Below are positions 1-45,583 of a stretch of DNA of 45,583 nucleotides, in pieces. The stretch is from Oscillospiraceae bacterium. Lineage in GTDB: Bacteria > Bacillota > Clostridia > Oscillospirales > CAG-272. The stretch spans positions 1-45,583 of the forward strand of contig SVRO01000001.1 of the NCBI GenBank assembly GCA_015064795.1. The letters run 5' to 3'. A program made the position numbers and the translations under genes. The notes beneath the pieces are model-generated. The model searched no databases. It was not told where the DNA came from and saw nothing but the letters and a program-made list of their open reading frames with translations. The first letter of the stretch is position 1. Every line of letters starts with the position of its first letter.

Positions 1-84
1 CTCCCTGTAAGAGGTCAGAGAACCAAGACGAACGCAAGAACCAGAAAGGGTCCTGCGAAGACCATCGCTAACAAGAAGAAATAA
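1..84 (+). CDS. rpsM: 30S ribosomal protein S13, 3' end (partial, start outside window)
   Basis: Frame 1 reads [27 protein letters not shown] then TAA (82-84), the conserved basic C-terminus of S13. It is followed by rpsK-rpsD-rpoA-rplQ, as in the alpha operon. Confidence 0.85.
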
Positions 85-98
85 AGGAGGGACACAAA

Positions 99-497
99 AT
101 GGCAAAGGTTGCTGCTAAGAAGGTCATTAAGAAGCGCCGCGAACGCAAGAACATTGAAAAAGGTGCGGCACATATCAGCTCGACCTTCAACAATACAATT
201 ATCACCATTACGGATGCCGAGGGAAATGCAATTTCTTGGGCTTCTGCAGGTGAGCTGGGCTTTAAGGGTTCCAGAAAGTCCACTCCCTTCGCTGCACAGA
301 GCGCTGCAGAGACGGCAGGCAAGGCAGCTATGGAACACGGACTGAAAACAGTAGAAGTATTTGTAAAGGGACCCGGCTCCGGACGTGAATCCGCAATTCG
401 TGCGCTTGAGGCAGTAGGTCTTCAGATCACCATGATCAAGGACGTAACCCCCATCCCGCACAACGGTTGCAGACCGCCTAAGCGTAGACGTGTCTAA
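99..497 (+). CDS. rpsK: 30S ribosomal protein S11
   Basis: 132-aa ORF with typical S11 sequence ([18 protein letters not shown]...[14 protein letters not shown]...[16 protein letters not shown]). AAGGAGG Shine-Dalgarno upstream. Confidence 0.97.
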
Positions 498-518
498 TTT
501 GAAAAGGAGGAAACGGAT

Positions 519-1145
519 ATGGCAAGATATACAGGTCCTGCTTGCAAGCTCTGCCGCAGAGAAGGCGTAAAGCTTTACCTTAAGGGTGAGCGTTGCATGA
601 CGGGTAAGTGCGCAATCGAGCGCAGAAATACGGCTCCCGGTCAGCACGGTGCAGGCAACAAGAAGATGAGAGAGTACGGAAGACAGCTCCGTGAGAAGCA
701 GAAGGCAAAGAGATACTACGGTATCCTCGAGAAGCAGTTCCTCAACTACTTCAAAGAGGCAGACCGCAAGGAAGGTATCACGGGTGAAAACCTTCTTACC
801 CTGATTGAGAGACGTCTTGACAACGTCGTTTACAGAATGGGTATGGCAGAGAGCCATAAGGAAGCTCGTCAGCTTGTTCTTCATGAGCATTTTGAGCTGA
901 ACGGCAAGAAGGTAAACATTCCTTCGATCATCGTGAAGGCAGGCGACGTTCTCGCAGTAAGAGAGAACTTCCGCGATTCCGCAAAGTGCAAGGAGCTTGC
1001 TGAGGCACTTAAGGATAAGACCGCACCCAAGTGGCTTGAGGTCAACAAGGATGCTCTGAGCGCAAAGGTCGTAGCTCTTCCCGCAAGAGAGGACATCGAT
1101 TTCGAGATCGAGGAGCAGCTTATCGTCGAGCTTTATTCCAAGTAA
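519..1145 (+). CDS. rpsD: 30S ribosomal protein S4
   Basis: 208-aa ORF starting [26 protein letters not shown], with the S4 N-terminal and S4 RNA-binding domains. AGGAGG SD upstream. Confidence 0.97.
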
Positions 1146-1258
1146 TGCCTGGGGCTTTTGCCGCGCGGTGTTATTTGGATGCCGCTTGACAGAGGCTATG
1201 TGAATCGGAAACCCAAGGCAGAATTGCCAACAAAAATTACGAGGAGGTATTATTTGGA

Positions 1259-2233
1259 ATGATTGAGATAGAGAAGCCTAATATTACGACCGTTAACCTT
1301 AGTGAAGACGGCAGGAGCGGTAAGTTTATCGTAGATCCTCTGGAGAGAGGCTACGGTATTACCCTTGGAAACTCGCTTCGCAGAATTCTTTTGAGCTCGC
1401 TTCCCGGTGTTGCAGTCAGCAGCATCAAGATCGACGGAGTGCTTCATGAATTTTCGACGGTTCCCGGTGTCAAGGAGGACGTGACTGAGATCGTTCTCAA
1501 CGTCAAGGGAATTACGGCGAAGCTTCATTGCAACACACCCAAGACGGTCGTTATTGATGTAACGGGTGAGCAGGAGGTTACTGCGGGGGACATCAAGCAG
1601 GACTCCGATATTGAGATTCTGAATCCCGAGCATCACATTGCTACGGTTGGCCCGAATGAGAGATTCTATATGGAGCTTACCTTCGAGCATGGCCGTGGAT
1701 ACGTGTCGCAGGAGCGCAACAAGCAGAATCATACGATATTGGTTGGTCAGACCACGTCGGCTCCCATCGGCACCATTTACACCGACTCCATTTATACACC
1801 TGTTTACAAGGTGAACTACTCGGTAGAGAATACCCGTGTGGGTAACATTACCGACTACGACAAGCTTACCCTTGAGGTTCTCACAAACGGAACGATTTCC
1901 GCAAAGGAAGCGATTTCGCTTGGCGCCAAGATTCTCAACGAGCATCTCAACTTGTTTGTGGATTTGTCCGATGAAGCAAAGAAGGCAGAGATCATGGTTG
2001 AAAGAGAAGCCGTGAAGAAAGAAAAGGTTCTTGAGATGACCATTGAGGAGCTTGACATGTCTGTTCGTAGCTTCAACTGCTTGAAGCGCGCAGGCATTGA
2101 TACCGTCGAAGATCTGACGAACCGTACCGAAGAGGATATGATCAAGGTAAGAAACCTCGGTAAGAAGTCGCTGGAAGAAGTTATTCAGAAGTTGCATTCT
2201 CTCGGCCTCGACTTGAAGAAGGAAGAGGAATAA
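1259..2233 (+). CDS. rpoA: DNA-directed RNA polymerase subunit alpha
   Basis: 324-aa ORF with RpoA N-terminal domain ([20 protein letters not shown]) and C-terminal domain ([19 protein letters not shown]). GAGGAGG SD at 1241-1247. Confidence 0.97.
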
Positions 2234-2265
2234 GCAACAACATCACTTAGAAGGAGGGAACTACA

Positions 2266-2646
2266 ATGCCCGGAAATAGAAAACTCGGCAGAACGTCTGC
2301 TCACAGAAAATCTATGCTTCGCGGAATGGTAACCCTTTTGCTCGAGAACGGTCAGGTCGAGACCACGCTGACCAGAGCAAAGGAGATCCGTTCGGTAGCT
2401 GAAAAAATGATTACGCTTGGCAAGAAGAATACGCTTGCCACCCGCCGTGCTGCATTTGGATACATCACCAAGAGAGCGGTTGTTACCAAGCTCTTTGAGG
2501 AGATCGCACCCAAGTACGAGAACCGTAACGGTGGTTACACCCAGATCTTCAAGCTTGGTCCCCGTAGAGGTGACGCCGCTGAGATGGCGATCATTCGCCT
2601 TGTTGACGCGGATGCAAAGCCTGCACAGGATAAGGCTGAGGCGTAA
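2266..2646 (+). CDS. rplQ: 50S ribosomal protein L17
   Basis: 126-aa ORF starting [22 protein letters not shown], ending [24 protein letters not shown], typical of L17. Confidence 0.97.
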
Positions 2647-2653
2647 ATACGAA

Positions 2654-2695
2654 AAGAAGCTTCGGGAAGAAATTCTCGGAGCTTCTTTGTTTGTG
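2654..2695 (+). terminator. intrinsic terminator of the alpha operon
   Basis: AAGAAGCTTCGGGA (2654-2667) pairs with TCTCGGAGCTTCTT (2674-2687), including two G-U pairs. It is followed by TTTGTTTGT. Confidence 0.7.
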
Positions 2696-2724
2696 AACAA
2701 AATGTAAACAATGGAGAATTGCCC

Positions 2725-2754
2725 TTGACCAAACGCGTGTGGCGGGTGTATAAT
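2725..2754 (+). promoter_or_regulatory. SigA-type promoter for the pheA leader
   Basis: TTGACC (2725-2730), 18-nt spacer, TATAAT (2749-2754). Confidence 0.6.
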
Positions 2755-2787
2755 AAGGCCGTATTATTTTATGGAGGAGTGGAAGTC

Positions 2788-2964
2788 ATGAGAAACGCTT
2801 TGTGTCAATCGAATATGTCTTCTGCTGTCTCTGCCCGTACTGCGTGTACGGCTTCTTCTGCATCCTTTTTGGCAGTACGCTTTTTTGCGTACTGCTTTTT
2901 TTACTATTTTTATTATTTTAAGGCAACCGAATATCAGAAAAGGATACGTGCTTTCGTAGCATAA
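2788..2964 (+). CDS. candidate Phe/Tyr-rich leader peptide (58 codons) of the aromatic amino-acid operon
   Basis: GGAGGAG SD (2773-2779) lies 8 nt before ATG 2788. Codons 32-44 read FFAYCFFYYFYYF (2881-2919). The stop at 2962-2964 lies just before a terminator and pheA. Confidence 0.5.
   Translation: MRNALCQSNMSSAVSARTACTASSASFLAVRFFAYCFFYYFYYFKATEYQKRIRAFVA
2872..2902 (+). terminator. intrinsic-terminator-like hairpin T1 inside the leader ORF
   Basis: GCAGTACGC (2872-2880), TTTTTT loop, GCGTACTGC (2887-2895): a perfect 9-bp stem followed by TTTTTTT (2896-2902). Confidence 0.55.
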
Positions 2965-2978
2965 TGAAATTTGATGCC

Positions 2979-3016
2979 AAAAGCGGTTTCCTTTTCGGAA
3001 ATCGCTTTTATTTTTT
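2979..3016 (+). terminator. intrinsic terminator T2 (attenuator) immediately upstream of pheA
   Basis: GCGGTTTCC (2983-2991) pairs with GGAAATCGC (2997-3005), one G-U pair. The stem is extended by 4 A-T pairs and followed by TTTTATTTTTT. It ends 19 nt before the pheA ATG. Confidence 0.7.
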
Positions 3017-3034
3017 AAATAGAGGTATAAGAGT

Positions 3035-4120
3035 ATGAATCAGCTTGAGGAAAAAAGAAAAGAGATAAGTGCGATCGACGGCGAGATGGCAAGGCTTTTC
3101 GAGCGTCGTATGAAGGCTTGCGAAAGAGTGGCTGCATACAAGAGGGAACACGCTCTGCCCGTGTTGGATGCCGATCGCGAGGCGCAGGTGATCGCGCGCG
3201 GAGTGGAGAACATTGAGGATCCCACCCTGCGTGAGTATTATGTTAGTTTTATGAATGACGTGATGCGGACGTCGCGCGCGTATCAGACGCGTTTGCTGGA
3301 GGGAATGCGCGTGGCATACAGCGGCGTAGAGGGCGCATTTGGTCATATTGCGGCCAAAAAAGCCTTCCCCTTTGCCAAGGTTGAAGCTTGCCCCGATTTT
3401 GCCACGGCGTATCACGGCGTGGAGGAGGGCGTTTACGACTGCGCGGTGCTTCCCATCGAAAATAGCTATGCGGGTGATGTGGGGGCGGTTATGGATCTGA
3501 TGTTCTCGGGTAGCCTTTATGTCAATCAGGTCGTCGAGGTCGAGGTCAACCACAATCTTCTCGTGAAGAAAGGGGTGTCTCTCGATCAGATTAAGTGCGT
3601 GGTGAGTCATGCGCAGGCACTTGAGCAGTGTGCAGATTATATTCGTGCAAACGGCTGGGAAACGCTTTCCTATTCCAATACTGCGATGGCGGCCAAATAC
3701 GTGGCGGAGCAGGAGGATGAGTCGATCGCAGCGATCGCCTCGGAGGAGACGGCTGAGGTTTTCGGGCTTGAGGTTTTGATGCGTAACATTCATACCGCGC
3801 GCAACAACACCACGCGGTTCGCCGTGCTTTCGCGCACACAAAATTTGCCCGCGTCGACCGATCGCACGGGACGCGAGCATTTCATGCTGATGTTTACCAC
3901 CAAAAACGAGGCGGGCGCACTGGTACAGCCCCTCAACATTTTGGGCGCGCATAATTTTAACATGAGAAATCTTAGAAGCCGTCCGATGAAGGAGCTGATC
4001 TGGAATTATTACTTCTTCGTGGAGGCCGAGGGCAATATCAGCACGCAAAACGGTCAGGACATGCTTCGTGAGCTGTCGGCGGTCTGCGCGCAGATCAAGC
4101 TGGTTGGAACATACCGTTAA
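3035..4120 (+). CDS. pheA: bifunctional chorismate mutase / prephenate dehydratase (P-protein)
   Basis: 361 aa. N-terminal AroQ-type chorismate mutase helix pattern (ISAIDGEMARLFERRMKACERVAAYK). Then a prephenate dehydratase domain (VAYSGVEGAFGHIAA...NNTTRFAVLS) and a C-terminal ACT-like region. Confidence 0.92.
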   Translation: MNQLEEKRKEISAIDGEMARLFERRMKACERVAAYKREHALPVLDADREAQVIARGVENIEDPTLREYYVSFMNDVMRTSRAYQTRLLEGMRVAYSGVEGAFGHIAAKKAFPFAKVEACPDFATAYHGVEEGVYDCAVLPIENSYAGDVGAVMDLMFSGSLYVNQVVEVEVNHNLLVKKGVSLDQIKCVVSHAQALEQCADYIRANGWETLSYSNTAMAAKYVAEQEDESIAAIASEETAEVFGLEVLMRNIHTARNNTTRFAVLSRTQNLPASTDRTGREHFMLMFTTKNEAGALVQPLNILGAHNFNMRNLRSRPMKELIWNYYFFVEAEGNISTQNGQDMLRELSAVCAQIKLVGTYR

Positions 4121-4140
4121 TACCATTTTTGGAGGCAGTT

Positions 4141-5148
4141 ATGAAACTTCCCGTAAAGCATAGCGGTGGAAGCTATGATATTATTTTGGAACGAGGCGCT
4201 CTTGGACATATCGGAGATTATTTGCCGAAAACGGGCAAGGCACTCGTTGTAACCGATGACGGCGTGCCGACAGCCTATGCGCGAGCGGTGGCCGATGCCT
4301 TGCCGCAAGCAAGCATCGTGACGCTGAAGCAAGGCGAAGCAACGAAAAATCTGGATTGCTTTCGCTTCCTTCTCTCGCAAATGCTTGCGCTGGATTTTCA
4401 TCGCACCGATGCCGTAATTGCGGTGGGCGGCGGCGTGATCGGAGATCTTGCGGGTTTTGCCGCCTCGGCCTATATGCGCGGTATTGCGTTTTATAACATT
4501 CCCACTACGCTTCTTTCGCAGGTCGATTCGTCGATCGGCGGCAAGGTGGCCGTAGATATGGATGGCGTGAAAAACGTAGTGGGAGCCTTTTATCAGCCCA
4601 AACGCGTGATCATTGATCCCGATGTGCTTTCCACGCTTGAGAGAAGACAGTGCTTGGCGGGGCTTTCCGAGGCCATTAAGATGGCGGCAACAAGTGATGC
4701 GGTGCTTTTTGAGAGGATCGAGAAGGGTGACGCGCTTGGCGCGGATCTTGATGCCGTGATCGAGGGGGCGCTTCGTATCAAGCGCGACGTGGTGGAGCGC
4801 GATACCGAGGAGAAAAACCTTCGAAAAGTGCTCAATTTCGGCCATACGGTCGGTCATGCGATCGAAAGCGAGAAGAACGGCGCGTGGCTTCACGGCGAAT
4901 GTGTAGCCGTGGGTATGCTGCCCATGTGCGCGCCCAAGGTGAGAGCGCGGATCACCGCCGTTCTTGCGGCGTACGGATTACCCACTGAGGTTTCGTGTGA
5001 CCGATGGGCACTTTCCGCGCTCATCAAGCACGACAAAAAGGCATCGGGCAACGGCGTGACCGTGGTGTACGTAGAGGAGATCGGAAGCTTTGAATTCCGA
5101 ACGCTCGATATTGAGGAAATTGAGAAATATATGGAGGCAGGACTTTGA
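4141..5148 (+). CDS. aroB: 3-dehydroquinate synthase
   Basis: AroB-like sequence (GGGVIGDLAGFAASAYMRGIAFYNIPTTLLSQVDSSIGGKVAVD; NFGHTVGHAIE). I prefer ATG 4141 with GGAGG at 4131-4135 over the TTG 4129 start in the ORF track. Confidence 0.92.
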   Translation: MKLPVKHSGGSYDIILERGALGHIGDYLPKTGKALVVTDDGVPTAYARAVADALPQASIVTLKQGEATKNLDCFRFLLSQMLALDFHRTDAVIAVGGGVIGDLAGFAASAYMRGIAFYNIPTTLLSQVDSSIGGKVAVDMDGVKNVVGAFYQPKRVIIDPDVLSTLERRQCLAGLSEAIKMAATSDAVLFERIEKGDALGADLDAVIEGALRIKRDVVERDTEEKNLRKVLNFGHTVGHAIESEKNGAWLHGECVAVGMLPMCAPKVRARITAVLAAYGLPTEVSCDRWALSALIKHDKKASGNGVTVVYVEEIGSFEFRTLDIEEIEKYMEAGL

Positions 5149-6251
5149 AAAATACTTTTGGAAACAGTATAACGCTTACACTGTTCGGCGAAAGTCACGG
5201 AGAGGCGATCGGTGCGGTGCTTGACGGACTTCCCGCAGGCATCGAGGTCGACGAAGGTGTAATTTCTGCGCTCCTTGCAAAACGCCGTCCTGCCTCGGCC
5301 GTGGATACGGCAAGGCGGGAAAAGGACGAATTTTGCATCGTGAGCGGTGTGTTTGATGGCAAAACGACGGGAACGCCACTCTGTATCCTCATTCCGAACG
5401 AGGACAAGCACAGTGCGGATTACGCCAGCCTTTACGGCAAAGCAAGACCGTCGCACGCCGACTACGCGGCCTTTTGCAAATATCACGGCTTTGAGGACTT
5501 TCGCGGTGGCGGACATTTCTCAGGACGGATCACGGCGGCACTTGTGGCGGCGGGCGGTATTCTTTTGCCGATGCTGGAGCGTCTTGGTATTACGGTCGGG
5601 ACACACATTAAAAGCTGCGCCGACGTTTCGGATCGCGATTTTGACGACGCCAAGGCCGATATTGCTCACTTAAAAGCGGCGGCGTTCCCCGTGCTTGACC
5701 AAGAACGCGGGAAAGAGATGACGGCCGAGATCCTTCGCGCGAAGGACGAGCTTGACAGTGTGGGCGGCGTGGCTGAAACGGCCGTTCTTGGTATGCCGGC
5801 TGGCGTTGGTGAGCCGTGGTTTGATAGCGTAGAGGGGCTTCTTTCGCACGCGCTTTTCTCCTTGGGTGGCGTAAAGGGCGTGGAATTTGGAGACGGCTTT
5901 TCGATGGCGAAAAGTCGCGGAAGCCTTTGCAACGACACCTTTTTGATGAAGAATGGCGAAATTGTGACCGCGACCAACCATAACGGCGGACTGAACGGCG
6001 GTATCACCAACGGAATGCCCTTGGTATTTCGGTGTGCGGTAAAGCCAACCCCCTCGATTGCGCGTGAGCAGGACACGGTGGACTTTTTGCACCAGGAAAA
6101 TGTAAAGCTTGCGATCAAGGGGCGTCACGATCCCGCGATCATTCGCCGCATCTGCCCCGTCATCGACTGCGTAACGGCTCTGGTGCTTTGCGATCTGCTG
6201 GCCGTTCGCTACGGAACCGATATTTTTGGAAAAGGAAAGGAAGCACTTTGA
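5145..6251 (+). CDS. aroC: chorismate synthase
   Basis: 368 aa starting FGNSITLTLFGESHGEAIGAVLDGLPAG, with RPSHADY and GRHDPAI motifs. TTG start overlaps the aroB stop (TTGA), with GGAGG at 5133-5137. Confidence 0.95.
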   Translation: MKNTFGNSITLTLFGESHGEAIGAVLDGLPAGIEVDEGVISALLAKRRPASAVDTARREKDEFCIVSGVFDGKTTGTPLCILIPNEDKHSADYASLYGKARPSHADYAAFCKYHGFEDFRGGGHFSGRITAALVAAGGILLPMLERLGITVGTHIKSCADVSDRDFDDAKADIAHLKAAAFPVLDQERGKEMTAEILRAKDELDSVGGVAETAVLGMPAGVGEPWFDSVEGLLSHALFSLGGVKGVEFGDGFSMAKSRGSLCNDTFLMKNGEIVTATNHNGGLNGGITNGMPLVFRCAVKPTPSIAREQDTVDFLHQENVKLAIKGRHDPAIIRRICPVIDCVTALVLCDLLAVRYGTDIFGKGKEAL

Positions 6252-6269
6252 GAAAAGTGCCGAGAAAAT

Positions 6270-6707
6270 ATGAAGCTTTTGGTGATCAACGGGCCGAATT
6301 TGAATATGCTCGGTATTCGTGAGCCCGATATTTACGGAAAAGACACCTACGCCGACCTGATTGCTCGGATCGAAAATTACGCGCAGACGCTCGGTGTCAC
6401 GGTGGAGTGCTATCAGTCCAATCACGAGGGCGCGATCGTGGATAAAATTCAAGAGGCGTATTTTACAGGGGTGGACGGTATCGTTCTCAACCCTGCGGCC
6501 TATACGCACACGAGCGTGGCGATTGCTGATGCACTTAAGGCGGTAAGCATTCCTTTCGTTGAGGTTCACATTTCGGATGTGGACAAGCGAGAGGGATTTC
6601 GACAGGTCAGCTATGTTCGGGAGATTGCGCAGAGGACGATAAGCGGCAAGGGTTTTGCGGGTTATCTTGAGGCCATGGAGCTTTTGGTGGCAGAGCATGA
6701 GAGTTGA
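6270..6707 (+). CDS. aroQ: type II 3-dehydroquinate dehydratase
   Basis: 145 aa starting MKLLVINGPNLNMLGIREPDIYG, with SNHEGAIVDKIQ and NPAAYTHTSVA motifs. Confidence 0.95.
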   Translation: MKLLVINGPNLNMLGIREPDIYGKDTYADLIARIENYAQTLGVTVECYQSNHEGAIVDKIQEAYFTGVDGIVLNPAAYTHTSVAIADALKAVSIPFVEVHISDVDKREGFRQVSYVREIAQRTISGKGFAGYLEAMELLVAEHES

Positions 6708-7902
6708 GATCGAAAAGGGAACGGCACATGGTCGCGTACGCATTCCGCCCTCCAAAAGTGCCGCGCACCGACTGCTTTTGGGGGCAGCGTTAGCCAAGGG
6801 AAGAAGCCTTCTTCACGGTATGGCCTTCAGCGAGGATATTTTAGCTACGATCGATTGTATTTGCGCACTTGGCGCGAAGGTTTTGATTGACGGTGACACG
6901 GTGACGGTGGAGGGAATCGGCGGAAAACGCATCGAGCGCGAGGGGCTTCCTCTTTTGCCCTGCCGCGAGAGCGGAAGCACGCTTCGGTTTCTGATTCCCC
7001 TTGCCATGCTTTCGGGCGGAGGCGTTTTTGGTGGTACCGAGCGTCTCGTGGCGCGCGGTGTGGGAATTTATGAGAATTTATTTGATTTTGCCGATTTTAC
7101 AAAGGAAAAGAATCAAATTACCGTGCGCGGTAGTCTCAAGGCAGGCTATTATCGCGTGTCGGGCGACGTGAGCAGTCAGTTTATTACAGGACTTTTGCTG
7201 GCGCTTCCCATGCTTGACGAAGATAGCATGGTGGAGATTTTGCCCCCCTTTGAGAGCCGCGGCTACGTGGATTTGACCGTGGCAATTCTCCAACGCTTCG
7301 GCGTGGAGATCGAAAAAAAAGGAGAATTTTGCTTTTTTGTGCGCGGCGAAGTCGGTTATTCGCCCGTGGAAGCCGAGGTGGAGGGCGATTGGTCGCAGGC
7401 GGCCTTCTTTTACGGGTTAAATGTCCTCGGCGGTGAGGTCGAAGTGGACGGTCTTGATGCCGAAAGCGTACAGGGTGACCGTGTTTGCTTGGAAATCTAC
7501 GAAAAAATGAGACGCGGCAACCTTTCGGCCGATCTTTCGGACTGTCCCGATCTTGCCCCCGTTCTGTTTGCGACGGCGTGCATGGGAAAGGGCGCGCGCT
7601 TTACGGGTACGCGGCGGCTTTCCATTAAGGAAAGCGATCGTGCGCGCGTGATGGCTGAGGAGCTGCGGAAGTTTGGTGCCGAGATCACGGTAAGAGAAAA
7701 CGAGGTGGAGGTTGCACCTGCGGAGCTTCACATGCCACGGGAGATTCTTTCGGGGCATAACGATCACCGCGTGGTGATGGCACTTTCGGTGCTTGCGACG
7801 CGATTTGGCGCCGTGATCGACGGGGCCGAGGCGATTGCCAAGAGTTATCCTTCGTTTTTTGCGGATATGAGAAATTTGGGACTTAAGATACGGGAATTAT
7901 GA
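6697..7902 (+). CDS. aroA: 3-phosphoshikimate 1-carboxyvinyltransferase (EPSP synthase)
   Basis: ATG 6697 gives MRVEIEKGTAHGRVRIPPSKSAAHRLLLGAAL, a typical EPSPS N-terminus. The LPCRESGSTLRFL and SIKESDR motifs are present. It overlaps the aroQ end by 11 nt. The ORF-track start at 6655 is probably too far upstream. Confidence 0.92.
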   Translation: MRVEIEKGTAHGRVRIPPSKSAAHRLLLGAALAKGRSLLHGMAFSEDILATIDCICALGAKVLIDGDTVTVEGIGGKRIEREGLPLLPCRESGSTLRFLIPLAMLSGGGVFGGTERLVARGVGIYENLFDFADFTKEKNQITVRGSLKAGYYRVSGDVSSQFITGLLLALPMLDEDSMVEILPPFESRGYVDLTVAILQRFGVEIEKKGEFCFFVRGEVGYSPVEAEVEGDWSQAAFFYGLNVLGGEVEVDGLDAESVQGDRVCLEIYEKMRRGNLSADLSDCPDLAPVLFATACMGKGARFTGTRRLSIKESDRARVMAEELRKFGAEITVRENEVEVAPAELHMPREILSGHNDHRVVMALSVLATRFGAVIDGAEAIAKSYPSFFADMRNLGLKIREL

Positions 7903-8756
7903 TGGAATTGAAAAATAAGAAAATTTTGGTCGTGGGGCTCGGACTTATTGGCGGAAGCTACGCCGCGGCACTCTCCGCCGCGGGCTATGAGGTGGGCGGC
8001 ATTGACTGCTTGCAGGAAAGCGTGGATTATGCGCTGTCCGAGGGCTTTATTGCCAAGGGACAGAGCAAGGTGACTGCGGACTACGTCGGTGACTTTGATG
8101 TGATCGTTTTCGCGCTCTATCCGCACGTTTTGTTCGATTGGGTTGAGTGTTACGGAGGCTTTATCAAACAAGGCGCGCTTGTGACCGACGTAACAGGCGT
8201 GAAGGGTGAGGTCGTTTACCGTATGCAAAAGCTCCTCGGCGAGAGAGCCGAATTCGTGGGGGCACATCCCATGGCAGGACGCGAGGTTTACGGCATAAAA
8301 AATGCGAGTGCCACGCTCTTTTGCGGGGCAAACTATATCGTAACGCCAACCGAGAAGAATACCGAGGGGGGAATTGTACTTTGTGAAGCACTTGGCCGCG
8401 CGCTCGGTGCGCGCCGTGTGAGCCGTCTTTCGCCCGAGGAGCATGACGAAATGATCGGCTTCCTTTCTCAGCTTACGCACTGCATTGCCGTGTCGCTGAT
8501 GACCTGTAAGGAGTCGCATCAGCTCGTGGACTATACGGGCGACTCCTTCCGCGATCTGACGCGCATTGCCAAGATCAATGAGAATATGTGGAGCGAGCTT
8601 TTCCTCATGAATAAGGCCGAGCTTCTCTCGCAGATGGATCTGTTTTTGGAGCACTTTACGGCTTTGAAGGATGCGCTGGAAAAGGAAGATGCCGAAACTA
8701 TGAAGCAAATGATGCGCCTCTCAACCGAGCGCAGAAGCTATTTTGATAAAAAATAA
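7899..8756 (+). CDS. tyrA: prephenate dehydrogenase
   Basis: 285 aa with Rossmann motif ILVVGLGLIGGSYAAAL and the GAHPMAG motif. Its ATG overlaps the aroA stop (ATGA). Confidence 0.9.
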   Translation: MMELKNKKILVVGLGLIGGSYAAALSAAGYEVGGIDCLQESVDYALSEGFIAKGQSKVTADYVGDFDVIVFALYPHVLFDWVECYGGFIKQGALVTDVTGVKGEVVYRMQKLLGERAEFVGAHPMAGREVYGIKNASATLFCGANYIVTPTEKNTEGGIVLCEALGRALGARRVSRLSPEEHDEMIGFLSQLTHCIAVSLMTCKESHQLVDYTGDSFRDLTRIAKINENMWSELFLMNKAELLSQMDLFLEHFTALKDALEKEDAETMKQMMRLSTERRSYFDKK

Positions 8757-8800
8757 AACAAATTGATTTTTTGATAAATTGATGTTTATCGGTGGGAACG

Positions 8801-9144
8801 CTTAGGGAACTTTTTGAAAAAAGTTCCCTAAGAACCCTCAAAAACTTTTCCTGCGGGCAAAATGGGTGTTGCCGATCTGTAAAACGAACGAATGAGAAAA
8901 AACGAACGTAAGAGACGCTGTTCAAGTCATTTTGAGGCCGTCCGGGGAGACGGCCGAGGGCGCGCAAATGCTACATCGCCGAAAAGAAAGCGAGCTTTCT
9001 TTGTCGGCGTGTAAGCTTTGCGCTGACGGACAACCGCTTCGCGGTTGTCCGTCCCAAAATGACGTAAAGCTCTTGCAAACCAATTCGGCGAAAGTTTCGG
9101 TCAAGCCTTTTCAAAGGCTTGTGGGGTGTGGGGCAACGCCCCAC
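8801..9144. repeat. cluster of six GC-rich palindromic (REP/MITE-like) hairpins in the tyrA - DAHP synthase spacer
   Basis: Inverted repeats at 8801-8832 (15-nt arms), 8936-8955, 8977-9009, 9025-9053 (13-bp perfect stem), 9103-9120 and 9128-9144. Confidence 0.6.
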
Positions 9145-9238
9145 ATAAACAGACCGATAAATCAAAATTTGAAGTGAATAATTATTGTGACAGCGTTTCG
9201 AATACAAGAATTTTTGACGGATATTGGAGGGATTTTTT

Positions 9239-10270
9239 ATGAATATGGAATTTAGACGCAAGCTTCCCGAGCCGCGCGAGGTGATGGAGATGTACCCCGT
9301 GACCGAGGAGATGAAAGCGCAGAAGGCAAAAAACGACGCGGAGATCCGTCGTGTGTTTACGGGTGAGAGTGACAAGCTGATTCTCGTGATCGGGCCCTGC
9401 TCGGCCGACCGTGAGGATGCCGTGCTTGACTATATTTCGCGTTTGCGTAAGGTACAGGACAAGGTGCAGGATAAGGTCGTGATCATTCCGCGTATCTACA
9501 CCAACAAGCCGCGTACCACGGGCGCGGGCTATAAGGGCATGCTTCATCAGAGCGATCCGCACGAGTCCCCTGATATGCTACGCGGTCTGATGGCCATTCG
9601 CCGCCTGCATATCAAGGCGCTTTCCGAGACCGGATTTTCGAGTGCCGATGAGATGCTGTATCCCGAAAATCACCGTTACCTCGCCGACGTGCTTTCCTAT
9701 GTGGCGATCGGTGCGCGTTCGGTGGAAAATCAGCAGCACCGTTTGACTGCAAGCGGCTTGGAGCTTCCCGTTGGTATGAAAAATCCGACGAGTGGCGACC
9801 TTTCGGTCATGGTCAATGCCATCAAGGCCGCGCAGAGCGGACACGTGTTCAGCTACGGCGGTTACGAGGTTAAGAGCCACGGAAATCCCCTGACGCACGC
9901 CGTGCTTCGCGGTTGGGTGAATAGTCAGGGAACTACATTCCCCAACTATCACTACGAGGATCTCAGCCGTCTTTGTGCCATCTACGCCGAGAGCGGCCTT
10001 GCGGATCCTGCCGTAATCGTGGATACCAACCACTCCAATTCGGGCAAACGATGGGAGGAGCAGATACGCATTTCCAAGGAGATCTTACACAGTACCCGTC
10101 ATTCGCCCGAGATCTTCCGACTCGTGAAGGGACTTATGATCGAATCCTATATCGAGGACGGTTGTCAGAAGGTGGAGGATGGCGTATACGGCAAATCGAT
10201 CACCGATCCCTGTCTCGGTTGGGAAAAGACCGAGCGGCTGATTTTGGAGATCGCCGATCTCAGAGCATAA
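9239..10270 (+). CDS. 3-deoxy-7-phosphoheptulonate (DAHP) synthase, class I-alpha-like
   Basis: GPCSADREDAVLDY, IPRIYTNKPRTTGAGYKGML and VDTNHSNSGK resemble AroG/F/H-type DAHP synthases. I prefer ATG 9239 with GGAGGG at 9226-9231. Confidence 0.9.
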   Translation: MNMEFRRKLPEPREVMEMYPVTEEMKAQKAKNDAEIRRVFTGESDKLILVIGPCSADREDAVLDYISRLRKVQDKVQDKVVIIPRIYTNKPRTTGAGYKGMLHQSDPHESPDMLRGLMAIRRLHIKALSETGFSSADEMLYPENHRYLADVLSYVAIGARSVENQQHRLTASGLELPVGMKNPTSGDLSVMVNAIKAAQSGHVFSYGGYEVKSHGNPLTHAVLRGWVNSQGTTFPNYHYEDLSRLCAIYAESGLADPAVIVDTNHSNSGKRWEEQIRISKEILHSTRHSPEIFRLVKGLMIESYIEDGCQKVEDGVYGKSITDPCLGWEKTERLILEIADLRA

Positions 10271-10273
10271 GAA

Positions 10274-10308
10274 AAAACGCTTCGCGAATTTCGCGAAGCG
10301 TTTTCTGT
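10274..10308 (+). terminator. intrinsic terminator after the DAHP synthase gene
   Basis: Near-perfect 31-nt palindrome AAAACGCTTCGCGAA T TTCGCGAAGCGTTTT followed by CTG. Confidence 0.8.
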
Positions 10309-10316
10309 CTATATAC

Positions 10317-10345
10317 TTGATTTTTGTAAGAATTTGCTGTATAAT
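10317..10345 (+). promoter_or_regulatory. SigA-type promoter for the thrE-like genes
   Basis: TTGATT (10317-10322), 17-nt spacer, TATAAT (10340-10345). Confidence 0.6.
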
Positions 10346-10382
10346 ACAATCATTGTAGATTTTTCTCTGAAAAGGAGAATAT

Positions 10383-11168
10383 ATGGACGTACAAAAAATA
10401 AAAAACGAAAATTACGCCGATAACCTGTTGCGTCTTGCGCTTGACGTGGGCGAAGGAATGCTCAAAAACGGCGGCGAGATCAGTCGCGTGGAGGATACGA
10501 TCGAACGAATCTGTCACGCGTACGGCGCGGTACACGTAGAGGTATTTACCATCATTTCGGTCATTCATGCCTCGGTACGAATGGGCGATGATAGCTATTC
10601 CTCGCAAATGCGCCGCGTGAAAAGCACGGGCATGAATCTTACGGTGCTTGAGGAGCTGAACGCGCTCTCGCGCGAGGTCTGCCGTGAGAAGCCGTCGCTT
10701 ACTTACTTTGATGAAAAAATCCACGAGCTGAAGCAACATAAGGGATATTCTCCCATCGTTTCCATGCTTGCGTGGGCGTTGGCTGCGGCAAGCTTTGCCG
10801 TTTTCTTTGGGGGCGGCGTGTGGGAGTGCCTGTGGGCAGCACTTGCTGGCGTAGTCATGTTCTGCATTGATACCTATTCGCCGCGCCGCATGAATGCCAT
10901 TGCCAAAAATGTGATGTCAGCCTTTCTGACCTCGCTTGTTGCGGGCGTTTCGGTGCTTTTTCACGCGAACGGTAACGGAAGCGTGATCATTATGGGATCG
11001 CTTATGCTTTTGGTGCCGGGTGTTTCAATCGGCACGGCCATGCGTGATATCTTTTGCGGCGATCTGCTTTCGGGGACGCTTCGGCTTTTGCAGTCCTGTC
11101 TTTCGGCACTGATGTTGGCCTTTGGCTATATTCTTGCCGCAACGCTTTTGGGAGGTGGCGCAATATGA
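10383..11168 (+). CDS. threonine/serine exporter family protein (ThrE N-terminal module, DUF1212-like)
   Basis: 261 aa. LALDVGEGMLKNGGEISRVEDTIERICHAYG is typical of ThrE/YjjP. The C-terminal half is polytopic. Confidence 0.85.
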   Translation: MDVQKIKNENYADNLLRLALDVGEGMLKNGGEISRVEDTIERICHAYGAVHVEVFTIISVIHASVRMGDDSYSSQMRRVKSTGMNLTVLEELNALSREVCREKPSLTYFDEKIHELKQHKGYSPIVSMLAWALAAASFAVFFGGGVWECLWAALAGVVMFCIDTYSPRRMNAIAKNVMSAFLTSLVAGVSVLFHANGNGSVIIMGSLMLLVPGVSIGTAMRDIFCGDLLSGTLRLLQSCLSALMLAFGYILAATLLGGGAI

Positions 11169-11653
11169 CCTTTTTCAATCTGCAGCTTTTGGTGCGGCTT
11201 ATTACCTCGGCGCTCGGCTCGTGTGCCTTTGCGCTCATCTTCAAAACGCATAAGCGTCATTTGCTCCTCTTAAGCTTTTCGGGCTTGGTGACCTATTTCG
11301 TGTATTACACCGTCAGTTATTTTGGGGGCGGCTTTTTCGTTGCCTCCTTTGCGGCGACCTGCTTTGCGGCAACCTTTGGCGAGCTTTGTGCGAGACTTTG
11401 CCGCGCCCCTGCCGTGATCTATCTGTTGACGGGACTTATCCCCATCGTGCCCGGTGGCGAGGCCTATTATACGATGCGGTATCTGTTGGAGCGCAATATG
11501 CCGCTGGCCAACGAAAAGCTTTTGGCTACGGGTGGGGTAGCACTCGGAATCGCGGGCGGTATCGTACTCGTTTCGCTCGTTTTCGGTGTGATCGGTGACC
11601 GCTTGGCGCAAAGGCAACGGGCGAGAGTGGAGGGCGAACGTGGCAAGCATTAA
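11165..11653 (+). CDS. threonine/serine exporter family protein (YjjB-like membrane module)
   Basis: ATG 11165 overlaps the upstream stop (ATGA). It encodes 162 hydrophobic residues (MTFFNLQLLVRLITSALGSCAFALIF...). This is the usual two-gene ThrE arrangement. Confidence 0.8.
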   Translation: MTFFNLQLLVRLITSALGSCAFALIFKTHKRHLLLLSFSGLVTYFVYYTVSYFGGGFFVASFAATCFAATFGELCARLCRAPAVIYLLTGLIPIVPGGEAYYTMRYLLERNMPLANEKLLATGGVALGIAGGIVLVSLVFGVIGDRLAQRQRARVEGERGKH

Positions 11654-12467
11654 GAAGATTTTGGATTTTTCGGCACCCGAGCTTGATATTTTCGTCCGAC
11701 TCACAGGCGCGCAGCTTCGCTCGCGCTTGGAGCCCGAAAAGGGCATTTTTATAGCGGAAAGTCCTACGGTCATTGAGGTGGCACTTGCTTCGGGGCTTGA
11801 GCCCGTGGCGCTTTTGACCGATGAACGACTTCTTCCATCACTTGTCGAAATCATCGAAAAATGCGGGGACATTCCCGTGTACTGCGCCGAAAAGACGGTG
11901 CTTGAGGGGCTTACAGGCTTTGCGCTGACGCGCGGCGCGCTTTGCGCGATGCGGCGTCCGTCAAAAAAGAGAGTGGAGGAGCTTCTTGAGGGGGCCAAGC
12001 GTGTGGCTGTGCTTGAGGAGATCGCCGACTCAACCAACGTGGGTGCTCTCTTTCGTTCGGCGGCGGCACTTGGTATGGACGCGGTGCTGGTCACACCCAC
12101 CTGTTGCGATCCGCTTTGTCGGCGCGCCGTGCGCGTGAGCATGGGTACGGTCTTTCAGGTGCCCTGGACGCAGATCGGCGAAACGCCTGCCGATTGGCCC
12201 GAGAGGGGCCTTGAGCGGCTTCGCGCGCTCGGCTTCAAGACGGCGGCGATGGCACTTGACGACCATTCGGTGAGCATTGACGACGAGGCACTGATGCGCG
12301 AGGATAAGCTTGCCGTTATTCTCGGCACGGAGGGGGACGGCCTATCGAAGACAACCATTGCCACCTGCGATTATACGGTGAAGATCCCGATGTATCACGG
12401 GGTAGACTCGCTGAACGTGGCGGCGGCAGGTGCCGTGGCCTTTTGGCAGTTGACGAGAAAAAAATAA
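11640..12467 (+). CDS. TrmH/SpoU-family RNA 2'-O-methyltransferase
   Basis: SPOUT motifs NVGALFRSAAALG, LGTEGDGLS and IPMYHGVDSLNVAAAGAVAFW. The start is uncertain: GTG 11640 (GGAGGG at 11629-11634) is preferred over GTG 11595. Confidence 0.85.
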   Translation: MASIKKILDFSAPELDIFVRLTGAQLRSRLEPEKGIFIAESPTVIEVALASGLEPVALLTDERLLPSLVEIIEKCGDIPVYCAEKTVLEGLTGFALTRGALCAMRRPSKKRVEELLEGAKRVAVLEEIADSTNVGALFRSAAALGMDAVLVTPTCCDPLCRRAVRVSMGTVFQVPWTQIGETPADWPERGLERLRALGFKTAAMALDDHSVSIDDEALMREDKLAVILGTEGDGLSKTTIATCDYTVKIPMYHGVDSLNVAAAGAVAFWQLTRKK

Positions 12468-12502
12468 AAAACACGGGATTTTCGCCATTGGCGAAGATCC
12501 CC
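12458..12502 (-). terminator. intrinsic terminator reading on the minus strand (bidirectional with the trmH-like gene end)
   Basis: Minus strand: GGGGATCTTCGCC AAT GGCGAAAATCCC followed by GTGTTTTTTATTTTTTT. On the plus strand the same hairpin follows the TAA at 12465-12467 but has no T-run. Confidence 0.75.
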
Positions 12503-12603
12503 ACGCCCTGCGCCTGACAAGCGAGCTTGTCGATCTAGGGTGACAGTAGATATACGAAACCGCTGTCACCATAGTTCCACCTCTGCAATTCGTAAAATTG
12601 TGT
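12458..12603 (-). ncRNA. candidate orphan small RNA (promoter-to-terminator unit, about 140 nt)
   Basis: A good minus-strand promoter (12610-12638) and an intrinsic terminator (12458-12502) bracket two further hairpins (12539-12570, 12516-12531). There is no credible ORF. I recognise no known RNA family. Confidence 0.35.
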
Positions 12604-12609
12604 GTATAA

Positions 12610-12638
12610 AGTATACCATAGAATTGTGAATAAATCAA
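12610..12638 (-). promoter_or_regulatory. SigA-type promoter (minus strand) of the candidate sRNA
   Basis: Minus strand reads TTGATT (12638-12633), 17-nt spacer, TGG-TATACT (-10 at 12615-12610, extended TGn). Confidence 0.5.
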
Positions 12639-12781
12639 TCTCTTTTATAGGACACAGATTCCCGAAAGTGCAATTTTGGGGAACAGGATAAGGAGAGGGG
12701 GGCAAATTGCCATCACATGCCAATTTTTCGCCCTCTCCGAGTGTTTTGCAAGTGGGATACCCACCTTGCGAGAATGAAAAA

Positions 12782-12803
12782 GGCAGCCGAAATCGACTGC
12801 CCA
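12782..12803 (-). terminator. weak terminator hairpin after fic
   Basis: Minus strand: GGCAGTCG ATTT CGGCTGCC followed by TTTTTC, starting 5 nt after the fic stop. Confidence 0.5.
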
Positions 12804-12807
12804 ATCA

Positions 12808-13416
12808 TTATTTCAAATCTTCGGCTTTAAAGGTAGTATAGCCCTCGTAGTAGTAGCTGTGGTCAATTCCTTTCATAAATACCTGTCGGTCGTTGACCTT
12901 ATCTGTCAAAGCATTTTTTAAGAGGTGCTTGATTTCAATATCTTTGATAGGACTTCTTTCCATAGCAAGAAGATAATCCTCCTTATCCACAAAACTCCAG
13001 TCCACAACCATTCCAATTTCGCTTTTTAGTATATGGTCAAGCCAAATGCGAGTCGAACGGCCGTTTCCCTCTCTAAAAGGGTGAGCTACGTTCATTTCAA
13101 CATATTTTTCAACGATTTCATCGAATGTGCTCTGAGGCATTTTTTCGATATTTTCGAGCGCGGTATGGAGATACATAAGTGGAGCAAATCTAAAATTTCC
13201 CTTTGCGATGTTCACCGTTCGTATCTGACCTGCAAAGTCGTATATGTCAGAAAAAAGGAAAGCGTGTATTTTAGAAAGAGCATCAAACGTTCCTGGGGTA
13301 AGAGAAGAAAGGAAATTGGTTTCGAAAAGTTCTATTGCGCGTGTTTTACTGATTCTTTCTTCTTCGCGGGCAAGCTCCGCAGAATCGGTTATTCTTAATT
13401 TGTTTTCAAGTGCCAT
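12808..13416 (-). CDS. fic: Fic family protein (AMPylase), class III with C-terminal inhibitory helix
   Basis: 202 aa. Fic active-site motif HPFREGNGRSTR (13048-13083). C-terminal SYYYEG (12841-12858) matches the (S/T)xxxE(G/N) inhibitory motif. Confidence 0.92.
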   Translation of the reverse strand: MALENKLRITDSAELAREEERISKTRAIELFETNFLSSLTPGTFDALSKIHAFLFSDIYDFAGQIRTVNIAKGNFRFAPLMYLHTALENIEKMPQSTFDEIVEKYVEMNVAHPFREGNGRSTRIWLDHILKSEIGMVVDWSFVDKEDYLLAMERSPIKDIEIKHLLKNALTDKVNDRQVFMKGIDHSYYYEGYTTFKAEDLK

Positions 13417-13451
13417 ATTTTCTCCTTTCTCAAGTACATATATCTACTGAT

Positions 13452-13480
13452 ATTATACCACAAAACTGTACTTTTTTCAA
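13452..13480 (-). promoter_or_regulatory. SigA-type promoter of fic
   Basis: Minus strand: TTGAAA (13480-13475), 17-nt spacer, TGG-TATAAT (-10 at 13457-13452). Confidence 0.6.
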
Positions 13481-13514
13481 GCGAAAATAGCAAGCTATAA
13501 AAACATCTTAAAAA

Positions 13515-13589
13515 TGGCACCCCCAACGGGAATCGAACCCATAACTACCCCTTAGGAGGGGGTTATTATATCCATTTAACTATGGAGGC
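13515..13589 (-). tRNA. tRNA-Arg (anticodon CCT)
   Basis: The minus strand folds by hand into a cloverleaf: acceptor GCCTCCA/TGGGGGT, D arm GTTA..TAAT, anticodon stem ACCCC/GGGGT with loop CTCCTAA, T arm ATGGG TTCGATT CCCGT, discriminator G, encoded CCA. Confidence 0.9.
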
Positions 13590-13702
13590 GTGCTATTCAG
13601 TTGTTTTTTTCGCTCGGGTGTACAAAAGGTGTACAAAATGTTTTTCGACTCAAAAATTGGTGTTATTTCGCTAATGTTTGAGTATATCTTTTCGGATAGC
13701 TC

Positions 13703-13746
13703 ACCCCTTAGGAGGGGGTTATTATATCCATTTAACTATGCAGGCG
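13703..13746 (-). pseudogene. truncated tRNA-Arg(CCT) copy (5' acceptor strand through anticodon arm only)
   Basis: 44 nt are identical to 13547-13590 except one mismatch (13741 versus 13585). The offset is 156 bp. The T arm and 3' acceptor strand are absent. Confidence 0.75.
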
Positions 13747-13788
13747 GATATTGAATTTTGGTCGTTGATTACGCAAGCCGACTGAAAT

Positions 13789-13817
13789 ATTGTATCACAG
13801 TCTACCTAAAAAATCAA
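13789..13817 (-). promoter_or_regulatory. SigA-type promoter upstream of the truncated tRNA copy
   Basis: Minus strand: TTGATT (13817-13812), 17-nt spacer, TGA-TACAAT (-10 at 13794-13789, extended TGn). Confidence 0.55.
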
Positions 13818-13938
13818 GTGTTTTTTGTAAATGCTTTATATCTTCTTGTGTTTTTGATTTTTCAAAGCAAGCCGTATTCCGATCGGATTTTCCAAAAATT
13901 CATTTTGGGAATCGTGATAGGAAAAATTTTAAAAGCCC

Positions 13939-13967
13939 TTGACAAAAGTGGGGAGGCATGGTATGAT
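13939..13967 (+). promoter_or_regulatory. SigA-type promoter of the alaS leader
   Basis: TTGACA (13939-13944), 17-nt spacer, TGG-TATGAT (-10 at 13962-13967). Confidence 0.65.
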
Positions 13968-13974
13968 AATATTA

Positions 13975-14222
13975 ACAATGTTGACGGGAATAAGTAGCGG
14001 TTTGGGAATCCTTCAGAGAGGCGTCGGTCGGTGCGAGACGTTGGAGAAAAGGCCGTGAAGCTCTCCCCGAGTTCCGCCCTAATCGGCGGTGGTGCGCCCA
14101 TTATCGCGCGGAGATCGCATCTCCTGGAGGCGTCGTCTCGTGAGAGGGACGCAAAATAAGGTGGTAACACGAAGCCTATGCTCTCGTCCTTATCGAAAAG
14201 GACGGGGCTTTATTTTTTTGAA
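13975..14222 (+). promoter_or_regulatory. T-box riboswitch leader (tRNA-Ala responsive) of alaS
   Basis: AGAGAG box (about 14015-14020). GGTGCGAG distal-loop element. GAA-GCT specifier candidate (GCT at 14060-14062). T-box sequence AATAAGGTGGTAACACGAAG (14155-14174). Terminator at 14186-14220. Confidence 0.85.
14186..14220 (+). terminator. T-box leader terminator
   Basis: CGTCCTT ATCGA AAAGGACG followed by GGGCTTTATTTTTTT. Confidence 0.8.
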
Positions 14223-14236
14223 AGGAATTCAAAAGC

Positions 14237-16864
14237 ATGAAATGGACGTCTTTAAATGAGCTGAGAGAAAAGTATCTCTCCTTTTTTGAGAGCAAGGGAC
14301 ACCTGCGTCTCCCTTCCTTCCCCTTGGTACCCATTAACGACAAGTCGCTTCTTCTGATCAATTCGGGCATGGCCCCCATGAAGAAGTATTTCACGGGCGA
14401 GGAGGAGCCGCCGCGCAAACGCGTGACGACCTGCCAAAAGTGCATCCGTACGCCTGACCTTGAGCGTGTGGGCCATACTGCGCGTCACGGCACCTATTTT
14501 GAGATGCTGGGTAACTTCTCCTTTGGCGATTACTTCAAGGACGAGGCGATTCCGTGGGCGTGGGAGTTCCTCACCGAGTGGTTGGAGATCCCTGCCGACA
14601 AGCTTTGGCCCTCGATCTACGAGAATGACGAGGAGGCCTTTGTGCTTTGGAAGGACAAGGTGGGCGTGGACCCTGCGAAGATCGTCAGACTGGGTAAGGC
14701 TGACAACTTCTGGGAGCATGGAAGCGGCCCCTGCGGCCCCTGCTCCGAGATCTATTTTGACCGCGGACTGAAGTACGGCTGCGGCTCGCCCGACTGTAAG
14801 CCGGGTTGCGACTGCGATCGCTTTATGGAGATCTGGAACAACGTGTTCTCGCAGTTCAACAACGACGGAAACGGTAACTACACCGACCTTGCGCAGAAGA
14901 ACATCGACACGGGTATGGGACTTGAGCGTCTTGCCTGCGTGATGCAGGGCGTGGACAATCTTTTTGAGGTGGACACGGTACGTAAGATCCTTGACACCGT
15001 TTGCGCGATCGCGGGCAAGAAATACGGCGAGGACGCGAAGAACGACGTTTCGATCCGCGTGATTACCGACCACATTCGCAGCTCGACCTTTATGATCTGC
15101 GACGGCGTTATCCCCTCCAACGAGGGACGCGGCTACGTTTTGCGCCGTATTCTGCGCCGCGCTTGCCGCCATGCGAAGCTTCTGGGCATCGACCGCGCCT
15201 TCCTTTGCGAGCTTTGCGAGGTCGTGATCGGCGAGAACATCAGCGCCTATCCCGAGCTTGCGGAGAAGAAGGACTATATCCTCAAGATCATTGCCAACGA
15301 GGAGAGCCGCTTTGATGCGACGATCGACTCGGGTCTTGCCATTCTTGCTGGCATCATGGATGCCGCGGCAGAGAAGGGAAGTAAGGTCATTGACGGCGAG
15401 AGCGTATTCAAGCTTTACGATACCTACGGCTTCCCGATCGACCTTACGCGTGAGATCGCGGACGAGAAGGGATTTTCGGTGGACGAGGATGCGTTTGCCG
15501 CACTTATGAAAGAGCAGAAGGAGCGCGCAAGAGCCGCACGCGGCAATGTGGGCGGTTGGGACGAGAGCTCCAAGTCGCTTCTTTCCGAGATCGAAAAGAC
15601 CGCGTTTGTGGGCTATACCGCAACCGAGACCGAGGCCAAGGTTGTGGCAATTCTTGCCGACGATATGCTGGTGGACGAGGTCAACGAGGGTGAATTTACG
15701 CTCATTCTTGACAAAACCGTCTTCTACGGCGAGGGCGGCGGTCAGGTGGGTGACACGGGTTGCATCGGAACCGATACGGTGTGCGCGTCGGTTCTTGATA
15801 CCAAGAAGGCCGACGGCGTATATCTCCATATCTGCCGTATGAACGAGGGCACCATTAAGGTGGGCGACATTCTTTCGGTCGAGGTGGACGCCGAGCGTCG
15901 CGCGGCCATCATGCGTAACCACTCCTCGCTTCATCTGTTGCAGGCGGCTCTTCGCGAGGTGCTGGGTAAGCACGTCGAGCAGGCAGGCTCTTACGTGGAT
16001 GAGAAGGGCGGACGCTTTGACTTCACGCACTTCGCGGCCATGAGTGCCGAGGAGATCGCCAAGGTCGAGGCTATTGTAAACGAAAATATTCTTCGCGGCA
16101 TGGCGGTCGACACGGTGGAGACCGACATCGAGAGCGCGAAGAAGATGGGTGCTATGGCACTCTTTGGTGAAAAGTACGGCAAGATCGTACGTGTGGTCAA
16201 GATGGGCGATTTTTCGACCGAGTTCTGCGGCGGTACACACGTCGAGAATACGGCCAAGGTCGGACTCTTTAAGATTGTTTCCGAGTCCTCGGTGGCGGCG
16301 GGGGTTCGCCGTATCGAGTGTACGACGGGATTTGGTGTGTTGGCAATTCTCGAGGAGCAGAGAAGAGCGATTGCCGAGGTGGCAGGCGAGCTGAAGACCC
16401 AGCCCTCCGACATTTCCAAGAGAGCCTCGCAGCTGCAGGGTGAGCTTCACGCGGCCAAGAAGGAGATCGAGGCTCTCAATGCCAAGCTTGCGGGCTCGAA
16501 GCTTGCGGGACTCATGGAAGGTGCCGTGCAGGTCGGTGCTGTAACGCTGGTGACGGCAAGCCTTGCGGATATGCAGCTTGACGCGGCGCGTACGCTGGCC
16601 GACGAGATCAAGGCAAAATATCCGAATGCGGTAGCCGTGCTTGCCGTGGAACAGGGCGGAAAGCTTAACTTTCTTGCCTCTGCAGGTAAGGACGCAGTGG
16701 CGGCAGGCGCACACGCAGGTAAGCTTGTGGGCGCGGTGGCGGCCGTGACCGGCGGTAAGGGCGGTGGACGTCCCGACAACGCGATGGCGGGCGGCGCAGA
16801 TGCGACGAAGATCGCCGAGGCCTTGGCGGCGGCAAAGGATGTTCTTGCGGGTATGCTGAAATAA
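14237..16864 (+). CDS. alaS: alanine--tRNA ligase
   Basis: 875 aa starting MKWTSLNELREKYLSFFESKGHLRLPSFPLVP. It has the class II core, the editing domain (HSSLHLL...CGGTHV) and a C-terminal DHHA1-like domain. Confidence 0.98.
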   Translation: MKWTSLNELREKYLSFFESKGHLRLPSFPLVPINDKSLLLINSGMAPMKKYFTGEEEPPRKRVTTCQKCIRTPDLERVGHTARHGTYFEMLGNFSFGDYFKDEAIPWAWEFLTEWLEIPADKLWPSIYENDEEAFVLWKDKVGVDPAKIVRLGKADNFWEHGSGPCGPCSEIYFDRGLKYGCGSPDCKPGCDCDRFMEIWNNVFSQFNNDGNGNYTDLAQKNIDTGMGLERLACVMQGVDNLFEVDTVRKILDTVCAIAGKKYGEDAKNDVSIRVITDHIRSSTFMICDGVIPSNEGRGYVLRRILRRACRHAKLLGIDRAFLCELCEVVIGENISAYPELAEKKDYILKIIANEESRFDATIDSGLAILAGIMDAAAEKGSKVIDGESVFKLYDTYGFPIDLTREIADEKGFSVDEDAFAALMKEQKERARAARGNVGGWDESSKSLLSEIEKTAFVGYTATETEAKVVAILADDMLVDEVNEGEFTLILDKTVFYGEGGGQVGDTGCIGTDTVCASVLDTKKADGVYLHICRMNEGTIKVGDILSVEVDAERRAAIMRNHSSLHLLQAALREVLGKHVEQAGSYVDEKGGRFDFTHFAAMSAEEIAKVEAIVNENILRGMAVDTVETDIESAKKMGAMALFGEKYGKIVRVVKMGDFSTEFCGGTHVENTAKVGLFKIVSESSVAAGVRRIECTTGFGVLAILEEQRRAIAEVAGELKTQPSDISKRASQLQGELHAAKKEIEALNAKLAGSKLAGLMEGAVQVGAVTLVTASLADMQLDAARTLADEIKAKYPNAVAVLAVEQGGKLNFLASAGKDAVAAGAHAGKLVGAVAAVTGGKGGGRPDNAMAGGADATKIAEALAAAKDVLAGMLK

Positions 16865-16874
16865 TATGGACTGT

Positions 16875-16917
16875 GGGAGTCGCAGACAGACGTTTGCGGC
16901 TCCCTTGTTGTTTCTTA
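16875..16917 (+). terminator. intrinsic terminator after alaS
   Basis: GGGAGTCGCA (16875-16884) pairs with TGCGGCTCCC (16895-16904), one G-U pair. Followed by TTGTTGTTTCTT. Confidence 0.65.
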
Positions 16918-17068
16918 TATTTCTTCGGATCCTATGACATGCTAACGCGTGAAAAACGTGTGGATCGAAATTTATAATAATTTTTCATTTTTCGGCTTTT
17001 CTGTTTGTGAAAAAGTACATTTTTTGCCCTTGCAGTTTGTGAAAATCTACAAAGTTGCGAAGCCCTTA

Positions 17069-17097
17069 TTGACAAAAAATCAATAAAATGTTAAAAT
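17069..17097 (+). promoter_or_regulatory. SigA-type promoter of the large secreted-protein gene
   Basis: TTGACA (17069-17074), 17-nt spacer, TGT-TAAAAT (-10 at 17092-17097). Confidence 0.6.
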
Positions 17098-17191
17098 GAT
17101 TTGTTCTTATCTACAAAATTCCTAAATTGTGTAGGATTTTTCAAAGGTGGATAGGCTATAAAAAATAAAACAACATAAAAGGAGAAAAAGT

Positions 17192-20100
17192 ATGATGAAA
17201 ACGGCAAAATCGGCAAGAGCCTTGCGCCTGCTTTTCACGCTTGCGCTTCTGGCACTTTTGGTGATCGGTTGCGCGGTGACGGCGTCGGCAGATGATCTCG
17301 TTTGGGATCTTCTTCGCGACCAGGACGCAGGCTATGAGGTAAACAGAGGAAGCTGGGTGGAGGAGACCGATAGGGATGGCTCTACCTATCTGCAAAACGC
17401 TGGAAATAGCGGTATCTATATTTACGATACCAAGAACATCCTCGGTACATATCAGACCTTCTCGATGGAGGGCGATTTCTATTTTGAAGCCTTCCCCACG
17501 GGTATTCGAGAGGGAAAATATACCCCCGAGGACAGACCTCTTTCTTTTATTTGTTGGATATATAACGACAAGGATGGAAACTATGCGAATTCCAACGCGA
17601 TCCGTCTGGACAGCGAGGGCTATATCTATACCAATACCACGGGCTCGTCGAAGACCGACCTTCAGCTTTCGACAGGAAGATGGTACAACATTCGTTGCGT
17701 TTTCACCCCCAAGAGCGGTCAGTGTGAAATGTACATCGACGGCGAAAAGGAGCTTGATTTTACGATTTCTGCTTTCGACCCCGAGACGCGTGTTTCGGGA
17801 GCCGTTCGCTATTTTGACGCGTACTATAGCTGGGGCGCCCAAATGAAGAATCTTCTGGTCAAGACCGACAGTGACTATGTCATCGGTGAGCGTACGGAGG
17901 AGGCGGCCGACTACATCGGTTACCAGACCTCCAAGCCCGAGAATGGAAAATTCTCCTTCCGCGCTATCATGGGCGTAAACGACACGGTATACAACCGTAT
18001 CGGCTATGAGGTTCTTTTGCTTGAGAGAGACGACGACGGCGTGATCCACACCAGCACCCTTGCCGACAGAGCTAAGGTGGTTTATGAGACGTTGAAGGAT
18101 GCAAGCGGTAAGGCTTATAACGTAAAAGAGCTTTACGGCTACAATTACGCGGCGGCCATCGAGATCAAGGATCTTCCCGAAAGACCGACCTACGGCTCGT
18201 TTGAGCTTGTGGTCCGTCCTTACGTTTTGGATATGAACGGCTTCCGTCTTTACGGTGAGTCGATGATCCTTTCGTATGCAAGAGATACGGATGAAAACGG
18301 CTTCCCCGTGCTTGATCACAAGAGAGAGCGCTTCTATCGCGTTGAGGCAACCGATGATGCGCAGGCGTACAACACGCTCGATTACGCACACGAGATCTTT
18401 ACGTCGGACCCTGTTCTGCAGGCAAGGAACTCCGATGTAAATAACCGCGAGCCCGCCTGTGCTTCTTATTTCAAGTTTACGCTTTCTCCCGAGCTTGCCA
18501 AGGCCGTAGAGACGGCATCTTCGGCAAGACTTTACATCTGCATTCAGAATTTGAGGACGACCAAACCCGAGGTTGTCGTTCATGGAACAGGAACCGAGTG
18601 GGATGAAACGGTTTTGAATGCCAAAAACGTAAACGCATTGGCACCCACGCAGGAATATATTGGGGAATCCGAGGCTCAGGATGACCTGTATTTCTCGATC
18701 GATATTTTCCAATATCTGTTCGAGTCGGCACTCAACGACGACGGCAGCATGACGGTGTCCTTCCGTGTAACGCAGAAGGGCTACGGCATCGACGGCGAAG
18801 TTATTTATTTGCATTCCAAGGAGTCCAAGCAGGGCCTTGTACCTTATATCGAGATCGTAAGCACGCTATACGAGAACCCCCTGAACTTCGAGAAGTACGG
18901 AAACGATGGCTATGAGCCTTGGGGATACGCCGAGCACCTTGTGGACGAGTGGTTCGGCGGTCTCCGCGACGAGATCTGGCCCAAGGATGAAAACGGCAAC
19001 AGCATCTATTACGAAATTCAGGGACTTCACGCCAACGGCTATAATGCGACGGCGGCAACGGGAGACTTTACGCGCGAGATGCCCTGGGTGCAGAACATGT
19101 GGTCGGATACGCCCGATAACAATTACACCCTTCCCGTTGCAAACTGGAAGGCAGATCGTTTCGCCCGTACCTTAAGTACGCTGGGTACCAGCACCGCCAA
19201 CGCTTTCCTTACCTCTGAGTATGCTGAGCATATTGCGGAATACGATGTTTACGGCGGTATTACCAATGCGGGCTTTACGGGTACGGCAACCGGCTTCTTC
19301 CACGTAGAGAGCTACAATGGCAGACCCTACATCATTGACCCCATTGGCAACCCCTATTTTGCAGTGGGTATGAATGAGGTGAATATCCGCGGAACCGAAA
19401 ATCAGCAGGACTACGCCATCCGCGAATTCGGTAGCAAGGAGGCTTACTTTAAGGCTATCACCGAAAAGCTTCAGGCTATGGGTGTCAATACGGCGCATGT
19501 CAGCGACACCGATGCGGTTCTTGCCGTAGAGGACGGACTTTCGGTCGTTATCAATTTCAGCACGGTGGGCTCGTATATGCAGTCGCTCGGCCGCTCTTCG
19601 CTTGCGGAGGGTATGGGTGATAACAACAATACCAGATGTATCTTTGAGCCTGGCTTTGTAAAGGAAGCCAACAAGATCATCAAGCGTCAGATCGATAAAT
19701 ACGGCTATGCGGACAATCCTCGCGTCTTTGGTTATACCTCGGATAACGAGCTTCCCTCCGAGCTGAATATGCTTGACAACTATTTGACGCTGGATCCTTT
19801 GAGTGACAACACCAACGCCTTCTCGTATGCTACGGCATGGACGTGGCTGGCGAGACGTATGAACGATCCGTACCCGACGCTTGACAAGTATTATGCGTCT
19901 CCCGAGCTTGAGGCAATTCGTTTGGAATTCCAGGGCTTCTGGTACGCAAGATACTATAAGGTCGTAAGCGAGGCTGTTAAGGCGGCTGACCCGAACCATA
20001 TGTATATGGGCTCGCGTGCCAACCTTAACTGTTTGACGGAGGAATGGATCATCCGTGCGGCAGGTCATTATACCGATCTTACCACGGCCAACCTTTACGG

Positions 20101-20842
20101 TGGTATGAACCCGAAGGCCGATACCATTAACAATCTGTATCGCTACACGGGCAAGCCCTTTATCGTTACCGAGTTCTTTGCTAAGGGAACCGATGCCATC
20201 GACGCCAACGGCTATAAGCTTGCGAACTCCACGGGTGCAGGTATTCTCGTGCAGACGCAGCAGGACAGAGCCGAATACTACGAGCACTATACGTTGGCTC
20301 TTCTTGAGTCGCAGGCTTGCGTAGGCTGGACATGGTACCGTATGCGCGATAACGACCAGAGCCTTTATAACTGGATCGATCAGGGAAAGACGGTCTATAT
20401 GGCGTACGTACAATACGGTGCCAATGCGGCTGCCAAAACCTATGCCGATAAGGAAGGTAAGGTATATGCGGCAGATGCGGTCGGAAAGGTGGACCGAATC
20501 TACAACGGTGACGGTATCGCATCCAACCAAAACGTCAACAAGGGCGTGTTTAACAGCACATTTGACTCGGTGGTTACCGTTTATACCTACGACGAGGACG
20601 GAAAGTTGCTTTCCTCTCAGAGCTATATAGTTGCGGATCCTAAGAGCGAAAATGTGGCTGACGGAACGATTCTGGGAGGTGTTGAAGGAGGAACCTTCTT
20701 CATTGGCAAGTCGGAGACGGGAACCGGCTATACCGAGACGGTGCTCACGGTTTACAGGGGAACCTATGTAGCCTTTGCCAACTCGATCAAGATGATCAGC
20801 GATCATGTGATCGGACTTGTTAACTATTTCGATGCACAGTAA
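17192..20842 (+). CDS. secreted or lipid-anchored multidomain protein: LamG-like + beta-sandwich + DNRLRE/CBM-like + clan GH-A-like TIM barrel (putative glycoside hydrolase)
   Basis: 1216 aa. The signal peptide MMKTAKSARALRLLFTLALLALLVIGCAVTASA carries both a lipobox-like VIGC and an ASA cleavage site. LamG-like core (GDFYFEAF...RWYNIRCVFTPKSGQCEMYIDGE). GYTSDNELP (Glu codon 19748-19750) and PFIVTEFF (Glu codon 20171-20173) sit 141 aa apart, like beta4/beta7 catalytic Glu residues. The family assignment is inference. Confidence 0.8.
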   Translation: MMKTAKSARALRLLFTLALLALLVIGCAVTASADDLVWDLLRDQDAGYEVNRGSWVEETDRDGSTYLQNAGNSGIYIYDTKNILGTYQTFSMEGDFYFEAFPTGIREGKYTPEDRPLSFICWIYNDKDGNYANSNAIRLDSEGYIYTNTTGSSKTDLQLSTGRWYNIRCVFTPKSGQCEMYIDGEKELDFTISAFDPETRVSGAVRYFDAYYSWGAQMKNLLVKTDSDYVIGERTEEAADYIGYQTSKPENGKFSFRAIMGVNDTVYNRIGYEVLLLERDDDGVIHTSTLADRAKVVYETLKDASGKAYNVKELYGYNYAAAIEIKDLPERPTYGSFELVVRPYVLDMNGFRLYGESMILSYARDTDENGFPVLDHKRERFYRVEATDDAQAYNTLDYAHEIFTSDPVLQARNSDVNNREPACASYFKFTLSPELAKAVETASSARLYICIQNLRTTKPEVVVHGTGTEWDETVLNAKNVNALAPTQEYIGESEAQDDLYFSIDIFQYLFESALNDDGSMTVSFRVTQKGYGIDGEVIYLHSKESKQGLVPYIEIVSTLYENPLNFEKYGNDGYEPWGYAEHLVDEWFGGLRDEIWPKDENGNSIYYEIQGLHANGYNATAATGDFTREMPWVQNMWSDTPDNNYTLPVANWKADRFARTLSTLGTSTANAFLTSEYAEHIAEYDVYGGITNAGFTGTATGFFHVESYNGRPYIIDPIGNPYFAVGMNEVNIRGTENQQDYAIREFGSKEAYFKAITEKLQAMGVNTAHVSDTDAVLAVEDGLSVVINFSTVGSYMQSLGRSSLAEGMGDNNNTRCIFEPGFVKEANKIIKRQIDKYGYADNPRVFGYTSDNELPSELNMLDNYLTLDPLSDNTNAFSYATAWTWLARRMNDPYPTLDKYYASPELEAIRLEFQGFWYARYYKVVSEAVKAADPNHMYMGSRANLNCLTEEWIIRAAGHYTDLTTANLYGGMNPKADTINNLYRYTGKPFIVTEFFAKGTDAIDANGYKLANSTGAGILVQTQQDRAEYYEHYTLALLESQACVGWTWYRMRDNDQSLYNWIDQGKTVYMAYVQYGANAAAKTYADKEGKVYAADAVGKVDRIYNGDGIASNQNVNKGVFNSTFDSVVTVYTYDEDGKLLSSQSYIVADPKSENVADGTILGGVEGGTFFIGKSETGTGYTETVLTVYRGTYVAFANSIKMISDHVIGLVNYFDAQ

Positions 20843-20854
20843 ATAAAAGTGAAT

Positions 20855-20884
20855 GCTCGGCATTGCCATACGGCAATGCCGAGC
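20855..20884 (+). terminator. hairpin terminator after the secreted-protein gene
   Basis: Perfect 13-bp stem GCTCGGCATTGCC ATAC GGCAATGCCGAGC. The T-tract is weak (GTCTT). Confidence 0.55.
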
Positions 20885-21069
20885 GTCTTAAAACACGAAA
20901 CAAAACAACTACGGGGGAATGCATCAAACAAAGCGCTATCCTTAGCTCACTTGTGTGTCGATGGTTTTTGCGGATGATGCTTTGAGCGGTTGTGATGCAT
21001 TGTATGGCCAGGGATTTGGCAGACGACATCTCATTTTGTAAAAAAAAGAATATTTTTTTCAAAAAGGTA

Positions 21070-21098
21070 TTGACAACGGGAAAGAATTATGGTATAAT
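21070..21098 (+). promoter_or_regulatory. consensus SigA promoter of tRNA-Glu
   Basis: TTGACA (21070-21075), 17-nt spacer, TGG-TATAAT (-10 at 21093-21098). The tRNA starts 11 nt downstream. Confidence 0.75.
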
Positions 21099-21108
21099 CT
21101 TGGACGTT

Positions 21109-21183
21109 GGCCCGTTGGTCAAGCGGTTAAGACGCTAGCCTCTCACGCTGGAAACATGGGTTCGATTCCCGTACGGGTCACCA
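21109..21183 (+). tRNA. tRNA-Glu (anticodon CTC)
   Basis: Acceptor GGCCCGT/ACGGGTC. Anticodon stem CTAGC/GCTGG with loop CTCTCAC. T arm ATGGG TTCGATT CCCGT. Discriminator A, encoded CCA. Confidence 0.92.
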
Positions 21184-21186
21184 AAA

Positions 21187-21225
21187 AAGAAACATCCGAA
21201 CTTAGTTCGGATGTTTCTTTTTATT
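21187..21225 (+). terminator. intrinsic terminator after tRNA-Glu
   Basis: AAGAAACATCCGAAC TTA GTTCGGATGTTTCTT followed by TTTATT. Confidence 0.8.
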
Positions 21226-21361
21226 ATCCAAGCCGCAGGCTTGGTATGCAATCAAGGCGTATAGTATCACCGAAGGTGTATTGTTCTGCGGCTTGATTCC
21301 ATTCGCGACTTTGTCGCCATTCCATACTGCAACGAGTTTTGTACGATTTTTTCTTTTTCTA

Positions 21362-21390
21362 TTGATTTTTCAAAAAGATTGTGTTATAAT
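21362..21390 (+). promoter_or_regulatory. SigA-type promoter of hppA
   Basis: TTGATT (21362-21367), 17-nt spacer, TGT-TATAAT (-10 at 21385-21390). Confidence 0.6.
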
Positions 21391-21425
21391 ACAAATTATA
21401 TATAAAAGAAAAACGGAGGCTTTTT

Positions 21426-23612
21426 ATGAGCAGAGTCTGGTTGTTTGCTGTTGCCGCAATATGTCTTTTGGCGCTGGCATATGTCGCATACAATTACATT
21501 CGTATGAAAAAAATGGGAGAAGGTACCGAAAGAATGGTCAAAATGAGTGCGATCATTCGGGAGGGGGCCAACGTCTTTTTGAAAAAGGAGTTTGCTACCA
21601 TTGCCATCGTGATCGCGGTGATTTCGGTATTGTTTACACTCTTTTTGGAAACCTATAGTGGCCTTACTTACATATTCGGCGCGCTTATGTCGAGTGTCGT
21701 TTGTATTCTCGGTATGAAGAGCGCGACCTATGCCAACGTAAGAACGGCAAACGTGGCGCGCGAGACGCTTTCGATCGGTAAGACCGTGAAGGTGGCCCTT
21801 TGCGGTGGCTCGATCAGCGGTCTTTCGGTGCAGGCGTTCGGCCTTCTCGGTCTTGTTCTGATTGCTCTCATTAGCGGCGTGGGACCGCAGGATCTTGCAA
21901 CGGCTACGGGGCTTGGTCTTGCACAGTACGAGGGATGCGGTGTGATCGCGATCGACGCGCTTCTTACCAACACCTCTATTATGCGAATCACAACCTATTC
22001 GCTCGGTTGCTCTACAGTAGCCATGTTCAACCGCGTGGCAGGTGGTAACTTTACCAAGGCGGCCGATATTTCGGCTGACATTCTCGGCAAGATCCGCAAC
22101 GATCTTCCCGAGGACGATAGCCGCGTTCCCAACGTAATTGCCGATTTTATCGGCGACAACGTAAACGACGTGGCGGGTAACTGCTCCGACCTTTTGGAGA
22201 GCTTTGTGGCTACCATGGCGGCGTCGATCATCGTGGCGATCGGCTTCCTCTCGCATTTGGGTATGACGGGAGCGTTCTTTACCTCCTCTTACGTATTTCC
22301 GCTCGTTGTTGCGGGCGGCGGTCTCGTCGGTTGTCTGATCGGTCTTATTTACGCTTCGTTTAAAAAGATGGGCGACGATCCTTCTAAGGAGCTTAACCTT
22401 GCTACTTATATTTCGGCAGGTATCTCCGTGCTTACCTGCGGCGTGGCTGCCTATCTGGCTTTCGGTAAGGCAGACGCTTCGCTTATTTCCGAGCTGGGCT
22501 TTAAGGCGGGCTGGCTCTCGCCTTGGATCTGTGCGGTGTTCGGTATTGCCAGCGGTGTGGCTATCGGCGTGATCACCGAATACTATACGAGCGATAAAAA
22601 TAAGCCTACTCGTGGGATCGCGGAATATGCCACCGAGGGCGAGGCCTTCCTTGTGACCAAGGGAGATGCGGTCGGTTCGCGTTCCTGCTTGCTTCCCTTG
22701 GCAATTATTGCGGCGTCTCTTTTGATCTCGGGCGCACTTTGTGGCATTTACGGCATTGCGATTGCTTCGCTTGGTATGCTTTCCTTTGTGGGAACCACGG
22801 TCTCGATCGACGCCTTTGGCCCGATTGCCGATAACGCGGGCGGACTTGCGGAGTCCTGCCATTTGGATGCGAGCGTTCGTGCGATCACCGATAAGCTGGA
22901 TTCGGTCGGTAACACTACTGCCGCCATCGGCAAAGGCTTTGCTATCGGCTCGGCGGCTTTTGCCACCGTTTCGCTTATCGTTGCCTTCATTGGAAATTAC
23001 GCGTCAGCAAACCTCAAGGTTCCGTCCTTTAGTGATACGACCCTCATTCCCGTGCTCGCGGGTCTTATTCTCGGCGGCGCACTGATCGAATTTTTCACCG
23101 CCGTTCTTACCGACAACACGATAAGCTCGGCCAAGGAGCTGGCACAGGTCGGAAACCGACAGCTTTCGGATCCTGCCGTGCTGGCGGGCGAAAAGGATCC
23201 CGACTATAACGAGTTGGTTCGCTTGGCGACGGCGTCGGCCTTGAAGAAGATGCTTTTCCCCTCGGTTCTGGCTTTGGCGATCCCGCTTGTGGGCGGCGTG
23301 ATCTTTGGTCTTGATTTCGTTCTCGGTCTTTTAATCGGTGCTACTATCGTGGCAACGCCCCGTGCTATCTTTATGGGCAACTCGGGTGGTGCATTCGATA
23401 ACGCGAAGAAGTATATTGAAAGCGGAAGCCTTGAAGGACACGGCAAGGGCTCGGCGGCGCACAAGGCGGCTGTTACGGGTGACACCATTGGCGATACCCG
23501 TAAGGACGTTGTGGGTGTAGCACTCAATATCTTCATTAAAATGATGTCCACTGTGGCAACCACGCTATTCGTGCTGATCGCGGCACTGAGCGCACTTGTT
23601 TCGATTCTTTAA
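21426..23612 (+). CDS. hppA: membrane-integral (V-type) cation-translocating pyrophosphatase
   Basis: 728-aa polytopic protein with M-PPase motifs EYYTS, GDNVNDVAGNCSDLLES, DAFGPIADNAGG, GNTTAAIGKGFAIGSAA, DNAKKYIE and GDTIGDTRKD. Confidence 0.93.
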   Translation: MSRVWLFAVAAICLLALAYVAYNYIRMKKMGEGTERMVKMSAIIREGANVFLKKEFATIAIVIAVISVLFTLFLETYSGLTYIFGALMSSVVCILGMKSATYANVRTANVARETLSIGKTVKVALCGGSISGLSVQAFGLLGLVLIALISGVGPQDLATATGLGLAQYEGCGVIAIDALLTNTSIMRITTYSLGCSTVAMFNRVAGGNFTKAADISADILGKIRNDLPEDDSRVPNVIADFIGDNVNDVAGNCSDLLESFVATMAASIIVAIGFLSHLGMTGAFFTSSYVFPLVVAGGGLVGCLIGLIYASFKKMGDDPSKELNLATYISAGISVLTCGVAAYLAFGKADASLISELGFKAGWLSPWICAVFGIASGVAIGVITEYYTSDKNKPTRGIAEYATEGEAFLVTKGDAVGSRSCLLPLAIIAASLLISGALCGIYGIAIASLGMLSFVGTTVSIDAFGPIADNAGGLAESCHLDASVRAITDKLDSVGNTTAAIGKGFAIGSAAFATVSLIVAFIGNYASANLKVPSFSDTTLIPVLAGLILGGALIEFFTAVLTDNTISSAKELAQVGNRQLSDPAVLAGEKDPDYNELVRLATASALKKMLFPSVLALAIPLVGGVIFGLDFVLGLLIGATIVATPRAIFMGNSGGAFDNAKKYIESGSLEGHGKGSAAHKAAVTGDTIGDTRKDVVGVALNIFIKMMSTVATTLFVLIAALSALVSIL

Positions 23613-23620
23613 ATCTAAAA

Positions 23621-23659
23621 AGGACTGAGTTGTTTCGACCGACTCAGTCCTTTTCGTTT
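23621..23659 (+). terminator. intrinsic terminator after hppA
   Basis: AGGACTGAGT (23621-23630) pairs with ACTCAGTCCT (23642-23651), followed by TTTTCGTTT. Confidence 0.75.
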
Positions 23660-23660
23660 A

Positions 23661-23695
23661 CAAGAAAGGGATCGGATCGTAAAGATCCGATCCCC
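23661..23695 (-). terminator. intrinsic terminator of the minus-strand dapA...csd gene string
   Basis: Minus strand: GGGGATCGGATC TTTAC GATCCGATCCC followed by TTTCTTG. Confidence 0.7.
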
Positions 23696-23703
23696 AATTT
23701 GCC

Positions 23704-24855
23704 TTAGATCTTTTTCAACGCCCGCCAAAGTGCGTCAAGATCGGAGCGCGTGTTGCCGTGACCGAAGCTTACACGTACCGCGCCGTCCTCTGTCGTGCCA
23801 AGCGCGCGGTGACCGAGTGCCGCACAATGATAGCCTCCACGGACGCAAATGCTGTGTGCGGCCAATTCGCCTGCTACGCGTTCCGAGCTTTTGCCCTCCA
23901 CCGTAAACAAAAGGATTGCCCCTTCATGCTCGGGTAGGAGTATCCGAACACCGTGAAGATCTTCCAAACGATCGCGGAGCTCGCAGAAAAGCGAACGTTC
24001 GTGTGTGGCGATCGTATCACAACCGACCTTGCGAACGTAGCGTATCCCCTCGCAAAGCCCAGCCAGAGCAGGCGTGGGAAGCGTACCCGCCTCAAAACGC
24101 TCGGGAAGCTCCCACGGCATACCGCCCTCCAGCGAATACATACCGTTCCCCCCCTCTACAAGCGTGGCAAGCCCCTGCTTTTCCGCAAGTGCGAGAATTC
24201 CCGCACCCTGAATGCCACACAGTCCCTTGTGGGAGGGGGCGCACAGGGCGTCAATGCCAAGCTCGGTCATGTGGATCTCGGTGTGTCCTGCCGACTGTGC
24301 CGCGTCGACGGCAAAGAAAATGCCGTGGCGGCGGCAGAGCGCACCAATCTCCCGTAGAGGTAGCGTGAGCGAGCAAATATTGGAGGCGTGCGTGCAGAAA
24401 AGAAGACGGGTGTTTGGGCGGATCTGTGCGGCGATCCCTTCGAGGAACGCCCCCCGCGTACCGCCGTGGCGCAAGGTCTCGGTCGAAAAGACGTCGTACT
24501 CTATGAGGCCCTCATCTGCAAGGCGATAGATGGGACGGAGAACCGAGTTATGCTCCATGTCACTGATCAGCACGTGGTCGCCCCGTTTCAGAAAGCCCTT
24601 GACGAGCATATTGATCGCGTAGGTCGTATTCATGGTGAAGATCACGTTTTCGGGTTCGGGGCAACCCAAAAGCGCCGCTGCTTCTTCGCGACATTCGTAT
24701 ATTTTTTCCGCGGCACGCAGAGCGAGCGCGTGCGAGCTTCGCCCTGCGTTACCGCAATAGTCCGAGAGGCAGCGTGCTACCTCCTTCAGCACCGAAGGGG
24801 GCTTGGGGAAGCCCGTTGCGGCGTTGTCGAGATAAACAAGCTTTTCGGACCTCAA
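23704..24855 (-). CDS. class V aminotransferase-fold cysteine desulfurase family protein
   Basis: 383 aa with VYLDNAATGFPKP near the N-terminus and the PLP lysine context APSHKGLCGIQGAG. The TTG start overlaps the upstream stop (TTGA), with GGAGGTGA 6 nt upstream. Confidence 0.88.
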   Translation of the reverse strand: MRSEKLVYLDNAATGFPKPPSVLKEVARCLSDYCGNAGRSSHALALRAAEKIYECREEAAALLGCPEPENVIFTMNTTYAINMLVKGFLKRGDHVLISDMEHNSVLRPIYRLADEGLIEYDVFSTETLRHGGTRGAFLEGIAAQIRPNTRLLFCTHASNICSLTLPLREIGALCRRHGIFFAVDAAQSAGHTEIHMTELGIDALCAPSHKGLCGIQGAGILALAEKQGLATLVEGGNGMYSLEGGMPWELPERFEAGTLPTPALAGLCEGIRYVRKVGCDTIATHERSLFCELRDRLEDLHGVRILLPEHEGAILLFTVEGKSSERVAGELAAHSICVRGGYHCAALGHRALGTTEDGAVRVSFGHGNTRSDLDALWRALKKI

Positions 24856-25094
24856 AGAAGCTCACCTCCGCCGCCACTGAAATATTCGCTGACGGGGAGA
24901 TGAGAGGCTCCGAGCGTGCTTTTTGCGCTTTTTAGCTCGGCGCAGGAAAATTCAATGCCGTAGGCGCAGCCTCGGCGCGTTCTTTTGGCGTCGAGCTTAA
25001 CGATCCTCGACTCGATCCCAACGTCCGAAAGGAGTCGTTGCCCCTTCATCGCGTGCGTGAGCGAGCCGATCGACGCCGTACATAAATGATGCAC
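24852..25094 (-). CDS. DUF3343-like small protein (putative S/Se carrier-like)
   Basis: 80 aa. The pattern SLTHAMKGQRLLSDVGIESRIV...RRGCAYGIEF resembles DUF3343. GTG start with GGAGGTGA 6 nt upstream. It is coupled to the desulfurase gene. Confidence 0.7.
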   Translation of the reverse strand: MHHLCTASIGSLTHAMKGQRLLSDVGIESRIVKLDAKRTRRGCAYGIEFSCAELKSAKSTLGASHLPVSEYFSGGGGELL

Positions 25095-25192
25095 CCTTTC
25101 TCACCTCCAATGTCAATATATGACGGGAGATGTCGAAAGGTGCATAGCCGTATAGATAGAGCTTTCGGTTTTGTGTGAAGGGCGTCCTCTTA

Positions 25193-26689
25193 TTATCTCT
25201 TTGCCATCAGGCGTTTTTGGCATTCTTCAAGAAGAATATTTCTCTCCGAGAAGGGAAGCCTTTCGCCGCGGACGAGCTGATAGGTCTCGTGTCCCTTGCC
25301 CGCGAACAAAAAGATGTCGCCCTCCCTCGCGATCGAAACGGCGTAGCGGATGGCGTCGGCGCGGTCGGGAATGACGCGATAAGGACAGGAGCCCTCACCG
25401 AAGGATGCGGCAATGTCGTTTATAATGTCAGTCGGCTCCTCGCCGTCGGGGTTGTCCGAGGTCAGAATGCAAAGGTCGGCAAGCGAAGCGGCAACCTCGC
25501 CCATCTCGGTGCGTCGGCCAAAGGTGCGTCCGCCCACCGAGCCGAAAAGGCAGATAAGCCGCTTGGGCTCATATTGCCGTAGCGTTTCGAGTGCCGAGGT
25601 CAGACTGGCCTTGTTGTGTGCGTAGTCGATGACGAAGGTGGCTTCCTTCATGGCCTCTACGATCTCAAAGCGTCCCGCGATCCGCACGCGTGCAAGGTGT
25701 ATGAGAGTGTCCTTGACCGTCACACCGCACTTCTCGCAAACGGCAATAGCGGCAAGCGCGTTGTAGACGCTGAAGTGGCCGGGAAAGGGCAAGGAGGCAA
25801 TGTGCTTTTCGCCGCCTCTCGTGAAGGAAAATTCGATACCTAAGCGGTCGCTCTCCCGATAGCGCGTGGGCGCAGATGCGCGATAATCCGCGTCGGCGTA
25901 CATGGCGTAGGTGAGGAGTTCGGTGCCGCTTTTTGTTGCGGCCTGCATTTCGGCAGCGTAGCCGTCGTCGGCGTTGAGAAGGACGGTAGAGACGCCATAG
26001 TCCGAAAAGAGCGATTTTTTACAATTTTTATAATGCTCAAAATCGGGATGCTCATGGCCGCCGATGTGGTCGACCGAGAGATTGGTAAATACGCAAAGGT
26101 CGAAGCGCACCGCGTGCACGCGGCTCATATAAAGGGCCTGCGAGGAGACCTCCATGACCAGATATTTCACGCCCGCGAGGCACATATGGCGCATATACAT
26201 CTGCAAAATATAGCTTTCGGGTGTGGTGTTGGTGGCGTCGATATGAAAATCGCCGTAGTCGATTCCGCTCGTGCCGATATAGCCGCATTTGTGTCCCGTT
26301 GCGTTCAGCACATGGTAGATCATAAGCGCGGTCGTGGTTTTACCCTTGGTACCCGTGATGCCGATGACGCAAAGCTCGTGCGAGGGGTGGCCGAAGAGGT
26401 TGTCCGACATGACGGCAAGCGCACGTCTGGTGTTGGGGCAGAGAAAAACCAAGGCATCGTCGCCAAGGTCGGTGAGCGGTGTTTCGGCCACGAAAAAGCG
26501 ACAGCCCCTCTCGTACGCCGAGCGCGCGTAGAGATGCCCGTCCGAAATACTGCCGCGCAGGCAGACAAAGACGCCCTCGCCGCTTGCTTTGCGAGAGTCA
26601 AAATACACGTCGGATATATTTTTGTCGGGAATGTCGCCGAGGGGCGAACAAAGCCCCTCGACTCCCTCCAAAAGCTCTTTTAATTTCAT
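25193..26689 (-). CDS. murE: UDP-N-acetylmuramoyl-L-alanyl-D-glutamate--diamino acid ligase (MurE)
   Basis: 498 aa with the ATP site GITGTKGKTTT and Mur ligase middle and C-terminal domains. The specificity motif reads DNPD (25445-25456) rather than DNPR. Confidence 0.93.
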   Translation of the reverse strand: MKLKELLEGVEGLCSPLGDIPDKNISDVYFDSRKASGEGVFVCLRGSISDGHLYARSAYERGCRFFVAETPLTDLGDDALVFLCPNTRRALAVMSDNLFGHPSHELCVIGITGTKGKTTTALMIYHVLNATGHKCGYIGTSGIDYGDFHIDATNTTPESYILQMYMRHMCLAGVKYLVMEVSSQALYMSRVHAVRFDLCVFTNLSVDHIGGHEHPDFEHYKNCKKSLFSDYGVSTVLLNADDGYAAEMQAATKSGTELLTYAMYADADYRASAPTRYRESDRLGIEFSFTRGGEKHIASLPFPGHFSVYNALAAIAVCEKCGVTVKDTLIHLARVRIAGRFEIVEAMKEATFVIDYAHNKASLTSALETLRQYEPKRLICLFGSVGGRTFGRRTEMGEVAASLADLCILTSDNPDGEEPTDIINDIAASFGEGSCPYRVIPDRADAIRYAVSIAREGDIFLFAGKGHETYQLVRGERLPFSERNILLEECQKRLMAKR

Positions 26690-27015
26690 GTGTTTTTCCT
26701 TTCTGTGCGATAGGAAGCTTCAAGCATCGACTTGTTCTTTTTCGCGAAGTGCTTGGCTTCGGCCGAAAGAGGAACAAGCGTGAGCATCTTGCCCTCGTAT
26801 TCTGAAGCAAGCCGTTCCAGCTCCCAAAGGAGCAGAGTTTCGTCCTTTGGCAGAGGTCTTGGCGTGACGCCGAGAAATCTTGCCCAAAAGGGAACGCGCG
26901 GCGCAAGCCAAACGGTGCGCGCGCCGAAGCAAAAGCGGGCGAGGGTGCGGAAGGGCCTCTTGGGCGGCTTTCCCAAAAGGACGAACACGCAGTACGAACG
27001 GATCACAGCCTTCAT
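26686..27015 (-). CDS. hypothetical 109-aa protein, translationally coupled to murE
   Basis: Own promoter (27052-27080) and GAGGTG SD. Its stop overlaps the murE ATG (ATGA). There is a weak by-eye resemblance to the N-terminal pre-ATP-grasp region of carboxylate-amine ligases. Confidence 0.5.
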   Translation of the reverse strand: MKAVIRSYCVFVLLGKPPKRPFRTLARFCFGARTVWLAPRVPFWARFLGVTPRPLPKDETLLLWELERLASEYEGKMLTLVPLSAEAKHFAKKNKSMLEASYRTERKNT

Positions 27016-27051
27016 TTTACACCTCGCGTAACATACTCTTTATTATTGTTT

Positions 27052-27080
27052 ATTATAACACATTTTCCTTTGAATAGCAA
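27052..27080 (-). promoter_or_regulatory. SigA-type promoter (minus strand) upstream of the small ORF and murE
   Basis: Minus strand: TTGCTA (27080-27075), 17-nt spacer, TGT-TATAAT (-10 at 27057-27052). Confidence 0.55.
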
Positions 27081-27096
27081 GAAAATTTTGACTTTT

Positions 27097-27975
27097 TTAG
27101 GTTTTTTCAAGCAGGGCGGCAAGCCGCTTTCGCGTTTCGTCGGAGGGCGGGCAAAGCGGGAGACGGTACTCCTCGCGGCAAAGGCCGAGCATGGCGGCCG
27201 CGCACTTGACGGGAATGGGATTGACCTCGGAAAAAAGGGCATCGGCAAGGGGCAAAAGGGATAATTGATCAGCCGCCGCACCTTTTTGGTCGCCCTCGCG
27301 GTATTTGCGGCACATAGCGGCGACCTCACGCGGTAGAATGTTGGAAAGCACCGAGATCACGCCCTTTCCGCCAAGCGACAAGAGAGGAACGGTCACGTCG
27401 TCGTTGCCCGAATAAAGCGAAAAGCTTTCTGAAAATTCGGCGGCGAGACGTGCGGCAAAGCCAAGGTCGCCCGACGCCTCCTTGATACCCACGATGCGCG
27501 CGTGGTCGGCCAGTGGGCGAAGGGCTTCGGCACCAAGCCAAACGCCCGTGCGCGAGGGGACGTTGTAAAGAAGAATGGGGCGGTCGGTCTCGTCGGCGAT
27601 CCTGCGGTAGCTTTCGGCAAGGCCGCGCGGCGTGGCGCGGTTGTAGTAGGGGGTGACGAGCAAAAGACCGTCGCAGCCGGCGCGGCAGGCGTGCTTGGAG
27701 GTCTCGATGGCGTGGGCGGTGTCGTTGCTTCCCGTGCCCGCGATCACGGGGACGCGCCCTGCCACCTGGCGCACGGCAAAGCTGATACAGGCGCGGTGCT
27801 CGGTATCGGTGAGCGTGGGAGCCTCACCCGTGGTTCCCGTCACCACGAGAGCGTCAATGCCGTTCTCGATCTGAAATTCGATTAGGCGTTCAAAGGCGTC
27901 AAAATCTACTTTGCCGCCCGAAAAGGGAGTGATCAGTGCCGTGGCGGCACCTTCAAAAATACAGGTTTTGTTCAC
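27097..27975 (-). CDS. dapA: 4-hydroxy-tetrahydrodipicolinate synthase
   Basis: 292 aa with ALITPF, GTTGEAPTLT, YYNR and GIKEASGD motifs typical of DapA. Confidence 0.95.
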   Translation of the reverse strand: MNKTCIFEGAATALITPFSGGKVDFDAFERLIEFQIENGIDALVVTGTTGEAPTLTDTEHRACISFAVRQVAGRVPVIAGTGSNDTAHAIETSKHACRAGCDGLLLVTPYYNRATPRGLAESYRRIADETDRPILLYNVPSRTGVWLGAEALRPLADHARIVGIKEASGDLGFAARLAAEFSESFSLYSGNDDVTVPLLSLGGKGVISVLSNILPREVAAMCRKYREGDQKGAAADQLSLLPLADALFSEVNPIPVKCAAAMLGLCREEYRLPLCPPSDETRKRLAALLEKT

Positions 27976-28003
27976 GTCGTTCTCCTAAATTGTTTGAAAG
28001 GTA

Positions 28004-28032
28004 TTGTAAAAAAAGGGAAAATATAGTATAAT
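28004..28032 (+). promoter_or_regulatory. possible SigA-type promoter of queA
   Basis: TTGTAA (28004-28009), 17-nt spacer, TATAAT (28027-28032). Confidence 0.5.
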
Positions 28033-28090
28033 ATTTTGTGTTGCTATTATACTAAAAGTTTATGCGCCGATCGAACGGAAAGGAACGGAT

Positions 28091-29167
28091 ATGTCTGTTA
28101 TTATCAACAAGAGAGTCGATACCGACCTTAAGACCTCGGATTTCTTTTATGAATTGCCGCCCGAGCTTATTGCGCAAACGCCGCTTGCCGCGCGTGACCA
28201 CTCAAGGCTTCTTTGTGTGGACCGCCAAAGTGGTGAGCTCGCCCATAAGCATTTTTACGATATTATCGATATGTTAAATCCCTCAGACGTGCTTGTGATC
28301 AATGATTCCAAGGTCATTCCCGCCCGTCTTTACGGGCATGTGGAGGGCAGGAAGGAAGCGCTTATCGAGCTTTTGCTTTTGCGCTCGCGCGGACTTGACA
28401 CGTGGGAGACGCTCGTGAAGCCCGGAAAGCGCGCCAAGATCGGCTCGCGTCTCGTTTTTGGTGACGGCATCCTCATGGGTGAGATCACCGACATTGTGGA
28501 GGAGGGCAACCGCCTTATTCGTTTCGCTTACGACAAGGAAAAATACACGAGTATTTATGAGATCTTGCACGAGATTGGCCTTATGCCTCTGCCGCCCTAT
28601 ATCACCGAGCGGCTTCGGGACAATGAGCGGTATCAGACGGTCTATGCCAACGAGATCGGAAGTGCCGCCGCGCCCACGGCGGGGCTTCACTTTACCACCG
28701 CGCTTCTTGACAAGATTCGCGCGAAAGGCGTGGCGATCGCGCCCGTTATGCTTCACGTCGGACTTGGCACCTTCCGTCCCGTAAAGGTCGATGCCTTGAA
28801 TGACCACGTGATGCATACCGAGTATTTTTCAGTCTCGAAGGAAAGTGCCGACCTTATCAACGCGCGCCGCGCCGCAGGCGGCAGAGTGATTGCGGTGGGT
28901 ACGACCTCCTGCCGTACGCTTGAGAGCGTGACGACCGATGAGGGCGTAGTGCAGGCCATGAGCGGCGACACGGGTATCTTTATCTACCCGGGCTATAAAT
29001 TTAAGGCGGTGGACGCTCTTATCACCAATTTCCACCTGCCCGAAAGCACGCTTTTGATGCTCATTTCAGCGTTTTATAACCGCGAAAAAATCCTTGAAGT
29101 CTATAAAACGGCGGTGGAGGAAAAATATCGCTTCTTCAGCTTTGGCGATGCGATGTTTATAGAGTGA
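28091..29167 (+). CDS. queA: S-adenosylmethionine:tRNA ribosyltransferase-isomerase
   Basis: 358 aa with [38 protein letters not shown] and [17 protein letters not shown]. Confidence 0.96.
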
Positions 29168-29231
29168 GAACTGCTTTTGTACGCGAAAAAAACAAGGACT
29201 GTTGTGAAATTTTAACTTGAAGGAGCTTTTT

Positions 29232-30167
29232 ATGGAAAACAAAAAGGAAAACGGGAAAACAAAAGAGGTTTTGAAGGGTTTTGTAAATAAGGCCGCGGAT
29301 GTTGGAAAAAAGGCCGTTGACGGCGTACAAAAAGGCGTAAAGGATATAGCTGAGAAAAATAAAAACGAAGCACATTTGCGAAAAATCAAAAAATACAATC
29401 CCTTGTTCCCCGAGGATTATACGAAAGAATCCTTCAATCTTCCCAATATGATTCAAATTGTGGACGATGCTGTAAGGAGAGGGATTGACGTATGCGAGGG
29501 CGCAATCGGTTGGTTAAGCTCTGAAAGCGGCATGGAGGTTCTTCATCTGTATGATGAGGCCGTGACAATGAGTAAAATCCAATTTATTCCCAACGTTGAG
29601 TGTGACGCCATCTATTACGTTGACAATTTTGACAGAAACCGTTTTATCAAGGTGGACTGCATTTTCAGCAGAGCCCACGATGAAAGATTGGCTGAACTCA
29701 AGCACGTTGCCCATTCCCTTGGTGCAAAACGTTGCTCGATCGAGATGGTGGAGGGAGATTCCGAGGTTCAGTCTCAAAGTTTGAAGATGGGTGTGGCAAG
29801 TGGCTTGGGCAAGCTGAAGTCCAATGAGTCGTACGAGCATAGTGCATCCTCAAAAAGATTTGAACAGAGGCGCGGTCGTATTTTGGCCGAATTTGAGGGA
29901 AACAATGCCCCCCAAAAGCCCGAACTGAAGTGGTTTGCAAACGATGACAACGTGAAGCGACTGATTGAAATGCGGTGTACCAGCAGTAATTCGATCAAAT
30001 CGGAGTTGTTGGAGCTGGAGGGTTCTTCTTCGGCGGCTATGTCGCAAAAAACGGCAAGTGCTATTGATATTGCTGTTTCAAAAATTGGCACGAAATCCAA
30101 TTTCAATATGGAAAAGCACGCGACGAAAGAAAATCATAGCAAATTGATTTTCTGTATAGAATTTTGA
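29232..30167 (+). CDS. hypothetical protein (orphan, no family recognised)
   Basis: 311 aa from ATG 29232 (GGAG at 29222-29225). Lys-rich amphipathic N-terminus, then a globular region, then a Ser/Lys/Glu-rich C-terminal half. Visibly AT-richer than its neighbours. Confidence 0.7.
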   Translation: MENKKENGKTKEVLKGFVNKAADVGKKAVDGVQKGVKDIAEKNKNEAHLRKIKKYNPLFPEDYTKESFNLPNMIQIVDDAVRRGIDVCEGAIGWLSSESGMEVLHLYDEAVTMSKIQFIPNVECDAIYYVDNFDRNRFIKVDCIFSRAHDERLAELKHVAHSLGAKRCSIEMVEGDSEVQSQSLKMGVASGLGKLKSNESYEHSASSKRFEQRRGRILAEFEGNNAPQKPELKWFANDDNVKRLIEMRCTSSNSIKSELLELEGSSSAAMSQKTASAIDIAVSKIGTKSNFNMEKHATKENHSKLIFCIEF

Positions 30168-30200
30168 TTTTGGTCCAACGTATTTTGAGAGGATAAACAC

Positions 30201-31145
30201 ATGAAAAACGTTCTTGCCGTGGTGGGAGCCACGGCATCGGGAAAGACTGCGCTTTCGATCGCGCTTGCGAAGGCGCTTGGCGGTGAGATCATCTCCTGTG
30301 ATTCCATGCAGATCTATCGTGGCATGGACATCGGCACGGCAAAGCCGACCGAGGAGGAGCGCGAAGGTGTTCCGCACCATCTCATTGATATTGTGGATCC
30401 GAGCGAGTCCTTTTCGGTGGCCGATTACGCGCCGCTTGCGGCAAAGGCGATCGAGGACATCTCGGCGCGCGGCAAGCTCCCCATCTTTTGCGGCGGCACG
30501 GGTCTATATCTTGACGCGGTTTTGACCGCCAACGAATATTCCGAGGCGGCAAGCGACCCCGCGCTCCGCGAGGAGCTGGCACGTGAGGCCGAGGAAAAGG
30601 GCGCACTTGCGCTTTGGGAGCGACTCAAGGGCGAGGATCCCGAATCGGCCGATGCTATCCACCCCAACAACGTCAAGCGCGTCATTCGTGCGCTTGAGAT
30701 CAAGCTTTTGACGGGCATTCCGAAATCCGAGTGGGACAGGCGTTCGCGGCTTGCTCCCTCTCCTTACAACTCGATTGTGCTTGGGCTTTCTTACCCCGAC
30801 CGCGCGGTGCTTTACGAGCGCATTGACAGGCGTGTAGACATTATGATGGAGCAGGGTCTTGTTGAGGAAGTGAAGGAGCTTGTTTCCGCGGGCCGCTTGC
30901 CGCGCACATCAACGGCGGCGCAGGCCATCGGCTACAAGGAGATCCTCGCCTATCTTGACGGCGAGACCTCGCTTGAGGCGGCGGTCGAGACGCTGAAAAC
31001 TGCCACGCGAAGATATGCCAAACGGCAGATCACGTGGTTTGGCAGTAAATCCTATGTGACACCTGTAGAGGTCTCGGGCGGCATTTCGAACGAATGCTTT
31101 GAAGAAATTGTAAAAAATGTGAAAAAAGCATTCCAATTATCTTAA
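30201..31145 (+). CDS. miaA: tRNA dimethylallyltransferase
   Basis: 314 aa with P-loop VVGATASGKTALSIALA, then SCDSMQIYRGMDIGTAKPT and VPHHLID. Confidence 0.96.
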   Translation: MKNVLAVVGATASGKTALSIALAKALGGEIISCDSMQIYRGMDIGTAKPTEEEREGVPHHLIDIVDPSESFSVADYAPLAAKAIEDISARGKLPIFCGGTGLYLDAVLTANEYSEAASDPALREELAREAEEKGALALWERLKGEDPESADAIHPNNVKRVIRALEIKLLTGIPKSEWDRRSRLAPSPYNSIVLGLSYPDRAVLYERIDRRVDIMMEQGLVEEVKELVSAGRLPRTSTAAQAIGYKEILAYLDGETSLEAAVETLKTATRRYAKRQITWFGSKSYVTPVEVSGGISNECFEEIVKNVKKAFQLS

Positions 31146-31198
31146 AAGTGTGATATAATAGAAAAAATATATTATTTAGAGAAAAGAGAACGTAAATC

Positions 31199-31888
31199 GT
31201 GGATTTTTCCTATCTTGACAGAAATCTCGGGGAGATAAAAGAGCGCATGGACGCGGCGCGCACAGTCGCAGGGCGTACCGACGAGGTGGGGCTCATCGTG
31301 GCGGCCAAAAGCGGAACCCCCGAGGAGCTGAATTATCTGGCGGAGAAGCTGGACGTCCGTGATTTCGGTGAAAACCGCGTGCAGCAGCTCCTTGAGCATT
31401 ACGAGACGCTGCCAAAGGGCGTGAATATTCATTTTATCGGTCATCTGCAGACCAACAAGGTGAAATATATCATCGATAAGGTGACCATGATACATTCGCT
31501 CGACTCCGAGCGGCTTGCCGCCGAGATCGACAAGCAGGCCGCAAAGCACGGAATCGTGATGAAGGTGCTGGTGGAGGTCAACGTGGGTGAGGAAGAAAAC
31601 AAGAGCGGCGTGATGCCAAGCGAAGCCGCGGCTCTTTGTGAGGCAATCGAAAAATATCCGAACCTTTCCCTGCGCGGACTTATGACGATGGCACCGAATT
31701 GTGAGAAAAAAGAGGATTATTTAAAATTTTTTCAAAAAATTTCTCAATTATCTGTTGACATTTGGAACAAAAAAAGAGATAATAAAGAGAGACCTATTTT
31801 ATCTATGGGTATGAGCGGCAGTTTTGAGGAGGCCATTGCCTCGGGCGCAACGGTCGTTCGCGTGGGACGGAAATTGTTTGAAAAATAA
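31199..31888 (+). CDS. yggS: YggS/YlmE-family pyridoxal-phosphate homeostasis protein
   Basis: 229 aa with FGENRVQQL, HFIGHLQTNKVKYI, SLRGLMTM, and MGMSGSFEEAIASGATVVRVG near the C-terminus. GTG start. Confidence 0.9.
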   Translation: MDFSYLDRNLGEIKERMDAARTVAGRTDEVGLIVAAKSGTPEELNYLAEKLDVRDFGENRVQQLLEHYETLPKGVNIHFIGHLQTNKVKYIIDKVTMIHSLDSERLAAEIDKQAAKHGIVMKVLVEVNVGEEENKSGVMPSEAAALCEAIEKYPNLSLRGLMTMAPNCEKKEDYLKFFQKISQLSVDIWNKKRDNKERPILSMGMSGSFEEAIASGATVVRVGRKLFEK

Positions 31889-31911
31889 TTATACATTTTT
31901 TGGAGGTTAAC

Positions 31912-32352
31912 ATGGCTATCAAGTTTGGCTTCGGTAAGAAAAACGATGACGAAAGCTATTACCAGCCCGAGTACAGTCCTTACGGCTTCGATCCCAAGGA
32001 GGAGGAAGCACAGGAGGAGAGAGGAAACATCGCGTTTGAGGACGATGTGAAGGAGGCTCCCGTGGAGGAAGAGAAGAGCACCTTTGGCGGCATCAACGAG
32101 GAGGCCGTTTCGCTTAAGGTTATGGCTCCCAAGAGCTACAGTGAGGCAACCAAGGTGGCGGACAGCCTGATCGCAGGAAGCACCGTCGTTTTGAACGTGG
32201 AGGCTTTGGACAAGGCCGAGCTTCTTCGTTTTATGGATTTCCTTATGGGAATTCTTTACGTAATTCGCGGCAACATGAAGAACGTTTCCAAGACCACCGT
32301 GGTGGTGTCTCCCTCGAGCATTGCCGACGAAAGCGAAGCACAGGACGAATAA
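31912..32352 (+). CDS. sepF: cell division protein SepF
   Basis: ATG 31912 with GGAGG at 31902-31906. The conserved SepF core is present (VMAPKSYSEATKVADSLIAGSTVVLNVEALDKAELLRFMDFLMG). Confidence 0.9.
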   Translation: MAIKFGFGKKNDDESYYQPEYSPYGFDPKEEEAQEERGNIAFEDDVKEAPVEEEKSTFGGINEEAVSLKVMAPKSYSEATKVADSLIAGSTVVLNVEALDKAELLRFMDFLMGILYVIRGNMKNVSKTTVVVSPSSIADESEAQDE

Positions 32353-32427
32353 GTAGTATCAAAGCCGTTTAGCGCGGGCATACGCCCGCGCGGCTTTCGT
32401 GTGTTCTTATGTTTAGGAGAGGGGTCT

Positions 32428-32718
32428 ATGAACGTTCTATATATGGTGGCAAGGGTAGTCTCCTTGCTGCTTGGCATTTTGGAGATCGCTATGATCATAC
32501 GGGTAATCGCTTCGTGGATTCCCGCGCTTGACCGAGCGGGCTTTATGGATATCGTGTATATGATCACCGAGCCCATCGTGGTTCCCGTACGCTTGATCTT
32601 TGAGCGTTTTCCGATCTTTCGCAATTCACCGATCGACTTTTCCTTCTTGATCGCGTTTCTTCTTCTCGGCATGCTGCAGACGACGATGGAGCACTTTGCC
32701 GTTTTGGCCTTCCGATGA
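32428..32718 (+). CDS. yggT: YggT/YlmG-family membrane protein
   Basis: ATG 32428 with AGGAGAGGGG upstream. 96 aa with two hydrophobic helices (IIRVIASWIP motif). Confidence 0.85.
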   Translation: MNVLYMVARVVSLLLGILEIAMIIRVIASWIPALDRAGFMDIVYMITEPIVVPVRLIFERFPIFRNSPIDFSFLIAFLLLGMLQTTMEHFAVLAFR

Positions 32719-33524
32719 GGGAGGGGGACGCAGAGCGCGCACTCCTTGAGGCGCGCGTGGAGGATATGCTTCGGCGTGTCGAGCGGTACGAGGTAGCGAT
32801 AGGTCCCTTTTTGTCCCCGCGTGAGCAGCACTATGCCGCACAGAAGCTAAAGGGGGCGGTGTCGGATGCCTGCGGCGTTTTTTACGGCGGGTACGACGGA
32901 AGTGAGAGAAACCGTCTTTTCGTTTTGCCTGCGTATTTGCAGACCGAGGACGGCGTGTATACGGCGGCGGTGCTCAGAGAGATGCTTCCCGAGCATACGG
33001 CGGATGCCGTTCGCGTTCTTTCGGTTGCGGGGAGCGGTTACCGCAAGCTGTCGCACAGGGATTATCTCGGCTCGCTTTTGGGGCTTGGGATAAAGCGCGA
33101 TACGCTTGGGGATATTGTGGTTCGGGATGATTGCCATGCGCTTGTTTTTTGCGACGGCGCGATGGCTGACTATATTTTGAGCGAGCTTCGTTTGGTGGGA
33201 AGCGACACGGTAAAGGTCACGGCCGTGACCTTGGATGCGGATTTTCGCGTGGAGCGCAGGATGCGCCCCATAAGCGACACTGTGGCGTCCCCCAGGCTCG
33301 ACGCGATCGTTTCTTCGCTGATAAGTACCTCGCGCGAGAAGGCGCAGGCACTCATAAAGGCGGGGCTTGTGGAGGTCGATTACGAGCCCTGCGAGCGAAA
33401 CGATAAAATGCTCGAGGAAAACGCGGTGATAAGCGTCAGAGGACACGGAAAATACGTGATAGGAAGCGTTTCCGAGCAAACCAAAAAAGGAAGATACCGC
33501 TTGATAGCGGCTCAATACGATTGA
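32715..33524 (+). CDS. ylmH: YlmH-like RNA-binding protein with S4 domain
   Basis: 269 aa. Its ATG overlaps the yggT stop (ATGA). It has a C-terminal S4-like region (PRLDAIVSSLISTSREKAQALIKAGLVEVD) and sits in the conserved position after ylmG. Confidence 0.85.
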   Translation: MREGDAERALLEARVEDMLRRVERYEVAIGPFLSPREQHYAAQKLKGAVSDACGVFYGGYDGSERNRLFVLPAYLQTEDGVYTAAVLREMLPEHTADAVRVLSVAGSGYRKLSHRDYLGSLLGLGIKRDTLGDIVVRDDCHALVFCDGAMADYILSELRLVGSDTVKVTAVTLDADFRVERRMRPISDTVASPRLDAIVSSLISTSREKAQALIKAGLVEVDYEPCERNDKMLEENAVISVRGHGKYVIGSVSEQTKKGRYRLIAAQYD

Positions 33525-33545
33525 CAGAATAAAGGAGTCTAAAAA

Positions 33546-36341
33546 ATGGCAAAGGATTACACAAGCAGCTTGAATTTGCCCAGCACAAGCTTTTCGATGA
33601 AGGCAAATCTGCCGACGCGAGAGCCTGAAATGATCAAATACTGGGATTCGATCGATCTTTACCATAAAATGCTGGATGCGGCAGAGGGTAAGCCGCTTTA
33701 CGTGCTTCACGACGGCCCTCCCTTCTCGAATGGAAACATTCACATGGGAACCGCGATGAACAAGATCCTCAAGGATTTTATCAACAAATCCAAGGCAATG
33801 GGGGGCTATCGCGTGCCTTACATTCCCGGTTGGGATAACCACGGTATGCCCATTGAGAGCGCGATCATCAAGAAGAATAAGCTCGACCGCAAGAAGATGT
33901 CGGTTTCGGAGTTCCGAAGTGCATGCCATAAGTTTGCGCAGGACTTCGTGGACATTCAGCGCGAGCAGTTTATCCGTCTCGGTGTAACGGGTGATTGGCA
34001 GAATCCTTATCTCGCCATGGCTCCCGAGTTTGAGGCGCGCGAGGTCAAGGTGTTCGGTGAGATGTACAAGAAGGGCTATATCTATAAGGGACTGAAGCCT
34101 GTATATTGGTGCCCGCACGACGAGACCGCACTGGCCGAGGCCGAGATCGAATACCAGACCGACAAGTGTACCTCGATCTATGTGAAGTTTGCCGTAAAGG
34201 ACGACAAGGGCAAGCTTTCGATGTGCGATCTTCAGAAGACCTATTTTATCATTTGGACGACGACGACCTGGACGCTTCCCGGCAACCTTGCCATCGCTCT
34301 CAATCCCGACGAGACCTACGTTGCTCTGAAGGCCGAGAACGGCGAGACCTATATCGTTGCCGAGGCACTTGCCAACAAGACCATGCTTGAGGGCGGCATC
34401 GAGAAATTCGAGGTCGTTTGCTCGATGGCGGGTAAGGAATTTGAATACATGACGGCCAAGCACCCCTTCATCGACCGTGAGTCGATCGTGGTGAACGCCG
34501 ATTACGTTACGATGGATAGCGGTACGGGATGCGTGCATACCGCCCCCGGATTTGGTGCCGACGACTATATCACCTGCCGCCGCTACAATATTGAGGTTAT
34601 CGTTCCCGTGGACGACCGCGGCTATCAGACCAAGGACGCAGGCAAGTTTGCAGGTATGTATTACGCCGAGTCCAACGATGCGATCCTGGCCGACATGAAG
34701 GAGAGCGGTGCGCTCTTTGCTTCCGAGGAGATCGAGCACGAGTATCCTCACTGTTGGAGATGTAAGCAGCCTATTATCTTCCGCGCAACGCCCCAGTGGT
34801 TCTGCTCGGTAGAGGCCTTCAAGAACGAGGCAATCGAGGCTTGTAACAACGTACAGTGGCTTCCCGAGTGGGGCGGCGAGCGTATCAAGCAGATGGTGCG
34901 CGACCGTGCCGACTGGTGCATTTCGCGTCAGCGTCATTGGGGTCTTCCGATTCCTGTGTTCTACTGCGAGGACTGCGGCGAGGTCATTTGCAGCGAGGAG
35001 ACCATTAACAGCGTTTCGGACATTTTCGGTGAGAAGGGCTCGAACGCTTGGTTCGATCTTGACGCTGCCGACCTGTTGCCGAAGGGCTTTGTCTGCCCTA
35101 AGTGCGGCAAAACGCATTTCTCCAAGGAGACCAACATTCTTGACTGCTGGTTTGACTCGGGCTCGAGCCATTTTGCTACGATTGAAAACAAAGAGGGTCT
35201 CAAGTGGCCGGCGGACCTCTATCTTGAGGGTGCCGACCAGTACCGCGGTTGGTTCCAGTCCTCTCTTCTGACCGCCGTTGGCGCGAAGGGTGAGGGCGCT
35301 CCCTATAAGACCGTCCTGACGCACGGTTGGGTGGTTGATGGCGAGGGCAAGGCGATGCACAAGTCGCTTGGCAACTCGATCGCGCCCGAGGAAATGATTG
35401 CGAAGTACGGTGCCGATCTCGTTCGTTTGTGGGTTGCTTCGAGTGACTATCGCGTGGACGTTCGTGTTTCGGATAACATCTTCAAGCAGCTTTCCGAGGC
35501 CTACCGTAAGATCCGTAACACCGCGCGCATCATCATGGCAAATCTTGGCGATTTCAATCCCGATACCGACCTTGTGGACGTGAAGGATATGTACGAGATC
35601 GATAAGTGGATCCTTTCGGCTTGCAACGATCTGACGAAGGTCGTTCGCCGCGCATACGACGATTTCGAGTTCCATATCGTATATCATGAAATTTGCAACT
35701 TCTGCACCGTAAATCTTTCCAAGCTGTATATCGACATTACCAAGGATCGCGTTTACGTGGGCAAGAAGGACGGCTTCCCCAGAAGAAGCGCACAGAGCGC
35801 GATGTATCTCGTGCTGAATGCCTTGACGAGACTTCTTTCTCCGCTGATTGTGTTTACCGCCGAGGAGATCTGGCAGGCAATGCCTCATGGCAATGCTGAC
35901 GTGCGCGAAAGCGTCTTCCTCAATCCGATGCCGAGCTATGACGAGGCGCTTTGTTTCGAGGAGATCGCGGAGCGTTGGAACAAGCAGTTTGATCTGCGTG
36001 ACGACGTTATGAAGGCACTTGAGCTTGCACGTGCAGAGAAGAAGATCGGTAAGTCGCTTGACGCGAAGATCACGATCTATACCGAGAACGAGGAGATCTA
36101 CAAGCTGCTTGTCGGCTTTGGCGAGGAGCTTCCCACGGTCTATATCGTGTCCGGAGCCGAGGCCGTGCTTGGAAAGACGCCTGAGGGTGTCTTCTCGGAG
36201 ACGGTGTCGGGCATCGGTGTGAAGGTTGAGGCGGCTGACGGCGAGAAGTGCGCAAGATGCTGGAGCTATTCGACCGAGGGCACGCACGACGAAGAGGGCG
36301 GATTCCTTTGCGCGAAGTGTAAGTCTATTATCGAAGCGTAA
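33546..36341 (+). CDS. ileS: isoleucine--tRNA ligase
   Basis: 931 aa with the HIGH-type motif PFSNGNIHMGT, KMSKS-type KMHKSLGN, a CP1 editing domain and a C-terminal zinc-binding CxxC...CxxC. Confidence 0.98.
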   Translation: MAKDYTSSLNLPSTSFSMKANLPTREPEMIKYWDSIDLYHKMLDAAEGKPLYVLHDGPPFSNGNIHMGTAMNKILKDFINKSKAMGGYRVPYIPGWDNHGMPIESAIIKKNKLDRKKMSVSEFRSACHKFAQDFVDIQREQFIRLGVTGDWQNPYLAMAPEFEAREVKVFGEMYKKGYIYKGLKPVYWCPHDETALAEAEIEYQTDKCTSIYVKFAVKDDKGKLSMCDLQKTYFIIWTTTTWTLPGNLAIALNPDETYVALKAENGETYIVAEALANKTMLEGGIEKFEVVCSMAGKEFEYMTAKHPFIDRESIVVNADYVTMDSGTGCVHTAPGFGADDYITCRRYNIEVIVPVDDRGYQTKDAGKFAGMYYAESNDAILADMKESGALFASEEIEHEYPHCWRCKQPIIFRATPQWFCSVEAFKNEAIEACNNVQWLPEWGGERIKQMVRDRADWCISRQRHWGLPIPVFYCEDCGEVICSEETINSVSDIFGEKGSNAWFDLDAADLLPKGFVCPKCGKTHFSKETNILDCWFDSGSSHFATIENKEGLKWPADLYLEGADQYRGWFQSSLLTAVGAKGEGAPYKTVLTHGWVVDGEGKAMHKSLGNSIAPEEMIAKYGADLVRLWVASSDYRVDVRVSDNIFKQLSEAYRKIRNTARIIMANLGDFNPDTDLVDVKDMYEIDKWILSACNDLTKVVRRAYDDFEFHIVYHEICNFCTVNLSKLYIDITKDRVYVGKKDGFPRRSAQSAMYLVLNALTRLLSPLIVFTAEEIWQAMPHGNADVRESVFLNPMPSYDEALCFEEIAERWNKQFDLRDDVMKALELARAEKKIGKSLDAKITIYTENEEIYKLLVGFGEELPTVYIVSGAEAVLGKTPEGVFSETVSGIGVKVEAADGEKCARCWSYSTEGTHDEEGGFLCAKCKSIIEA

Positions 36342-36348
36342 GTATGAA

Positions 36349-36385
36349 GGACTGCTTTTCCGCATCGGAAAAGCAGTCCGTTTTT
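36349..36385 (+). terminator. intrinsic terminator after ileS
   Basis: 14-bp stem GGACTGCTTTTCCG CAT CGGAAAAGCAGTCC followed by GTTTTT. Confidence 0.85.
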
Positions 36386-36401
36386 GAAAAGGGAGAGTCT
36401 T

Positions 36402-36911
36402 ATGTGGTTGTATTTTTTGGTGATCGCGGGTGTGGTCGCTCTTGATCAGGCAAGCAAGTGGCTGGTTATGCTGAATATGGAGCTTCACGAGTCGATCGAC
36501 GTGATCGCGGGCGTGTTTCGCTTCACCTATATCCGAAATGACGGCTCGGCGTTCGGTATGTTCAGTGAGCATCGTTGGGTATTTCTCGTTTTGTCTACCA
36601 TCGGCATTGCGGCGGTTCTTTTCTATCTGATCAAATTCCGTCCGAAAGAGAAGCTGATGTGGATCCCGCTTGCGATGATCGCGGGCGGCGGTATCGGCAA
36701 TATGATCGACCGCCTTTTTTACGGCGACGTGTTCGGTAACGGTACGGTGGTGGATTTCCTCGATTTCTGCCTGATTCCGAACGTGTGGATGTGGATCTTC
36801 AACGTAGCCGACGCTTTTGTTTGTGTGGGCGCAGGTATTCTTTTTGCGTATCTTCTTTTGGACATTCTTCGCGAATTTCGGGAAGAGAAGCGTAAGAAAA
36901 ACCATGGCTGA
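36402..36911 (+). CDS. lspA: lipoprotein signal peptidase (signal peptidase II)
   Basis: ATG 36402 gives MWLYFLVIAGVVALDQASKWLV. The NDGSAFG and VVDFLDF...FNVADAFV motifs are present. Confidence 0.92.
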   Translation: MWLYFLVIAGVVALDQASKWLVMLNMELHESIDVIAGVFRFTYIRNDGSAFGMFSEHRWVFLVLSTIGIAAVLFYLIKFRPKEKLMWIPLAMIAGGGIGNMIDRLFYGDVFGNGTVVDFLDFCLIPNVWMWIFNVADAFVCVGAGILFAYLLLDILREFREEKRKKNHG

Positions 36912-37854
36912 TCTTTTGCTTTTGACGGTAGAGGGCGCGGACGCGGGCAAGCGGCTGGACGTTTTTGTCAGCGAAAAGGGCGATATGACACGCTCGGCGG
37001 CGGCCAAGCTCATTGAGGCGGGGCGCGTGTTGGTCGACGAAAAGGTAGCGGCAAAGAATTTGAAGCTGTCCGCAGGGAATGACGTCGAGGTTGAGATCCC
37101 CGATCCTATTCCCATGGAGGCAAGACCCGAAAACATTCCGCTCGATATCGTGTATGAGGACGCGGATATTATTGTGGTCAACAAGCCCAAGGGCATGGTG
37201 GTGCATCCGGCGGCGGGGAATTACGAGGGAACGCTTGTCAGCGCGCTTCTGTATCATTGCGGCGGCTCGCTCTCGGGCATCGGCGGCGTGATGCGCCCCG
37301 GCATCGTGCATCGGATCGACAAGGATACGGGCGGACTTTTGGTGGTTGCCAAAAACGACGCCGCGCACGTTGCGCTTTCGGAACAACTGAAGGATCATAC
37401 CGTGAGCCGCGTGTATTACGCGCTTGTGATCGGCAATTTGAAAGAGGATAGGGGAACGGTGGACGCGCCGATCGGGCGTAATCCCACCGACCGCAAAAAA
37501 ATGGCGGTGCTTTCACTTTCGCAAGGCTTTTCTCGTCATGCGTTGACGCATTATGAGGTGCTTGAGCGCTATCGCGGCTTTTGTTTTGTACGCTGCGTGC
37601 TGGAAACGGGGCGAACGCATCAGATCCGCGTGCATATGGCGCATCTTGGGCATCCGCTTATGGGCGACGTGACCTATGGCGGTGGAAAAACTTCGTTTGA
37701 GGCTACGAATAAGAGTCTTATTGCGGGGCAATGTTTGTTTGCGGCCGAGTTATCGCTGCTTCATCCGAAAACCAAGAAGAAAATGACCTTTTCCTGTGAG
37801 CTTCCGCGCGAAATGCGGACACTCATTGAAAAATTACGAAAAACGGTGGAATAA
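36904..37854 (+). CDS. rluD: RluA/RluD-family 23S rRNA pseudouridine synthase
   Basis: ATG 36904 overlaps the lspA end by 8 nt. It has an N-terminal S4 domain, the catalytic HRIDKDTGGLLVVAK motif, and RTHQIRVHMAHLGHPLMGD. Confidence 0.92.
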   Translation: MADLLLLTVEGADAGKRLDVFVSEKGDMTRSAAAKLIEAGRVLVDEKVAAKNLKLSAGNDVEVEIPDPIPMEARPENIPLDIVYEDADIIVVNKPKGMVVHPAAGNYEGTLVSALLYHCGGSLSGIGGVMRPGIVHRIDKDTGGLLVVAKNDAAHVALSEQLKDHTVSRVYYALVIGNLKEDRGTVDAPIGRNPTDRKKMAVLSLSQGFSRHALTHYEVLERYRGFCFVRCVLETGRTHQIRVHMAHLGHPLMGDVTYGGGKTSFEATNKSLIAGQCLFAAELSLLHPKTKKKMTFSCELPREMRTLIEKLRKTVE

Positions 37855-37862
37855 AAACGACG

Positions 37863-38693
37863 ATGGGAAAATTTGACGGCATTGCCATTCTGACCGACCT
37901 TGACGGAACCTTTCTTGGCAAGGGAGGCAGAATGGTGGAAAGAAACAGAGAGGCGATCGAGCGCTTCAAGGCAGAGGGTGGACTTTTTACGCTTGCTACG
38001 GGACGCATGCATTTCGGTCTTGAAAAGTGGGTCCCCGGTTTGTACACACTTGTCAATGCGCCCGCGTTTCTTTGCAACGGTACCTATTTGTATGATTTTG
38101 GTGAGAGCCGTGTGCTTTCGGAGATCGTGATGGACGGAGATCTTGCGTATGAGGCCATTGCTTTTGTGCGGCGAAATTTTCCGAGTGCCAGCTTGCGCGT
38201 GTCCTTCCGCGGCGGGTATTTGATGGACGAAAAGGATGTGAAGGCGGTCTCGCAGATCGTGGATTATGGCATAGATGAAAAGATCATCGAGCCCTTTGCG
38301 ATCTGGAGCAGGGAAGGCTGGTACAAGGTGGTCTGCACCGACGACGCTACGCTCATTCCGCGCATTCGCGAGGCGATCGAGACACAGTTCCCGAACCGCT
38401 TTGAATTCAACTGCTCCAGCGCACACCTTTTGGAAATGCAGATGAAGGGTGTGAACAAGGCCTCCATGCTCGCGCCTTTTCGCGCGTACTACCGCGAAAG
38501 AGGGAAGGCGCTTACGGTCTATTCCTGCGGTGACTTTGAGAACGATTTTGAGATCCTGCGCGCCGCCGACGTGGCTGTTTGCCCGTCGAATGCGATGCAG
38601 CGTATTAAGGATATTTGCAAGCTTTGCTTTTGCTCGAACGACGAGGGCGTGATTGCAGATCTTGTGGAATATTTGGAAAAAGCACGAGCTTAA
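37863..38693 (+). CDS. Cof-type HAD-IIB family hydrolase
   Basis: 276 aa with the HAD motif I DLDGT (ILTDLDGTFL) and the C-terminal motif SCGDFENDFEIL. Confidence 0.85.
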   Translation: MGKFDGIAILTDLDGTFLGKGGRMVERNREAIERFKAEGGLFTLATGRMHFGLEKWVPGLYTLVNAPAFLCNGTYLYDFGESRVLSEIVMDGDLAYEAIAFVRRNFPSASLRVSFRGGYLMDEKDVKAVSQIVDYGIDEKIIEPFAIWSREGWYKVVCTDDATLIPRIREAIETQFPNRFEFNCSSAHLLEMQMKGVNKASMLAPFRAYYRERGKALTVYSCGDFENDFEILRAADVAVCPSNAMQRIKDICKLCFCSNDEGVIADLVEYLEKARA

Positions 38694-39079
38694 CGCCCGT
38701 GCTTTTTGCGTTTTGGAGGGAGAAAAATGAGATCGTGGAGTCGAATTCGTTCGCTGCTTTCATGGCACGCGAGCGGTTTGCCGCAGCGCGATAACGTGAC
38801 CTTGAAGACGAGGATTCCTTCGGATTCGCATCGGTCAAGCAGCTTGGCATCAAAGCGATAGTCGTAGGAGGGAAAGAAAAAACGTTTTTTGGGCGAGGGA
38901 TCCGCCCGATATTCCTGTATGGCCTTCTCGGCAAGCGAGGTGCGAAGCCAAGTCTCGCATTCCTCGGCAAGCACGGCACAGAGCTCTTTTTCGGGGAGGC
39001 GCGGATAGCAAAAAAAGCCGCGCGCTACCGTGACGCCCTCCTCGCGGATCGTAACGGTATAACGTTTTTCCTCAAACAC
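38690..39079 (-). CDS. hypothetical protein
   Basis: GTG 39079 lies 9 nt after GAGAGGAGG and gives 129 aa (VFEEKRYTVTIREEG...). I recognise no family. Its stop overlaps the convergent HAD gene stop (TTAA). Confidence 0.55.
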   Translation of the reverse strand: MFEEKRYTVTIREEGVTVARGFFCYPRLPEKELCAVLAEECETWLRTSLAEKAIQEYRADPSPKKRFFFPSYDYRFDAKLLDRCESEGILVFKVTLSRCGKPLACHESSERIRLHDLIFLPPKRKKHGR

Positions 39080-39135
39080 GCGATATCGCCTCCTCTCTCG
39101 ACATTCTATGCGATGGCGGACGGGAAAATGCACAA

Positions 39136-39180
39136 AAAAGAAAAATGCGAGAACACCTTGGTGTTCTCGCATTTTTCTTT
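39136..39180 (-). terminator. intrinsic terminator after rpsT (A-tract/T-tract flanked, potentially bidirectional)
   Basis: GCGAGAACACC (39147-39157) TT GGTGTTCTCGC (39160-39170). The stem is flanked by an A-run on one side and a T-run on the other. Confidence 0.8.
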
Positions 39181-39184
39181 GGCC

Positions 39185-39448
39185 TTACGCCATAGCGTTG
39201 AGCTTCTTGGTGAATTCGCTCTTCTTGTGAGCGGCGGTGTTCTTGTGGATCAAACCACGAGCGCATGCACGGTCAAGTCTCTTGACAGCGGCTCTGTAGG
39301 TCTCCTTTGCAAGCTCAGCATCGCCTGCAGCAAGAGCAGCCTCATACTTCTTAATGTCCGTCTTGAGCTGAGAACGGAACATCTTGTTCTGAAGGGTCTT
39401 TGCTTCGGTAACCTTTACGCGCTTCTTTGCACTTTTGATGTTTGGCAT
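39185..39448 (-). CDS. rpsT: 30S ribosomal protein S20
   Basis: 87 aa starting MPNIKSAKKRVKVTEAKTLQNKMFRSQLKT, typical of S20. Confidence 0.96.
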   Translation of the reverse strand: MPNIKSAKKRVKVTEAKTLQNKMFRSQLKTDIKKYEAALAAGDAELAKETYRAAVKRLDRACARGLIHKNTAAHKKSEFTKKLNAMA

Positions 39449-39531
39449 TTGTTTTCATCTCCCTCTTTAAATAATAAGTCCAAACAACGACACCTGAGAG
39501 GGTGTGCCGTTGTGTTCGTCCATACCGATAT

Positions 39532-39560
39532 ACTATACCATATCTCAAACGATTTTGCAA
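39532..39560 (-). promoter_or_regulatory. SigA-type promoter of rpsT
   Basis: Minus strand: TTGCAA (39560-39555), 17-nt spacer, TGG-TATAGT (-10 at 39537-39532). Confidence 0.6.
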
Positions 39561-39563
39561 GAG

Positions 39564-39648
39564 TTTTTTGAAAAAAAGTTTAAATTTTTTGAAAAAAAGT
39601 TTTTTTGCGGATTTTTTTGAAAAAATGCGAATTTTTCAGAAATTTCTC
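39564..39648. repeat. tandem T6-G-A7 tracts upstream of the rpoB promoter (UP-element/curved-DNA-like)
   Basis: The identical 18-mer TTTTTTGAAAAAAAGTTT occurs at 39564-39581 and 39585-39602 (21-nt period). Degenerate copies start at 39612 (TTTTTTTGAAAAAA) and 39632 (TTTTTCAGAAA). Confidence 0.6.
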
Positions 39649-39677
39649 TTGACAACGCAGGAATTCTATGGTAAAAT
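39649..39677 (+). promoter_or_regulatory. SigA-type promoter of rpoBC
   Basis: TTGACA (39649-39654), 17-nt spacer, TGG-TAAAAT (-10 at 39672-39677). Confidence 0.65.
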
Positions 39678-39823
39678 ATTAAACTGCATTATAATTGCTA
39701 TTTCTGCCCAAATGCCGAGGGGTAGAATGGCGAAAAATCTTTTCTTATATATAAATATGGAGAAAAGTTGGCTTTGGAGTTTTCGAATCGGAAAACTACT
39801 ACGTTGAATGGAGTGATTGTTGA

Positions 39824-42800
39824 ATGGTCAATGTGAAAGAGCAAAGGCTTGGCAAAAACGTGAGAATGAGCTTTTCCAAGACGCGAAACACGCTTGAGCT
39901 TCCGAATCTGGTCGAGATCCAGACGAAGTCGTTTAAGTGGCTTTTGGAAAAAGGACTTGACGAGGTGCTTCACGAGGTGTCGCCGATTACCGACTTCTCG
40001 GGCAATCTGTCGATCGAGTTTCTCTCATACTCGTTGGATTCCAAACCCAAGTATTCCGTAGAGGAGTGCAAGGATAGAGAAGCCAACTACGCAGCACCCT
40101 TGAAGGTCAATGTCCGTCTTACTAACAAGCAGACGGGTGAGGTAAAGCAGACCGATATTTTTATGGGTGACTTCCCGATCATGACCGAAACGGGTACGTT
40201 CGTTATCAACGGCGCGGAGCGAGTGATCGTTTCGCAGATCGTGCGTTCTCCCGGTATGTACTATGCTTCGGCTTTTGATAAGTCGGGTAAAAAAACCTAC
40301 TCCGCTCAGGTAATTCCTTACCGTGGTGCATGGCTTGAATATGAGATCGACGTAAATGGTGTCGCATACGTGCGTATCGACAAGAACCGTAAGGTTCCGC
40401 TTACGATGTTGATTCGCGCACTCGGCGTGGAGCCTGTTGGCAGCGTCGTGAAGGGCAAGCCCACCGAATACCGCTCTACCATCGAAACCAAGGAAGACGT
40501 ATACAAGATCTTTGGTGAGGAGGAGAAGCTCGTTGCTACCTTCGAGAAGGATGAGTGTGAGGAGCTTTCTGCACGCAGCCGCGAGGCAATCGCTATCGAG
40601 GCCCTCAAGGAGATTTATAAGAAGCTCCGTCCCGGTGAGCCCCCGCTCGTAGAGTCGGCGCATACCCTTCTGTCGAACTATTTCTTTGATCAGAAGCGTT
40701 ATGACATTGAGCCGGTCGGACGCTATAAATTTGATAAGAAGCTTTCTTTGGCGGCTCGTGTTGCGGGTCGCAAGCTGGCTTCCGCTGTGGTCAGCCCGCT
40801 CACGGGTGAGGTCCTCTTTGAGGCCGGAGCCGTCGTGAGCATGGAGGACGCTCTTGCTATGGAGCACGCTGCTGTTAACGAGGCAGACATCCTTCTTGAC
40901 AACGGCAAGACCGTAAGAGTTCTTTCGAACAATACCATTGAGCCCCAATATATTATTGGTACCGACCTTACCGATTGCGGTATCAACGAGAGAGTAAGCA
41001 CTCCCGTTCTTCTTGCGATTGCCGAGGAGTGCGGTGGGGATATCGATGCTATCAAGGAGATGTGTAAGGCGCGCATTGCCGAGCTTTGCCCCAAGCACAT
41101 TACCAAGGACGATATCTTTGCTTCGATCAACTACCTGTTCAATCTGACGTACGACGTCGGCTGTGTGGACGACATCGACCACCTCGGCAACCGCCGTATT
41201 CGTAGTGTGGGTGAGCAGCTTCAGAATCAGCTCCGTATCGGCTTCTCCCGTATGGATAAGATCATCAAGGAGAGAATGACCACGCAGGATAACGAGAAGC
41301 TGACGCCTCAGGCACTGATCAATATCCGTCCGGTCGTGACGGTCGTGCGCGAGTTCTTCGGATCCTCGCAGCTTTCGCAGTTCATGGACCAGAATAACCC
41401 CCTGGCCGAGTTGACGCACAAGAGACGTCTTTCGGCTCTTGGTCCCGGCGGTCTTTCGCGTGACCGCGCCTCCTTCGACGTTCGTGACGTTCACTATACC
41501 CACTATGGTAGAATGTGTCCCATCGAGACGCCCGAAGGTCCCAACATCGGTCTTATCTCTTATCTGACGACCTATGCCCGTATCAGCGATTACGGCTTTA
41601 TCGAGGCCCCCTACCGCAAGGTAGACAAGGCGACCGGAATCGTCACTGACGAGATCGAGTATATGACGGCCGACGTAGAGGACAGATATATCGTTGCACA
41701 GGCAAATGAGCCGCTTGACGAGAACGGTCGTTTTATCAACAAGCGCGTTACCGCGCGCGATAAGGCCGAGATCGTTGAGGTGGACGTCTCCGAGATCGAC
41801 TATATGGACGTATCGCCCAAGATGGTGGTGTCCGTGGCAACCGCAATGATCCCCTTCCTTGAGAACGACGATAACTCGCGCGCACTGATGGGATCGAACA
41901 TGCAGAAGCAGGGCGTGCCGCTTATGGTTACCGATTCGCCCATCGTAGGTACGGGTATGGAGTACAGCGCTGCCGTTGACTCGGGTGTTGTGGTCGTGGC
42001 CAAGAATGAGGGCGTCGTAGAGCGCGTAGACGCCGACAAGATCGTGGTTCTTTGCGAGGACGGTCACAAGGACGTTTACGACCTCATTAAGTTTAAGCGT
42101 ACCAATCAGGGTACCTGCTTCAATCAGAGACCTATTGTTTCCCGCGGAGACAAGGTGCAGAAGGGAGAGGTCATTGCCGACGGCCCCGCAACCGCAAACG
42201 GCGAGCTTTCGCTCGGTAAGAACGCTCTTATTGGCTTTATGACCTGGGAGGGTTATAACTACGAGGACGCCGTTCTTCTGAATGAGAGACTTGTCCGCGA
42301 TGACGTATATACCTCTCTTCATATCGAAGTATATCCTCTTGAGGCAAGAGATACCAAGCTCGGCCCGGAGGAGATCACGCGTGAGATTCCCAACGTGGGC
42401 GAGGATGCCTTGAAGGATCTGAATGCCGACGGTATCGTTAAGAAGGGAACCGAGGTTCGCTCGGGTGATATTCTCGTCGGTAAGATCACGCCCAAGGGCG
42501 AGACCGAGCTTACCGCCGAGGAAAGACTGCTTCGCGCCATCTTCGGTGAGAAGGCAAGAGAGGTGAGAGATACCTCGCTTCGTGTGCCTCACGGTGAATC
42601 GGGTATCGTCGTTGACGTTAAGGTCTTCTCGCACGAGCAGGGCGACGATCTTCCCGCAGGTGTTAATAAGCAGGTTCGTATTTATCTGGCACAGAAGAGA
42701 AAGATCTCGGTCGGAGATAAAATGGCAGGTCGTCACGGTAACAAGGGTGTCGTTTCGCGCATCCTTCCTCCCGAGGATATGCCCTTCCTTCCCGACGGAA

Positions 42801-43624
42801 CGCCTCTGGATATCGTGCTGAATCCTCTGGGCGTGCCTTCTCGTATGAATATCGGTCAGGTGCTTGAGGTGCATCTCGGTATTGCCGCCAAGAAGCTTGG
42901 CTGGAAGATCATGACGCCCGTATTCGACGGCGCAACCGAGAAGGACATTTCCGAGTGCCTTGAGGCCGCAGGCATGAGCCCCAACGGAAAGACCGTTCTT
43001 TATGACGGCCGTACGGGTGAGCCCTTTGATAACCCCGTTACTGTGGGTATCATGTACTACCTCAAGCTGCATCATCTGGTTGACGATAAGATCCACGCCC
43101 GTTCCAACGGTCCGTACTCTCTCGTTACACAGCAGCCCTTGGGCGGTAAGGCTCAGTTTGGCGGTCAGCGTTTCGGAGAGATGGAGGTTTGGGCGCTTGA
43201 GGCTTATGGTGCCGCTTATACCCTTCAGGAGATCCTGACGGTCAAGAGTGACGACGTCAACGGCAGACGTAAGGCTTACGAGGCGATTATCAAGGGACAG
43301 AATATCCCGACGCCCGGCGTACCCGAGTCCTTCAAGGTATTGGTTAAGGAGCTTCAGGCCTTGGCGCTTGACGTTCGCGTTCTGGATAAGAACGGCGAGG
43401 AGATCCAGCTCTCCACGCTTTGCAACGACGACGAGCCCGCGCCTTATAGCAAGACCATCGATTTCGACCTATCCGAAGATTTGGAGAGGGGCTGTGAGAC
43501 CGATGATATTAAGGATTCTTATATTATTGAAAACGCAGAGGATTCCGACGAGGATGACGATTTGTTCGGCACGCTTGAGGACCTCGACTTTGGCGAGGAT
43601 GACGCCGATGATGAAAATCTGTAA
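39824..43624 (+). CDS. rpoB: DNA-directed RNA polymerase subunit beta
   Basis: 1266 aa with N-terminal [22 protein letters not shown], rifampicin-region [34 protein letters not shown] and the [12 protein letters not shown] motif. Confidence 0.98.
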
Positions 43625-43642
43625 TGGATGAGGAGAATGCAA

Positions 43643-45583
43643 ATGGCGAATAATGAATTTGATTCGATTAGAATAGGTCTGGCTTCTCCCGATATGATAC
43701 GAGAGTGGTCTTACGGTGAGGTCACCAAGCCCGAGACGATCAACTACCGTACGCTGAAGGCGGAGGTTGGAGGTCTTTTCTGCGAGCGTATCTTTGGTCC
43801 GACGAAGGACGGCGCTTGTATGTGCGGCAAGTACAAGAACGCACACAACATGAGCCGCGACGGCAAGCCGCACAAGTGCGAAAAGTGTGGCGTTGAGATC
43901 ACCACCAAAAAGGTGCGCCGCGAGAGAATGGGTCACATCGAGCTTGCCACCTCGGTTTCTCATATCTGGTATTTCAAGGCGATTCCCTCGCGAATGGCCC
44001 TCGTGCTTGATATGTCTCCCAAGCAGCTTGAGCAGGTTCTCTATTTTGCGGAGAACGTAGTGCTCGATCCCGGAACGACGCCGCTTACCAAGGGTATGGT
44101 GCTTTCCGAGAAAATGCTTGCCGAGTATACCGAGCTTTATGAAAACGAATTCCGCGTCGGCATGGGTGCCGAGGCGATCAAGGAGCTTCTGAACGGCATC
44201 GACGTTCCGAAGCTTGCCGCAGATCTCAAGGAAGAGCTGAAAACGGCAAAGGGACAGAAGAAGACGCGCCTTATCAAGCGTCTTGAAGTCATTGAGTCCT
44301 TCCGCAAGTCGGGCAACCAGCTTTCGTGGATGATCCTTGACATCGTTCCGGTTCTTCCGCCCGACATTCGTCCTATGGTTCAGCTTGACGGTGGACGCTT
44401 TGCTTCGTCCGACCTCAATGAGCTTTACCGCCGCGTGATCAGCCGTAACAACCGTCTGAAGAAGCTGATGGAGATCCACACGCCTGAGATCGTGATCCGT
44501 AACGAGAAGCGTATGCTTCAGGAGGCTGTGGACGCGCTCATTGACAACGGCCGCCGCGGCAAGCCCGTAACCGGCCCCTCCAACCGTCCGCTCAAGTCTC
44601 TCTCCGAGATGCTTCGCGGTAAGCAGGGACGCTTCCGTCAGAACCTGCTTGGTAAGCGTGTTGACTATTCGGGACGTTCGGTTATCGTCGTTGGCCCGAG
44701 CCTTAAGATCTATCAGTGCGGTCTTCCCAAGGAAATGGCGCTTGAGCTCTTCAAGCCCTTCGTTGTGAAGCGTCTCACCGAGCTTCAAAAGGCAACCAAC
44801 GTAAAGGACGCACAGAAGAAGATCGACAGAGCGTACCTGTACCCTGAGGTTTGGGACGCGCTGGAGAACGTGATCAAGGAGCACCCCGTGCTTCTCAACC
44901 GTGCACCTACGCTTCACCGTCTTTCGATCCAGGCCTTCGAGCCGGTGCTTGTCGAGGGACGTGCTATTAAGCTTCACCCACTGGTATGTACCGCATTTAA
45001 CGCCGACTTCGACGGTGACCAGATGCCTGTACACGTTCCGCTTTCCGCCGAGGCACAGGCAGAGGCAAGATTCCTCATGCTTTCGGCGAACAACCTCTTA
45101 AAGCCCATGGACGGTCGTGCTGTTGCGGTTCCTACGCAGGATATGATCCTCGGCTCGTATTATCTGACCATGGAGAAGGCGGGCGAGCCCGGTGAGGGAA
45201 GAATCTTCCGTGACTTTGACGAGGCCATGATGGCTTACGAGAATAAGCAGCTCGGCCTTCACGCACCCATTAAGGTGAGAGTGGAGAAGGAGATCGACGG
45301 CGTAATGCAGCATAAGCTGATTGACGCTACGCTCGGTCGCTTGATCTTCAACAAGCCCATTCCGCAGGATCTTGGTTTTGTGGACAGAAGTGATCCCGAA
45401 AAGGCGTTTGATTTGGAGATCGCCTTCGTGATCAAGAAGAAGGATCTCGGTAAGATCATTGATAACTGTATCAAGGTACACGGCTTCTCGGTCTGTGCCG
45501 ATATGCTGGACGACATCAAGGAGATGGGTTACAAGTATTCCACGCGTGCCGCTATCTCGATCTCGGTCTACGATATGACCATT
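43643..45583 (+). CDS. rpoC: DNA-directed RNA polymerase subunit beta' (5' part, continues beyond window)
   Basis: The open frame from ATG 43643 (GAGGAG at 43630-43635) runs to the window end, exactly 647 codons. It starts [37 protein letters not shown], and has a Zn-finger CMCGKYK...CEKCGVE and the NADFDGDQM catalytic motif. It is absent from the ORF track because no stop lies in the window. Confidence 0.97.

Follow-up and report, generated by a model that had tools for sequence, protein, structure and literature searches.

Among the closest described counterparts of the locus analysed here is the attenuator that precedes pheA in Escherichia coli and other Gammaproteobacteria (pheL-pheA; PMC3082878), catalogued in Rfam as Phe_leader. 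In both cases a leader peptide with many Phe codons is encoded directly 5′ of a chorismate mutase-prephenate dehydratase gene, and for the new locus we likewise propose that the position of the ribosome selects either an antiterminator or an intrinsic terminator. Despite this related layout, neither a similarity in sequence or structure to pheL-pheA nor an Rfam match was found. The leader peptide is 58 aa long (37-73 aa in its family) instead of about 15 aa, Phe and Tyr codons are mixed whereas pheL reads Phe alone, the operon additionally comprises the common shikimate genes and tyrA, an extra terminator-like hairpin resides within the ORF, and the host belongs to an uncultured gut Clostridia lineage.

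Leaders dedicated to several amino acids at once are known from the thr operon (Thr and Ile), ilvGMEDA (Ile, Leu and Val) and ilvBN (Val and Leu). The present leader also combines codons for several amino acids that depend on the operon, and a shortage of any of them would relieve termination; the pair is Phe and Tyr, however, the phylum is a different one, and there is no homology. The pyrBI attenuator of E. coli senses UTP via polymerase pausing and contains a single terminator. Its terminator hairpin lies in the leader ORF and is prevented by a closely following ribosome, a role which the intra-ORF hairpin described below might share. In contrast to pyrBI, a second, antiterminator-controlled terminator follows here, and the signal would be charged tRNA.

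In Firmicutes, T-boxes, TRAP or protein repressors are usually invoked for the control of genes for aromatic amino acids. A T-box recognizes uncharged tRNA by direct binding, and translation is not needed. As with Phe- or Tyr-specific T-box leaders, low charged tRNA would cause terminator readthrough in front of aromatic amino acid genes, but Rfam detects no T-box in the leader of the window (the whole stretch of 45,583 nt that was analysed) or in 20 related pheA loci. Rfam includes a Lactococcus leu/phe leader motif. The initial annotation had judged a leader sensing both Phe and Tyr unusual in a Clostridia-like genome, which is a fair statement, yet the principle is not unprecedented, since His leader-peptide attenuators have been reported for the Bacillus cereus group, Peptostreptococcaceae and Erysipelotrichales (PMC9413887, PMC2965389). 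The His and Lactococcus leaders likewise represent classical ribosome-mediated attenuation in a phylum dominated by T-boxes and RNA-binding proteins, and all were found by comparative genomics, most of them being untested. The His and Lactococcus leu/phe leaders differ from the present one in their amino acids and operons, none of them was matched here, and a terminator-like hairpin embedded in the run of regulatory codons has been described for none of them.

Architecture of the leader locus

The elements upstream of pheA and the operon itself are arranged as follows:

2725-2754, forward strand: promoter-like sequence of the sigma-70 type for transcription of leader and pheA (TTGACC, 18 nt, TATAAT; 11 of 12 consensus positions)
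2773-2779, forward strand: Shine-Dalgarno (SD) sequence of the leader ORF, GGAGGAG, read from the sequence
2788-2964, forward strand: leader ORF, starting at ATG 2788, 58 codons plus TAA, from translation
2871-2902, forward strand: hairpin C, predicted by folding, with a stem of 9-10 bp (2871-2880 with 2887-2896) and a U tract to 2902
2881-2919, forward strand: regulatory codon run FFAYCFFYYFYYF, codons 32-44; of these 13 codons, 7 specify Phe and 4 Tyr
2979-3016, forward strand: intrinsic terminator T, predicted by folding (-16.2 kcal/mol), with a 13-bp stem (2979-2991 with 2997-3009)
3035-8756, forward strand: operon of pheA, aroB, aroC, aroQ, aroA and tyrA, assigned by Pfam

Most of this arrangement had been outlined in the initial annotation. 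The promoter, the SD sequence and the start codon were found at the positions it had given, its 58-codon ORF and the accumulation of 11 Phe or Tyr residues in 13 codons were borne out by translation, and its terminator was recovered just before pheA, the ATG of which is located at 3035. Pfam agrees with the proposed Phe/Tyr genes downstream and identifies the pheA product as a chorismate mutase-prephenate dehydratase-ACT protein, with tyrA at the end of an operon that makes both Phe and Tyr. A second hairpin, hinted at by an expected transcript end at about 2902, is also present (2871-2896 plus T tract). The leader ORF translates into MRNALCQSNMSSAVSARTACTASSASFLAVRFFAYCFFYYFYYFKATEYQKRIRAFVA and terminates with the stop codon 2962-2964. 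As had been suggested, the leader RNA 2760-3034 was folded and turned out to be structured, with a z-score of -4.6 versus dinucleotide shuffles. For most family members the minimum-energy fold contains hairpin A (2773-2832), in which a downstream YCUCU segment would sequester the leader SD; shuffled ORFs pair the SD about equally often.

Distribution and conservation of the leader

A covariance model detected a single copy in the window (2863-3016) and, applied to pheA loci, a leader of the same layout heading pheA-aro-tyrA in 19 of 80 related genomes. Approximately 35 further copies reside in metagenome contigs, all before a pheA-like gene. The collection comprises 27 non-redundant leaders and 36 distinct leader peptides of 37-73 aa, all from uncultured MAGs or metagenomes of gut and rumen Clostridia; the leaders are kin, so that p-values from pooled counts are inflated. 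In-frame ORFs rich in Phe and Tyr occur upstream of pheA down to 56% PheA identity (range 56-94%), and in distant members the leader is followed by the identical gene order with both pheA and tyrA included.

The alignment of regions upstream of pheA orthologues, which the initial annotation had called for, revealed that SD and ATG, in-frame Phe/Tyr codons and both hairpins are kept, and that the hairpin in the ORF and the terminator both covary. A TTGACA-16/18-TATAAT promoter is found at the equivalent relative place. An SD-like motif precedes an in-frame ATG by 4-17 nt in all listed family members except the AT-rich L016, whose ATG directly follows the -10 box. The N-terminal 28 codons differ among relatives, and the N-terminal peptide is thus variable while SD and ATG, the Phe/Tyr run, the position of the stop codon and the terminator persist regardless of the upstream gene. 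This comparative evidence supports the central claim of the initial annotation, a leader-peptide attenuator sensing Phe and Tyr.

The family does not correspond to a catalogued RNA element. Between 2600 and 3100, Rfam families searched at E-values up to 10 gave nothing near a gathering score; the best score, 22.7 bits for L20_leader (gathering score 58.7), covers the terminator only. Leader, T-box and riboswitch families of Rfam produced no hit at gathering score in the 20 related pheA loci, merely terminator-shaped noise, and its leader families gave none in four other family members. A published account of this Phe/Tyr leader family was not found in the open-access literature searched, which yielded leader-peptide attenuators of Firmicutes for His only and pheL only from Gammaproteobacteria.

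The Phe/Tyr codon run

Outside the leader locus, no 13-codon segment with at least 8 Phe/Tyr codons exists in any of the six frames of the whole 45.6-kb window, and block-shuffled windows (n=30) reached a maximum of 7. Phe and Tyr together account for 22.7% of leader-peptide residues versus 6.5% in the window's genes, and hairpin C is preceded by Phe/Tyr codons as well. Around the core, frames 0, +1 and +2 are free of stop codons in 23, 15 and 6 of the 27 leaders, respectively. An open frame alone would argue only weakly for translation, and because frame openness is only modestly frame-specific we rely on codon periodicity. In the runs of the 27 non-redundant leaders, A is counted 11/83/3 times at codon positions 1/2/3 and C 8/6/34 times; 83 of 97 A thus fall on position 2 and 34 of 48 C on position 3, exactly as the codons for Phe and Tyr require. 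Relatives therefore retain more than a T-rich tract devoid of an in-frame ORF and SD, the outcome which the initial annotation had named as evidence against its proposal. Close relatives show synonymous TAT/TAC and TTT/TTC swaps within the run; synonymous and non-synonymous changes in close pairs number 8 versus 18, a ratio that carries no information because the hairpin constrains the same bases.

The Phe/Tyr codons might also be conceived as a chance product of T-rich terminator tails, namely the U tracts of tandem terminators that end the ribosomal-protein operon. UUU and UAU codons easily arise where DNA is rich in U, the loop and U tract of hairpin C coincide with part of the run, and Phe is nearly always encoded by TTT (179 TTT versus 17 TTC). 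However, rplQ possesses its own terminator-like hairpin at about 2652-2690 with the leader promoter 3′ of it, only two relatives have rplQ as the upstream gene, and the leader element travels with the pheA operon and not with rplQ. Moreover, the run reaches well past the U tract, stays in frame and is codon-periodic, and no similar run is found elsewhere in the window or in shuffles. We regard an origin by chance as scarcely credible.

The hairpin inside the leader ORF

Hairpin C resembles an intrinsic terminator although it is placed inside the leader ORF; the equivalent hairpins of L010 and L025 were also flagged as terminator-like by a scan. Its loop UUUUUU (2881-2886) corresponds to two Phe codons, the entire hairpin encodes AVRFFAYC, and the loop together with the 3′ arm consists of Phe/Tyr codons. 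No other element of the family is as well conserved: 96.7% of cells are paired, the loop and closing pairs are nearly invariant, and RNAalifold recovers the hairpin independently. Compensatory changes affect 4 of 9 pairs, exemplified by a replacement of G-C by A-U which is accompanied by an exchange of Val/Cys for Met/Arg. The conservation of its sequence appears stricter than a mere pause hairpin seems to need.

We infer that hairpin C acts as a pause site or as a checkpoint that catches transcripts which are not translated. Stalling may in addition be favoured by the invariant motif A[VM]RFFAY of the nascent peptide.

Conservation of this motif at the peptide level, the length of 37-73 aa, which is long for a leader peptide, and the occasional annotation of the ORF as a protein by gene callers could also be expected from a functional small hydrophobic protein, e.g. 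a membrane peptide with the aromatic stretch as transmembrane-like segment and the hairpins as its terminators. The compensatory changes in hairpin C, on the other hand, replace Val/Cys by Met/Arg and Ala/Cys by Gly/Ser in the peptide, the remaining peptide is not conserved, and the ORF is always situated directly before the Phe/Tyr biosynthesis operon, its 3′ end being overlapped by the antiterminator. Four leader peptides examined matched no Pfam or NCBIfam entry, that of the window has no exact match on record, and a homology search among 5.8 billion proteins returned only four unnamed clusters. A small protein as the purpose of the ORF is thus considered very unlikely.

Predicted terminator and antiterminator

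Terminator T carries the loop UUUUC and is followed by AUUUUUU, the T tract extending to 3016. In all members a terminator is positioned 9-44 nt 3′ of the leader stop codon. Compensatory changes occur in 10 of 11 pairs of its stem; hairpin C and terminator T together contain 14 pairs changed on both sides, a number reached by none of 500 shuffles, and RNAalifold agrees on both helices. Two further segments in the 3′ part of the leader ORF are relevant for the alternative folds:

2922-2936, forward strand: 5′ segment of hairpin D, containing GGCAACCG and pairing with 2963-2978 (fold, -11.9 kcal/mol)
2937-2954, forward strand: antiterminator 5′ strand GAAAAGGAUACGUGCUUU, inside the ORF (duplex with 2980-2996, covariation)

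The antiterminator 5′ strand begins 18 nt downstream of the last Phe codon, and its end lies 8 nt ahead of the stop codon. Its duplex with 2980-2996, i.e. the 5′ arm and loop of the terminator, is calculated at -18.1 kcal/mol, and a transcript ending at 2997 folds into the antiterminator hairpin with -18.9 kcal/mol. As bases 2980-2996 are common to terminator T and antiterminator, the two helices are mutually exclusive. The antiterminator core is paired in 82.9% of cells and shows 13 double-change cells (matched by 0 of 500 shuffles). Compared with dinucleotide shuffles, its z-score is below zero in 27 of 27 leaders (median -2.2; p<0.05 in 15), and in 22 of 27 its energy is at least as good as that of the terminator. 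The core motif AAAGG is read in different frames in different members, as seen directly in their sequences, and the constraint therefore acts on the RNA and not on the peptide. At equilibrium, the terminator state of the window leader is more stable than the antiterminator state by 3.6 kcal/mol; antitermination therefore has to be kinetic.

The antiterminator originally envisaged, formed between GGCAACCG (2922-2929) and CGGTTTCC (2984-2991), did not hold up. This pairing is weak (-6.8 kcal/mol) and not conserved, being degraded even in L001, the closest relative, and used only in L020, and was dropped in favour of 2937-2954 with 2980-2996. As inspected by eye, the antiterminator strand might alternatively pair with UUUUUUGCG, the segment of hairpin C made up of its loop and 3′ arm, which resembles CCUUUGCG of the terminator. 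This duplex cannot compete with hairpin C itself.

Across the family, the antiterminator 5′ strand begins 11-22 nt past the last Phe/Tyr codon, a distance of roughly half a ribosome footprint. The stop codon of the leader is situated just beyond or just before this strand, and a terminating ribosome would be near enough to cover it. In this genome, hairpin D, formed when no ribosome is present, may protect against the antiterminator; a conserved equivalent of hairpin D, or a classical 1:2 protector, was not found in relatives. Hairpin C may fill the protector role instead.

The same observations allow a different view, in which the leader is an RNA switch run by a protein or small ligand. Hairpin C (GCAGUACGC-UUUUUU-GCGUACUGC) would then bind a Phe/Tyr-responsive RNA-binding regulator in a manner similar to TRAP or PyrR, the choice between antiterminator and terminator would be made by this regulator, and the ORF would be incidental. 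Protein-mediated attenuation is indeed common in Firmicutes (TRAP, PyrR and the BglG/LicT family), and both the outstanding conservation of hairpin C, including its loop and closing pairs, and the missing 1:2-type protector would fit. An incidental ORF is difficult to reconcile with an SD and ATG that are kept in frame with the Phe/Tyr codons in all members despite a free N-terminus, with the periodicity of A and C, with Phe/Tyr codons 5′ of hairpin C and with a distance from run to antiterminator that suits a ribosome footprint. In addition, no protein-binding leader of Rfam scores above noise (PyrR 19.8 bits versus a gathering score of 54). We consider a regulator-operated switch unlikely.

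Mechanistic implications

In silico, the locus combines an ORF equipped with SD and ATG, cognate in-frame codons, a terminator and an antiterminator excluding it, and the analysis shows these elements together with how they are conserved and covary, the mutually exclusive helices and the conserved spacing. Judged from these comparative sequence data, the leader is most probably a ribosome-mediated transcription attenuator with a joint response to charged tRNA-Phe and tRNA-Tyr. That the ORF is translated, that the polymerase pauses or terminates at hairpin C and that the leader responds to the Phe/Tyr supply is what we infer on this basis.

We propose the following scenario. Transcription would start from the promoter at 2725-2754, and a ribosome would initiate the 58-codon leader at ATG 2788. 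Having synthesized hairpin C and its U tract (2871-2902), the polymerase might pause or, if no ribosome follows, terminate. On arriving at the first Phe codons, which form the loop of hairpin C, the lead ribosome would melt this hairpin, thereby freeing the polymerase, and the race would begin. When Phe and Tyr are plentiful, the ribosome would cross the 13-codon Phe/Tyr stretch and cover 2937-2954 en route to the stop codon 2962-2964; the terminator (2979-3009) would then fold and transcription stop at about 3016. When either charged tRNA is scarce, the ribosome would lag or stall within 2881-2919 with its footprint ending before 2937. Once emerged, 2980-2996 could then be captured by 2937-2954, the terminator would be blocked and the polymerase would continue into pheA-aroBCQA-tyrA.

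We tentatively raise the possibility that this attenuator has two checkpoints: hairpin C would kill or hold transcripts lacking a ribosome, and the second, antiterminator-controlled terminator would subsequently decide. If true, a translation-coupling checkpoint would take the place of the classical 1:2 protector hairpin, and transcription and translation would be tightly coupled in a Clostridia lineage. Model Firmicutes are thought to run both processes largely uncoupled. The hairpin within the ORF would thus offer a simple natural system for probing ribosome-polymerase coupling in these bacteria.

Although the mechanism as such is classical, the Phe/Tyr leader family in uncultured gut Clostridia matched no family of Rfam, Pfam or NCBIfam. 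The leader element accounts for an unannotated gap of 300 nt and could become an Rfam-type model. A DUF554 membrane protein, presumably co-regulated with pheA in four species, emerges as a candidate that might take part in the transport of aromatic amino acids. With this covarying family, the few amino-acid-sensing leader peptides known from Firmicutes gain a further well-defined group, which would provide a clear case of a single leader monitoring both Phe and Tyr on behalf of an operon that makes the two.

Leader anatomy and operon context

Pfam searches gave the gene order rpoA, rplQ, gap, pheA (CM_2 + PDT + ACT), aroB, aroC, aroQ, aroA and tyrA; 3′ of tyrA, a 467-nt gap is followed by a DAHP synthase gene. 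A Phe+Tyr leader-peptide attenuator had been proposed ahead of pheA in the initial annotation, and direct reading and a pattern scan located its promoter, Shine-Dalgarno sequence, start codon, ORF, Phe/Tyr (F/Y) codons and terminator at the positions assigned there.

Features of the pheA leader in the window
2725-2754, + strand: promoter TTGACC-18-TATAAT, 11 of 12 consensus positions matched
2773-2779, + strand: Shine-Dalgarno sequence GGAGGAG, by direct reading
2788-2964, + strand: leader ORF from ATG 2788, translated as MRNALCQSNMSSAVSARTACTASSASFLAVRFFAYCFFYYFYYFKATEYQKRIRAFVA and a stop codon
2871-2896, + strand: hairpin C within the leader ORF, by pattern scan (10 bp, loop TTTTTT, then TTTTTT)
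2881-2919, + strand: F/Y run, codons 32-44, Phe or Tyr in 11 of 13 codons
2979-3009, + strand: terminator T, by pattern scan (13 bp, then ATTTTTT), just 5′ of the pheA ATG at 3035

The scan detected two terminator-like hairpins on the + strand of this region. When the 45.6-kb window is read in its six frames, stretches of 13 codons with at least eight F/Y codons occur only at the leader locus, and no block-shuffled copy of the window has more than seven; the F/Y run is thus more than chance. The leader RNA folds more stably than each of 200 dinucleotide shuffles (z = −4.6).

Directly 3′ of rplQ, and still 5′ of the leader promoter, positions 2652-2690 form a further terminator-like inverted repeat (GAAGCTTCGGGAAGAAATTCTCGGAGCTTC, then TTTGTTTG), so that the ribosomal-protein operon and leader-pheA look like separate transcription units. 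The gap between tyrA and the DAHP synthase gene (8757-9223) contains several GC-rich inverted repeats, e.g. around 8799-8832, 9026-9054 and 9120-9147; it holds no F/Y-rich ORF and no match to the leader covariance model. Some relatives have their DAHP synthase gene directly 3′ of tyrA or pheA.

A family of leaders ahead of pheA

The PheA protein was scanned against one genome per GTDB species, which yielded 80 loci. In the closest group (PheA 56–94% identical) an open frame upstream of pheA encodes A[VM]R[FY]FAY[CRS] and then an F/Y run. A DNA pattern derived from the conserved hairpin retrieved 39 metagenome contigs, among them two chance matches (L104, L110) and three broken leaders (L081, L106, L109); the remaining contigs carry the same leader ahead of a pheA-like start. 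L081 and L109, both from metagenomes, are variants of a single leader type, with an in-frame 24-nt deletion removing FFYYYFYG (L081, about 1254-1300) and a frameshift within the run (L109, about 6708-6760), and may represent either misassembled T-rich repeats or regulatory mutants that occur in nature. In total, 36 distinct leader peptides were collected, corresponding to 27 non-redundant leaders at 92% identity, from which a covariance model was built. In the window its sole match is 2863-3016 (134 bits); it also matches 19 of the 80 pheA loci, with no copy in the Bacteroidales, Bacilli or Acutalibacteraceae loci among them. All relatives but the closest two have a gene other than rplQ upstream, which assigns the element to the pheA operon. 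On sufficiently long contigs this operon reads pheA-aroB-aroC-aroQ-aroA-tyrA(-DAHP synthase), as in the window.

Predicted translation of the leader ORF

The N-terminal 18–39 codons are conserved neither in sequence nor in length, and the peptides comprise 37–73 residues. An in-frame ATG is nevertheless kept in every listed member, preceded by a Shine-Dalgarno-like motif in all except the AT-rich L016. Phe and Tyr make up 22.7% of leader residues versus 6.5% in the genes of the window. In the seven codons 3′ of the conserved hairpin, the counts at codon positions 1, 2 and 3 are 11, 83 and 3 for A and 8, 6 and 34 for C; the run thus consists of T-[T/A]-[T/C] triplets, i.e. Phe/Tyr codons, in frame with the ATG. 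Relatives retain this periodicity together with the ribosome-binding and start signals, and not only a T-rich tract. TAT/TAC and TTT/TTC swaps distinguish close relatives, and in many members F/Y codons also occur 5′ of the hairpin (e.g. FAF, FYY, YYYFF). The open frame alone is weaker evidence of translation, because frame +1 is also stop-free in 15 of the 27 leaders.

In the minimum-energy folds of most members the leader Shine-Dalgarno sequence pairs with a YCUCU motif 45–60 nt into the ORF (2773-2832 in the window). Such pairing, which shuffled ORFs achieve about as often, could limit each leader to one round of translation.

Covarying RNA structures

In an ordinary MAFFT alignment (A1), 92.5% of the cells of hairpin C and terminator T are paired, and both partners have changed in 14 of 22 pairs. 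None of 500 shuffles reached these values, slid registers fall to 40–55% paired, and RNAalifold on its own also arrived at these helices. The most conserved element of the family, hairpin C with its U tract, resembles an intrinsic terminator even in distant members; its loop consists of two Phe codons and its 3′ arm contains a Tyr codon. Compensatory changes in this hairpin convert GCA GUA CGC...GCG UAC UGC (Ala-Val-Arg...Ala-Tyr-Cys) to GCG AUG CGC...GCG UAU CGC (Ala-Met-Arg...Ala-Tyr-Arg) or to GGA GUA CGA...GCG UAC UCC; as they alter the amino acids, it is the RNA helix that is constrained.

For the antiterminator, the best duplex between the stretch 3′ of the F/Y run and the 5′ arm plus loop of the terminator was determined for each leader. 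In nearly all members the ORF contains a CGCAAAGG- or CGAAAAGG-type motif whose pairing partner at the terminator top is CCUUUGCG or CCUUUUCG; a second helix, which reaches down to the base of the 5′ arm, usually lengthens this duplex. The window duplex, 2937-2954 with 2980-2996, reaches −18.1 kcal/mol compared to −6.8 kcal/mol for the originally suggested pairing of GGCAACCG with CGGTTTCC, and the antiterminator was re-assigned. The two motif variants co-change (A-U to C-G). The eight core pairs are 82.9% paired in A1 with 13 double-change cells, a number found in 0 of 500 shuffles, and the covariation score was matched by 2 of 500. Against dinucleotide-shuffled ORF stretches z is negative in 27 of 27 leaders (median −2.2), with p < 0.05 in 15. 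The reading frame of the AAAGG core differs between members, with CAA AGG in L010 and L025 and AAA GGN in L012 and L021; the constraint is therefore on the RNA and not the peptide.

The 5′ strand starts 11–22 nt 3′ of the final F/Y codon (18 nt for the window leader), and the leader stop codon lies shortly 3′ of this strand or, in three members, just 5′ of it. A small hairpin, GUGCU-UUCGU-AGCAU, is present at 2949-2963, its 3′ arm overlapping the stop codon and its 5′ arm doubling as the distal antiterminator strand; similar stop-codon hairpins are visible in L001, L003, L009, L010, L011 and L092.

Proposed mechanism

The central proposal of a Phe/Tyr leader-peptide attenuator is supported by family conservation, codon periodicity and covarying structures, and we consider ribosome-mediated attenuation probable for this leader. 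A ribosome held on the F/Y run would leave the antiterminator 5′ strand free, and one that has passed the run or resides at the stop codon would cover it. A window transcript accessible from 2933 and ending at 2997 folds into the antiterminator (−18.9); addition of the terminator 3′ arm shifts the preference to the terminator state (−23.3 versus −19.7), so that the choice must be kinetic, as in classical attenuators. Without a ribosome the window forms a further hairpin, D (2922-2936 with 2963-2978, −11.9), whose topology excludes the antiterminator and which would favour termination; a conserved equivalent was not found in the relatives.

The mechanism would be that of pheL-pheA, trpL and hisL. 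The thr and ilv leaders are multivalent, and their mixed regulatory codons are analogous to the Phe+Tyr run. By analogy to the pause hairpin of trp-type leaders and to the pyrBI design, we infer a role of hairpin C as pause site or checkpoint: it might pause the polymerase, or terminate untranslated transcripts, until melted by the lead ribosome, which would synchronise the race through the F/Y codons.

Relation to known leaders

Neither the window leader nor other family members match Rfam, the leader peptides match no Pfam or NCBIfam entry, and peptide homologues are confined to four unnamed protein clusters among 5.8 billion sequences. Histidine leader-peptide attenuators have been reported in Firmicutes, namely the Bacillus cereus group, Peptostreptococcaceae and Erysipelotrichales (PMC9413887, PMC2965389); the pheL literature found concerns Gammaproteobacteria only (PMC3082878), and the open-access literature yielded no account of a clostridial Phe/Tyr leader. 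Judged from sequence, the leaders form a new family, predicted to sense Phe and Tyr together; the leader is unusually long, and its regulatory codons enclose a terminator-like hairpin.

Two unrelated F/Y-rich leaders precede pheA in other lineages:
L032 about 2770-2960 and L037 about 500-700: Bacilli MAGs, MAKEIRSKNLDVNATFSFYFSGYFYFSHFSPAMT and a stop codon
L022 about 1075-1290: Candidatus Apopatocola equi, MFMAMDRFSSMKRLFAAFEYYYAYFIGALSVYFIFGG... to a stop codon, then a terminator

In the Bacilli MAG leader, the ORF segment UUUCGCCAGCG and the 5′ arm of the next terminator (CGCUGGCGAAA) are complementary. Each of the two looks like an independent invention of this device, which suggests that the solution has arisen more than once.

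In four species (L003, L012, L013, L021) a gene for a 235-residue DUF554 (PF04474) membrane protein, at 2278-2985 in L013, lies between the terminator of the same F/Y leader and pheA. Its predicted co-regulation by Phe/Tyr attenuation provides a lead for a role of DUF554 proteins in the transport of aromatic amino acids or their precursors.
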